Shown here in pieces: positions 1-32,000 of a stretch of 32,000 bases of DNA. The translations under genes and the position numbers were made by a program. Source of the stretch: Coprobacillaceae bacterium. GTDB taxonomy: Bacteria > Bacillota_I > Bacilli_A > Erysipelotrichales > Coprobacillaceae. The stretch lies in the NCBI GenBank assembly GCA_963675515.1, contig OY776328.1:330001-362000 (forward strand). Reading direction: 5' to 3'. The notes under the pieces were generated by a model, which saw nothing but the letters and a program-made list of their open reading frames with translations, was not told where the DNA came from and did no database searches. Each line of letters begins with the position of its first letter. Within the stretch, counting starts at the first letter, position 1.

Positions 1-1
1 C

Positions 2-697
2 AATGAGAACCGAAAGAAATTGTCAAAACGTGACGAAACGATCATGCAGTTCGTTTCCCAATACAGGGAAGAGGGTTATCTTCCTGATGCCATGTTCAAC
101 TTCATGGCACTTTTGGGATGGTCGCCAGAAGGTGAGCAGGAAATCTTCACAAAAGAAGAGCTGATCGCTGCCTTTGATGAAAAACGACTTTCAAAATCAC
201 CATCGATGTTCGACAAGGAAAAATTGATCTGGGTCAACAACCGCTATATCAAGGAAAGAAGTCTTGAAGATGTTGTCGCTTTATGTCAGCCGTTCCTGCA
301 AGAGGCATATGACCTTTCAGGTAAAACACAAGAATGGATTGAGATGCTTGTAAGTGTCTACCATGACCAGCTTTCATATGGCAAGGAAATTGTGAACTTG
401 ACTTCACTGTTCTTCAAAGATGACTTGCAATTGGATCCTGAAGCTCAAGAATTCATGCAAGACGAGTCGATTCCCAACACTTTGGCGGTATTCGCAAAAC
501 AGATTGAAGCAATTGAAGATTTCACTCGTGACAATATTCAGGCTGCAATCAAGGCGACACAAAAAGAAGCCAAGGTTAAAGGCAAGATGCTTTTCATGCC
601 ACTTAGAATCGCGACAACTGGAATTATGCACGGTCCGGATCTGGCCAGCTCCATTGCTTTGATTGGCAAAGAAAAGGTATTGGACCGTTTGAAATAA
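2..697 (+). CDS. gltX: Glutamyl-tRNA synthetase, C-terminal part (5' end lies upstream of the window)
   Basis: Frame 2 is open from base 2 and reads NENRKKLSKRDET (KLSKR = class I KMSKS-type loop). It continues LLGWSPEGEQEIFTKEELIAAFD...KSPSMFDKEKLIWVNNRYIK, typical of GltX, followed by an anticodon-binding tail. The ORF-track start at 20 is only an internal TTG. Confidence 0.85.
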   Translation, partial: NENRKKLSKRDETIMQFVSQYREEGYLPDAMFNFMALLGWSPEGEQEIFTKEELIAAFDEKRLSKSPSMFDKEKLIWVNNRYIKERSLEDVVALCQPFLQEAYDLSGKTQEWIEMLVSVYHDQLSYGKEIVNLTSLFFKDDLQLDPEAQEFMQDESIPNTLAVFAKQIEAIEDFTRDNIQAAIKATQKEAKVKGKMLFMPLRIATTGIMHGPDLASSIALIGKEKVLDRLK

Positions 698-699
698 AA

Positions 700-725
700 G
701 GAAAGTAGGATTACTTTTCTTTTTT
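700..725 (+). terminator. Rho-independent terminator after gltX
   Basis: Stem GAAAGTA (701-707) / TACTTTC (712-718), loop GGAT, then a T-run at 719-725. Confidence 0.6.
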
Positions 726-755
726 AGCAGGGTGATTTTGAAAGGGGCGGGAGCG

Positions 756-1571
756 ATGAAAAATAAGATAATTGCAGCAGTTATTGCTTTTTTTATAATT
801 GTTTCCGCTTCTTTGATCGTCCTGGCGTTCAACCTGGATCCGATCAGTCTGAAAAAAGAGACATTCGTTTTTCAGTATGGCGAGCCCATACCGCAGGAGG
901 TTTATGAATACGCAAACGGCTCCAACGAGGTTTTGGATCTTTCGACTTTGGATCTCTCGCACGTCAAAGATGATATCGGTTCCTATCCGGCAAGTCTTAT
1001 TTACTACAATAAGACTTATGAATTCACAATCAAGATCGTGGATACCACTCACCCGGTTGCGGTGTTGAAACAGGTGCAGGTGAATATCGAGCCTGGCGAC
1101 ATGTTGACGGCCAGTGATCTTGTTGAGGTTACCGACAATTCAAGCTTCACGGCCTACTTCATCCTTGAAGACGGCTCAACCAGCGAAACCCAGACCTTCA
1201 ATGAAGTCGGGTCATATGTGGAAAACATCGTTGTCATCGATGCGTCGCAGAATGAATCGGCCAAGTTGCGAATCAAGATTGTGGTCCGCTATAACAATGA
1301 TATCCCGACCTTGACGGGAGTCGAGGACCTTGAAATCTATTTGGGCAAGGAGTTTGATCCGTTTGCGGGAGTAAAGGCGACCGATGGCATAGGCAATGAC
1401 ATCACCGACGATATAGTTATTTTGAAAAACAACGTAAATACCCAAAGTATCGGAGTCTACACAGTCATATATAAGATCACCAATGACCAGGGCAACACAA
1501 TCCAGGTCAACCGAACCGTTACGGTGATAGAAAATCCAGGGGTACTGGATTCGATGGAAAACAGAAATTGA
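756..1571 (+). CDS. Membrane-anchored protein with bacterial Ig-like (DUF5011-type) domain
   Basis: ATG at 756 lies behind AAAGGGGCGGGAG. The N-terminal TM is MKNKIIAAVIAFFIIVSASLIVLAF. The C-terminal IPTLTGVEDLEIYLGKEFDPFAGVKATDGIGNDITDDIVILKNNVNTQSIGVYTVIYKITNDQGNTIQVNRTVTV matches the Ig-like surface-domain pattern from memory. Confidence 0.7.
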   Translation: MKNKIIAAVIAFFIIVSASLIVLAFNLDPISLKKETFVFQYGEPIPQEVYEYANGSNEVLDLSTLDLSHVKDDIGSYPASLIYYNKTYEFTIKIVDTTHPVAVLKQVQVNIEPGDMLTASDLVEVTDNSSFTAYFILEDGSTSETQTFNEVGSYVENIVVIDASQNESAKLRIKIVVRYNNDIPTLTGVEDLEIYLGKEFDPFAGVKATDGIGNDITDDIVILKNNVNTQSIGVYTVIYKITNDQGNTIQVNRTVTVIENPGVLDSMENRN

Positions 1572-1572
1572 T

Positions 1573-1627
1573 AAAAAAAGACGAATCAGTGAAGATAAAT
1601 TCTTCATCAATTCGTCTTTGTTTTTTA
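1573..1627. terminator. Bidirectional terminator between convergent genes (Ig-like gene and asnB)
   Basis: Long hairpin AAAGACGAAT (1577-1586) / ATTCGTCTTT (1610-1619) with an inner GAAG...CTTC stem. It is flanked by an A-run upstream and a T-run (1621-1626) downstream. Confidence 0.65.
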
Positions 1628-3211
1628 TAGTCCTGAATCTCCGTAGTTTTTAAGAACGCGGGCACTAGGATCGTCAACATCGCAGTTTTCCCATTCTTTG
1701 TTTGGCATCCAGAAATCTTTGATCCATACGTCTTTGCCAGGGTAATAGGATTCAAAGATATCGCGGTACAGAAGCGATTCCTTGGTGAAAGGAGTGTGGG
1801 TTGGGTATTTAACACCCGCATTCTCAAGATCCTCATCGCTGTATTGCTCTTGGGCATATTCTTTAAGGTAGTCCACCATTGAGTGACCCACGGCATCGGA
1901 GAATGCTGCCTTTTCTCTGAATAGAATCTCATCAGGAAGGTACCCGGTACCTTCAAAGGCGTGGCGCAGCAGGTATTTACCCTTGTTGTAAGTGTTCATT
2001 TTCTTCGCCGGATCAATGCTCATGGCATATTCGACAAAGAACTTGTCACCGAACGGAACACGTCCTTCCAGAGAGTTTGCCGAGATGCAGCGGTCGGCAC
2101 GAAGCACGTCATACATGTAAAGCTCGCGGATTCTTTTTGCCGATTCCTCTTGGAAGGCCTGAGGATTTGGAGCGAAATCAGTATATTTGTAACCGAAAAT
2201 CTCGTCGCTCACTTCTCCGGTGAGAATAACCTTGATGTCAGTGTTTTGTCGGATATAACGGCAAAGAATGAACATGGCCATGCTGGCGCGGATAGTCGTG
2301 ATATCATAAGTTTCCAAGTTAAAGATTACCTGCCGCAGATTGTCCAGCACGTCATCTTTGGTCATGATGACTTCGGTATGGTCGGTTTTCAAGTAATCGG
2401 CAACCTGTTTTGCATATTTCAAGTCAATTGGGTCAGTTTCCATTCCGATTGCGAATGTTCTGATTGGCTTGTCAACAAGGCGCTGCCCGATTGCGCAAAC
2501 CAAAGAAGAATCCAAACCGCCAGAGAGCAGATATCCGATTGGAGCGTCCGACTGCAGTCTTTTTTCTACGCTGACTTCCAGTTTTTCTCTCAACTTGTTG
2601 GCGATGGTAGGAATGTCATCCTGAACGAAATAATCAACCGTGCTAAGGTCGTGGTATTGGGTGAATTTTCCATCATCATAGTAGTGACCAGGAGGGAATG
2701 GATAAATCTCATCACAATATTCCATCAAAGCTTTAGCTTCGGAAGCGAAACAGATTTCCTTGGTGATTTTTTCGTATCCATAAAACATCGCCCGAATTCC
2801 CATTGGATCGCGGGCTGCCATCAACTTATCATTGTTTTCGTCTTTGAGTACAAAAGCGAATTCACCATCCAAAGATTTTACCAATATTTCAATCCCGTAT
2901 TTCAAGTAACCGGGAATAATTACTTCACAATCACTTCCTGAATTAAAGTGATAACTGCTCTCAAGATTATTTTTTAAATCAAGGTAATTATAGATCTCAC
3001 CATTACATACCATAGTACAATTATTGTATTCGAATGGTTGATTCCCATGATCGCTTAAGTCCATGATCGATAGACGATTGAAACCATAGGCGATACCTTT
3101 TTTTATAACTAATTCTTGATCATCCGGCCCGCGATAGCTTGCAGCATCTAAGGCTTTTTGGAGTCTTTGTTTGTCCATGTCTTCGCATTGAACAACCAGT
3201 ATTCCACACAT
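1625..3211 (-). CDS. asnB: Asparagine synthetase (glutamine-hydrolysing)
   Basis: Starts MCGILVV (N-terminal nucleophile Cys of class II amidotransferases) at the ATG at 3211, behind AAAGGGTG. It carries the SGGLDSS pyrophosphatase motif. The ORF-track start at 3220 is a GTG three codons upstream. Confidence 0.9.
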   Translation of the reverse strand: MCGILVVQCEDMDKQRLQKALDAASYRGPDDQELVIKKGIAYGFNRLSIMDLSDHGNQPFEYNNCTMVCNGEIYNYLDLKNNLESSYHFNSGSDCEVIIPGYLKYGIEILVKSLDGEFAFVLKDENNDKLMAARDPMGIRAMFYGYEKITKEICFASEAKALMEYCDEIYPFPPGHYYDDGKFTQYHDLSTVDYFVQDDIPTIANKLREKLEVSVEKRLQSDAPIGYLLSGGLDSSLVCAIGQRLVDKPIRTFAIGMETDPIDLKYAKQVADYLKTDHTEVIMTKDDVLDNLRQVIFNLETYDITTIRASMAMFILCRYIRQNTDIKVILTGEVSDEIFGYKYTDFAPNPQAFQEESAKRIRELYMYDVLRADRCISANSLEGRVPFGDKFFVEYAMSIDPAKKMNTYNKGKYLLRHAFEGTGYLPDEILFREKAAFSDAVGHSMVDYLKEYAQEQYSDEDLENAGVKYPTHTPFTKESLLYRDIFESYYPGKDVWIKDFWMPNKEWENCDVDDPSARVLKNYGDSGL

Positions 3212-3242
3212 ATATATCACCCTTTCATTTTATATTGTATAC

Positions 3243-3271
3243 AGTATACCGAATTGAAAATCCAAATGCAA
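3243..3271 (-). promoter_or_regulatory. Candidate sigma-A promoter of asnB
   Basis: On the minus strand: TTGCAT (3271-3266), 17 nt, TATACT (3248-3243). The leader to the RBS is short. The -10 is overlapped by the palindrome GTATAC-A-GTATAC (3237-3249). Confidence 0.4.
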
Positions 3272-3424
3272 TTGTTTTCACGGAATATTGAGAAAAATTT
3301 GGCCAATTCATAAAAAGCACGCACATGATTATTGTAGTGAACCAATATTTACCAGTGGGACAAAACAGGGACTTTGTTGACACCAAAACAGCGAAAAAAC
3401 ATGGTACGATATTAGTGTCTTTTA

Positions 3425-3453
3425 TTGACAATGATTTCTACTTTCGGTACTAT
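3425..3453 (+). promoter_or_regulatory. Candidate sigma-A promoter of the HAD phosphatase gene
   Basis: TTGACA (3425-3430), 17 nt, TACTAT (3448-3453), about 25 nt upstream of the AAAAGGAG RBS. Confidence 0.5.
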
Positions 3454-3478
3454 GTAGACAAAGAAAAGGAGCGCTATA

Positions 3479-4294
3479 ATGAAATATAAATTGATTGCTT
3501 TGGATTTGGATGGTACCCTTACAGACTCTAATAAGTTGGTTTTACCCAAGACGGCGGCCGTATTGAAAAGGCTGGCTCAAAAGGGGGTAATCATCACTCT
3601 TGCATCAGGTCGACCTACTCCAGGGATGCATTATGTGGCGGACACAGTCGAGCTTGAAAAAGGCGGCTATGTTCTTTCCTTCAACGGGGCTAAGATCATC
3701 AATTGGCAGACTAAGGAAGTAGTATATCAAAAAACGTATGACAAGAGCATCGGACATCAAGTTATCGACCGGGCTCACGAGTACAATTTATGTCCAATCA
3801 GCTACAGCGACAAAGCGATTCTTACCCAGACTCCTGAAGACGAATACACTATCGAAGAGGGACGGATCAACAACATGGAACTCCTGAAGGTTGCCGACCT
3901 CAAGAGCGTGCTTGAAGACAATGTCGACAAGCTTCTTCTTACCGGAGACGGTGATTATCTTGCAAAGATTGTCGACGAGTTCAAGGCACCTTTTGATGGG
4001 CAGCTGGCAATCTATCGCTCACAGCCATTCTTCATTGAAGTGATGGCTCAAGGGATCGACAAAGCCCAATCGCTTGATAGCCTGATCAAGGAACTAAACA
4101 TCAAGCAGGAGGAAGTTATCGCCTTTGGTGATGGTTACAATGACCTGTCCATGATTGAATTTGCGGGATTGGGAGTGGCTATGGCCAATGCCTGTGACGA
4201 GGTGAAACAAAAGGCTGATCGGATCACCCTTAGCAATGATGAGGATGGAATAGCCCATGTCCTTGAGCAACTCGAATTGAACGGCGCATTCTAA
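3479..4294 (+). CDS. Cof-type HAD-IIB family phosphatase
   Basis: MKYKLIALDLDGTL (DxDGT motif I), SGRP motif II and a GDGYNDLSM motif IV-like region; the length is typical of Cof/YidA. Confidence 0.85.
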   Translation: MKYKLIALDLDGTLTDSNKLVLPKTAAVLKRLAQKGVIITLASGRPTPGMHYVADTVELEKGGYVLSFNGAKIINWQTKEVVYQKTYDKSIGHQVIDRAHEYNLCPISYSDKAILTQTPEDEYTIEEGRINNMELLKVADLKSVLEDNVDKLLLTGDGDYLAKIVDEFKAPFDGQLAIYRSQPFFIEVMAQGIDKAQSLDSLIKELNIKQEEVIAFGDGYNDLSMIEFAGLGVAMANACDEVKQKADRITLSNDEDGIAHVLEQLELNGAF

Positions 4295-4373
4295 GATGGA
4301 ATTGAGGGGATAAGTTTCCCTTTTTTTCTTATAATTTTAGTGATATACTACTATTATTAGGAGGAATTTCGCA

Positions 4374-5576
4374 ATGTTACAATTAGAGGATTTCAAAGAA
4401 GCAAGAAAAAGGGTGGACGAGGTTATCTTGCAAACACCGCTGATATATTCACAGTCATTCAGTGATGAATGCGATAATCAGGTGTACATAAAACCCGAAA
4501 ATCTTCAGAAGACTGGAGCATTTAAAATCAGAGGTGCTTACAATAAGATAAGCAAACTGCCTGATGCGGCTAAAAGAAAAGGTTTGATTGCATCTTCAGC
4601 CGGAAACCATGCTCAAGGTGTAGCATATGCGGCTAAACAACAGGGCGTCGAAGCGACAATCGTAATGCCTGCAGGTACTCCTTTGATCAAAGTTAATGCA
4701 ACAAAGGCGTTGGGTGCCAAGGTTATCCTCCACGGGGAGGTCTATGATGAGGCTTATCAAAAAGCCTGCGAACTCCAAAAAGAGCATGATCTCACATTCA
4801 TTCACCCGTTCGATGACGAGGATGTTATCGAGGGGCAAGGCACCATCGCTTTGGAGATACTCGAAGAAATGCCTGACGTAGATGCGATAATTGTTCCCAT
4901 TGGCGGTGGCGGTCTGATTTCTGGGATCGCGGCCTGTGCCAAAGCCATCAATCCAAACATCAAGATCATTGGGGTGGAACCTGAGGGGGCAGCAAGTGCC
5001 GAAGCGGCAGTCAAAGAGGACAAGATCTGTCTTTTGTCGGAAGTGAATACCATCGCGGATGGAACGGCGGTAAAGCAAATAGGTGTCAAACCATTCGATT
5101 ATATCAGGCGATACGTCGATGACATCATTCTGGTCAACGATTATGAGCTGATGGAGGCGTTCCTTATACTGGTTGAAAAACACAAACTGGTGGCAGAGGG
5201 TTCTGGAATTTTAGCTTTGGCGGCGACAAAGAAGCTTAACTTCAAAGACAAAAAAGTGGTTGCTTTGGTTTCGGGAGGAAACATTGATGTTTTGACCATT
5301 TCATCGATGATCAATAAAGGACTTATCTCCCGTGGCAGAATTTTCAGCTTTTCCATTCAATTGCCTGACAAACCAGGCCAACTGGAATTAGTTTCACATG
5401 TGCTTAACGAACTTAATGCGAACGTGATTGGTGTCGAACATAACCAGTTCAAGAATTTCGCGCGTTTTTCCGAAGTTGAATTGCGGGTTACCTGCGAGAC
5501 TTCAGGTGAGGAACACATTGCAAAAATTATCGAAAGATTCAATGATTTGGGTTATGAGATAGTCAAAGTCAATTAG
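4374..5576 (+). CDS. ilvA: Threonine ammonia-lyase (threonine dehydratase), short form with one C-terminal ACT-like domain
   Basis: PLP-lysine context TGAFKIRGAYNK, plus SSAGNHAQGVAYAA and the glycine loop PIGGGGLISG. About 80 aa of regulatory tail follow; RBS is AGGAGG. Confidence 0.85.
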   Translation: MLQLEDFKEARKRVDEVILQTPLIYSQSFSDECDNQVYIKPENLQKTGAFKIRGAYNKISKLPDAAKRKGLIASSAGNHAQGVAYAAKQQGVEATIVMPAGTPLIKVNATKALGAKVILHGEVYDEAYQKACELQKEHDLTFIHPFDDEDVIEGQGTIALEILEEMPDVDAIIVPIGGGGLISGIAACAKAINPNIKIIGVEPEGAASAEAAVKEDKICLLSEVNTIADGTAVKQIGVKPFDYIRRYVDDIILVNDYELMEAFLILVEKHKLVAEGSGILALAATKKLNFKDKKVVALVSGGNIDVLTISSMINKGLISRGRIFSFSIQLPDKPGQLELVSHVLNELNANVIGVEHNQFKNFARFSEVELRVTCETSGEEHIAKIIERFNDLGYEIVKVN

Positions 5577-5597
5577 AAAGTATAATTGAATAATTGA

Positions 5598-5619
5598 GAT
5601 GCCTATGGCATCTTTTTTT
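5598..5619 (+). terminator. Rho-independent terminator after ilvA
   Basis: GATGCC (5598-5603) / GGCATC (5607-5612), loop TAT, then 7 T. Confidence 0.7.
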
Positions 5620-5742
5620 GTGGGCGGAAATGAGTTGATTGCCTTTCCCAACCGGCGAAATGGCTGGTGGCAACAGTCATATCATGCCCGAAGAACACAT
5701 CAGCAAGGCGCAATGTTCGAATCAAGCGGAAAGGAGTAGCAT

Positions 5743-5808
5743 ATGTTTTTGTTTGCGCTTATCTCATTTATAGTGGCCACGGTGCCAATGATTATCAAGT
5801 TATATTGA
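5743..5808 (+). CDS. Possible 21-aa hydrophobic micro-ORF (MFLFALISFIVATVPMIIKLY) upstream of the pilus-like operon
   Basis: AAAGGAG sits 7 nt upstream of the ATG and the peptide is entirely hydrophobic. There is no other support. Confidence 0.2.
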   Translation: MFLFALISFIVATVPMIIKLY

Positions 5809-5829
5809 AATATCTGAAAAGAGGATAGG

Positions 5830-8202
5830 ATGATGAACACTTTTGGAAAACGAAAGCCGATAATTGCCTTTCTAATACTACAAATTATAATTTATCTCTC
5901 AATCATCAATGTTAATGGCGCTTCGGCTCTGTCTGTATTGGAAAATGTTCCCTATCCTTTTTATCCTGCAATGAATTCGAACCTTTACCAGGTGGACGTC
6001 AATGTCGGATTCAACCTGAATCCCTCGAAGACACCACAGGTGGCGGGGACCGCCATTTCAGAAGGAATAAGTGAAGATATCAATTTGATCAAGGCTCTTT
6101 ATTATGGCTATCTGGGACCGGGCAATGTGATGGGCAATCTGACGCAGGATCAACAAAAAACCTATACCCATCTTCTGGCGAGCTATATCTATTCCGGTGA
6201 CATGGCCGGCTTCAATTTCTATACCCTGATGAGCTATTTCAACTGCAATCTTATTGATTACTACAATCAGCTGCCATATCTTGGCGACCCCAATCATTAT
6301 GAATTGGGTTTTACCGAAGACAACCTGGTGTTTACCAGTGACGGAATGGTTCAAAGGTCAAACAGTATCAGATTGGTTGCGACTGAGTGGACCTGGGGAT
6401 ATTTCGATCTTCCTGCTGGTCTGACATTGGTTAATGAGACTTCGGGAACGACAACTTCATCACAGCGATGTTACCTCCAGGCTCAGGACATGTTTCACTT
6501 TGAAGCATCCCCGGATTACCTGGGTGAGGTGGAAATCCTTGATTTCTACCTGAATCTCAACGTATTCAATTATCAAGTCCGCTTGGTCAAGACTCAAGGA
6601 ACGGTTGATCTGGCTGATCCGAACAATGACGGATATGCGACAGTAGGTTCTTTGATCAGGACACCAACCATCCTGAGTACGGCGTTGAGCCTGGACTTCC
6701 AGTTCAAGCCGAAGGTTGTAATCAAGACAATGTCGGACTCGTTGAGCTCGATAGCCGATCAGATGATCAAGATAACTGGTCCGGATTCGTTTGAGAAAAA
6801 CCGCCTTAGCGATGACGCGGGCGAAGTAGAACTTGTCAATCTGGAACCGGGGACGTATTACATCACAGCGACAGATGCGAACTTCCCTTATAAGGAAAAT
6901 ATTGGGACGTATAGTGTCACTGTTGATTTTCGCCAAAAGAAAAATGTCGAAGTGATTTTTGAAGAGATTCACCAGGCGACCGCCAGATACCATCTCAACA
7001 TGGAAGACCCACCACTGTTGGTTGAGGATTTCAATGTTCAGGCAGATTATGGCACCGTGGGGTTTGACGATTTTTCTATGGAAGGATATTCTCCAATAAG
7101 CATTTCGGTTGTAAAAGACGGAGTGGTTCAAGAGATATCGAACCAGACAGACGAGGTCGCCAACGGGATTGTAATCGAAGCGGTAAACTTCCCTGATTAT
7201 CTGACTTTTGAAAGTGGATCCTATTATCTCGATGTCAATATTGAAGCTGATTTAACCAAGGTGGCAATACCGTTATTTGATGGCCGCAATGGGGTGATAG
7301 ATGTGACAATGGTCGATGATACGAATTTGCGGGAGATGATTTTCACCGCCACCAGCGCAAGCTGCCACTTTCAGGAAGATGATGTGACCGAGTCGATGAC
7401 AATCGTCGATTTGAACATCGAACGTTTCAACAAGCCGGGAGTCGCGGTAGTCGAATTCGACTACCTGAGCCCTGATGGTTTGCATTTTAAAACAAGCTAC
7501 AACGTCCTTGTTGTCGACTTGAAAACCGGCGATCAGGCAAGCTTGGTCCGGTTCATCGATAAGGAAAATCTCAATGAACTAAACAGCGGATTTTTTGGAA
7601 CAGATACAGCCGCAAAAGAATTGTTAGGATCCAGCCTTGACAGGCAAAACCCGGCAATTTCATATCAGCTCGATGACAAAAGTTTGAAAATGATCAAGAA
7701 TGGATATCTGGAAGATCCCGACTTCGACATTTATCAAAACGAGACAATAGCCAACAGCATGACAAAATACGACAATCCAATTGAAGATGGTCAAATCACT
7801 GTGACCCAAACAGGCAGCCAGGCCATCCTGGTTTTTGAAGGGGGGGAAACCGTAGACGATAATGGTGTATATATGAGTATTTCGAAGTATCAAAACGGGC
7901 AGGTGGAATGCTTGCTTGGCTTAAAAGACGGGTATTTTGGTTCTTTGAGACTCAGTCTTGATGATATGTCAACCGATCTGACTGGAGCGATATTCGAAGG
8001 GGTAGTGGCGCAAAGCTATGACGGAACTCCGAAATATCCAATTCCGGTCATATATTTACAAGACAGAAAACTGATTCCAGGCCGTGATTTCCAGCTGGCA
8101 TATTCCAGCAACGTTTCGGTCGGGGAAGCGACCATCAATGTGATGGGTATCGATGATTATCAAGGTGGATTTACAATAAAATTCCAAATAGAAGGAGAAT
8201 AA
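5830..8202 (+). CDS. Large secreted surface protein (790 aa), first gene of the pilus-like operon; possible adhesin
   Basis: Signal peptide MMNTFGKRKPIIAFLILQIIIYLSIINVNGASA. ITGPDSFEKNRLSDDAGEVELVNLEPGTYYITATD resembles SpaA/Cna-B-type stalk domains. The C-terminal YDGTPKYP...YSSNVSVGEATINVMGIDDYQGGFTIKFQI resembles YDG...GNY Ig-like repeats of Firmicutes surface proteins. No LPXTG motif. The stop is 1 nt before the next ATG. Confidence 0.75.
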   Translation: MMNTFGKRKPIIAFLILQIIIYLSIINVNGASALSVLENVPYPFYPAMNSNLYQVDVNVGFNLNPSKTPQVAGTAISEGISEDINLIKALYYGYLGPGNVMGNLTQDQQKTYTHLLASYIYSGDMAGFNFYTLMSYFNCNLIDYYNQLPYLGDPNHYELGFTEDNLVFTSDGMVQRSNSIRLVATEWTWGYFDLPAGLTLVNETSGTTTSSQRCYLQAQDMFHFEASPDYLGEVEILDFYLNLNVFNYQVRLVKTQGTVDLADPNNDGYATVGSLIRTPTILSTALSLDFQFKPKVVIKTMSDSLSSIADQMIKITGPDSFEKNRLSDDAGEVELVNLEPGTYYITATDANFPYKENIGTYSVTVDFRQKKNVEVIFEEIHQATARYHLNMEDPPLLVEDFNVQADYGTVGFDDFSMEGYSPISISVVKDGVVQEISNQTDEVANGIVIEAVNFPDYLTFESGSYYLDVNIEADLTKVAIPLFDGRNGVIDVTMVDDTNLREMIFTATSASCHFQEDDVTESMTIVDLNIERFNKPGVAVVEFDYLSPDGLHFKTSYNVLVVDLKTGDQASLVRFIDKENLNELNSGFFGTDTAAKELLGSSLDRQNPAISYQLDDKSLKMIKNGYLEDPDFDIYQNETIANSMTKYDNPIEDGQITVTQTGSQAILVFEGGETVDDNGVYMSISKYQNGQVECLLGLKDGYFGSLRLSLDDMSTDLTGAIFEGVVAQSYDGTPKYPIPVIYLQDRKLIPGRDFQLAYSSNVSVGEATINVMGIDDYQGGFTIKFQIEGE

Positions 8203-8203
8203 G

Positions 8204-8359
8204 ATGAAAGATTTTTTAGGCGAATATGGTTTGATTGTGGTTACTGCTCTGGTGATTTTGGCTTTTGTGGTAATTGGTCCCGAAGTTGGGAACCAAGTCG
8301 GTGATGCCATCAAGACTCAAGTCACTAATATTACAACTCAGACCGCACCTGGAGCTTGA
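8204..8359 (+). CDS. Flp-like pilin, 51 aa, near-leaderless (not in the ORF track)
   Basis: GAAGGAG RBS (8191-8197). Translation is MKDFLGEYGLIVVTALVILAFVVIGPEVGNQVGDAIKTQVTNITTQTAPGA. It has the EYGLI core plus hydrophobic helix of Flp/Fap pilins. An in-frame TAG at 8189 excludes a longer leader. Confidence 0.7.
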   Translation: MKDFLGEYGLIVVTALVILAFVVIGPEVGNQVGDAIKTQVTNITTQTAPGA

Positions 8360-9375
8360 TGGACTTGATTGACAAGATGATTCCCCGAGAGATATTCGGG
8401 GAATTGTCGGTATTTTTGGATGACGAGAATATCACCGATATCAATTACAATGGGAAAAACGTGTGGGTTGACCATATATTCAAGGGCCGGTATAAGGCAG
8501 ATGTCATATTGAGCGAAGAGTTTATCGATACATTTATCATGAAAATTAAAAACAGCGTATCCAGGAATTTCAATATCGAACATAACGTGCTGGAAGCCGA
8601 AACCGAACAATTGAGAATTTCAGTCATCCACCACTCGGTGGCGAAGACCGGTACAGCAATTTCAATAAGGAAGTCTCCACCAAGGCAAAGGATGAATGCG
8701 AAAATGATGATTGAGACGGGATACTGTTCCCAGGCTATAATTGATTTTTTATCCAATTGTATAAGATCATCTTGCAATATAGTCATTGCCGGGACAACCG
8801 GATCGGGTAAGACGGAATTGCTCAAGTGGCTGACCAATTTCATCGAAGCCAACGAGAAGGTCATCACGATTGAGGACAACCTGGAAATCCATTACCGGCA
8901 GATAAATCCGGGAAAGGACTGTATTGAATTGAAGGTTGACGAGAAACTGTTCAACTACTCAAAAGCGATCAAGACATCATTGCGCCAGCTGCCACAGTGG
9001 ATCATACTTTCCGAGGCCCGCTCGGTCGAGGTCAAGTATCTCCTTGAGACGTTCTCAACTGGCCATAATGGAATCACCACCATCCATTGCGACGATGTGC
9101 GAAAGATACCAAAACGAATAAAAAACATGATCCAGGCCGACATTGACGAGTCAGTCCTTTTTGACGACATTTTCAGTTTTATTGATATCGGAATATTGAT
9201 TTCCAAAGAAATAGTCAACAATAAGATCCAACGTCATATCGAGCAAATATGCATATATGATTTTGTGGAAAACAGAAGGGAGATATTGATGGTTTACGAA
9301 AGGGGCCATATCCCCTTGCGTCTGGAATCACCGAAATTGAAACGGAAATTTGAAGGTCTTCAAGGAGGAATTTAA
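8359..9375 (+). CDS. TadA/CpaF/VirB11-class secretion ATPase (338 aa)
   Basis: ATG overlaps the pilin stop (TGATG). ITDINYNGKNVWV N-domain, LRISVIHHSV...AISIRK, Walker A AGTTGSGKTELL, ITIEDNLE, a LRQLPQWIILSEARSVEV Asp-box/Walker B region, and His box TGHNGITTIHCDD. The last codons and stop may be supplied by the IS left end. Confidence 0.8.
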   Translation: MDLIDKMIPREIFGELSVFLDDENITDINYNGKNVWVDHIFKGRYKADVILSEEFIDTFIMKIKNSVSRNFNIEHNVLEAETEQLRISVIHHSVAKTGTAISIRKSPPRQRMNAKMMIETGYCSQAIIDFLSNCIRSSCNIVIAGTTGSGKTELLKWLTNFIEANEKVITIEDNLEIHYRQINPGKDCIELKVDEKLFNYSKAIKTSLRQLPQWIILSEARSVEVKYLLETFSTGHNGITTIHCDDVRKIPKRIKNMIQADIDESVLFDDIFSFIDIGILISKEIVNNKIQRHIEQICIYDFVENRREILMVYERGHIPLRLESPKLKRKFEGLQGGI

Positions 9376-9431
9376 TAGCTGAAAATATGCAATCATATCC
9401 GGCTTCCCGATGAAATCCCTTAAAAATCAAT

Positions 9432-9695
9432 GCGGACGTTGGATCTGGAATTAATTATAAGAAAAAAGGGTTGAGGGAATTGCTGCAATTAATCATCCAA
9501 ATAAAATCGGAAAAGCTGTTGTGTTATATAAAGACATGCTTTTGCGTTTTGGATATGAATTAATTTAGTATATGGCGAGTCTATATAATTGTGAAATAGA
9601 AATAGTCGACAATACACCAGAAACATACCAAAACAGGGGGTCAATGCAAAAGAAGGGATAAAACCAAAAAGAAAATCGAAGCCGAGTTTCTATGA
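9432..9695 (+). pseudogene. tnpA: tnpA (IS607-type serine recombinase) fragment, lacking the HTH and catalytic-Ser region, with stops and frameshifts
   Basis: Reads ADVGSGINYKKKGLRELLQLI...LLCYIKTCFCVLDMN*. A frameshifted reading gives ...VVLYKDMLLRFGYELI, the KDRLxRFG motif region. Coordinates are approximate. Confidence 0.6.
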
Positions 9696-10486
9696 TGATA
9701 ATGTTAAAATCATATTCACTGATACTGATGTCAAGCTTGAAGAGCTATCTGATTCTACAAAAGGCAACAAAAGAAAATTCAATATGGTAAAACTTGCTGA
9801 AAAATGAATAATAGCAACTGATTGAAAGTGTTCCAATCCTAGAGTCACTTATGATGGATTGAATTTTTGGATAAGTGTCGGAGTTTGGATAGGTTTGGGA
9901 ATTAAAGACTTGGCTATTTGTTCAGATGTTGGCACCCACAAGAATATAAACAAATCCAACGAAATTAGGAAATTTAATAAGAAAAGGCGTGGATTGCAAC
10001 GCAAGATAAGTAGGAAACACTTAAAAAATAAGGAAGGGAGCAAATACTGAAAACAAGCAATATTATAAAAAGGGAAAAAGAACTTTCAAGATAAATCGTC
10101 GTTTAACCAATATTCGTCAAAACTGTCAACATCAAATTACAAACGAGATAATAAAGCGAAATCCTAAGTTTATTACACTTGAGGATTTGAATGTCAATGG
10201 CATGATGAATAACAAATATCTCTATAAAGCCATTTGGCAACAAGGATTGCATGAATTCAAGAGAATCTTGCAATATAAGTGTGTTTGGAATGGCATTAAA
10301 TTGAGACAAGCGGATAGATTCTATCCCAGTTCAAAAACATGTTCTCGCTGCGGATCAATCAAGAAAGATTTAAGGCTTTTTGATAGAGTATATAAATGTG
10401 AAGGTTGTGGATTTGAGTTGGATAGGAATTTAAACGCCAGTTTGAATTTGAGAGATGCAAAACAATATAAAATACTCACATCTTAA
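9696..10486 (+). pseudogene. tnpB: tnpB (RuvC-like RNA-guided nuclease) pseudogene, N-terminal third missing, with frameshifts and stops
   Basis: WIGLGIKDLAI (the RuvC-I GIDLG motif with the Asp codon now GGT), IRKFNKKRRGLQRKISRK, a TGA after GSKY, and a frameshift. An open tail then follows: NIRQNCQHQITNEI...ITLEDLNVNGM (RuvC-II), CSRCG...CEGCG zinc finger, and DRNLNASLNL (RuvC-III). Only the last 99 aa form an ORF (10187-10486). Confidence 0.8.
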
Positions 10487-10657
10487 AGTGGGTTTATGTG
10501 TACTGTGCGTTAAACATGAATTTACGCCTTTGGAGTGTTATTTCAAATGCAAGTAGCTTAATCGTAGAATATGCAAAAGCGGACACGATGAATAAGTAAT
10601 GGAACATAGAAATTTGAATATAAAAGTTTATGACCTTTTATAAGTTTTCAGTAACGG
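10487..10657 (+). ncRNA. Candidate omega-RNA (reRNA) scaffold tail of IS copy A
   Basis: A 171-nt non-coding stretch between the tnpB stop and the right end, conserved (roughly 85 percent by eye) with 14185-14355. TnpB guide RNAs are known to be encoded at this position. No structure was computed. Confidence 0.35.
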
Positions 10658-10662
10658 CAACT

Positions 10663-12126
10663 ATGAAAATTGAGCTCAAACGTTATTTCAAAGTTCAAAG
10701 CGAGGTTGAACGGTACGGTTACAACTTTTCAATCAGGCGTTTTTATCAGGTGATTGCCTTTTCGGTGATGCTTGTCGCAATCCTTGGAATTGTGTTCAAA
10801 CTGGGCCGTGTTTATCTCGGTTGTGTGATTTTCACCATGATCGCCTGTCTGCCCCAGATAATTGTCGTAACCTATCGGGGGCTCGATTCGCAGCAGCGAT
10901 TCGATGACTTGAACAATTACCTGGAGCAGCTGGTGATGTCATTCAACCGTCGTGGCAATATTCTGGTTGCTCTCAAAGAGACAAGACAGATCTTCGCCAA
11001 CGGCCAGATGGCTGTGACGCTGGACCAGGCTATCGCTCATATAACTGGGGCAAGAGGCGGCAATGCTTACCAGGAAGGATTGAGCATCATTGAAGAGCGC
11101 TACAGCTGCTCAAGGATCAGTAAAGTTCACAATTTTCTTTTTGAAGTTGAAAAATTGGGCGGTGACTATGGAGATGTCCTCAATCTGATTGAACAGGAAA
11201 GACTGCTGTGGCAGGAACGAGTTTACCTTTTGGCGGCACAAAAAAAGCAGATTGAAAAGAATATATATTTGTCATGTGTGATGGCGACGATAATTGGAGC
11301 GGTGATGGGCATGATCCTGCCAAGTGAGCTAAATGTATTTGCCCTGGGGTATCTGCAACTTCTTTCAACCGGATACCTGGTTGTCGTGATTGTAATGGTC
11401 ACTGTGGTCCATAGCTTGCTTAGCGGCGGCTATTTTGAGGAACTGCGATTCCTTGATAATGATGAATTCGACAAACACGTGCGCCTGTATCGTCAAAACA
11501 GTTTGTTCAATAAGGGCGATATCGTATCCTTGGCGATTGTATTTGCGATTGGCGCTCTTGTCGTGTTCACTGGACAAGGGATAGGGGTTATTCTGTCCGG
11601 TCTTATTTTGACAATCATTCTGGCGAGAGTTTTGGGCCGGAAGAAAAGAAGCCTGAAAATCATCAGGTCAAATCTGGAGATTGCCTTCATGCACTGGATG
11701 CTCGACATTTCATTGCTGCTGCAAAACAACAACATCCATATGGCGGTGATTCAGTCAATTGAAAAAGCGCCCGGGATACTTCGGTCAGATCTTGAATTGC
11801 TTAATGAAAATCTGGAGAAATTTCCGAATTCGATGGTGCCATATCAAAATTTTCTTAGTGAATTCGATATCCCTGATGTGAAGTCGGTCATGAGGTCGTT
11901 TTATGCTTTGGACATGAACGGTACTGGGAGTAACGGAAAATTCCTGAACGATCTGCTTGAGCGCAACAATCATCTGGTGGACAAGACGGAAAGGATGGCG
12001 ATGGAGAACCGTTTGGCCTATATAAATGTCTTTTTGTATCTGCCGATGCTGCTGGCGACATTCAAATTGCTTGGGGACCTTACCGGGTTTATGATGGTCC
12101 TGATTGTGAAAATGAAAGGAGGTTAG
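10663..12126 (+). CDS. Fused TadB-TadC-like pilus platform protein (two T2SSF-type halves, 487 aa)
   Basis: Two repeats of TM segments plus a ~110-aa helical cytoplasmic domain plus TM pair (about aa 60-230 and aa 330-487). Examples are LNNYLEQLVMSFNRRGNILVALKETRQIF...LGGDYGDVLNLIEQE and LEIAFMHWMLDISLLLQNNNIHMAVIQSIEKAPGILRSDL. The native start is taken as ATG 10663, because the ORF-track start at 10630 lies inside the IS right end. Confidence 0.7.
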   Translation: MKIELKRYFKVQSEVERYGYNFSIRRFYQVIAFSVMLVAILGIVFKLGRVYLGCVIFTMIACLPQIIVVTYRGLDSQQRFDDLNNYLEQLVMSFNRRGNILVALKETRQIFANGQMAVTLDQAIAHITGARGGNAYQEGLSIIEERYSCSRISKVHNFLFEVEKLGGDYGDVLNLIEQERLLWQERVYLLAAQKKQIEKNIYLSCVMATIIGAVMGMILPSELNVFALGYLQLLSTGYLVVVIVMVTVVHSLLSGGYFEELRFLDNDEFDKHVRLYRQNSLFNKGDIVSLAIVFAIGALVVFTGQGIGVILSGLILTIILARVLGRKKRSLKIIRSNLEIAFMHWMLDISLLLQNNNIHMAVIQSIEKAPGILRSDLELLNENLEKFPNSMVPYQNFLSEFDIPDVKSVMRSFYALDMNGTGSNGKFLNDLLERNNHLVDKTERMAMENRLAYINVFLYLPMLLATFKLLGDLTGFMMVLIVKMKGG

Positions 12127-12131
12127 GTCCG

Positions 12132-12230
12132 ATGATTGAAATAATTGGCGAATATGGCCAGGTTATTGTGCTTGGGATTTTCAGTACGATATTGATAAGT
12201 GCTTTTGGTTATCTGGCGACACTTATATGA
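12132..12230 (+). CDS. Flp-like micro-pilin, 32 aa (not in the ORF track)
   Basis: AAGGAGG upstream. Translation is MIEIIGEYGQVIVLGIFSTILISAFGYLATLI, with the same M-x4-GEYG plus helix as 8204. Its stop overlaps the next ATG (ATGA). Confidence 0.55.
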   Translation: MIEIIGEYGQVIVLGIFSTILISAFGYLATLI

Positions 12231-12370
12231 GAGCGCTGGTGGGTGAATACGGAATGGTTGTTTTGGGAGTTACTGTGACTTTCATCCTGTTGGAACTTGT
12301 TGGGGAACTTTTGGGAAGCGACATGCTTTTTGAACTGGTGCGAATCAAGGCGGACTGCTTGTTCTTATGA
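12227..12370 (+). CDS. Flp-like micro-pilin, 47 aa (not in the ORF track)
   Basis: Translation is MRALVGEYGMVVLGVTVTFILLELVGELLGSDMLFELVRIKADCLFL. ATGA overlaps occur at both ends. Confidence 0.55.
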   Translation: MRALVGEYGMVVLGVTVTFILLELVGELLGSDMLFELVRIKADCLFL

Positions 12371-12834
12371 AACATGTGATTGAGAGTTACGGCCAGGTGA
12401 TAGTAGGAATGCTTTTGGTTATGGCGGCACTGACATTTTTGAATTTCTCATCGAACGAGGCGCTTGAACCTTCATTGAAGAGCGCTGTGACTGTCGACGG
12501 AATTGAAGTTCCAGCTCCACAGTTCGTTCCAAATAATATTATATCGTATCCCGGATTGGTTGATCCGTTTTCCCTGATCGCCAATACTGACGAAACTCTT
12601 GATGGATTTGCCTACTGGAAAACCCAAGGCAATATTATCTATTATAGTGATGGCGAATACAATAAAATCATGTTTCAAAGTGAGTTTGTCTCGGGTTCTT
12701 TGCTCGATTACACCTCTGTCGATTTCCATGACTACCACTGTTTCATTGACAAGGTAAAAGTAACGGCAATAATCAAAAGCCGGATAAGTGTTAAAAACGC
12801 CACTATAATGATTGAGGAGGAGTTTGATAGTTGA
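12367..12834 (+). CDS. Pilin-like / TadE-class pseudopilin, 155 aa
   Basis: MKHVIESYGQVIVGMLLVMAALTFLNF, then a ~125-aa globular part. The last 4-5 codons and the stop probably derive from the IS copy B left end. Confidence 0.65.
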   Translation: MKHVIESYGQVIVGMLLVMAALTFLNFSSNEALEPSLKSAVTVDGIEVPAPQFVPNNIISYPGLVDPFSLIANTDETLDGFAYWKTQGNIIYYSDGEYNKIMFQSEFVSGSLLDYTSVDFHDYHCFIDKVKVTAIIKSRISVKNATIMIEEEFDS

Positions 12835-12903
12835 AAATAAGTTGTAAAACTACTCAATTAACCATCAAATACATGTGAGTTCGATATTTGATTATCGTCG
12901 CTT

Positions 12904-13501
12904 TTGAAAAACTACCAACAGTGATTTTTCAGAAATATTTGGAGTTACAGCTCAAACTTTAAGAAATTGGGACAATAAAGGCAAGTTACATCCCCATCAC
13001 ACTTCGTCAAATGGATATAGATATTACTCTCACAATCAGATGCATCAAGTTATGAACATAAGGCCTAATATAGAAAGATTGACAATTGGGGATTGTCGGG
13101 TGTCTGGCCACAAACAAAATGACGATTTGGAACGACAAATTCAAAAAATGAGAACTTATCTCTTATCACAAGGTAAACTAATTCAAATAATTGAAAATAT
13201 TGGCTGTGGAATCGACTATAAGAAAAAAGGATTGAGAGATTTGATTAAGCAAATAATGCAAAACAAAGTTGATGAGGTGGTTGTGTTAAATTAAAGACAG
13301 GTTGTCAAGATTTGGATTTGAACTATTGGACATTATGCCAGCCTATATAATCGAGAAATAGAAGTAGTTGATAATACACCAAAAAATAATCAACAAGAGC
13401 TAATATCCAATTTGGTTCAAATAATTGCCTATTTCAGCTGCAAGCTTCAATGCAAAAGAAAGAATAAAACCAAAATGAAAATCGAAGCCGTGTTTCTATG
13501 A
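12904..13501 (+). pseudogene. tnpA: tnpA (IS607-type MerR-HTH serine recombinase) pseudogene
   Basis: A TTG start gives MKNYQQ, followed by a frameshift, then SDFSEIFGVTAQTLRNWD...RVSGHKQNDDLERQIQKMRTYL...GCGIDYKKKGLRDLIKQI...VVVLN*. Shifted frames then give KDRLSRFGFELL and YNREIEVVDNTP...QELISNLVQIIAYFSCKL. Coordinates are approximate. Confidence 0.75.
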
Positions 13502-14184
13502 TGATAATGTTGAAATCAAATTCACTGATACTGATTGCAAGTGTTCCAATCCTAGAGTTACTTATGATGGATTGAATTTTTGGATAAGCATCGGAGTTGA
13601 ATGCGATAATATCAGTGAGATTGACAAAAATAATCATGGTATTGGAATAGATTTGGGAATTAAAGACTTGGCTATTTGTTTAGGTGGCAACACCTACAAG
13701 AATATAAACAAGTAAGATAGAATCAGGAAATTTAATAAGAAAAGGCGTAGATTGCAACGCTATATAAGTAGGAAATACTTAAAAAACAAGGAAGGGAGCA
13801 AATACTGCAAAACAAGCAATATTATAAAAAGGGAAAAAGAACTTTCAAGATAAATCGTCGTTTAACCAATATTCGTCAAAACAGTCAACATCAAATTACA
13901 AACGAGATAACAAACATCTCTCTAAAGCCATTTGGCAACAAGGATTGCATGAATTCAAGAGAATCTTGCAATATAAGTGTGTTTGGAATGGCATTTAATT
14001 GAGACAAGCGGATAGATTATATCCCAGTTCAAAAACATGTTCTCATGGCAAATCAATCAAGAAAGATTCAAAGCTTTTTGATAGAGTTAATAAATGTGAA
14101 GATTGTGGATTTGAGTTGGATAGGGATTTAAACTCCAGTTTGAATTTGAGAGATGAAATACAATATAAAATACTCACATCTTAA
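13502..14184 (+). pseudogene. tnpB: tnpB pseudogene (N-terminus deleted, RuvC-II segment deleted, zinc-finger Cys lost)
   Basis: GIGIDLGIKDLAIC is retained (RuvC-I). A TAA follows NINK. About 60 nt present in copy A (KRNPKFITLEDLNVNGMMNNKY) are missing. CSHGK replaces CSRCG. The tail CEDCGFELDRDLNSSLNL is retained. Confidence 0.8.
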
Positions 14185-14355
14185 AGTGATTTTATGTGTA
14201 CTGTACGTTAAACAGGAATTTACACCTTTGGAGTGTTATATCAAATGCAAGTAGCTTTACCGTAGAACAAGCAAAAGCAGACACGATGAATGAGGAATGG
14301 AACATGAAAGTTTGAATCTAAATAATTATGACTTTTTATAAGTTTTCAGTAACGG
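14185..14355 (+). ncRNA. Candidate omega-RNA (reRNA) scaffold tail of IS copy B
   Basis: Collinear with 10487-10657 and ends at the same ...CAGTAACGG. Confidence 0.35.
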
Positions 14356-14360
14356 TACAG

Positions 14361-14678
14361 ATGAAAAATACGATTGAACTCTATATGTCAATAATCATAA
14401 TCACGATATTCGGCGTGCTGGCAGCCAACATGATCGCGATAAACGTCGAGGCGAACAATGTCCGCAGCTACCAAAACTCCTGCATCCAGGCGATTGAGAA
14501 CAGCGGTCATGATCAGGGAGTGATAGATCAGCTGATTTCAGATTCACCTTATGATCTGAGTGTCGAGAGGATCGTCAGCGATGGCAGCGTCTTAAGCAAA
14601 GTCCAGGTCGGCTATCATTACGTGATCCCGCTTCTCAATGTCAATGAATACTACAGCATATCGGGGTTGGCGAGATGA
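14361..14678 (+). CDS. Pilin-like / TadE-class pseudopilin, 106 aa
   Basis: MKNTIELYMSIIIITIFGVLAANMIAI has the same register (x-x-x-x-E-L-Y) as the other pilin-like proteins. The ORF-track start at 14328 lies inside the IS right end. Confidence 0.6.
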   Translation: MKNTIELYMSIIIITIFGVLAANMIAINVEANNVRSYQNSCIQAIENSGHDQGVIDQLISDSPYDLSVERIVSDGSVLSKVQVGYHYVIPLLNVNEYYSISGLAR

Positions 14679-15226
14679 AACAGGCATTGATGGCTGCAAG
14701 TCTTCTAGCCATGTCAATTGCGACTATAGTGATAATACTTTCATCCAATTTTCAGGTCAACAAAGCCACGATGTTCGAACAGACAGTCAGTCAGAGCCTG
14801 ACAAAGAGCCTTGAGGATATGTGTTTTTATCATCCGGATCTAAACTATGAACAAATCATCAATGGATATCTAAGCGATCTTGCGGTGAATCTCAATGGGA
14901 CAAACAGAATCAAAGTCGACGTCATCGCAATCGATCGCAATTATGGAATCATCGATACAATCAATGAACTTACCTACAACGATTTTTTCAACAACGAAAA
15001 GACAATCACATTAAGGAAAACAATCATCCACAATCCCCAAATCCAGGATGAATATTTCCGGGTCGACTTTGTCTTTGAAGATGCTTTCAAAGGAGCTTTG
15101 TTTGTGAATCCGGGCACTACCATCGCCCAGGCTATCAGCGATTTTGCTTTTCAGGCGGATTGGAATCTGAGTGGCTACGACATTCAAGAACCGATTGAAA
15201 GAGACATTGTTATATACGCAAATTAA
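14675..15226 (+). CDS. Membrane-anchored pilus accessory protein (TadF/TadG-like position), 183 aa
   Basis: ATGA overlap with the upstream gene. A single N-terminal TM, MKQALMAASLLAMSIATIVIILSS. It is the last gene before the terminator. No recognisable catalytic motif. Confidence 0.55.
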   Translation: MKQALMAASLLAMSIATIVIILSSNFQVNKATMFEQTVSQSLTKSLEDMCFYHPDLNYEQIINGYLSDLAVNLNGTNRIKVDVIAIDRNYGIIDTINELTYNDFFNNEKTITLRKTIIHNPQIQDEYFRVDFVFEDAFKGALFVNPGTTIAQAISDFAFQADWNLSGYDIQEPIERDIVIYAN

Positions 15227-15249
15227 TCCGATTGTATCGGATTTTTTTT
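15225..15249 (+). terminator. Rho-independent terminator ending the pilus-like operon
   Basis: AATCCGAT (15225-15232) / ATCGGATT (15236-15243), loop TGT, then an 8-T run. Confidence 0.75.
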
Positions 15250-15297
15250 GCTTTACATCAATTTGGAAAAATGCGCCATATTTTTGCAACTTTTCCC

Positions 15298-15326
15298 TTG
15301 ATTTCCAAAAACAAATTGTGTATAAT
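15298..15326 (+). promoter_or_regulatory. Sigma-A promoter of the carAB leader (extended -10)
   Basis: TTGATT (15298-15303), 17 nt ending in TGTG, TATAAT (15321-15326). Confidence 0.6.
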
Positions 15327-15351
15327 CTTTCAAGGAAAAGGAGTGATTGTG

Positions 15352-15426
15352 ATGCCAAAACTGACAGCTGAAGTAAATATTTGTGTATCACAAGGCAAAT
15401 TTTTTATCGTTGGTTTTTGTTGTTAA
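15352..15426 (+). CDS. Possible 24-aa leader peptide (MPKLTAEVNICVSQGKFFIVGFCC)
   Basis: AAAAGGAG sits 8 nt upstream. The stop TAA (15424-15426) overlaps the first bases of the terminator stem. Confidence 0.3.
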   Translation: MPKLTAEVNICVSQGKFFIVGFCC

Positions 15427-15458
15427 CACGTTATCCTTATAGGTGACGTGTTTTTTTT
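15425..15458 (+). terminator. Leader terminator (attenuator) upstream of carA
   Basis: AACACGT (15425-15431) / ACGTGTT (15446-15452) with an inner CCT/AGG stem, followed by 8 T. It lies 22 nt upstream of the carA ATG and RBS. Confidence 0.65.
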
Positions 15459-15479
15459 AAAAATAATAAGGAGGATTTT

Positions 15480-16559
15480 ATGAAAGCATATTTAATTTTG
15501 GAAGATGGAAATGTGTTTGAAGGTGAAAGCATCGGCGCTAAAAAAGAAATCATTAGCGAGTTTGTATTCAACACGTCGATGACAGGGTACCTGGAAGTGT
15601 TGACAGACCCATCTTACTGTGGCCAATCGGTTGTAATGACATACCCGTTGATTGGGAATTACGGAGTGGCTTTGGAAGATCAGGAATCTTCAAGAGCTTT
15701 CCTGTCGGGATTCGTTGTCAAGGAGCTGGCGCGATTGGGAAGCAATTTTAGAAAAAACGTCGAATTGTCACAATACCTGGTTTCTCAAGATGTCGCTGGA
15801 ATTCAGGGTGTCGACACCAGAGCGATCACTAAAATCATCCGTAAAAAAGGCTGCATGAACGGCATGATCACTACAAACAAATATGAAAACCTGGATGAAG
15901 TTCTTGAAAAAATCAAAGCTTTCAAAGTTACCGGAGTTGTGGAAAAAACAACTTGCGATCAACCTTACACTTTAGGTGAAGGTGACAAAAGAGTTGCCTT
16001 GATGGATTTCGGGGCCAAACGCAATATCGCAAAATCACTGGTAAAGCGCGGATACCAAGTGACCGTTTATCCTGCAAGCACGAAGGCTGAAACAGTGTTG
16101 GCTGAAAATTATGATGGAATAATGCTTTCAAACGGAGCCGGAGACCCGGAAGAAAACGTTGAAATCATCAAGGAAATCAAGAAACTCAGCGAATCAAATG
16201 TGCCTATTTTCGCAATTTGCCTGGGTCACCAGCTGATGGGTCTGGCTCACGGATTCCATACTGAAAAAATGAAATACGGACACCACGGTGCAAACCATCC
16301 GGTAAAGGATCTGGTAAGCGGTCGCGTCTATATTTCAACTCAAAACCACAACTACGTAATTGACGAAAAAACCATCGATCCTAACGTCGCTGAAGTATGG
16401 TTCAAGAATGTCAACGACGACACTCTGGAAGGTCTGGTTTATAAAAACAAAAACATCAAGACAGTTCAATTCCATCCGGAAGCCTGTGCCGGGCCTTTGG
16501 ATACGGATGCCTTATTTGATGAATTCACAATAATGATGGGAGGAAATGTTAATGCCTAG
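15480..16559 (+). CDS. carA: Carbamoyl-phosphate synthase small (glutaminase) subunit
   Basis: MKAYLILEDG..F.G N-terminus, catalytic GICLGHQL (here AICLGHQLM) and a late HP..E motif (FHPEA). Confidence 0.92.
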   Translation: MKAYLILEDGNVFEGESIGAKKEIISEFVFNTSMTGYLEVLTDPSYCGQSVVMTYPLIGNYGVALEDQESSRAFLSGFVVKELARLGSNFRKNVELSQYLVSQDVAGIQGVDTRAITKIIRKKGCMNGMITTNKYENLDEVLEKIKAFKVTGVVEKTTCDQPYTLGEGDKRVALMDFGAKRNIAKSLVKRGYQVTVYPASTKAETVLAENYDGIMLSNGAGDPEENVEIIKEIKKLSESNVPIFAICLGHQLMGLAHGFHTEKMKYGHHGANHPVKDLVSGRVYISTQNHNYVIDEKTIDPNVAEVWFKNVNDDTLEGLVYKNKNIKTVQFHPEACAGPLDTDALFDEFTIMMGGNVNA

Positions 16560-19500
16560 AGACAATTCGATTAAAAAAGTATTGGTTATTGGTTCGGGAC
16601 CAATTATCATTGGTCAGGCGGCTGAATTCGATTATGCTGGGACTCAGGCTTGTCGCGCCTTAAAGGAAGAAGGTTGTGAGGTAGTCCTGATCAACTCGAA
16701 CCCAGCCACAATCATGACGGATAAGGATATAGCTGACAAGGTATTTATTGAGCCGTTGACTGTTCCGGTTGTTAAAAAGCTGATCCTGCAAGAAAAGCCG
16801 GATTCGATCTTGCCGACTCTTGGTGGTCAAAACGCCTTGAACATCGCAATGGCTTTGGCTGATGAAGGTTTCCTGGAACAAAATAATGTCCGTACTATCG
16901 GAACATCTACCGATACAATCAAGATGGCCGAAGACCGTCTGGAATTCAAGGAAGCGATGGAGCATATCAATGAACCATGTACAGCTTCAAAAGTCATCAC
17001 CATTGTCGATGACGCTATAGAGTTCGCGAACCAGATCGGGTACCCGGTTGTTGTCCGTCCTGCCTATACATTAGGAGGATCAGGTGGGGGTATCGCCCAT
17101 AACGATAAAGAATTAAGAGAAATCGCCGGAAACGGTCTGCGCCTTTCACGGGTTACCCAATGTTTGATAGAAAAATCAATCGCCGGATGGAAAGAAGTCG
17201 AGTATGAAGTGATGCGTGACAGCAAGGGGAACTGCATCACAGTATGTAACATGGAAAATCTTGACCCGGTTGGCGTTCATACCGGAGACAGTATCGTAGT
17301 TGCTCCTTCGCAGACTTTGTCAGACAAGGAATATCAGATGTTGCGTACATCGGCGTTGAACATCATCTCTTATTTGGGAATCGAAGGAGGATGTAACGTC
17401 CAATACGCATTGAATCCTGACAGCTTTGAATACGCTGTTATCGAAGTCAACCCACGGGTTTCACGTTCTTCGGCCCTGGCTTCTAAAGCGACGGGTTATC
17501 CAATCGCCAAACTGGCTGCAAAAATCGCATTGGGATACACACTTGATGAAATCAAAAACGCGGTAACCCAAAAGACATACGCTTCATACGAACCGACTTT
17601 GGACTATATCGTATGCAAAATCCCAAAATGGCCTTTTGACAAGTTTGTGGGATCATCTCGCGAGTTGGGAACTCAAATGAAGGCTACCGGTGAAGTTATG
17701 GCTATCTGCGACAACTTTGAAGGGGCTTTGATGAAAGCATTGAGATCCTTGGAACAAAACTTCTATTATCTTGAACCAAACGGCTTGGAAGATCTGTCAG
17801 TTGAAGATATAGAAGTCAAACTTAAAGATGTGGATGACCAACGTTTGTTTGCGGTTGCCCAAGCAATCCGTCTTGGTGTCAGCGAGCAAAGAATCCATGA
17901 TATCACAAAAATCGATCTTTGGTTCATCGACAAGGTCAAGCATCTCGTTGAAATCGAGCAAAGCATCCAAAACGAGGAATTGACTGAAGAATTGTTGACA
18001 CTGGCTAAACACCACCAGTTCCCGAACCGCGTTATTGCCGCTTTGACTGGAAAGACTGTTCAGGAAGTCAAAGATCTGACAGAACAATATAATATCCAAT
18101 CGGTGTACAAGATGGTAGATACTTGTGCGGCGGAATTCGACGCATCAACGCCATACTACTATTCAATTCAAGGCGATGTCAACGAAGCTGAAGTTGACCA
18201 CAGCCGCAAAAAAGTCATGGTATTGGGTTCCGGGCCAATCAGAATCGGTCAAGGTATCGAATTCGATTACTGTTCAGTTCACTCAGTATGGGCGCTTAAA
18301 GATGCCGGATATGACACAATCATCGTCAACAACAACCCGGAAACCGTATCTACGGATTTCGATATCGCCGACAGACTTTATTTCGAACCTCTGACTCCTG
18401 AAGATGTTGAAAACATTGTAAAGGTTGAAAAACCTGACGGTGCGATTGTTCAGTTCGGTGGACAGACAGCGATCAAGTTGACCAAAGCATTGATGGAAAT
18501 GGGTGTGAATATCCTGGGGACAGCCGCTGACGATGTCGATGCTGCCGAAGACAGGGAACGTTTCGACCAGATCCTGGAAAAATGCGGAATCGACAGACCA
18601 AAAGGTTCGACAATCTTCACTGAAGAAGAAGCTCTTGAAGTTGCCAATAAGCTGGGTTATCCGGTTTTGGTCCGTCCATCGTACGTGTTGGGTGGAGCCG
18701 GAATGGAGATTGCCTTGAACGACTCTGATGTCCGCAAGTTCATCCGAATTGTCAACAAGACTTACCAGGAACATCCGATCCTGATCGACAAATACCTGAT
18801 GGGTAAAGAAGTCGAAGTCGATGCGGTATGTGACGGTCATGATATTTTGATTCCTGGGATCATGGAACATATTGAAAGAGCCGGAGTCCACTCTGGTGAC
18901 AGCATCTCGGTATATCCAACCCAAAAGGTTAAAGAGGAATTGAAGGACGTAATTGTCGATTACACAAGACGCCTTGCAAAAGCGCTGAATGTCATCGGTC
19001 TGATCAACATCCAGTTCATCCTTTACGATGATCAGGTTTACGTTATCGAAGTAAATCCTCGTTCTTCAAGAACAATTCCATATATTTCCAAAGTTACCGA
19101 CTTGCCGATTGTTGAAATAGCGACTAAGGCAATCATGGGTAAAACCATTCCTGAGCTAGGATACAGCTATGGTATCGCTCCGGAAAAAGAAACTATCGCA
19201 GTAAAAATGCCGGTTTTCTCTTTCGAAAAAATCAAGGGTGCTGAAATTTCACTTGGCCCTGAAATGAAGTCAACCGGGGAAGTGCTGGGGGTTTCTAAAA
19301 ACTATGATGAAGCCATCTATAAGGCGTTCCTGGGTGCCGGTTATGACCTGCCTAAAAAGAAGAACATCATCTGCACTGTCAAAGACAGCGACAAAGAAGA
19401 GTTCTTGCCGATTGCAAAACAATATTACCAATTCGGATATGACTTGTATGCGACAAGCGGTACTTACCAATACCTTGTTGATCATGGATGTCCTTGCAAC

Positions 19501-19746
19501 CTGATCAATAGAATCGATGCCAAAGAAAATACAGTATTCGACCTGATGTATGCTGAAACTGTCGACCTGATTATCGATACACCAACCCGTAACGACAATC
19601 TCAAAGACGGATTCCTGATCAGAAGATTCGCGGTTGAAGCCGGAATTCCAATCTTCACTTCATTGGATACTGCCCAAGCGCTCATCACATGTCTTCAAAA
19701 CAAAGATAAGTTTGAATCGACTTTGGTCGACATATCTAAAATATAA
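16552..19746 (+). CDS. carB: Carbamoyl-phosphate synthase large subunit
   Basis: MPRDNSIKKVLVIGSGPIIIGQAAEFDYAGTQA, a duplicated ATP-grasp (second copy KVMVLGSGPIRIGQGIEFDY), and an MGS-like C-terminus. The ATG overlaps the carA stop. Confidence 0.95.
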   Translation: MPRDNSIKKVLVIGSGPIIIGQAAEFDYAGTQACRALKEEGCEVVLINSNPATIMTDKDIADKVFIEPLTVPVVKKLILQEKPDSILPTLGGQNALNIAMALADEGFLEQNNVRTIGTSTDTIKMAEDRLEFKEAMEHINEPCTASKVITIVDDAIEFANQIGYPVVVRPAYTLGGSGGGIAHNDKELREIAGNGLRLSRVTQCLIEKSIAGWKEVEYEVMRDSKGNCITVCNMENLDPVGVHTGDSIVVAPSQTLSDKEYQMLRTSALNIISYLGIEGGCNVQYALNPDSFEYAVIEVNPRVSRSSALASKATGYPIAKLAAKIALGYTLDEIKNAVTQKTYASYEPTLDYIVCKIPKWPFDKFVGSSRELGTQMKATGEVMAICDNFEGALMKALRSLEQNFYYLEPNGLEDLSVEDIEVKLKDVDDQRLFAVAQAIRLGVSEQRIHDITKIDLWFIDKVKHLVEIEQSIQNEELTEELLTLAKHHQFPNRVIAALTGKTVQEVKDLTEQYNIQSVYKMVDTCAAEFDASTPYYYSIQGDVNEAEVDHSRKKVMVLGSGPIRIGQGIEFDYCSVHSVWALKDAGYDTIIVNNNPETVSTDFDIADRLYFEPLTPEDVENIVKVEKPDGAIVQFGGQTAIKLTKALMEMGVNILGTAADDVDAAEDRERFDQILEKCGIDRPKGSTIFTEEEALEVANKLGYPVLVRPSYVLGGAGMEIALNDSDVRKFIRIVNKTYQEHPILIDKYLMGKEVEVDAVCDGHDILIPGIMEHIERAGVHSGDSISVYPTQKVKEELKDVIVDYTRRLAKALNVIGLINIQFILYDDQVYVIEVNPRSSRTIPYISKVTDLPIVEIATKAIMGKTIPELGYSYGIAPEKETIAVKMPVFSFEKIKGAEISLGPEMKSTGEVLGVSKNYDEAIYKAFLGAGYDLPKKKNIICTVKDSDKEEFLPIAKQYYQFGYDLYATSGTYQYLVDHGCPCNLINRIDAKENTVFDLMYAETVDLIIDTPTRNDNLKDGFLIRRFAVEAGIPIFTSLDTAQALITCLQNKDKFESTLVDISKI

Positions 19747-19748
19747 TC

Positions 19749-19790
19749 AAAAAAATCACCTGGACCGGAATTGGTTCAGGTGATTTTTTA
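19749..19790. terminator. Bidirectional terminator between convergent carB and HAD genes
   Basis: An A-run, then ATCACCTGGACC / GGTTCAGGTGAT hairpin (one mismatch), then a T-run. Confidence 0.7.
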
Positions 19791-19793
19791 ATG

Positions 19794-20573
19794 TCATACC
19801 AAGAAAAGTCTGAGGTGGATGCAGGCATTGTAGATGCCGTCGTCTTCGATTTCGCTTGTGATATGGTTTGCGATTTCCTTTACCAAGTCATGGCTGTTGC
19901 CCATCGCCACACCGATCGATGCGTTTGCAATCATTTCGAGATCGTTCAGCGAGTCGCCAAATCCGATGTAATCATCGCAGCCATAAAGCTTGCAAAGAAG
20001 CTCGATTCCGGTTTTCTTAGACGAATTCGCCAGGGTCAGGTCGCAATATGATGACATGCCTGGAATCGCATTGAGTCCGGGAATGCATTTGAAATCACGG
20101 TAGTCGTAGTTCTCAGGTCCATAGGCCACCATGGCGCCGATGTTTTCACCCTGGTACTTTCCGATCGGGGGGATCGAGTTGTTCAGGAACGCCCGGGCCC
20201 GATGGACGTCCTCGTTGGCAGGCTGGGTTATGAACCGCTCTGGTCCTTTGAGGACAAGGGGGATGTCAAGATTTGAGGCAAGTTCAACAGCCATGAGGAC
20301 AGTATCACTTGAAAAATAGTCCTCATGGATCAGTTCCATATTGGCGTCATATACACTCTGGCCGTTGTTCAAGACAAATCCGTCAAACCGGAATTGCCTT
20401 GTCAGTCCGGTGTCGATCAGTGATTGCCGCGATCTTCCGGTGGCGACGCCTAGTTTGTAGCCAGCCGCGCGAAGTTGTTTCAAAGCGGACAATGCTGACT
20501 GGGGCAAAGTCGGATGGGCACTGGAAATCAGGGTCCCATCGACATCGAAAAAAATCATTTGTTTTTGAATCAT
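19794..20573 (-). CDS. Cof-type HAD family hydrolase
   Basis: MIQKQMIFFDVDGTL motif I, ATGRS motif II and GDSLNDLEM motif IV. The start at 20573 is chosen because it forms an ATGA overlap with the upstream stop. ATG 20558 is an alternative, and the ORF-track start at 20642 runs into the upstream gene. Confidence 0.8.
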   Translation of the reverse strand: MIQKQMIFFDVDGTLISSAHPTLPQSALSALKQLRAAGYKLGVATGRSRQSLIDTGLTRQFRFDGFVLNNGQSVYDANMELIHEDYFSSDTVLMAVELASNLDIPLVLKGPERFITQPANEDVHRARAFLNNSIPPIGKYQGENIGAMVAYGPENYDYRDFKCIPGLNAIPGMSSYCDLTLANSSKKTGIELLCKLYGCDDYIGFGDSLNDLEMIANASIGVAMGNSHDLVKEIANHITSEIEDDGIYNACIHLRLFLV

Positions 20574-21250
20574 TTGTTTTGCATAGGCATGTGGCTTAAA
20601 ACTGAACCGGCCAACTTGTTGATAGGCATCGATTGGAGCCACACTTTTCCAGGTCCGGTAACAATTGTATTAAACAAGCCCTCTCCTCCTAATAATTTGT
20701 TTTTCAATCCGGGGACTTGGACGATATCGAACGAACAAGAGTTTTCCATCATCGCCAGATGGCCGCTGTCGATCACTATTTGCTGGCCTGGAGCCAAGTC
20801 ATACTCGATACAGCTTCCATCGATTTCGATAAATGCAATACCGCTTCCCGAAAGTTTGTTCATGATGAAGCCCTCGCCGCCAAACAGGCCTGCTCCTAAT
20901 TTTCGTTGGATGGCGATGTCGAGATCGACTGTCTGTTCACAGGCAAGGAAAGATGACTTCTGGACAATCAGCTCGTTTCCGGGACTGATTTCCACGGCCC
21001 TGATGTTACCTGGAAACGAAGATGCAAAAGCGATATTGGCTTTTCCGCTTTGACAGGTGTAATGGTTAAGGAACAGTGATTCGCCACTAAGCAGCCGGCC
21101 GAACATTTTTTTCATTCCGGATCCTGTGGTTTCCATTCTTATTCCCGAATCCATCCATGACATTCCGCCACCTTCAGTTACAATTGTTTCGCCCTGGTTG
21201 AGAGTGCAGATGACAACAGGCAAGTTGTCTCCGACAATTTGATATTCCAT
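20570..21250 (-). CDS. AIM24/DUF124 (TIGR00266) family protein
   Basis: MEYQIVGDNLPVVICTLNQGETIVTEGGGMSWMD, and later GEGLFNTIVTGPGKVWLQSMP, are characteristic of this family from memory. Confidence 0.7.
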   Translation of the reverse strand: MEYQIVGDNLPVVICTLNQGETIVTEGGGMSWMDSGIRMETTGSGMKKMFGRLLSGESLFLNHYTCQSGKANIAFASSFPGNIRAVEISPGNELIVQKSSFLACEQTVDLDIAIQRKLGAGLFGGEGFIMNKLSGSGIAFIEIDGSCIEYDLAPGQQIVIDSGHLAMMENSCSFDIVQVPGLKNKLLGGEGLFNTIVTGPGKVWLQSMPINKLAGSVLSHMPMQNK

Positions 21251-21253
21251 TGC

Positions 21254-22282
21254 TCAGGCTCCTTTTATGACGCAGACTGGTTGGTTGATCTTGAATGACG
21301 ATGTCGAACGGACCAGGGTTTCGTTTGTTTCATTCAAAAAGAACAATTCAATTTCGTTGGCGTCCTGGCATGCTGTGAACACGTATTTGTCATCGACAAT
21401 GCAAAAGTCCCGCGGGGTTGCCCCGGTGTGGACCATGTAGAGCAAGGCCAGCTCGCCACTATCCTGGTCGATCCGATAGAACGAGAGGGAATTGTGGCCC
21501 CGGTTGGATACGAGCAGGTGGTTGTTCGAGTCGGTTATTTTGATTGCGCTCGCACTGTTTTGCCCCTTGTAGTGATCTGGTTTGGCCTTGATCCGCTGGA
21601 AGAATTCGAAATGACCGTCATTGTATTTGTAACAATCGATCTTGTTGACGATCTCGCAGACCACATACGCAAATCTTCCGCTATGGTCGAAAACCATATG
21701 ACGGGGACCGCTTCCTGGGGTGACCATGACCGTCCTGCTGCGATCTTCAATCAGTTTGCCGTTTTCGATTGAGTAAATCACAATCTTGTCGGCACCCAGG
21801 TCGATTGTATAGTAGTATTTGTCATCAGGTGTCTGACCGACCATATGGGGGTGGGCGGAAGTCTGCCGCAGATGGATATCCGGACCGATTCCGGTATTTA
21901 TGAACGAATCAAGTTCCCGGGTGATCAAAGGAAAATCAAGTTTGAAAAGATCGGTTGTTCCACCATGATAGTTCGCCCCAAGAATATGACTGGTGTCATG
22001 ATTGACAAAGACATGGGTATAACTGCAACCGTAAGCGGACACATGGCTGAGCCGGCGGATGTCTTCGCCCTTGAGTTCGTAGCTTGCCAACCCCCCTTGG
22101 GTTTCGCTTGTGCCACTGTTTTTCAAAGATGCAAACAAGTAATTGTCTACCCGGGTAAGATATGATGGAAAATCCTGAGTGACCAGCCAACGGTCAAGTT
22201 TGAATTTGAGCGTTCTTTTATCGAAATCAATCAAATATATTCCTTTTTCCTTTTTATCATAGGAACTAGCCAAAATTTTCAT
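21254..22282 (-). CDS. Lactonase, 7-bladed beta-propeller family (6-phosphogluconolactonase-like)
   Basis: Repeated blade pattern, GSGPRHMVFDHSGRFAYVVCE and SAHPHMV, with a strong GGAGGG RBS. Confidence 0.7.
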   Translation of the reverse strand: MKILASSYDKKEKGIYLIDFDKRTLKFKLDRWLVTQDFPSYLTRVDNYLFASLKNSGTSETQGGLASYELKGEDIRRLSHVSAYGCSYTHVFVNHDTSHILGANYHGGTTDLFKLDFPLITRELDSFINTGIGPDIHLRQTSAHPHMVGQTPDDKYYYTIDLGADKIVIYSIENGKLIEDRSRTVMVTPGSGPRHMVFDHSGRFAYVVCEIVNKIDCYKYNDGHFEFFQRIKAKPDHYKGQNSASAIKITDSNNHLLVSNRGHNSLSFYRIDQDSGELALLYMVHTGATPRDFCIVDDKYVFTACQDANEIELFFLNETNETLVRSTSSFKINQPVCVIKGA

Positions 22283-22486
22283 TGAAAATCCCTCCTCGCT
22301 GGGTAAATTATATCATAATTGGAGTTTATATGCCCTTTTTTTAGCAAAAAATGAAACCGGGGCAGCATTGATGTTTGGCAAAGTTAAGCTTGGAATTGTG
22401 ATCAATCCAAAAAATTGAATGGCCCATAAAAATATGTACAAGATTTCGTAATTAATATATAATAATAGCATTAGGAGGCTGGAATA

Positions 22487-22978
22487 ATGGAAAAACGCTT
22501 ATTATTGAGTTTATTGGAAACTAACGCCCGCTTTGAAGTGACCGACTTGGCTGCGGCATTAAATGAAACTGAAGAAGCGGTAAAATCCGCAATGAAAGAA
22601 CTGGAAGCCGAAAACATCATCGCCGGTTACCATACCCTGATCAACTGGGATAAGACAAATACCGATGCGGTTACTGCTTTGATTCAGATAAGTGCGGACC
22701 CGGTTCGTGATTACGGATATGAATTAGTCGCCCGTAAAATACAACAATACAGTGAGATAGATTCTTTGTTTTTGCTAAGTGGAAGTTATGAATTTTTATG
22801 TATAATAAAGGGAAGGACCATGCAAGAAGTGGCTCAGTTTGTGAATCGCAAACTGGCACCAATTGAAGGGGTAACCGGGACAGAAACATACTTCGTCTTG
22901 AAACAGTACAAGGCTTCAGGAATCATGCTGAATGACGAAGACAGTGATGTGGATGAACGGTTATTGGTATCAGCTTAA
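22487..22978 (+). CDS. Lrp/AsnC family transcriptional regulator
   Basis: N-terminal HTH (LSLLETNARFEVTDLAAALNETEEAVKSAMKELEAENII) plus a C-terminal RAM/AsnC_trans_reg fold. It is coupled (TAATG) to the aminotransferase, as in B. subtilis alaR-alaT. Confidence 0.8.
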   Translation: MEKRLLLSLLETNARFEVTDLAAALNETEEAVKSAMKELEAENIIAGYHTLINWDKTNTDAVTALIQISADPVRDYGYELVARKIQQYSEIDSLFLLSGSYEFLCIIKGRTMQEVAQFVNRKLAPIEGVTGTETYFVLKQYKASGIMLNDEDSDVDERLLVSA

Positions 22979-24144
22979 TGGATTTTGAAAATATCTTCAA
23001 TGAACAAGTGATAAAAATAAAACCTTCGGGAATCAGGAGGTTTTTCGATCTGGCCAATACGATGGAGGGTGTGATTTCCCTTGGTGTTGGCGAACCTGAT
23101 TTCGATACACCTTGGAAAGTAAGGGAAGCTGCGATTTATTCAATTGAAAAGGGTCGGACTTTCTATACGGCCAATGCCGGTTTGCTGGAGTTGAGACAGG
23201 AAATATGCAAATACAATAAAAGAAGATTCGATCTGGATTATTATCCTGAAGGCGAATGCCTGGTAACAGTCGGCGGTTCCGAAGCGATCGACCTGGCTTT
23301 TCGAAGTCTGATCAATCCCGGTGATGAAGTGATTCTGCTTTCACCCAACTATGTCGCGTACACGCCTGGGGTTGAGTTGGCAGGCGGGGTTGTCAAGAAC
23401 ATCTTTTTAACGGATGAAAATGACTTCAAACTGACGCCGGAACTTCTAAGGGCTGCCCTCAGCGACAAGACCAAGGCCATCCTGTTGAACTTCCCGTCAA
23501 ATCCGACCGGCGGGGTCATGACCAGTGAAGATTATGAAAAGATCGTTCCTATTTTGGAGGAGAGTGGCATCATGATCATTTCAGACGAGATATATGCCGA
23601 ACTCTCATATGATCATGAATTCTGTTCGATTGCATCATTTGAGCAAATCAAGGATCAGACAATCATCATCAGCGGATTCTCAAAAGCTTTCGCTATGACT
23701 GGTTGGCGGCTGGGATATGTCCTGGCTCACAAAAAAGTGATTTCGATGATGACGAAAATCCATCAGTACGTGATCATGAGTTCGCCTACAGCGGCGCAAT
23801 ATGCAGGTATCGAGGCGTTGCGCAATTGTGACCTTGAAGTTGAAAAAATGCGCGAGTCTTATATGTTGAGACGGAATTACATCACCAAGTCTTTCAATGA
23901 TCTGGGGTTGAAAACATTCCTGCCTCAGGGCGCTTTCTATATTTTTCCGAATATCAAGTCAACCGGAATGACCAGTGAGGAATTCTGTGAACAGCTGTTG
24001 GCTGCAAAAAAGGTGGCATGCGTTCCAGGTTCTGCATTCGGCGAAGCTGGTGAAGGTTATATCCGTGTCAGCTACGCATATTCGATTGAACAGATAAAAG
24101 AGGCGGTAAGCCGGATAAAGGAATTTCTGGAAGAGAGAGGATAA
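22978..24144 (+). CDS. Class I/II PLP-dependent aminotransferase (AlaT/AspC-like)
   Basis: GVGEPDFDTP, NPTG, SGFSKAFAMTGWRLGY (PLP-lysine motif) and a late R residue. 388 aa. Confidence 0.85.
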   Translation: MDFENIFNEQVIKIKPSGIRRFFDLANTMEGVISLGVGEPDFDTPWKVREAAIYSIEKGRTFYTANAGLLELRQEICKYNKRRFDLDYYPEGECLVTVGGSEAIDLAFRSLINPGDEVILLSPNYVAYTPGVELAGGVVKNIFLTDENDFKLTPELLRAALSDKTKAILLNFPSNPTGGVMTSEDYEKIVPILEESGIMIISDEIYAELSYDHEFCSIASFEQIKDQTIIISGFSKAFAMTGWRLGYVLAHKKVISMMTKIHQYVIMSSPTAAQYAGIEALRNCDLEVEKMRESYMLRRNYITKSFNDLGLKTFLPQGAFYIFPNIKSTGMTSEEFCEQLLAAKKVACVPGSAFGEAGEGYIRVSYAYSIEQIKEAVSRIKEFLEERG

Positions 24145-24160
24145 CTCTCTTTTTCTTTTT
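24131..24160 (+). terminator. Probable terminator after the aminotransferase gene
   Basis: AGAGAGAG / CTCTCT(T) stem with loop GATAA overlapping the stop, then TTTTCTTTTT. Confidence 0.45.
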
Positions 24161-24251
24161 GTAAACCGTTTTTGCGGTTTCTAAAAAGATGGTTTTTCTT
24201 TAAAAGTCGGCTGATTCCGTTATAATGGAGGTAGAAGGTGAGGAGAGAAAA

Positions 24252-24905
24252 ATGAAAAATTACCAATCTGCCATTGACAAGTCAATAATTGAAGTTAAAA
24301 CGTACCTGCTGAACAATCTGTCCAAGCAGCAGTTGAATAACTACGCATATCTTATCCATTCTTCATATAGCGTCAAGGATCTAAGGAGGAACATCAATCG
24401 CAATGCCAAAGTGCAATTGGCCATATTTTCACTGATCAAGTGCCGCCTGAATGCCGCCACTCGTTATGACGAGCTTGAAGAGGAGCTGGTATATCTGAAC
24501 TTGCTGATCGAACGCAATTTCAAACCGGCATTGGACTACAAATTTTCGCTGACATCAACACTGATAAATAATTTCCGGTTTGACGAGAATCTGGTTATGA
24601 TTATTCGCCATCTTGTAAAATATAGAATATCCATCGTGGATGAACTGGTCGAATATTTTGGCAAACGCCAGGGAATAAGTGTCTATGAAGCGGAAAAAAT
24701 CAGAATAAAGGTTTACCTTGCTGAAGGTGAATATCTCAAAGCATACAAAGCTGTAGACCGGGTTCGAATCGATAGCCTGGGGACATGGAGCGACCGATTG
24801 CAAAAAATCAGCCCGCTACGCTACAACTTGATATTGAAAAGACAGTGTAAAAATGGAAATGACAGGTGTGTAAACTATGTTAACAAGAATGTATTACATC
24901 GTTAG
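24252..24905 (+). CDS. Hypothetical protein (217 aa), no recognisable motif, probably all-helical
   Basis: GAGGAG sits 6 nt upstream of ATG 24252. The ORF-track ATG at 24225 lies inside a TATAAT box (24221-24226). The ORF overlaps the WYL gene by 29 nt. Confidence 0.6.
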   Translation: MKNYQSAIDKSIIEVKTYLLNNLSKQQLNNYAYLIHSSYSVKDLRRNINRNAKVQLAIFSLIKCRLNAATRYDELEEELVYLNLLIERNFKPALDYKFSLTSTLINNFRFDENLVMIIRHLVKYRISIVDELVEYFGKRQGISVYEAEKIRIKVYLAEGEYLKAYKAVDRVRIDSLGTWSDRLQKISPLRYNLILKRQCKNGNDRCVNYVNKNVLHR

Positions 24906-25869
24906 GATCATCAAGGAGTCGGAGGAACCGCTAAACGGGCAGGCCATCAGGGATGCGCTCGAGCAACATGATATCATTGTCGATATCAAGACAGTCCATA
25001 AATCGATATTGAAAATTAATGAAATGACGCAAGTTGCTTTAGGATACGATTTGGTTTATAATGTAAAAAAGATAGGTTATTACATTGGAAATCATTATTT
25101 CAGTGATGGCCAGATCCAATTCCTGTTGGACGTTGTAATGTCCAACGACAATCTTTCAGCCGATTCCAAAGGTCAACTAGAGGAAAAACTTAAGTTTTTG
25201 TCCAGTGAAAGCCAGATATCAAGATTGAATTTCACTAAAAATGCCAATGGAGACCTGGATTACGATCTGCTTTTGAATCTGTCAACCATAATCAAGGCAA
25301 TAAATAACAAGAAAAATATTATCTTCAAATATATAACCTATAATGTGGTTGATAACAGGTTGAACATCGTGGAAAATAAAGGAGGTAATCGAACGGTTAA
25401 TGGAAACAGTTATTACATGATTTCTCCCTATCGCCTGGTAATGGACAACTCCAACTACTATGTGCTGGGACATTATGACAAAAGGGCGGACTCGCTTAGC
25501 GTCTATCGGGTTGACCGGATGAGGCTGATCCAGACCCACAAAGGCCGCTTTGTCAAAGAACCAAAGGAACAAGTAATTGACAATTATTTGAAGAACAACG
25601 TCAACATGTACATTTCGTCTTCATCAAGCAACTTGGAGTTTGTCTTCACCGCAAAAGTCATCCGGGAGATCGGGGCCAAGTTCGGTGCGGACTTATGGGT
25701 TGAAAAGATCGGTGACAAATATCGGGGTATCATCAATAATGTCAACATCAATGATGGTCTGATTGGATGGATCATGATGCTCAATACCGAGATTGAAATC
25801 ATCAGGCCAGCAAGCCTCAAGAAGCAGATCAAAGAAAAAGTGGCAATATTGACTGATTTTTACAAATGA
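24877..25869 (+). CDS. HTH-WYL-WCX transcriptional regulator
   Basis: N-terminal wHTH (RMYYIVRIIKESEEPLNGQAIRDALEQ). WYL core IIFKYITYN...YMISPYRLVMDNSNYYVLGHYDKRADSLSVYRVDRMRLIQ. C-terminal extension domain. The start is 24877 or 24889. Confidence 0.75.
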   Translation: MLTRMYYIVRIIKESEEPLNGQAIRDALEQHDIIVDIKTVHKSILKINEMTQVALGYDLVYNVKKIGYYIGNHYFSDGQIQFLLDVVMSNDNLSADSKGQLEEKLKFLSSESQISRLNFTKNANGDLDYDLLLNLSTIIKAINNKKNIIFKYITYNVVDNRLNIVENKGGNRTVNGNSYYMISPYRLVMDNSNYYVLGHYDKRADSLSVYRVDRMRLIQTHKGRFVKEPKEQVIDNYLKNNVNMYISSSSSNLEFVFTAKVIREIGAKFGADLWVEKIGDKYRGIINNVNINDGLIGWIMMLNTEIEIIRPASLKKQIKEKVAILTDFYK

Positions 25870-25887
25870 TCTTGTCATGGCGGAATC

Positions 25888-25925
25888 TTAACACATTCTT
25901 AACATTAATTAACTGAAACTTGCTT
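25888..25925 (+). promoter_or_regulatory. Pho box (PhoP-type direct repeats) upstream of pstS
   Basis: TTAACA (25888), TTAACA (25899), TTAACT (25909) and a degenerate TTGCTT (25920), at 11/10/11-bp spacing. A candidate -10, TATGAT, lies at 25950-25955. Confidence 0.7.
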
Positions 25926-25992
25926 TTATAAATTTTGGTAATAAATTATTATGATAACGTCTTAACCAAGAGAAAAAGGAAGGAATTTTGAA

Positions 25993-26817
25993 ATGAAAAA
26001 GTTCGTTAGTTTGTTTTTAGCGTTTGTAATGGCTGTAGGACTTGTTGGATGCGGATCTGGCGATAACGGGGACTCATCAGTTAGCGGTGTTGTTAAATTG
26101 GATGGTTCAACCTCAATGGAAAAATTGGTTGGAGCCCTTTCTGAAGCAATGCCTGAAGCATATCCAAATATATCATTGGAAGCTCAATTCACTGGTTCTT
26201 CATCAGGAATCAAAGCTTTGATCGCGGGTACAGCTGACATCGGTGATGCGTCTCGTAACCTTAAAGAAGAAGAAATCGCTTCAGGCGCAGTTGAAAACAT
26301 CGTTGCAATCGATGGTATCGCAATTGCGGTTAACCCAAGCTTGACTGTAGAAGACATCACTACAGAACAATTGGCGCAAATCTACAAAGGTGAAATAACT
26401 AACTGGTCACAGTTGGGTGGCCAAAATGAAGCAATCGTCGTAATCGGACGTGACTCAGCTTCAGGTACACGTGGTGCCTTCGAAGAAATCCTTGATATTG
26501 AAGGAATGTGCAAATATGCCCAGGAAATCGAATCAACTGGTGCGGTAGTTGCCAAAGTTGCCCAAGTAGAAGGGGCAATCGGATATGTATCATTGGATAT
26601 GATCGGTGAAACAGTTAAAGCAATGCCATTAAATGGTGTCACACCATCAAATGAAACTATCGCAGATGGTTCATACGTATTATCTCGTCCATTCGTAATG
26701 GCAACCATGGGTGCAATCGAAGACCAATCAGAAGCGGTTCAAGCAGTGTTTGCATTCATCGCATCTGAAGATGGACAAAAAGTATTGGAAGCAGTAGGAT
26801 TAGTAGGAGCAAATTAA
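25993..26817 (+). CDS. pstS: Phosphate ABC transporter substrate-binding lipoprotein
   Basis: Lipobox LVGC|GS, plus DGSTSM and SGTRGAFEE motifs typical of PstS. Confidence 0.9.
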   Translation: MKKFVSLFLAFVMAVGLVGCGSGDNGDSSVSGVVKLDGSTSMEKLVGALSEAMPEAYPNISLEAQFTGSSSGIKALIAGTADIGDASRNLKEEEIASGAVENIVAIDGIAIAVNPSLTVEDITTEQLAQIYKGEITNWSQLGGQNEAIVVIGRDSASGTRGAFEEILDIEGMCKYAQEIESTGAVVAKVAQVEGAIGYVSLDMIGETVKAMPLNGVTPSNETIADGSYVLSRPFVMATMGAIEDQSEAVQAVFAFIASEDGQKVLEAVGLVGAN

Positions 26818-26820
26818 TTT

Positions 26821-27756
26821 ATGGAAGCTAAAAATTTATCGATTTTTAGCAGCCGCAAATCTAAATCAACGACAGAGCGCACAGCTGCGATTATCCTTCG
26901 CATCTGTGCCATTATGTCTATAGTGGCGGTTGCTTCAATCACAGTATATATGGCAATTTCCGGAACTCCGGCTTTATTCAGCCAGGGATTTGTGGAAATT
27001 CTATTCAACCCGGTCTGGAATCCGACCGGAGCCAATCCTGAATACGGGATTTTATTGATTATCATAACCTCGATTTTCGGGGTTGCCGCGGCAATCGTCA
27101 TTGGTGTTCCAATTGGCTTGCTTACGGCAGTCTTCCTTTCAGAAATCGCACAGCCCAAGGCGCGATTTGTAGTTCGTTCGGCAGTTGAACTTTTAGCCGG
27201 AATTCCTTCTGTTATATATGGTTTGCTTGGTATCCTGATCATCAACCCAATTATGTACGATATTGAAAGAGCGCTATTTGCGGGTGATCCCAACCACCAG
27301 ATGACAGGCGGGGCCAACTTGTTGGCGGCAATCCTGGTCCTTGCAATCATGATATTGCCGACCCTTATCAATATCTCGCAAACAGCCCTTGAAGCAGTGC
27401 CGGACAACTTCCGCCAATCTTCTCTGGCTCTTGGAGCAAGCAAAATCCAGACAATTTTCAAAGTTGTCATTCCGGCAGCCCGCAACGGGATTCTTTCAGC
27501 CATCGTCCTGGGAGTAGGGCGGGCGATCGGTGAAGCGATGGCAATTGTCCTGGTTTCCGGGAACTCGGTTAATTTTCCGACGCCTTTTGCCTCGGTCAGG
27601 TTCCTGACAACCGGTATCGTCACTGATTTCGCCTATGCGACTGGGGTCCATCTGGATGTCCTGTATACGATCGGTCTGGTCTTGTTTGTGTTTATTATCA
27701 TCATCAATATTGTCTTATCCAAAATTGTAAAAGCAGGAGTTGCAAATGGAAAATAA
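26821..27756 (+). CDS. pstC: Phosphate ABC transporter permease PstC
   Basis: Six-TM permease with an EAA-like loop (SSLALGASKIQTIFKVVIPAA), in the position after pstS. Confidence 0.9.
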   Translation: MEAKNLSIFSSRKSKSTTERTAAIILRICAIMSIVAVASITVYMAISGTPALFSQGFVEILFNPVWNPTGANPEYGILLIIITSIFGVAAAIVIGVPIGLLTAVFLSEIAQPKARFVVRSAVELLAGIPSVIYGLLGILIINPIMYDIERALFAGDPNHQMTGGANLLAAILVLAIMILPTLINISQTALEAVPDNFRQSSLALGASKIQTIFKVVIPAARNGILSAIVLGVGRAIGEAMAIVLVSGNSVNFPTPFASVRFLTTGIVTDFAYATGVHLDVLYTIGLVLFVFIIIINIVLSKIVKAGVANGK

Positions 27757-28651
27757 GGCTGCGGATGATGGGTTAGTGGGGAGTACGAATATGCGAAGCA
27801 TTTACGATAAGAAAAGGCGGATCGGGGATACAATCCTTAATGGATTGATTTATCTGAGCACCGGATTTGCTTTACTGATAGTTGTGGTCATTTTAGGCTA
27901 CATCGCGCTGCGGGGAATACCGGAGCTAAACATCGGCTATTTCATCAACCAGACAAGTATTTTGAAAAATACGGTTGGTATTTTGCCTAATATCATCAAC
28001 ACCCTATACATGATCGCACTGACTTTGATGATTGCAGTGCCGATCGGAGTCGGCGGTGCTATTTATTTGAATGAATATGCCAATGGGGGGCGGTTTGTCG
28101 ATCTTGTAAGTTTCACAACTGAAGTCCTTTCCGGGATACCTTCAATAGTCTACGGACTTTTCGGTTACCTGTTTTTCGGGATTTTCATGGGGCTTTCTTA
28201 TTCGATTTTGACCGGTGCATTGACTCTGGCTATCATGGTTCTGCCTCTGATTTCAAGAAACACCCAAGTTGCACTGGACAATGTTCCGAATTCATACCGC
28301 GAGGCGGCGCTTGGAATCGGATCAACCAAGTGGTACATGATCAGGACAGTCCTTCTGCCAAGTGCGATTCCTGGTATTTTGACTGGTGTGATCCTGGCTA
28401 TGGGGCGCGTTGTCGCGGAATCGGCGGCACTTATCTTCACGGCTGGGGCCGTGGCCAAACTGCCAGCGAGTTTCTTTGGACATATCACAACTTCGGGGGC
28501 GACACTTACAATCCAGCTCTACTTTGAGATGGCAAAAGGTAATTTTGATATTGCCTTTGTAATCGCAGTTGTGCTGATGGTTATTGTTTTGACTTTGAAT
28601 TTCTTGGCAAGATGGATATCGATGCGTTTTGACGTAAATAGAATAAAATAA
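27746..28651 (+). CDS. pstA: Phosphate ABC transporter permease PstA
   Basis: ATG 27746 is 6 nt after AGGAG and overlaps the pstC end. EAA loop REAALGIGSTKWYMIRTVLLPSA. Confidence 0.9.
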   Translation: MENKAADDGLVGSTNMRSIYDKKRRIGDTILNGLIYLSTGFALLIVVVILGYIALRGIPELNIGYFINQTSILKNTVGILPNIINTLYMIALTLMIAVPIGVGGAIYLNEYANGGRFVDLVSFTTEVLSGIPSIVYGLFGYLFFGIFMGLSYSILTGALTLAIMVLPLISRNTQVALDNVPNSYREAALGIGSTKWYMIRTVLLPSAIPGILTGVILAMGRVVAESAALIFTAGAVAKLPASFFGHITTSGATLTIQLYFEMAKGNFDIAFVIAVVLMVIVLTLNFLARWISMRFDVNRIK

Positions 28652-28663
28652 AGGATTGAAAAA

Positions 28664-29419
28664 ATGGAAAATAAGATTGTAGCGAAAAACTTAAACCTCT
28701 GGTATGGTGAAAAGCAGGCTTTAAAAAGTATCGATCTCGATATCAAAGAAAAATCGATCACAGCTTTCATCGGACCTTCAGGATGCGGGAAGTCGACCTT
28801 CCTGAAAACCTTGAACCGGATGAATGATTATGTTGAAAATATAAGAATCGAAGGTGATGTCATCCTTGATGGCGAAAACATCTATGCCGATGGCGTCGAT
28901 ACCACAATCCTTCGTAAAAAAGTAGGGATGGTGTTCCAACAACCGAACCCTTTCCCGATGACTATTTATGACAATGTCGCATATGGACCGCGCATCCACG
29001 GAATCAAGGACCGCAAGACCCTGGACAAAATTGTCGAAGAGTCTTTGAAGGCGGCCGCATTGTATGATGAGGTAAAAGACCGGTTGCATACCAATGCCCT
29101 GGGTCTTTCAGGTGGTCAGCAGCAACGTCTTTGTATCGCCCGCTGCCTGGCGGTGGAACCTGAGGTTATCCTGCTCGATGAACCGACATCGGCGCTGGAC
29201 CCGATTTCCACATTGAAGATAGAAGAATTGCTTATGGAACTTAAAGACAAATATACCATTGCAATTGTAACTCATAACATGCAACAAGCCAGCCGGATTG
29301 CCGACTACACGGCTTTCTTCCTGATTGGTGAAATGATTGAATATGGTAAAACCGATGATGTGTTCTCAAGACCTCAGGATGAGCGGACTGAAAATTACAT
29401 CACAGGGCGGTTTGGATAG
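28664..29419 (+). CDS. pstB: Phosphate ABC transporter ATP-binding protein
   Basis: Walker [10 protein letters not shown], signature LSGGQQQR, Walker [12 protein letters not shown]. Confidence 0.95.
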
Positions 29420-29428
29420 GAGAATGAT

Positions 29429-30088
29429 ATGTTAAGAAGCTCTTTTTTGAATGATCTTAATCGATTGAAAGTTGATTTGAACAAAATGTGCTACATGGTT
29501 ATCAAGCAGTTGGAAAACGGAATTGAAGCCTTCAAGAATGACGACAAGGAATTGGCTAAAACAGTTATCCTAAAGGACAAGGAGGTCAATGACATGGAGC
29601 GCAAAATTGAAGCTGCCTGTTTGAATCTTATTTTAAGACAACAGCCGATTGCGCGCGACCTTCGTGACATCTCGACTGCATTGAAAATCGTGACTGATTT
29701 GGAAAGGATCGGTGACCAGATCGCCGATATTTGCGAAACAATCATCAGGCTAAATGCCAAACATGCATTCAAGATGGTCGAAGATATCCCTGAAATGGCG
29801 GAGATCGCCACCAAGATGGTCCGTGACGCTATCCAGTCATTCAATGACAATGACATCATTCTGGCTAAAGAAGTTAAATTGCGTGATGACCGGGTTGATG
29901 AGCTGTTCAACAACGTTAAGTTGGAATTGGTTGAAATCACCAAAAACGCACCTGATCAAATAGACGCCTGCATCGAGTTTACTATTATTGCGAAATACCT
30001 TGAAAGAATCGGTGATCATGCGGTAAATATTTGCGAATGGACTGAGTTCCAGGAAACAGGGGAAATGGATCATACCAGATTGATTTAG
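29429..30088 (+). CDS. phoU: Phosphate signalling accessory protein PhoU
   Basis: Two PhoU repeats with DLERIGD and YLERIGDHA motifs. Confidence 0.9.
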   Translation: MLRSSFLNDLNRLKVDLNKMCYMVIKQLENGIEAFKNDDKELAKTVILKDKEVNDMERKIEAACLNLILRQQPIARDLRDISTALKIVTDLERIGDQIADICETIIRLNAKHAFKMVEDIPEMAEIATKMVRDAIQSFNDNDIILAKEVKLRDDRVDELFNNVKLELVEITKNAPDQIDACIEFTIIAKYLERIGDHAVNICEWTEFQETGEMDHTRLI

Positions 30089-30097
30089 GAGATATTT

Positions 30098-30781
30098 ATG
30101 GCTGATAAAATTGTAGTTGTAGAAGATGATGAGAGTATCCGCGAAGTAATCGAAATCGCATTGAGTTCGACTGGATATCAAGTTTCCGGTTTCGACAATG
30201 CCTTGGATGCGATCGATTATATAAAATCCAATGTTGTCGATCTGGCGATTTTCGATGTGATGCTGCCAAAGATAAGCGGCATTGAAGCCATCAAGATAAT
30301 CAGGCAGACCAATGGCCAATTGCCGATTTTGATTTTATCCGCAAAGGACCGGGAAATCGACAAGGTGACCGGACTCGACAGCGGCGGCGATGATTATCTG
30401 GCCAAGCCTTTTGGTATTTTGGAACTTCAGGCCAGGGTCCGGGCGCTGATCCGCCGCAAGAAATCGACTGTCAGCGAATTGAAGACCGAGACTCTTGCCG
30501 TGAACCTCGCAACCCGGGTTGTGACGCAAAATGGCATCGAAGTCGACTTGACCAACAAGGAGTATCAGCTGCTTATTTACCTGATGGAAAACCGCAACCG
30601 GGTAGTCGGACGGGATGAACTGCTCAATGAAATATGGGGCTTTGATTTCATGGGGGAATCAAGGGCGTTGGATGTCCATGTCCGTGCCTTGCGTTCGAAA
30701 CTAGATAACGATACCACCAAGTACATAGCGACAACCCGCGGAGTCGGTTACCGCTTTGAAGAGAGAAACAGCGATGAATAA
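30098..30781 (+). CDS. phoP: OmpR-family response regulator (PhoP/PhoB-type)
   Basis: Receiver domain (VVEDDESI...DLAIFDVMLP...KP) plus a winged-helix output domain (LTNKEYQLLIYLMEN...RGVGYRF). The gene context is pst-phoU. Confidence 0.8.
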   Translation: MADKIVVVEDDESIREVIEIALSSTGYQVSGFDNALDAIDYIKSNVVDLAIFDVMLPKISGIEAIKIIRQTNGQLPILILSAKDREIDKVTGLDSGGDDYLAKPFGILELQARVRALIRRKKSTVSELKTETLAVNLATRVVTQNGIEVDLTNKEYQLLIYLMENRNRVVGRDELLNEIWGFDFMGESRALDVHVRALRSKLDNDTTKYIATTRGVGYRFEERNSDE

Positions 30782-32000
30782 AGCGATATTCAGATATATG
30801 GCCATGGCTATGACTTTGATTTTTGTCATAACTGTGGTCGTTAGTTCTATTGCAATTACAAACACTTTGCGTTATCAGCAGGAAAGAATAGTCGATTACA
30901 CTCTTGATTCGACAGTTTCTTATGCCGTGCAAAACGATTACAACCTGCCCACATATTTCAATTCACAGATTGTCCAGGTTGCGGTAATTGATCAGGAAGG
31001 CAATATTATCAAATATTCCGGGATGGCGTCACCAAGCAACCAGGCATCTTCGGGTGAGTTTGTCGAAGCCCATCTGTTTGGTTACGGCGAGGAGATATAT
31101 TATTCCGACCAATTTGGCCAGAATGTACTGGCGGTTGCCAAGTCAACCAACGGCTATATAATAAGAATAACATTCGCATATATGGGATACGGACAAATAT
31201 ATTCGCAGCTGTTCAATCCGTTTTTCATAACTTATATCATTTGTCTGGTAATATGTTATTTCATCTCCATTCTGCTGACCAAACGATTGGTCAAACCGAT
31301 CAATGAGGTCGCAAACTATCTCGAAGATGTCCTTCTCAATGAAGAAAATGAGAACATTTCAATCGGCGACAGCGAATACAATATCATTTTGTCGAAGGCG
31401 AAACGGATCTCACGGCGGATCAACAGCCAGATGAGCAAGATCCAGTTTGAGAAATCAAGAATCAATTCCATTCTGGACCAGATGAAGGAAGGTTTTGTCC
31501 TGCTCAACGACAAGAATCAGGTCATCATGGCCAACAAGAAAGCCCGCCAGATCAATTCGGCAGCTTTCGTTTACAAGCAACCAGCCAGTTCGTTTTTCTT
31601 TGATCGGAAGATACTTGACGCAATCGAGTCGGTCGAGAAAGAGGAAAAATTCGATTATCAGTCAATCGACCGGATTTATTCATGCATCATCACCAAGGTT
31701 GAGTTCGGAGTCACAATCTTGTTTATAAATGTGACTGAAAACCGCAATGCCATCCAGATGCGCAGTGATTTCTTTTCCAACGTGTCCCATGAATTGAAGA
31801 CACCGATGACGGCAATCCGGGGCTATAGCGATATCCTGATGGCCGGATACATCAAGGATCCGATGGCCTTGAGCGATATCTATGTCAAGATAAACAAGGA
31901 ATCGATCAATATGTCGAATCTCGTATCGGACATATTGATGATTTCAATGCTTGAAAACAATGCGATCGAGGTTGAATACAGCGACATTCGATTGGCAAAC
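30774..32000 (+). CDS. phoR: Sensor histidine kinase PhoR-type, 3' end beyond the window
   Basis: ATG 30774 overlaps the regulator stop, and I translated the frame as open through base 32000. It has two TM segments, a PAS-like region and the H-box FFSNVSHELKTPMTAIRGY. It is absent from the ORF track because there is no stop in the window. Confidence 0.8.
   Translation, partial: MNKAIFRYMAMAMTLIFVITVVVSSIAITNTLRYQQERIVDYTLDSTVSYAVQNDYNLPTYFNSQIVQVAVIDQEGNIIKYSGMASPSNQASSGEFVEAHLFGYGEEIYYSDQFGQNVLAVAKSTNGYIIRITFAYMGYGQIYSQLFNPFFITYIICLVICYFISILLTKRLVKPINEVANYLEDVLLNEENENISIGDSEYNIILSKAKRISRRINSQMSKIQFEKSRINSILDQMKEGFVLLNDKNQVIMANKKARQINSAAFVYKQPASSFFFDRKILDAIESVEKEEKFDYQSIDRIYSCIITKVEFGVTILFINVTENRNAIQMRSDFFSNVSHELKTPMTAIRGYSDILMAGYIKDPMALSDIYVKINKESINMSNLVSDILMISMLENNAIEVEYSDIRLAN

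Follow-up and report, generated by a model that had tools for sequence, protein, structure and literature searches.

A compact Tad-like operon with apparently leaderless pilins and a TED-fold adhesin homologue in a Coprobacillaceae genome

The defining trait of type IV pilins is a leader removed by a dedicated peptidase, and a T2SSF-type platform together with Flp-like pilins belongs to type IV filaments, not to T4SS. Prepilin peptidases may be encoded apart from the systems that use them and be shared among several, and an origin of Tad from archaeal pili via gene fission has been proposed (PMC6668835). Classical tad loci with tadV exist in Erysipelotrichales (PMC12786226). The closest described relatives of the operon analysed here are genes 34-41 of conjugative plasmids of the pLS20 family, which encode the Tie adhesin, p36, the "VirB11" p37, p38, p39, p40 and p41. 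Tie carries no sorting signal and is required for mating in liquid (PMC8092201), and it forms foci in the wall fraction (PMC11730352). Plasmid relatives of the ATPase sit in conjugation operons and have been published as VirB11 (PMC8557374), p37 being regarded as VirB11 of a T4SS; according to a review, VirB11 homologues and pili are both lacking from Gram-positive conjugation systems (PMC12857230).

The window, a stretch of 32,000 nucleotides from a Coprobacillaceae bacterium, contains between ilvA and carAB a single operon of nine ORFs, all on the + strand (Table 1). As originally predicted, hairpins with T-runs bound it at both ends (called at 5596-5614 and 15225-15243), and ORF calls returned the gene coordinates and sizes proposed earlier. 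Genes are separated by gaps of 1 or 5 nt, or overlap by 1 or 4 nt.

Table 1. Features of the operon and its borders (positions within the window).
Feature	Position	Strand	Evidence and remarks
Terminator-like hairpin and T-run, 3' of ilvA	5596..5619	+	GAGATGCCTATGGCATCTT TTTTTGTGGG; upstream operon limit
790-aa secreted surface protein	5830..8202	+	Pfam TED_2, SpaA; Sec-type signal peptide
51-aa Flp-like major pilin, apparently leaderless, MKDFLGEYGLIVV...	8204..8359	+	Flp_Fap; Tad pilin chains
338-aa secretion ATPase (339 aa from 8356)	8359..9375	+	Pfam T2SSE
Decayed IS607-family element, copy 1	~9379..10657	+	tnpB fragments; RAGATH-18 RNA 10527-10599
487-aa polytopic platform protein, two T2SSF-like halves	10663..12126	+	AlphaFold, Foldseek, hhalign
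32-aa pilin-like protein, MIEIIGEYG...	12132..12230	+	also kept in L004, L005
47-aa pilin-like protein, MRALVGEYG...	12227..12370	+	ORF call; compared with L004
155-aa protein, pilin-type N terminus MKHVIESYG..., candidate minor pilin	12367..12834	+	no Pfam family
Decayed IS607-family element, copy 2	~12835..14355	+	serine-recombinase tnpA fragment 13040-13294; tnpB fragments; RAGATH-18 RNA 14225-14297
105-aa N-terminal-helix protein, MKNTIELYM..., candidate minor pilin	14361..14678	+	present in 77 loci
183-aa N-terminal-helix protein, no Glu in helix	14675..15226	+	present in 77 loci; no Pfam family
Terminator-like hairpin and T-run	15225..15249	+	downstream operon limit

The ATPase matched T2SSE in Pfam (E 1.3e-25), in agreement with the class originally assigned to it. 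On NCBIfam models it scored 100-117 bits for VirB11, TadA-like and TrbB and 89 bits for FlaI, all far below cut-off, and a true CpaF ranked the same models identically at 200-330 bits. Its nearest solved relatives in a PDB search were archaeal GspE (2oap, the best match), CpaF and FlaI, which lay nearer by bit score than solved VirB11s. The Walker A motif is GTTGSGKT, the remaining motifs having been read by eye. Judged from these matches, the protein is a secretion ATPase of the CpaF/VirB11/FlaI superclade, of the class that forms hexamers. The T2SSF-like character proposed for both halves of the platform protein was recovered by profile-profile and fold comparison, but Pfam was blind to it, as no T2SSF match was found there, nor any match in a PDB profile search. 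In hhalign comparisons, the two halves were homologous to each other (E 2e-6) and matched an alignment of TadB, TadC and GspF with probabilities of 94.9% and 96.5% (E 4e-8 and 8e-10), GspF itself giving no direct match to the platform. The AlphaFold model (pLDDT 93.8) had as its only high-probability Foldseek matches T2SSF cytoplasmic domains (PilC, EpsF or OutF), with probabilities of 0.75-0.91, E-values that were not significant and, for the best of them, target TM-scores of 0.59-0.67. The platform is thus modelled as one protein with two T2SSF-like domains. The fusion of TadB and TadC suggested earlier holds in that a single polypeptide is present, but the order is reversed, the N half matching TadC best and the C half TadB. 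Failure of both proteins against the T2SSE and T2SSF families, an outcome that the original prediction had allowed for, was not what was found.

The 51-aa protein matched Flp_Fap with an E-value of 0.0034, by itself below the Pfam cut-off, and its family profile matched cryo-EM chains of Tad pilins (8u1k, E 8e-4; 8u2b, E 5e-3), with E7-Y8 aligned to E5-Y6 of the mature Tad pilin. Flp1_like and Flp_Fap were each matched by 11 of 23 family members. Some pilins also match Arch_flagellin weakly. The near absence of a leader, already noted for this operon, extends to the relatives: at codon level, in 217 of the 221 pilin-type genes of 83 related loci, the codon seven positions ahead of the conserved Tyr (Y-7) is exactly where a start (ATG, TTG or GTG) occurs, and the residue at Y-7 is Met in 201 of 224 pilin-type ORFs and Leu or Val in 17 more. 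An SD-like motif precedes this start in 81% of cases versus 4% of control positions (AAGGAG in the 51-aa gene), and public annotations likewise give the 51-aa form. The resulting N terminus, M-K-x-F-L-E-E-Y-G, exceeds mature Flp by two residues, so that the start codon lies two residues ahead of the equivalent of the cleavage site, and the place of the obligatory Gly(-1) is taken by Lys, Arg or Thr. No class III signal peptide was found on the pilin-type proteins of these loci. Furthermore, the longest ORF starts at Y-7 in 145 of 224 pilin-type genes, which leaves no space for a leader in them. Some related loci hold two or three copies of the major pilin. Five further proteins of the operon have an N-terminal hydrophobic helix; in the 155-aa protein, about 100 residues of C-terminal sequence follow a pilin-type N terminus. 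A relationship of the three larger subunits (155, 105 and 183 aa) to TadE, for which a search had been suggested, was not borne out, since no Pfam family was matched, TadE included, and hhalign against six TadE proteins gave probabilities of 1% or less. The 183-aa protein may sit at the tip of the fibre or cap it.

Two metagenome-assembled genomes, L004 (Erysipelotrichaceae) and L005 (Coprobacillaceae), carry all nine genes in identical order at the same ilvA-carAB site, free of IS copies; the operon is thus no chance run of ORFs. Between the window and L004, dN/dS was 0.03-0.22 where computable, tiny genes included, with dS saturated and the 105-aa gene not covered; these values indicate purifying selection on the operon genes. 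Gene order is kept across about 80 genomes. Clustered at 50% identity, the platform family comprises 835 representatives, and a search with the ATPase gave 1,129 relatives. Those with names belong for the most part to Lachnospiraceae and Erysipelotrichales, and many were sampled from the gut. Cultivable species among the carriers include Faecalicatena contorta, Lactonifactor longoviformis and Ruminococcus sp. OA3. By these counts, the system is a member of a very large uncharacterised family common in gut Firmicutes. No A24 prepilin peptidase was detected in the window or, by single-sequence phmmer with GspO and Ralstonia TadV queries, within 10 kb of 85 loci; neither TadZ (ParA/MinD-like) nor TadG was found in the window or, again by single-sequence phmmer, near those loci. 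The relatives might have proved to be ordinary tad loci, complete with tadV, tadZ and a long-leader Flp; instead, they carry the same reduced set. Altogether, the original prediction of a Tad/Flp-like machine whose parts list is non-canonical stood as to ATPase, platform, pilins and the absence of TadZ and A24 peptidase from the locus, but it had overlooked the TED-like adhesin, the size of the family, the relation to pLS20 and the separation of SDs from start codons by the IS copies.

The 790-aa protein combines a Sec-type signal peptide, an N-terminal TED fold (TED_2, E 1.2e-12, above the Pfam cut-off) and a SpaA-like domain (E 6e-4), and it matched plasmid TIE-type adhesins in BLASTP (E 2e-6 and 2e-7). 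It shares the TED fold with TIE/thioester-domain adhesins, but these bear a thioester Cys in a [YFL]C-hydrophobic-polar motif and a partner Gln, and it has neither: in the alignment, the motif YCI[ND] is replaced by FNLN (FSVN in L004), and the Y-Q of the plasmid proteins by Y-A. Unlike chromosomal TIE proteins, which have an LPXTG sorting signal, it ends in ...GFTIKFQIEGE, with no LPXTG, C-terminal anchor or hydrophobic tail. From its sequence, it is a TED-fold adhesin homologue devoid of the thioester residues. A gene for a large secreted protein directly adjoins the module in most related loci. In Lachnospiraceae, this partner is usually a different protein with a conserved C-terminal tag of about 45 residues; the tag was found in 51 loci, and on comparison it was not present in the window adhesin.

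The pLS20-family plasmids share the gene order of the window, with a TED adhesin devoid of a sorting signal upstream of the ATPase, the platform and small N-terminal-helix proteins. The ATPases are 30-34% identical, the N half of the platform matched p38 (E 1e-8) and the C half p39 (E 4e-10) in hhalign, and the 105-aa protein matched p40 weakly (probability 48%, E 1.8e-4). Two genes encode the plasmid platform, whereas that of the window is fused, and the plasmid adhesin retains the thioester Cys, required for its function, which the window adhesin lacks. The candidate pilins of the plasmids (47-50 aa) also begin directly at Met, but with MLDQNTDR and no E-Y motif. The plasmid module lies within a T4SS operon, whereas the window is chromosomal and was found to contain no VirB4, VirD4, relaxase or VirB6/VirB8-type channel proteins. 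On these similarities, the window module is a chromosomal cousin of pLS20-family genes 34-41 in which the platform is fused.

In the genome analysed here, the operon is broken at two intergenic junctions by decayed IS607-family copies: copy 1 parts the SD of the platform gene from its ATG, and copy 2 does so for the 105-aa gene. The SDs thus cut off are AAGGAGGA and GAGGAGGA; when both sites were inspected, no SD was found in the new sequence upstream of either ATG. Counted from the ATG that the IS provides, the platform ORF would be 498 aa and the 105-aa ORF 116 aa. The IS copies had received only passing mention in the original prediction. Because the two genes are parted from their ribosome-binding sites, expression of this operon copy is uncertain and possibly poor, and the insertions, of which copy 1 also holds a terminator-like hairpin, may have silenced it. 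Nevertheless, all nine ORFs are intact despite heavy decay of both IS copies, suggesting that selection on the genes continued once the IS copies had inserted, and read-through with weak initiation could sustain some synthesis. We regard an operon rendered non-functional in this genome by polar IS607 remnants as an unlikely, albeit serious, alternative.

We consider it rather likely that the operon encodes a minimal type IV filament machine, nearest to Tad (type IVc), whose leaderless pilins display or export the adhesin, and this filament variant would probably be independent of a prepilin peptidase. The short basic Met-Lys N terminus could keep the pilins N-in in the membrane, from which the ATPase-driven platform would pull them out and polymerise them with no prepilin peptidase involved; the three larger subunits may prime or cap the fibre, and the fibre may hold the Sec-secreted partner protein or drive it through the wall. 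This last step is proposed because the adhesin gene adjoins the module and the adhesin has no other anchor, neither a sortase signal nor a membrane anchor. A rival proposal is a T2SS-like piston: a short pseudopilus, and no long fibre, would drive the Sec-exported adhesin across the thick wall, where it would be released or deposited. The many minor-pilin-like subunits per major pilin fit such a device, as do the Sec signal of the partner, the C-terminal tag of 51 loci, which could be a recognition signal, and the localisation of Tie in wall foci (PMC11730352); the major pilin, however, is of the typical fibre-forming Flp type, matches Tad subunits and is duplicated or triplicated in some loci, and we judge the piston improbable.

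Two further explanations are given little credence. An eroded ordinary tad locus, with prepilins processed by TadV, PilD or ComC encoded elsewhere, TadZ acting in trans and wrong start calls, would accord with unlinked, shared peptidase genes (PMC6668835) and with the classical tad loci of Erysipelotrichales (PMC12786226). Against it stand the SD-supported starts at Y-7, the absence of Gly(-1), the lack of leader space in 145 of 224 pilin-type ORFs, and the maintenance of the same reduced set under purifying selection in about 80 genomes. Equally doubtful is a fragment of a conjugative T4SS left behind by an integrated conjugative element, the ATPase being a VirB11 for DNA transfer and the small proteins T4SS membrane subunits. 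The best plasmid relatives do lie beside VirD4 in conjugation operons and were published as VirB11 (PMC8557374), a coupling protein is encoded within 10 kb of four Lachnospiraceae loci, and the loci L002 and L003 adjoin ParA, ParB and SSB. Nevertheless, a coupling protein is near only those 4 of the roughly 80 genomic loci, the window is housekeeping chromosome without VirB4, VirD4 or relaxase, the T2SSF-type platform and Flp-like pilins belong to type IV filaments, and the ATPase scores nearer to archaeal GspE, CpaF and FlaI than to solved VirB11s.

Should the filament reading be correct, so widespread a leaderless family would alter the definition of type IV pilins, provide the simplest known assembly machine for study and perhaps constitute a major unrecognised adhesion system of the gut microbiota. 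The link with pLS20 makes it testable how Tie remains attached to the donor surface without an anchor signal, and it challenges the claim that Gram-positive conjugation lacks VirB11 homologues and pili (PMC12857230). More tentatively, the system could be the first class of type IV filaments with leaderless, peptidase-free pilins and an unsplit platform in archaeal order, possibly a living intermediate between archaeal pili and Tad, and pLS20 genes 36-41 could be a long-missed pilus-like device that anchors or presents Tie.

Compared with the type IV filament superfamily as a whole, the operon has a PilB/VirB11-superfamily ATPase, a T2SSF-fold platform and Glu-bearing N-terminal-helix pilins, but neither the class III signal peptide nor the dedicated aspartic peptidase was found at these loci. 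With the Tad/Flp systems of monoderms such as Bifidobacterium breve and Micrococcus luteus it shares a very small Flp-type pilin with E-Y at the start of the hydrophobic helix, an ATPase that probably belongs to the CpaF/TadA superclade, TadB/TadC-related T2SSF-type platform domains, several pilin-like accessory proteins and a single one-strand locus. Tad prepilins, in contrast, have a leader ending in Gly(-1) that is removed by TadV (A24), and Tad uses two paralogous single-domain platform proteins in place of one 487-aa two-domain polypeptide. The operon further departs from Tad in the absence of TadV, TadZ and TadG from the locus, in accessory proteins that have N-terminal helices yet no match to TadE, in an ATPase that is short (338 aa) and under every curated family cut-off, and in the inclusion of a large adhesin gene.

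The T2SS pseudopilus and the Com pilus likewise combine a major with several minor pilin-like proteins, an ATPase and a platform, and the outward movement of a Sec-exported protein may be a role shared with the former; their pilins, however, are larger, with G-F-T-L-x-E leaders cut by GspO or ComC, and their ATPases fall in the GspE/ComGA clade. Archaeal pilins also differ, as PibD, FlaK or EppA cleaves off their class III signal peptide, whereas those described here are leaderless and their hosts are Firmicutes. Archaeal type IV pili use FlaI/GspE-like ATPases, and an archaeal GspE is the best solved match of the window ATPase. They share with the operon a single platform protein of two T2SSF domains in the TadC-like, TadB-like order described by Denise et al., and a fused platform in this order is relevant to the hypothesis that Tad arose from archaeal pili through gene fission (PMC6668835).

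The evidence, all of it computational, makes the nine-gene system between ilvA and carAB a predicted member of the type IV filament superfamily that would work most like a Tad pilus, and the system falls outside Tad on several of the tests that define that group. We regard its parts list, family relations, leaderless starts, conserved order and adjacency to a large secreted protein as established. A scan using one genome per species gathered 147 ATPase relatives, of which the best 80 loci were retained; the module is widespread and, as far as we could find, uncharacterised.

Within the plus-strand set of nine ORFs, junctions take the form of gaps (1 or 5 nt) or overlaps (1 or 4 nt). Elsewhere, the window carries ordinary chromosomal genes: gltX, asnB, those for HAD hydrolases and a response regulator, carAB and the pst-phoU operon. 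When the same gene order was sought in relatives free of insertion sequences (IS), as had been proposed, it was present at the ilvA-carAB site of an Erysipelotrichaceae MAG (L004) and a Coprobacillaceae MAG (L005), both with the same nine genes and no IS. Thus, the window holds a copy, broken up by IS, of a design that is intact elsewhere. In the comparison of the window with L004, eight of the nine genes, including those of 32 and 47 aa, gave dN/dS values of 0.03-0.22, with saturated dS and no estimate for the 105-aa gene. The ilvA and carA proteins of the two genomes are 96-97% identical, with dS about 1 (window 4374-16559, L004:6013-15372), whereas the operon proteins are 54-94% identical, with dS of about 1-3.8 and values above 3 for the adhesin, the ATPase and the 47-aa gene. 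This greater divergence of the operon relative to its flanks suggests either that recombination has replaced the allele or that the surface parts evolve fast. Downstream, about 30 nt 5' of the carA start, a strong terminator-like hairpin of 11 pairs followed by a T-run (15425-15452, plus strand) had no Rfam match and may be a candidate pyrimidine-responsive attenuator.

Coordinates of the features discussed (window positions unless a related locus is named)
Feature	Position	Strand	Remark
ilvA	4374-5576		5' neighbour of operon
Terminator-like hairpins with T-runs	5596-5614 and 15225-15243		either side of the nine-ORF set
790-aa adhesin ORF	5830-8202	+	
Replaced TED thioester positions	5830-6730		adhesin residues about 55-70 and 265-275
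51-aa pilin ORF	8204-8359	+	
338-aa ATPase ORF	8359-9375	+	
IS junctions, copy 1	9370-9385 / 10650-10665		
RAGATH-18 RNA (Rfam RF03064)	10527-10599 and 14225-14297	+	64 and 72 bits; right end of each IS copy
487-aa platform ORF	10663-12126	+	
32-aa ORF	12132-12230	+	
47-aa ORF	12227-12370	+	
155-aa ORF	12367-12834	+	
IS junctions, copy 2	12828-12840 / 14348-14363		
105-aa ORF	14361-14678	+	
183-aa ORF	14675-15226	+	
carA	15480-16559		3' neighbour of operon
Tagged partner proteins	L002:14413-17937, L025:14538-19340, L039:7159-9756		3 of 51 loci
MLDQNTDR proteins	L084:11950-12262, L085:12099-12456, L092:10202-10605, L093:6011-6163		plasmid loci

Two gaps in the operon (about 9379-10657 and 12835-14355) are occupied by related, decayed IS607-family elements, which between them carry a serine-recombinase fragment and TnpB fragments. 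The RAGATH-18 RNA at their right ends may be a TnpB guide-RNA scaffold, although both tnpB genes are in fragments here. The two targets are near-identical, GAGGA(A/G)TTT(A/G)ATAG on the left and (C/T)A(A/C)(C/A)(T/G)ATGAAAA on the right, each copy having inserted right after a TAG, between the Shine-Dalgarno motif and the ATG of the downstream gene. The right end of each copy provides an in-frame ATG (MTFYKFSVT...), through which the platform reaches 498 aa in the public annotation, and the IS-derived sequence now 5' of each ATG lacks a Shine-Dalgarno motif. Owing to this separation and to the new upstream sequence, it is uncertain whether this genome expresses the platform and the last two genes.

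As the original prediction had it, the 51-aa protein is an Flp-like pilin, and so are its relatives: a 23-member family profile matched two Tad pilins solved by cryo-EM, 8u1k (E 8e-4) and 8u2b (E 5e-3), aligning E7-Y8 of the family with E5-Y6 of the mature Tad pilin, and Flp1_like (best E 3e-6) and Flp_Fap were each matched by 11 of the 23 members. A consensus M-K-x-F-[LI]-E-E-Y-G is common to 224 pilin-type ORFs from 83 loci, and the same N terminus is found in the 32-, 47- and 155-aa proteins. Met lies exactly seven residues before the Tyr in 201 of the 224, with Leu or Val there in 17 more; counted by codon, ATG, TTG or GTG occupies this position in 217 of 221 genes. A Shine-Dalgarno-like motif precedes the start in 81% of cases, against 4% of control positions, and in 145 of the 224 the longest possible ORF begins at this position, so that no leader is possible there. 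From start codons, Shine-Dalgarno motifs and longest ORFs, the pilin-type N terminus is therefore predicted to lie two residues upstream of the mature Flp start, bearing out the earlier view of pilins with almost no leader. The place of the obligatory Gly(-1) is taken by Lys, Arg or Thr, and the public gene calls also give 51 aa as the pilin length. No report of leaderless pilins, or of Tad in Lachnospiraceae, was found in the literature searched.

The larger subunits (105, 155 and 183 aa) matched neither TadE nor Flp, nor any Pfam family. The 105-aa protein keeps a Glu in its N terminus (MKNTIELYM), and the 183-aa protein has none. Between gltX and asnB (732-1571, plus strand), the window also encodes a protein of 279 aa that contains a Bact_surface_Ig-like domain (E 9e-15), a domain weakly matched by two 155-aa-type pilin-like proteins of other loci (E 0.03 and 0.13).

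Neither an A24 peptidase nor a ParA-like gene is present in the window. Moreover, phmmer with GspO, Ralstonia TadV, two TadZ/CpaE, TadB/TadC and TadE, single-sequence queries of limited reach, had no match up to 10 kb from the ATPase at any of 85 loci, in agreement with the predicted absence of TadZ and an A24/TadV peptidase from the locus. The search itself works, since a CpaF query recovered the ATPase in all 86 sequences searched.

Assignment of the ATPase to the TadA/CpaF/VirB11 class held, with a Pfam T2SSE match at E 1.3e-25 and a Walker A motif, GTTGSGKT, in its sequence. Its NCBIfam scores were 100-117 bits for VirB11, the TadA-like family and TrbB and 89 for FlaI, all far under cut-off, compared with 200-330 bits for a genuine CpaF against the same models. 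Among solved structures, the best matches were archaeal GspE (2oap), CpaF and FlaI, with true VirB11s ranking behind. From its sequence, we read it as branching deeply within the CpaF/VirB11/FlaI group, at a point that only a tree would fix more precisely.

The two T2SSF-like halves proposed for the platform were recovered by profile-profile and fold comparison, but not by the family searches: no Pfam or NCBIfam family matched, PDB searches with 7- and 121-sequence profiles gave nothing relevant, and hhalign against E. coli GspF alone found no match. A word-indexed search yielded only 7 relatives and an exhaustive profile search 835 cluster representatives, most near 500 aa. The two halves matched each other (probability 89%, E 2e-6) and, against an alignment of 11 TadB/TadC/GspF sequences from annotated plasmids and E. 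coli, the N half scored 94.9% (E 4e-8) and the C half 96.5% (E 8e-10), both matches being located on the T2SSF domain. By a modest margin and with thin reference alignments, the N half is closer to TadC (E 5e-7) than to TadB (1e-5), and the C half closer to TadB (E 4e-8) than to TadC (2e-6). An AlphaFold model from the 121-sequence alignment (pLDDT 93.8, pTM 0.86) superseded that from 7 sequences, which reached a pLDDT of only 70. Foldseek E-values of this model against the PDB were not significant; the matches at probability 0.75-0.91 were all PilC/EpsF/OutF cytoplasmic domains or the PilC chain of a type IVa pilus architectural model, and the best domain matches, which span 105-120 columns at an rmsd of about 4 A, had target-normalised TM-scores of 0.59-0.67.

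The 790-aa adhesin carries a Sec-type signal peptide, a TED_2 domain (Pfam, E 1.2e-12) and a SpaA-like domain, with no LPXTG motif or C-terminal anchor in its sequence; sequence searches against the PDB gave chance matches only. TED adhesins from conjugative plasmids of Gram-positive bacteria are its homologues (E 2e-6 and 2e-7). Where YCI[ND] has its thioester Cys, the window has Asn and L004 has Ser; in the window, the partner Gln is replaced too. In Tie, the adhesin of plasmid pLS20, Cys68 is needed and a C68S change abolishes function (PMC8092201). Binding by the window adhesin is probably non-covalent. The large secreted proteins that flank the module in Lachnospiraceae loci are different ones, with LRR_5, Flg_new, ChW or SpaA domains. 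A conserved C-terminal tag of about 45 residues (consensus EEVWHFSGEDIKKIKAYMREREDPFSQETNQEFLQRF), covered by no Pfam family, occurs on the neighbouring large secreted protein in 51 loci and is absent from the window adhesin, the plasmid TED proteins and the TED clade; it could serve the machine as a signal for docking or recognition.

In the proposed mechanism, Met-Lys would hold the pilin N terminus in the cytoplasm, and platform and ATPase would extract and stack pilins without cleavage, while the two Glu of the pilin consensus may be pairing partners of the alpha-amine and of Lys2. Priming, or formation of the tip, would fall to a complex of the three larger subunits, in which the 183-aa protein, lacking Glu, is the putative cap by analogy with GspK and by which the adhesin would be held or pushed out. 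A short pseudopilus working as a piston fits the data as well as a Tad-like filament does.

Among plasmid proteins, those that match the ATPase best (30-34% identity) are "VirB11" proteins of pLS20-family Bacillus plasmids and related Listeria, Enterococcus and Paraclostridium plasmids. There, a TED or SpaA adhesin, an N-terminal-helix protein of about 125 aa and the ATPase are followed by a pair of membrane proteins (about 240-275 aa), one further protein (about 120 aa), small 47-50-aa proteins and VirD4, except that an Enterococcus plasmid has the 47-50-aa proteins 5' of the ATPase instead. The pLS20-family plasmids encode one or two copies of this single-helix protein, always starting MLDQNTDR, which had no significant match to the Flp-like family and looks like a second, unrelated kind of leaderless pilin candidate. 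A related CpaF/VirB11 gene lies on B. anthracis pXO1 (record 73233-76426), where the arrangement differs from the pLS20 type, since an AAA-family ATPase, possibly TadZ-like, comes before it and a single 310-aa protein after it. A coupling protein lies within 10 kb in four Lachnospiraceae loci, single loci are also near a topoisomerase or SNF2 helicase, and L002 and L003 adjoin ParA, ParB and SSB; most loci, the window included, have none of these neighbours within 10 kb. Some genomes carry two module copies (L007 and L018 in Clostridium sp. C105KSO13; L013 and L049 in Ruminococcus sp. MAG_3), one copy adjoining a conjugative coupling protein and the other 1511-aa and 499-aa ORFs, presumably glutamate synthase genes from their N termini.

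On pLS20, Tie (gene 34) is required for mating in liquid and has no sorting signal, its anchoring being unexplained (PMC8092201); gene 37 is given as VirB11 and genes 36 and 38-41 as unknown (PMC8557374). A 2024 study (PMC11730352) and a December 2025 review (PMC12857230) describe Gram-positive conjugation systems as lacking pili and, in the review, also VirB11 homologues. No filament or pilus reading of genes 36-41 was found in the literature searched, whose coverage of journals was incomplete. By hhalign, the platform N half matched p38 (95.6%, E 1e-8) and the C half p39 (96.7%, E 4e-10), with a weak match of the 105-aa family to p40 (48%, E 1.8e-4). For specialists, the interest lies in pilins that apparently need no peptidase and in this kinship with genes of Gram-positive conjugation operons that have had no explanation. 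The platform, encoded by two genes in pLS20-family plasmids, is fused into one protein in the window, where its halves appear to stand in the order TadC-like, TadB-like. Denise et al. report this order for archaeal two-domain platforms and base on it their case for an origin of TadB and TadC by fission (PMC6668835).

Follow-up and report, generated by a model that had tools for sequence, protein, structure and literature searches.

Pili of the Tad/Flp (type IVc) group, as described for Caulobacter crescentus (CpaF-PilA; 8U1K) and Aggregatibacter (Flp1-TadA-TadB/C-TadV), share several features with the locus that we examined in the window, the whole stretch of 32,000 nucleotides of Coprobacillaceae DNA analysed here. 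The pilin is a single helix of 50-60 aa in which some 20 hydrophobic residues and then a short polar tail come after the E-Y-G Flp motif, and it aligns end to end with mature PilA; its gene adjoins that of a TadA/CpaF-related ATPase, and several pilin-like accessory genes lie 3' of the platform gene. Unlike Tad/Flp pilins, members of the window family have neither a leader nor a Gly at -1 and conserve a second acidic residue, while a single presumed fused platform of ~490 aa without a T2SSF signature takes the place of the TadB/TadC pair and the ATPase is short, at 339 aa. Searches of the locus against Pfam and NCBIfam detected no TadV, TadZ, RcpC/CpaB or TadE/TadF (Pfam TadE). Archaeal type IV pili (Ups, Aap and Epd, with class III signal peptides processed by PibD or EppA) likewise combine a compact ATPase with a single platform and several pilins. 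The best solved relative of our ATPase is archaeal GspE (2OAP), with FlaI also scoring; positions 2-4 of the major pilins, with their K-[A/S/G]-hydrophobic sequence, look like an archaeal cleavage site, and some archaeal leaders are very short (PMC4187195). The present family differs in its bacterial (Firmicutes) hosts, its Flp-sized E-Y-G pilin, the acidic position 3 of many members and the lack of a nearby peptidase gene.

Clostridial loci without a recognizable prepilin signal motif have been met before: in Gram-positive tad-like loci of C. kluyveri, C. cellulolyticum, C. bolteae and others, a leader-based predictor found no prepilin (Imam et al. 2011; PMC3244431). Those loci were, however, reported with tadV, tadZ and rcpC homologues (PMC3244431), all three of which are missing from the window family. 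Type IV secretion systems of the VirB11/TrbB kind resemble the locus in the length of the ATPase (~330 aa) and in its sub-threshold VirB11 and TrbB scores, but there are no VirB4, VirD4, VirB6 or relaxase genes here, the partners are Flp-type pilin-like proteins, and CpaF and archaeal GspE outscore VirB11 for this ATPase in the PDB comparison.

The region from 5830 to 15226, all features of which lie on the + strand, is best read as a minimal Tad-like (type IVc-like) filament locus, and we give a little more than even credence to the full explanation, in which the pilins are also unprocessed. The gene order is a thioester adhesin candidate, a 51-aa pilin, the ATPase, a platform-like protein, three pilin-like proteins with the same motif and two of other families, and all of these reading frames are intact in the window genome. 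Carriers of this locus type are gut Firmicutes of the Erysipelotrichaceae and Lachnospiraceae, among them the cultured Faecalicatena contorta, Lactonifactor longoviformis DSM 17459, Robinsoniella peoriensis and Muricomes intestini DSM 29489; in genome and metagenome loci alike, EEYG pilin genes are constantly linked to a 339-aa ATPase and a membrane protein of ~490-500 aa. The ATPase (8356..9375; Walker A GTTGSGKT) belongs to the archaeal GspE / CpaF(TadA) / FlaI / VirB11 group of the secretion superfamily, matching Pfam T2SSE (1.3e-25), the NCBIfam models for VirB11, TadA-conjugal, TrbB and FlaI (all below cut-off) and, in the PDB, 2OAP (3e-23), CpaF (1e-19), FlaI (2e-16) and VirB11 (1e-14). 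Relatives at 46-85% identity occur in the 35 genome loci, and in every one of these (35/35) the ATPase gene is adjoined by that of a polytopic membrane protein, in the window of about 487 aa (10663..12126; the formal ORF opens at 10630, inside an IS end). This protein had no Pfam or NCBIfam match. Its AF2 model is all-helical (pLDDT 72), with Foldseek returning the PilC N-terminal domain (2WHN; probability 0.9, target-normalized TM 0.62-0.68) and the EpsF cytoplasmic domain (probability 0.6-0.8), both at non-significant E-values, and its N- and C-terminal halves are weakly similar (E 0.007). From position, topology and these non-significant fold matches, we presume it to be a fused platform analogous to PilC/GspF/TadB-TadC.

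Five predicted proteins of the window begin with a similar motif: MKDFLGEYG (8204), MIEIIGEYG (12132), MRALVGEYG (12227), MKHVIESYG (12367) and MKNTIELYM (14361). The N-termini and coordinates given in the preliminary description were reproduced on re-reading the window, as was the in-frame TAG (8189-8191) four codons 5' of the first ATG. Six-frame translation of the window yielded five matches to M-x4-[GE]-[ESL]-Y-[GM], precisely these five and all on the + strand, against 0.045 per window in shuffled sequence; the motif thus occurs far above chance. The starts at 8204 and 12132 are preceded by a GGAG Shine-Dalgarno sequence (GGAGG at 12132), and those at 12227 and 12367 overlap the stop of the previous gene (ATGA). 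The earlier claim of five paralogues with a fixed N-terminus holds for four of these genes; that at 14361 belongs to another family. The main family, to which the four belong, begins M-K-x-F/I-L/I/M-[E/G]-E-Y-G. Position 6, where Gly had been taken as the conserved state, is Glu in the family consensus (EEYG); Gly is a minority state, and the 'G' of GEYG is therefore no conserved candidate for a cleavage residue.

We surveyed this family across 118 genes in 35 genome loci, a further 79 metagenome loci and 681 representative clusters (50% identity; profile matches at E<=1e-3). Translation starts exactly five codons 5' of [E/G]EYG in 118/118 genes, so that the five-residue spacing before Glu-Tyr, for which a survey of homologues had been proposed, is conserved throughout these genes. 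The possibility that these starts are an artefact, with true starts upstream and normal leaders or with chance ORFs, derives some support from a few database entries with longer annotated N-termini. However, the five-codon start is the annotated one in 113 of 124 database homologues, and the upstream extensions of the other 11 are unconserved, nine containing an internal M-K-x-F-x-E-E-Y-G and two lacking that Met. Among the best 150 of the 681 clusters, profile position 1 falls on residue 1 in ~139; among ten exceptions inspected, M-K/Q-x-F-x-[E/S]-E-Y-G occurs as an internal start in nine, and the remaining one has an internal start of seven residues. GTG (7) and TTG (15) starts occupy the identical position to ATG (96), a Shine-Dalgarno sequence precedes 112/118 genes, an in-frame stop lies 0-5 codons upstream in 47/118 and there is no alternative upstream start in 71/118. 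With conservation over clusters at 50% identity in addition, an artefact is refuted, and we regard its probability as negligible. Homologues with long leaders and Gly at -1, named in the preliminary description as the sign that the starts here are truncated, were not found in the survey.

The proposed Flp-like identity was borne out: the top PDB matches of the family profile were 8U1K and 8U2B, the two Tad pilins with solved structures, and there were weak matches to Flp_Fap, Flp1_like and Arch_flagellin, those to the Pfam models Flp_Fap and Flp1_like being sub-threshold. The 8204 pilin itself scored 17.6 bits against Flp_Fap (curated cut-off 32.2), with E7 at profile position 12. In the alignment with the Caulobacter Tad pilin, E7-Y8-G9 falls on mature E5-Y6-G7; the primary product therefore corresponds to a mature Flp pilin plus two residues (Met-Lys). 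These pilins are made without a class III leader, the primary product M-K-x-F-x-E-E-Y-G presenting the mature Tad-type Flp motif behind Met-Lys. We propose that they would enter the membrane as synthesized, and that the ATPase and platform would incorporate them into a filament with no processing step by an A24 prepilin peptidase. Lys2 may serve as a small positive cap in place of the usual one of a leader, and the second acid, at position 6 or else 3, may offset Lys2 and leave the N-terminal segment neutral in the packed filament core. One structural observation weighs against such unprocessed pilins: the core of the Tad pilus structure is a tight packing of residues 1-9, in which Tyr6 lies beneath the first residue of the following subunit (PMC10710030), and two added residues would need other packing.

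The charge pattern of the N-terminus bears on whether these residues are kept. Among 130 distinct major-pilin N-termini, the acid lies at position 6 in 108, at position 3 in 17, at both in 1 and at neither in 2 (counts uncorrected for phylogeny), and the side chains of residues 1-9 carry a charge of -1 in 125/130. Separate origins of the minority state are seen in no fewer than five sequence clusters, which differ from one another in the residue at position 6. Such compensation makes sense only with Lys2 and residue 3 kept in the mature protein, and thus suggests, indirectly and from sequence comparison, that they are retained. Lys2 and Phe4 are each 94% conserved in representative major pilins, far above the conservation usual in known prepilin leader peptides.

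The same residues can be read differently, and this is the main rival explanation: M-K-[A/S/T/G] could be an ultra-short leader, removed by an A24 peptidase of the ComC, PilD or TadV type encoded elsewhere in the genome, to give a mature N-terminus F-L-E-E-Y-G that, like those of type IVa pilins, has Phe at +1. The representative majors have Lys2 in 131/137, Ala/Ser/Thr/Gly3 in 113/137 and Phe4 in 129/137; their positions 3-4 also fit a K-[A/S/G]|F cleavage site and resemble the archaeal rule, under which -2 is basic and -1 is Gly, Ala or Ser. Sulfolobus PibD accepts leaders this short: it cuts engineered versions with three to four residues, and the leader of natural UpsA is so short that a gel does not resolve it (PMC4187195). 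Cleavage there would, however, shift Glu-Tyr to +4/+5, a register that does not match the alignment of the Flp motif. It would also set an acid at -1 in the window's own major pilin, in 18/130 distinct majors and in most short minor pilins of the same loci (MKEFLEEYG), all of which have Asp/Glu at position 3. We know of no prepilin peptidase substrate with an acidic -1 residue. That an acid at position 3 makes up for the missing acid at 6 in at least five lineages would, moreover, be difficult to account for were residue 3 cut away. We consider this ultra-short leader unlikely, if worth serious attention.

The preliminary description had also noted the absence of a peptidase gene, and this extends beyond the window: none of the sizeable ORFs in the window matched Peptidase_A24, the two-aspartate A24 motif pair was absent from it as well, and no A24 gene lay within 10 kb of 114 related loci (1.58 Mb), under a test that detected E. 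coli GspO. This counts against an ultra-short leader, although peptidase genes often lie apart from their pilus locus and can be shared between systems (PMC6668835). Since TadV can be encoded elsewhere and MSH loci lack a peptidase gene, such a locus is not unusual in itself (PMC6668835). From the sequences of the loci and the window, which this search covered, the system would be peptidase-independent with unprocessed pilins; if so, this may be a pilus family whose assembly dispenses with the prepilin peptidase, an enzyme counted among the core components of such machines.

The individual genes suggest one major and several minor components. The major pilin candidate (8204..8359; 51 aa, MKDFLGEYG) is leaderless and Flp-like, with one hydrophobic helix and a short tail; an EEYG-type gene lies immediately 5' of the ATPase gene in most of the 35 genome loci, and one locus (L011) carries the 50-60-aa major type in three tandem copies. 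Of the leaderless minor pilin candidates, that at 12132..12230 (32 aa, MIEIIGEYG) has small EEYG homologues at the corresponding position in almost every locus, and that at 12227..12370 (47 aa, MRALVGEYG) has homologues in other loci. The modular minor candidate at 12367..12834 (155 aa, MKHVIESYG) carries a C-terminal domain of ~120 aa; at its position, EEYG proteins of 146-164 aa form one cluster (14 loci) and 374-aa versions with BspA-type LRR another (8 loci). The separate-family leaderless protein at 14361..14678 (105 aa, MKNTIELYM; formal ORF from 14328, its first 11 codons being the end of an inserted IS remnant) is found in 30 loci with the consensus M-K-G-A-[VI]-E-[TF], in which Glu at position 6 is kept and Tyr-Gly is not conserved. 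Its single-sequence AF2 model (pLDDT 76) has a helix at 2-47 and then a small beta-sheet, with no PDB match. Always 3' of this gene, in 29 loci, is a family beginning MKNAVIGFF that had been missed from the earlier list; its window member (14675..15226; 183 aa) is a Glu-less pilin-like component candidate with a leaderless N-terminal hydrophobic helix.

Immediately upstream of the major pilin gene, ending one base before its start at 8204, lies the gene of a 790-aa secreted surface protein (5830..8202) with a Sec-type signal peptide, a thioester domain (TED_2, 1.2e-12) and a SpaA-like prealbumin-fold domain (SpaA, 6e-4); a motif scan found no LPXTG. We consider it a candidate pilus-linked adhesin. 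The closest locus (L001) has this gene in the equivalent position, and thioester adhesins are the neighbours in these two loci; in 12 others the neighbours are proteins of 870-1600 aa with Listeria-Bacteroides repeats and a common C-terminal motif. Such large Sec-signal proteins without LPXTG always adjoin the loci, as might be expected if the machine were not an external pilus but a short membrane-anchored pseudopilus, or if the small proteins were simply membrane parts of a machine for secretion or display; it would then export or present these neighbours, in the manner of a type II secretion endopilus or an archaeal bindosome, rather than form a long adhesive fibre. The missing TadZ- and RcpC-type parts and the VirB11 and TrbB scores of the ATPase fit this too. 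Against it stand a pilus-like gene content, with one abundant-type small pilin and several minors, modular pilins carrying domains of adhesin-like type (LRR, for example), the Tad pilus subunits as best structural relatives of the pilin, and the absence of VirB4, VirD4 and relaxase genes. We judge this reading distinctly improbable; it touches the output of the machine only and leaves the absence of a leader unaffected.

For the favoured minimal Tad-like filament, expression in this genome may be poor, because two decayed IS remnants lie directly 5' of the platform gene and of the 105-aa gene. The first (9400..10657, left boundary approximate), between the ATPase and platform genes, contains TnpB/Cas12f-like fragments (Cas12f1-like_TNB, 2.8e-22, on ORF 10187-10486), ends ~6 nt 5' of the platform start codon and is absent from L001. 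The second (12850..14355, left boundary approximate), between the 155-aa and 105-aa genes, whose counterparts in L001 are contiguous, contains serine-recombinase and TnpB fragments (Resolvase N-terminal domain, 8e-8, on 13040-13294) and ends ~6 nt 5' of the 14361 start. The two copies are 86-98% identical.

The pilus locus in the window lies between ilvA (4374-5576) on its left and carA/carB (from 15480) on its right, and without two insertion remnants within it measures about 7 kb. On the + strand it encodes a 51-aa pilin-like protein beginning MKDFLGEYG (8204-8359), a 339-aa ATPase (8356-9375), a polytopic membrane protein of about 487 aa without a family match (10663-12126), three further GEYG/ESYG proteins of 32, 47 and 155 aa (12132-12834), a 105-aa protein beginning MKNTIELYM (14361-14678) and a 183-aa leaderless protein with an N-terminal helix (14675-15226). 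The five short N-termini quoted in the preliminary description were all found in the sequence, at 8204, 12132, 12227, 12367 and 14361, and in a six-frame translation of the entire window the proposed pattern occurs five times, precisely at these starts, against a shuffled expectation of 0.045. A GGAG or GGAGG Shine-Dalgarno sequence precedes the starts at 8204 and 12132 (MIEIIGEYG), those at 12227 (MRALVGEYG) and 12367 (MKHVIESYG) form ATGA overlaps with the preceding stop, and the in-frame TAG reported upstream of the first gene is present at 8189-8191, four codons before the ATG.

A search with the ATPase recovered 35 related loci (46-85% identity) from species-representative genomes of Lachnospiraceae (Faecalicatena, Lactonifactor, Robinsoniella, Blautia, Muricomes, Anaerostipes and 'Ruminococcus') and from Erysipelotrichaceae MAGs. 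L001, the closest of them, matches the window in gene content and order but lacks both insertion remnants. The conserved order runs from a 50-59-aa pilin through the ATPase, a ~500-aa membrane protein, a pair of small EEYG proteins and a larger one (146-374 aa across loci, with a BspA-type LRR in Robinsoniella-type loci) to the 105-aa and 183/196-aa families. Across the 35 loci, 118 genes begin M-K-x-[F/I]-[L/I/M]-[E/G]-E-Y-G, and the distance from the start codon to [E/G]EYG is exactly five codons in every one of them; the spacing first noticed in the window is thus conserved. Their start codons are ATG (96), TTG (15) or GTG (7), 112 follow a Shine-Dalgarno sequence, 47 have an in-frame stop no more than five codons upstream, and 71 are without any alternative upstream start.

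The same N-terminus dominates wider searches. When the 51-aa pilin was used as a single query sequence, no more than 3 relatives were recovered, and an exact-sequence contig look-up recovered none. A profile search of a large protein database yielded 247 homologues, and the annotated start was the five-codon start in 113 of the 124 that were retrieved; the remaining 11 carry unconserved upstream extensions, with an internal MKxFxEEYG start in nine and that Met missing in two. Against 1.84 billion representatives, the family profile matched 681 clusters (50% identity) at E<=1e-3, and profile position 1 fell on protein residue 1 in about 139 of the best 150 representative matches. Of ten exceptions examined, nine have an internal MKxFxEEYG-type start, and in the tenth seven residues precede EEYG. 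Many representative matches are 140-497 aa long and are modular pilins with extra C-terminal domains. A further 79 metagenome loci, mostly from human gut, show the same linkage, and the ATPase adjoins the pilin in 75 of these. Truncated or mis-called starts are ruled out by the upstream stops, the Shine-Dalgarno sequences, the GTG and TTG starts at the same position and the 113 of 124 database annotations; the refuting condition of the preliminary description, homologues with long leaders and Gly at -1, came out negative. The short N-terminus is the hallmark of the EEYG family, and the observation of leaderless N-termini extends far beyond the window. Descriptions of leaderless pilins, an EEYG motif, peptidase-independent pilins or Lachnospiraceae Tad pili covering this family were not found in the literature searched, a search that most subscription journals lay outside.

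In a Blautia MAG the major pilin gene is present upstream of the ATPase as three tandem, nearly identical copies (L011:9047-9844). In L009 (12723-13847), and at equivalent positions in L014, L016, L018 and L033, a 374-aa protein combines an MKVFIQEYG N-terminus with a BspA-type leucine-rich repeat region and looks like a modular pilin with an adhesin-like domain. A phage or plasmid link was considered and rejected, as no relatives were found on viral contigs and the flanks hold housekeeping genes.

Within the motif, Glu7 is present in 117, Tyr8 in 118 and Gly9 in 113 of the 118 genes, and a hydrophobic helix follows. Position 6 is Glu in 82 of these genes and in 119 of 137 representatives. Since Gly is the minority residue here, the Gly that opens GEYG does not qualify as a conserved cleavage residue. 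The proposal of five paralogues sharing one N-terminus stands for four of the proteins; it fails for the fifth (14361), whose family has another motif, M-K-G-A-[V/I]-E-[T/F], found in 30 loci, in which position 6 is Glu and Tyr-Gly is not conserved. The Tyr of the window's 105-aa protein recurs only in L001 and two other family members. A single-sequence AlphaFold model of this protein (pLDDT 76) comprises a 46-residue N-terminal helix followed by a small sheet, which would give it the general shape of a pilin; a fold search of the model against the PDB produced no meaningful match. The sixth leaderless protein (14675-15226) has no Glu and belongs to a family beginning MKNAVIGFF in 29 loci.

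The earlier suggestion that the proteins are Flp-like was borne out by profile comparisons, although they fall short of formal family membership. Scoring with the Flp_Fap HMM gave a weak match of 17.6 bits, below the curated Pfam gathering cut-off of 32.2 bits (PF04964), with Glu7 of the 51-aa protein on profile position 12. Among 28 family members, all matches were likewise sub-threshold, to Flp1_like (10), Flp_Fap (9, best E 0.0034) and Arch_flagellin (7), and EEYG pilins have no above-threshold match in Pfam or NCBIfam. The top two of 177,635 PDB sequences for the family profile are both solved Tad pilins, Caulobacter PilA (8U1K, E 0.005) and an Flp pilin (8U2B). These alignments place query Glu7-Tyr8-Gly9 on mature Glu5-Tyr6-Gly7 and continue to the C-terminus; the primary product therefore corresponds to a mature Flp pilin with two additional N-terminal residues. 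The pilin shares with Flp/Fap pilins a small size (within 40-60 aa) and a Glu-Tyr(-Gly) motif that opens a hydrophobic segment some 20 residues long. An Flp leader with Gly at -1 (G/XXXXEY) was not found, as only five residues precede [E/G]EYG and Lys2 occupies the expected -1 site. No class III signal peptide is encoded before the hydrophobic helix of EEYG genes, and the family contains no conserved Gly usable as a -1 cleavage residue. Both the low score and the missing leader exclude EEYG pilins from Pfam Flp_Fap. Some members are annotated by JGI as 'Flp pilus assembly pilin Flp' and by NCBI as hypothetical. Flp-like identity and absence of a leader are both shown.

The ATPase, which carries a T2SSE domain (1.3e-25), falls below all NCBIfam cut-offs and matches best, among solved structures, archaeal GspE (2OAP, 3e-23), CpaF (1e-19), FlaI (2e-16) and VirB11 (1e-14); partners of the VirB4, VirD4 or VirB6 type were absent from the window ORFs and the conserved neighbours. 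A TadB/TadC pair with T2SSF was not found. In its place is the single membrane protein of about 490 aa, which has no T2SSF or other match in Pfam or NCBIfam; sequence-profile searches linked it neither to the PDB nor to E. coli HofC. Its AlphaFold model, built from an 8-sequence alignment, is all-helical (pLDDT 72). Foldseek paired this model with the PilC N-terminal domain (2WHN; prob 0.9, target-normalised TM 0.62-0.68, but E>1), the EpsF cytoplasmic domain (prob 0.6-0.8) and PilC in 3JC8, again with E-values that are not significant; the high-probability matches were platform proteins only. The N- and C-halves align weakly with one another (E 0.007), and duplicated halves are expected in a platform protein. 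With its position, size and polytopic topology also in keeping, the protein is likely to be a platform of the PilC/GspF/FlaJ type. It also has a strongly conserved cytoplasmic motif, Y-x-C-x-R-[IL]-x-x-x-H-[DN]-F-L-x-x-V-E-x-x-G-G-x-Y (window 10663-12126), in which Cys149 and His156 are invariant among 17 sequences of one alignment (A2) and His156 likewise in a second. TadZ/CpaE, RcpC/CpaB and TadE/TadF domains of Pfam and NCBIfam were not detected in locus proteins or conserved neighbours.

The preliminary description had also pointed to the lack of a peptidase gene in the locus, and this holds for the window and for the flanks of 114 related loci. No ORF of the 32-kb window has a Peptidase_A24 domain, no A24 peptidase was found within ±10 kb of the 35 genome and 79 metagenome loci or among conserved neighbours, and the two-aspartate A24 motif pair is missing from the 1.58 Mb formed by the window and these loci, in a scan that detected E. 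coli GspO as positive control. Polytopic flank ORFs are transporters and similar proteins. A peptidase domain concealed in the ~490-aa membrane protein was rejected given its lack of Pfam, NCBIfam and PDB matches and of the two-aspartate motif. Another candidate was an Rce1-like (CPBP) intramembrane protease encoded upstream of the pilin in 11 loci of the Faecalicatena type (L006:8303-9238 and ten others). It directly adjoins the pilin gene in five of these, but glutamate synthase genes intervene in six and the window and most loci lack it; it was rejected as the missing peptidase or a core part and looks like shared genomic neighbourhood. Prepilin peptidases are known to be encoded elsewhere or shared between systems (PMC6668835) and our search covered loci and flanks, so absence from the locus is by itself weak evidence. 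Strong evidence comes from the N-termini, which have neither a leader nor a conserved Gly.

Two forms of processing could still be envisaged for these N-termini. Removal of Met-Lys would give the exact Flp register, but requires a cut after Lys, and to our knowledge no known prepilin peptidase cuts there. Removal of Met-Lys-x by a cut after residue 3 has some support: among the 137 representative major pilins, 113 have Ala, Ser, Thr or Gly at position 3 and 129 have Phe at position 4, a pattern at positions 2-4 that resembles the archaeal K-[G/A/S]|hydrophobic site, and Sulfolobus PibD cuts engineered leaders of just three or four residues (PMC4187195). With this cut, the archaeal class III rule (basic -2; Gly/Ala/Ser -1) fits 113 of 137 major pilins, but it breaks down for the window pilin, with Asp3, and for the majority of short minor pilins, with Glu3; among 130 distinct majors, residue 3 is Asp or Glu in 18. 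Moreover, an acid is found at position 3 or position 6 and almost never at both or neither (108 at 6 only, 17 at 3 only, 1 both and 2 neither, counts made with no tree correction). The minority state with the acid at 3 is spread over five or more distinct sequence clusters, where residue 6 is Gly, Ala, Ser or Asn. Because the acid alternates in this way, 125 of the 130 distinct majors carry a side-chain charge of -1 over residues 1-9. Given a free alpha-amino group, the segment would be exactly neutral only with Lys2 and residue 3 both retained, a sum that formylation of Met1 would alter; the canonical mature Flp N-terminus, with its amine and Glu5, is likewise neutral. This covariation leads us to favour, over both forms of removal, EEYG pilins that would not be cleaved at all. 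In such uncleaved pilins Lys2 may serve as a minimal positive cap that the second acid would offset. The earlier interpretation of a peptidase-independent or differently processed class is thus partly supported: the locus has no peptidase gene, and peptidase independence, for which there is now one new indirect line, is plausible. The core of the solved Tad pilus holds residues 1-9 in tight packing, with Tyr6 beneath the first residue of the next subunit (PMC10710030), so a different packing is needed in any fibre whose subunits are each two residues longer.

In its working, the whole system, known here from its genes, most resembles the Tad/Flp pilus, and its parts are similar in compactness to those of archaeal type IV pili. 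It differs from canonical Tad in having a single fused platform without a T2SSF signature and in lacking TadV, TadZ, RcpC and TadE/F. Clostridial tad-like loci without a recognisable prepilin were noted by Imam et al. (PMC3244431), but those loci have tadV, tadZ and rcpC. Bacterial and archaeal type IV filaments are regarded as having at their core, besides the ATPase and platform, a prepilin peptidase and a class III leader that is cleaved off (PMC6668835). Leaderless Flp-like pilins forming a large, conserved family would, if true, be an exception to this rule, in which case the mechanism by which a pilin exits the membrane and polymerises would not need cleavage. We tentatively propose, at somewhat less than an even chance, that this may be the first lineage of the type IV filament superfamily without any prepilin peptidase, in which pilins are made in their mature form, an N-terminus whose charge is balanced by Met-Lys and a second acid replaces leader and cleavage, and a three-part core of pilins, one ATPase and one fused platform is enough for a Tad-like fibre on gut Firmicutes. 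The ~7-kb locus is small enough for direct testing. Leader-based pilin predictors cannot detect EEYG pilins and NCBI annotates them as hypothetical, so pili of common human gut Lachnospiraceae and Erysipelotrichaceae are probably under-counted.

The operon of the window is interrupted by two decayed copies of a single IS element (about 9400-10657 and 12850-14355; mutual identity 86-98%). Both contain TnpB/Cas12f-like fragments and the second also a serine-recombinase N-terminal fragment; neither is present in L001. Each copy ends about 6 nt before the next start codon, that of the platform gene (10663) or the 105-aa gene (14361), and replaces its native ribosome-binding region. An artefactual ORF extension, MTFYKFSVT, takes the platform gene back to 10630 and the 105-aa gene to 14328, where an ATG at the very end of the IS remnant provides the formal start. 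The pilus locus may be poorly expressed in this strain.

Large surface proteins adjoin the locus. A 790-aa secreted thioester protein on the + strand (5830-8202; TED_2, 1.2e-12) stops one base before the pilin start and has a SpaA-like domain, a Sec signal peptide and no LPXTG; thioester adhesins are usually sortase-anchored. This gene is coupled to the Tad-like locus only in the window and L001. In twelve loci (L003:14268-19085, L020:14538-19340, L034:14560-19128 and nine others), secreted proteins of 870-1600 aa without LPXTG follow the 183/196-aa gene, and a Listeria-Bacteroides repeat domain is present in the one that was scanned. A conserved C-terminal motif of ~45 residues, W-x-F ... V-x-x-[IV]-K-x-Y-[IV]-x-[ED]-H-G-I-G-N-S, is common to about nine of the twelve and may be a pilus docking module. 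Linkage to thioester, LRR and repeat-rich adhesins hints at a function in attachment to host or mucus layer, and the system may bear on host colonisation. Finally, in ten loci (L006:14571-15722 and nine others) a gene for a peptidoglycan hydrolase with a PcsB-like coiled-coil and NlpC/P60 lies just 3' of the pilus locus; the enzyme could open the wall for the fibre, or could merely neighbour rpsB and tsf.
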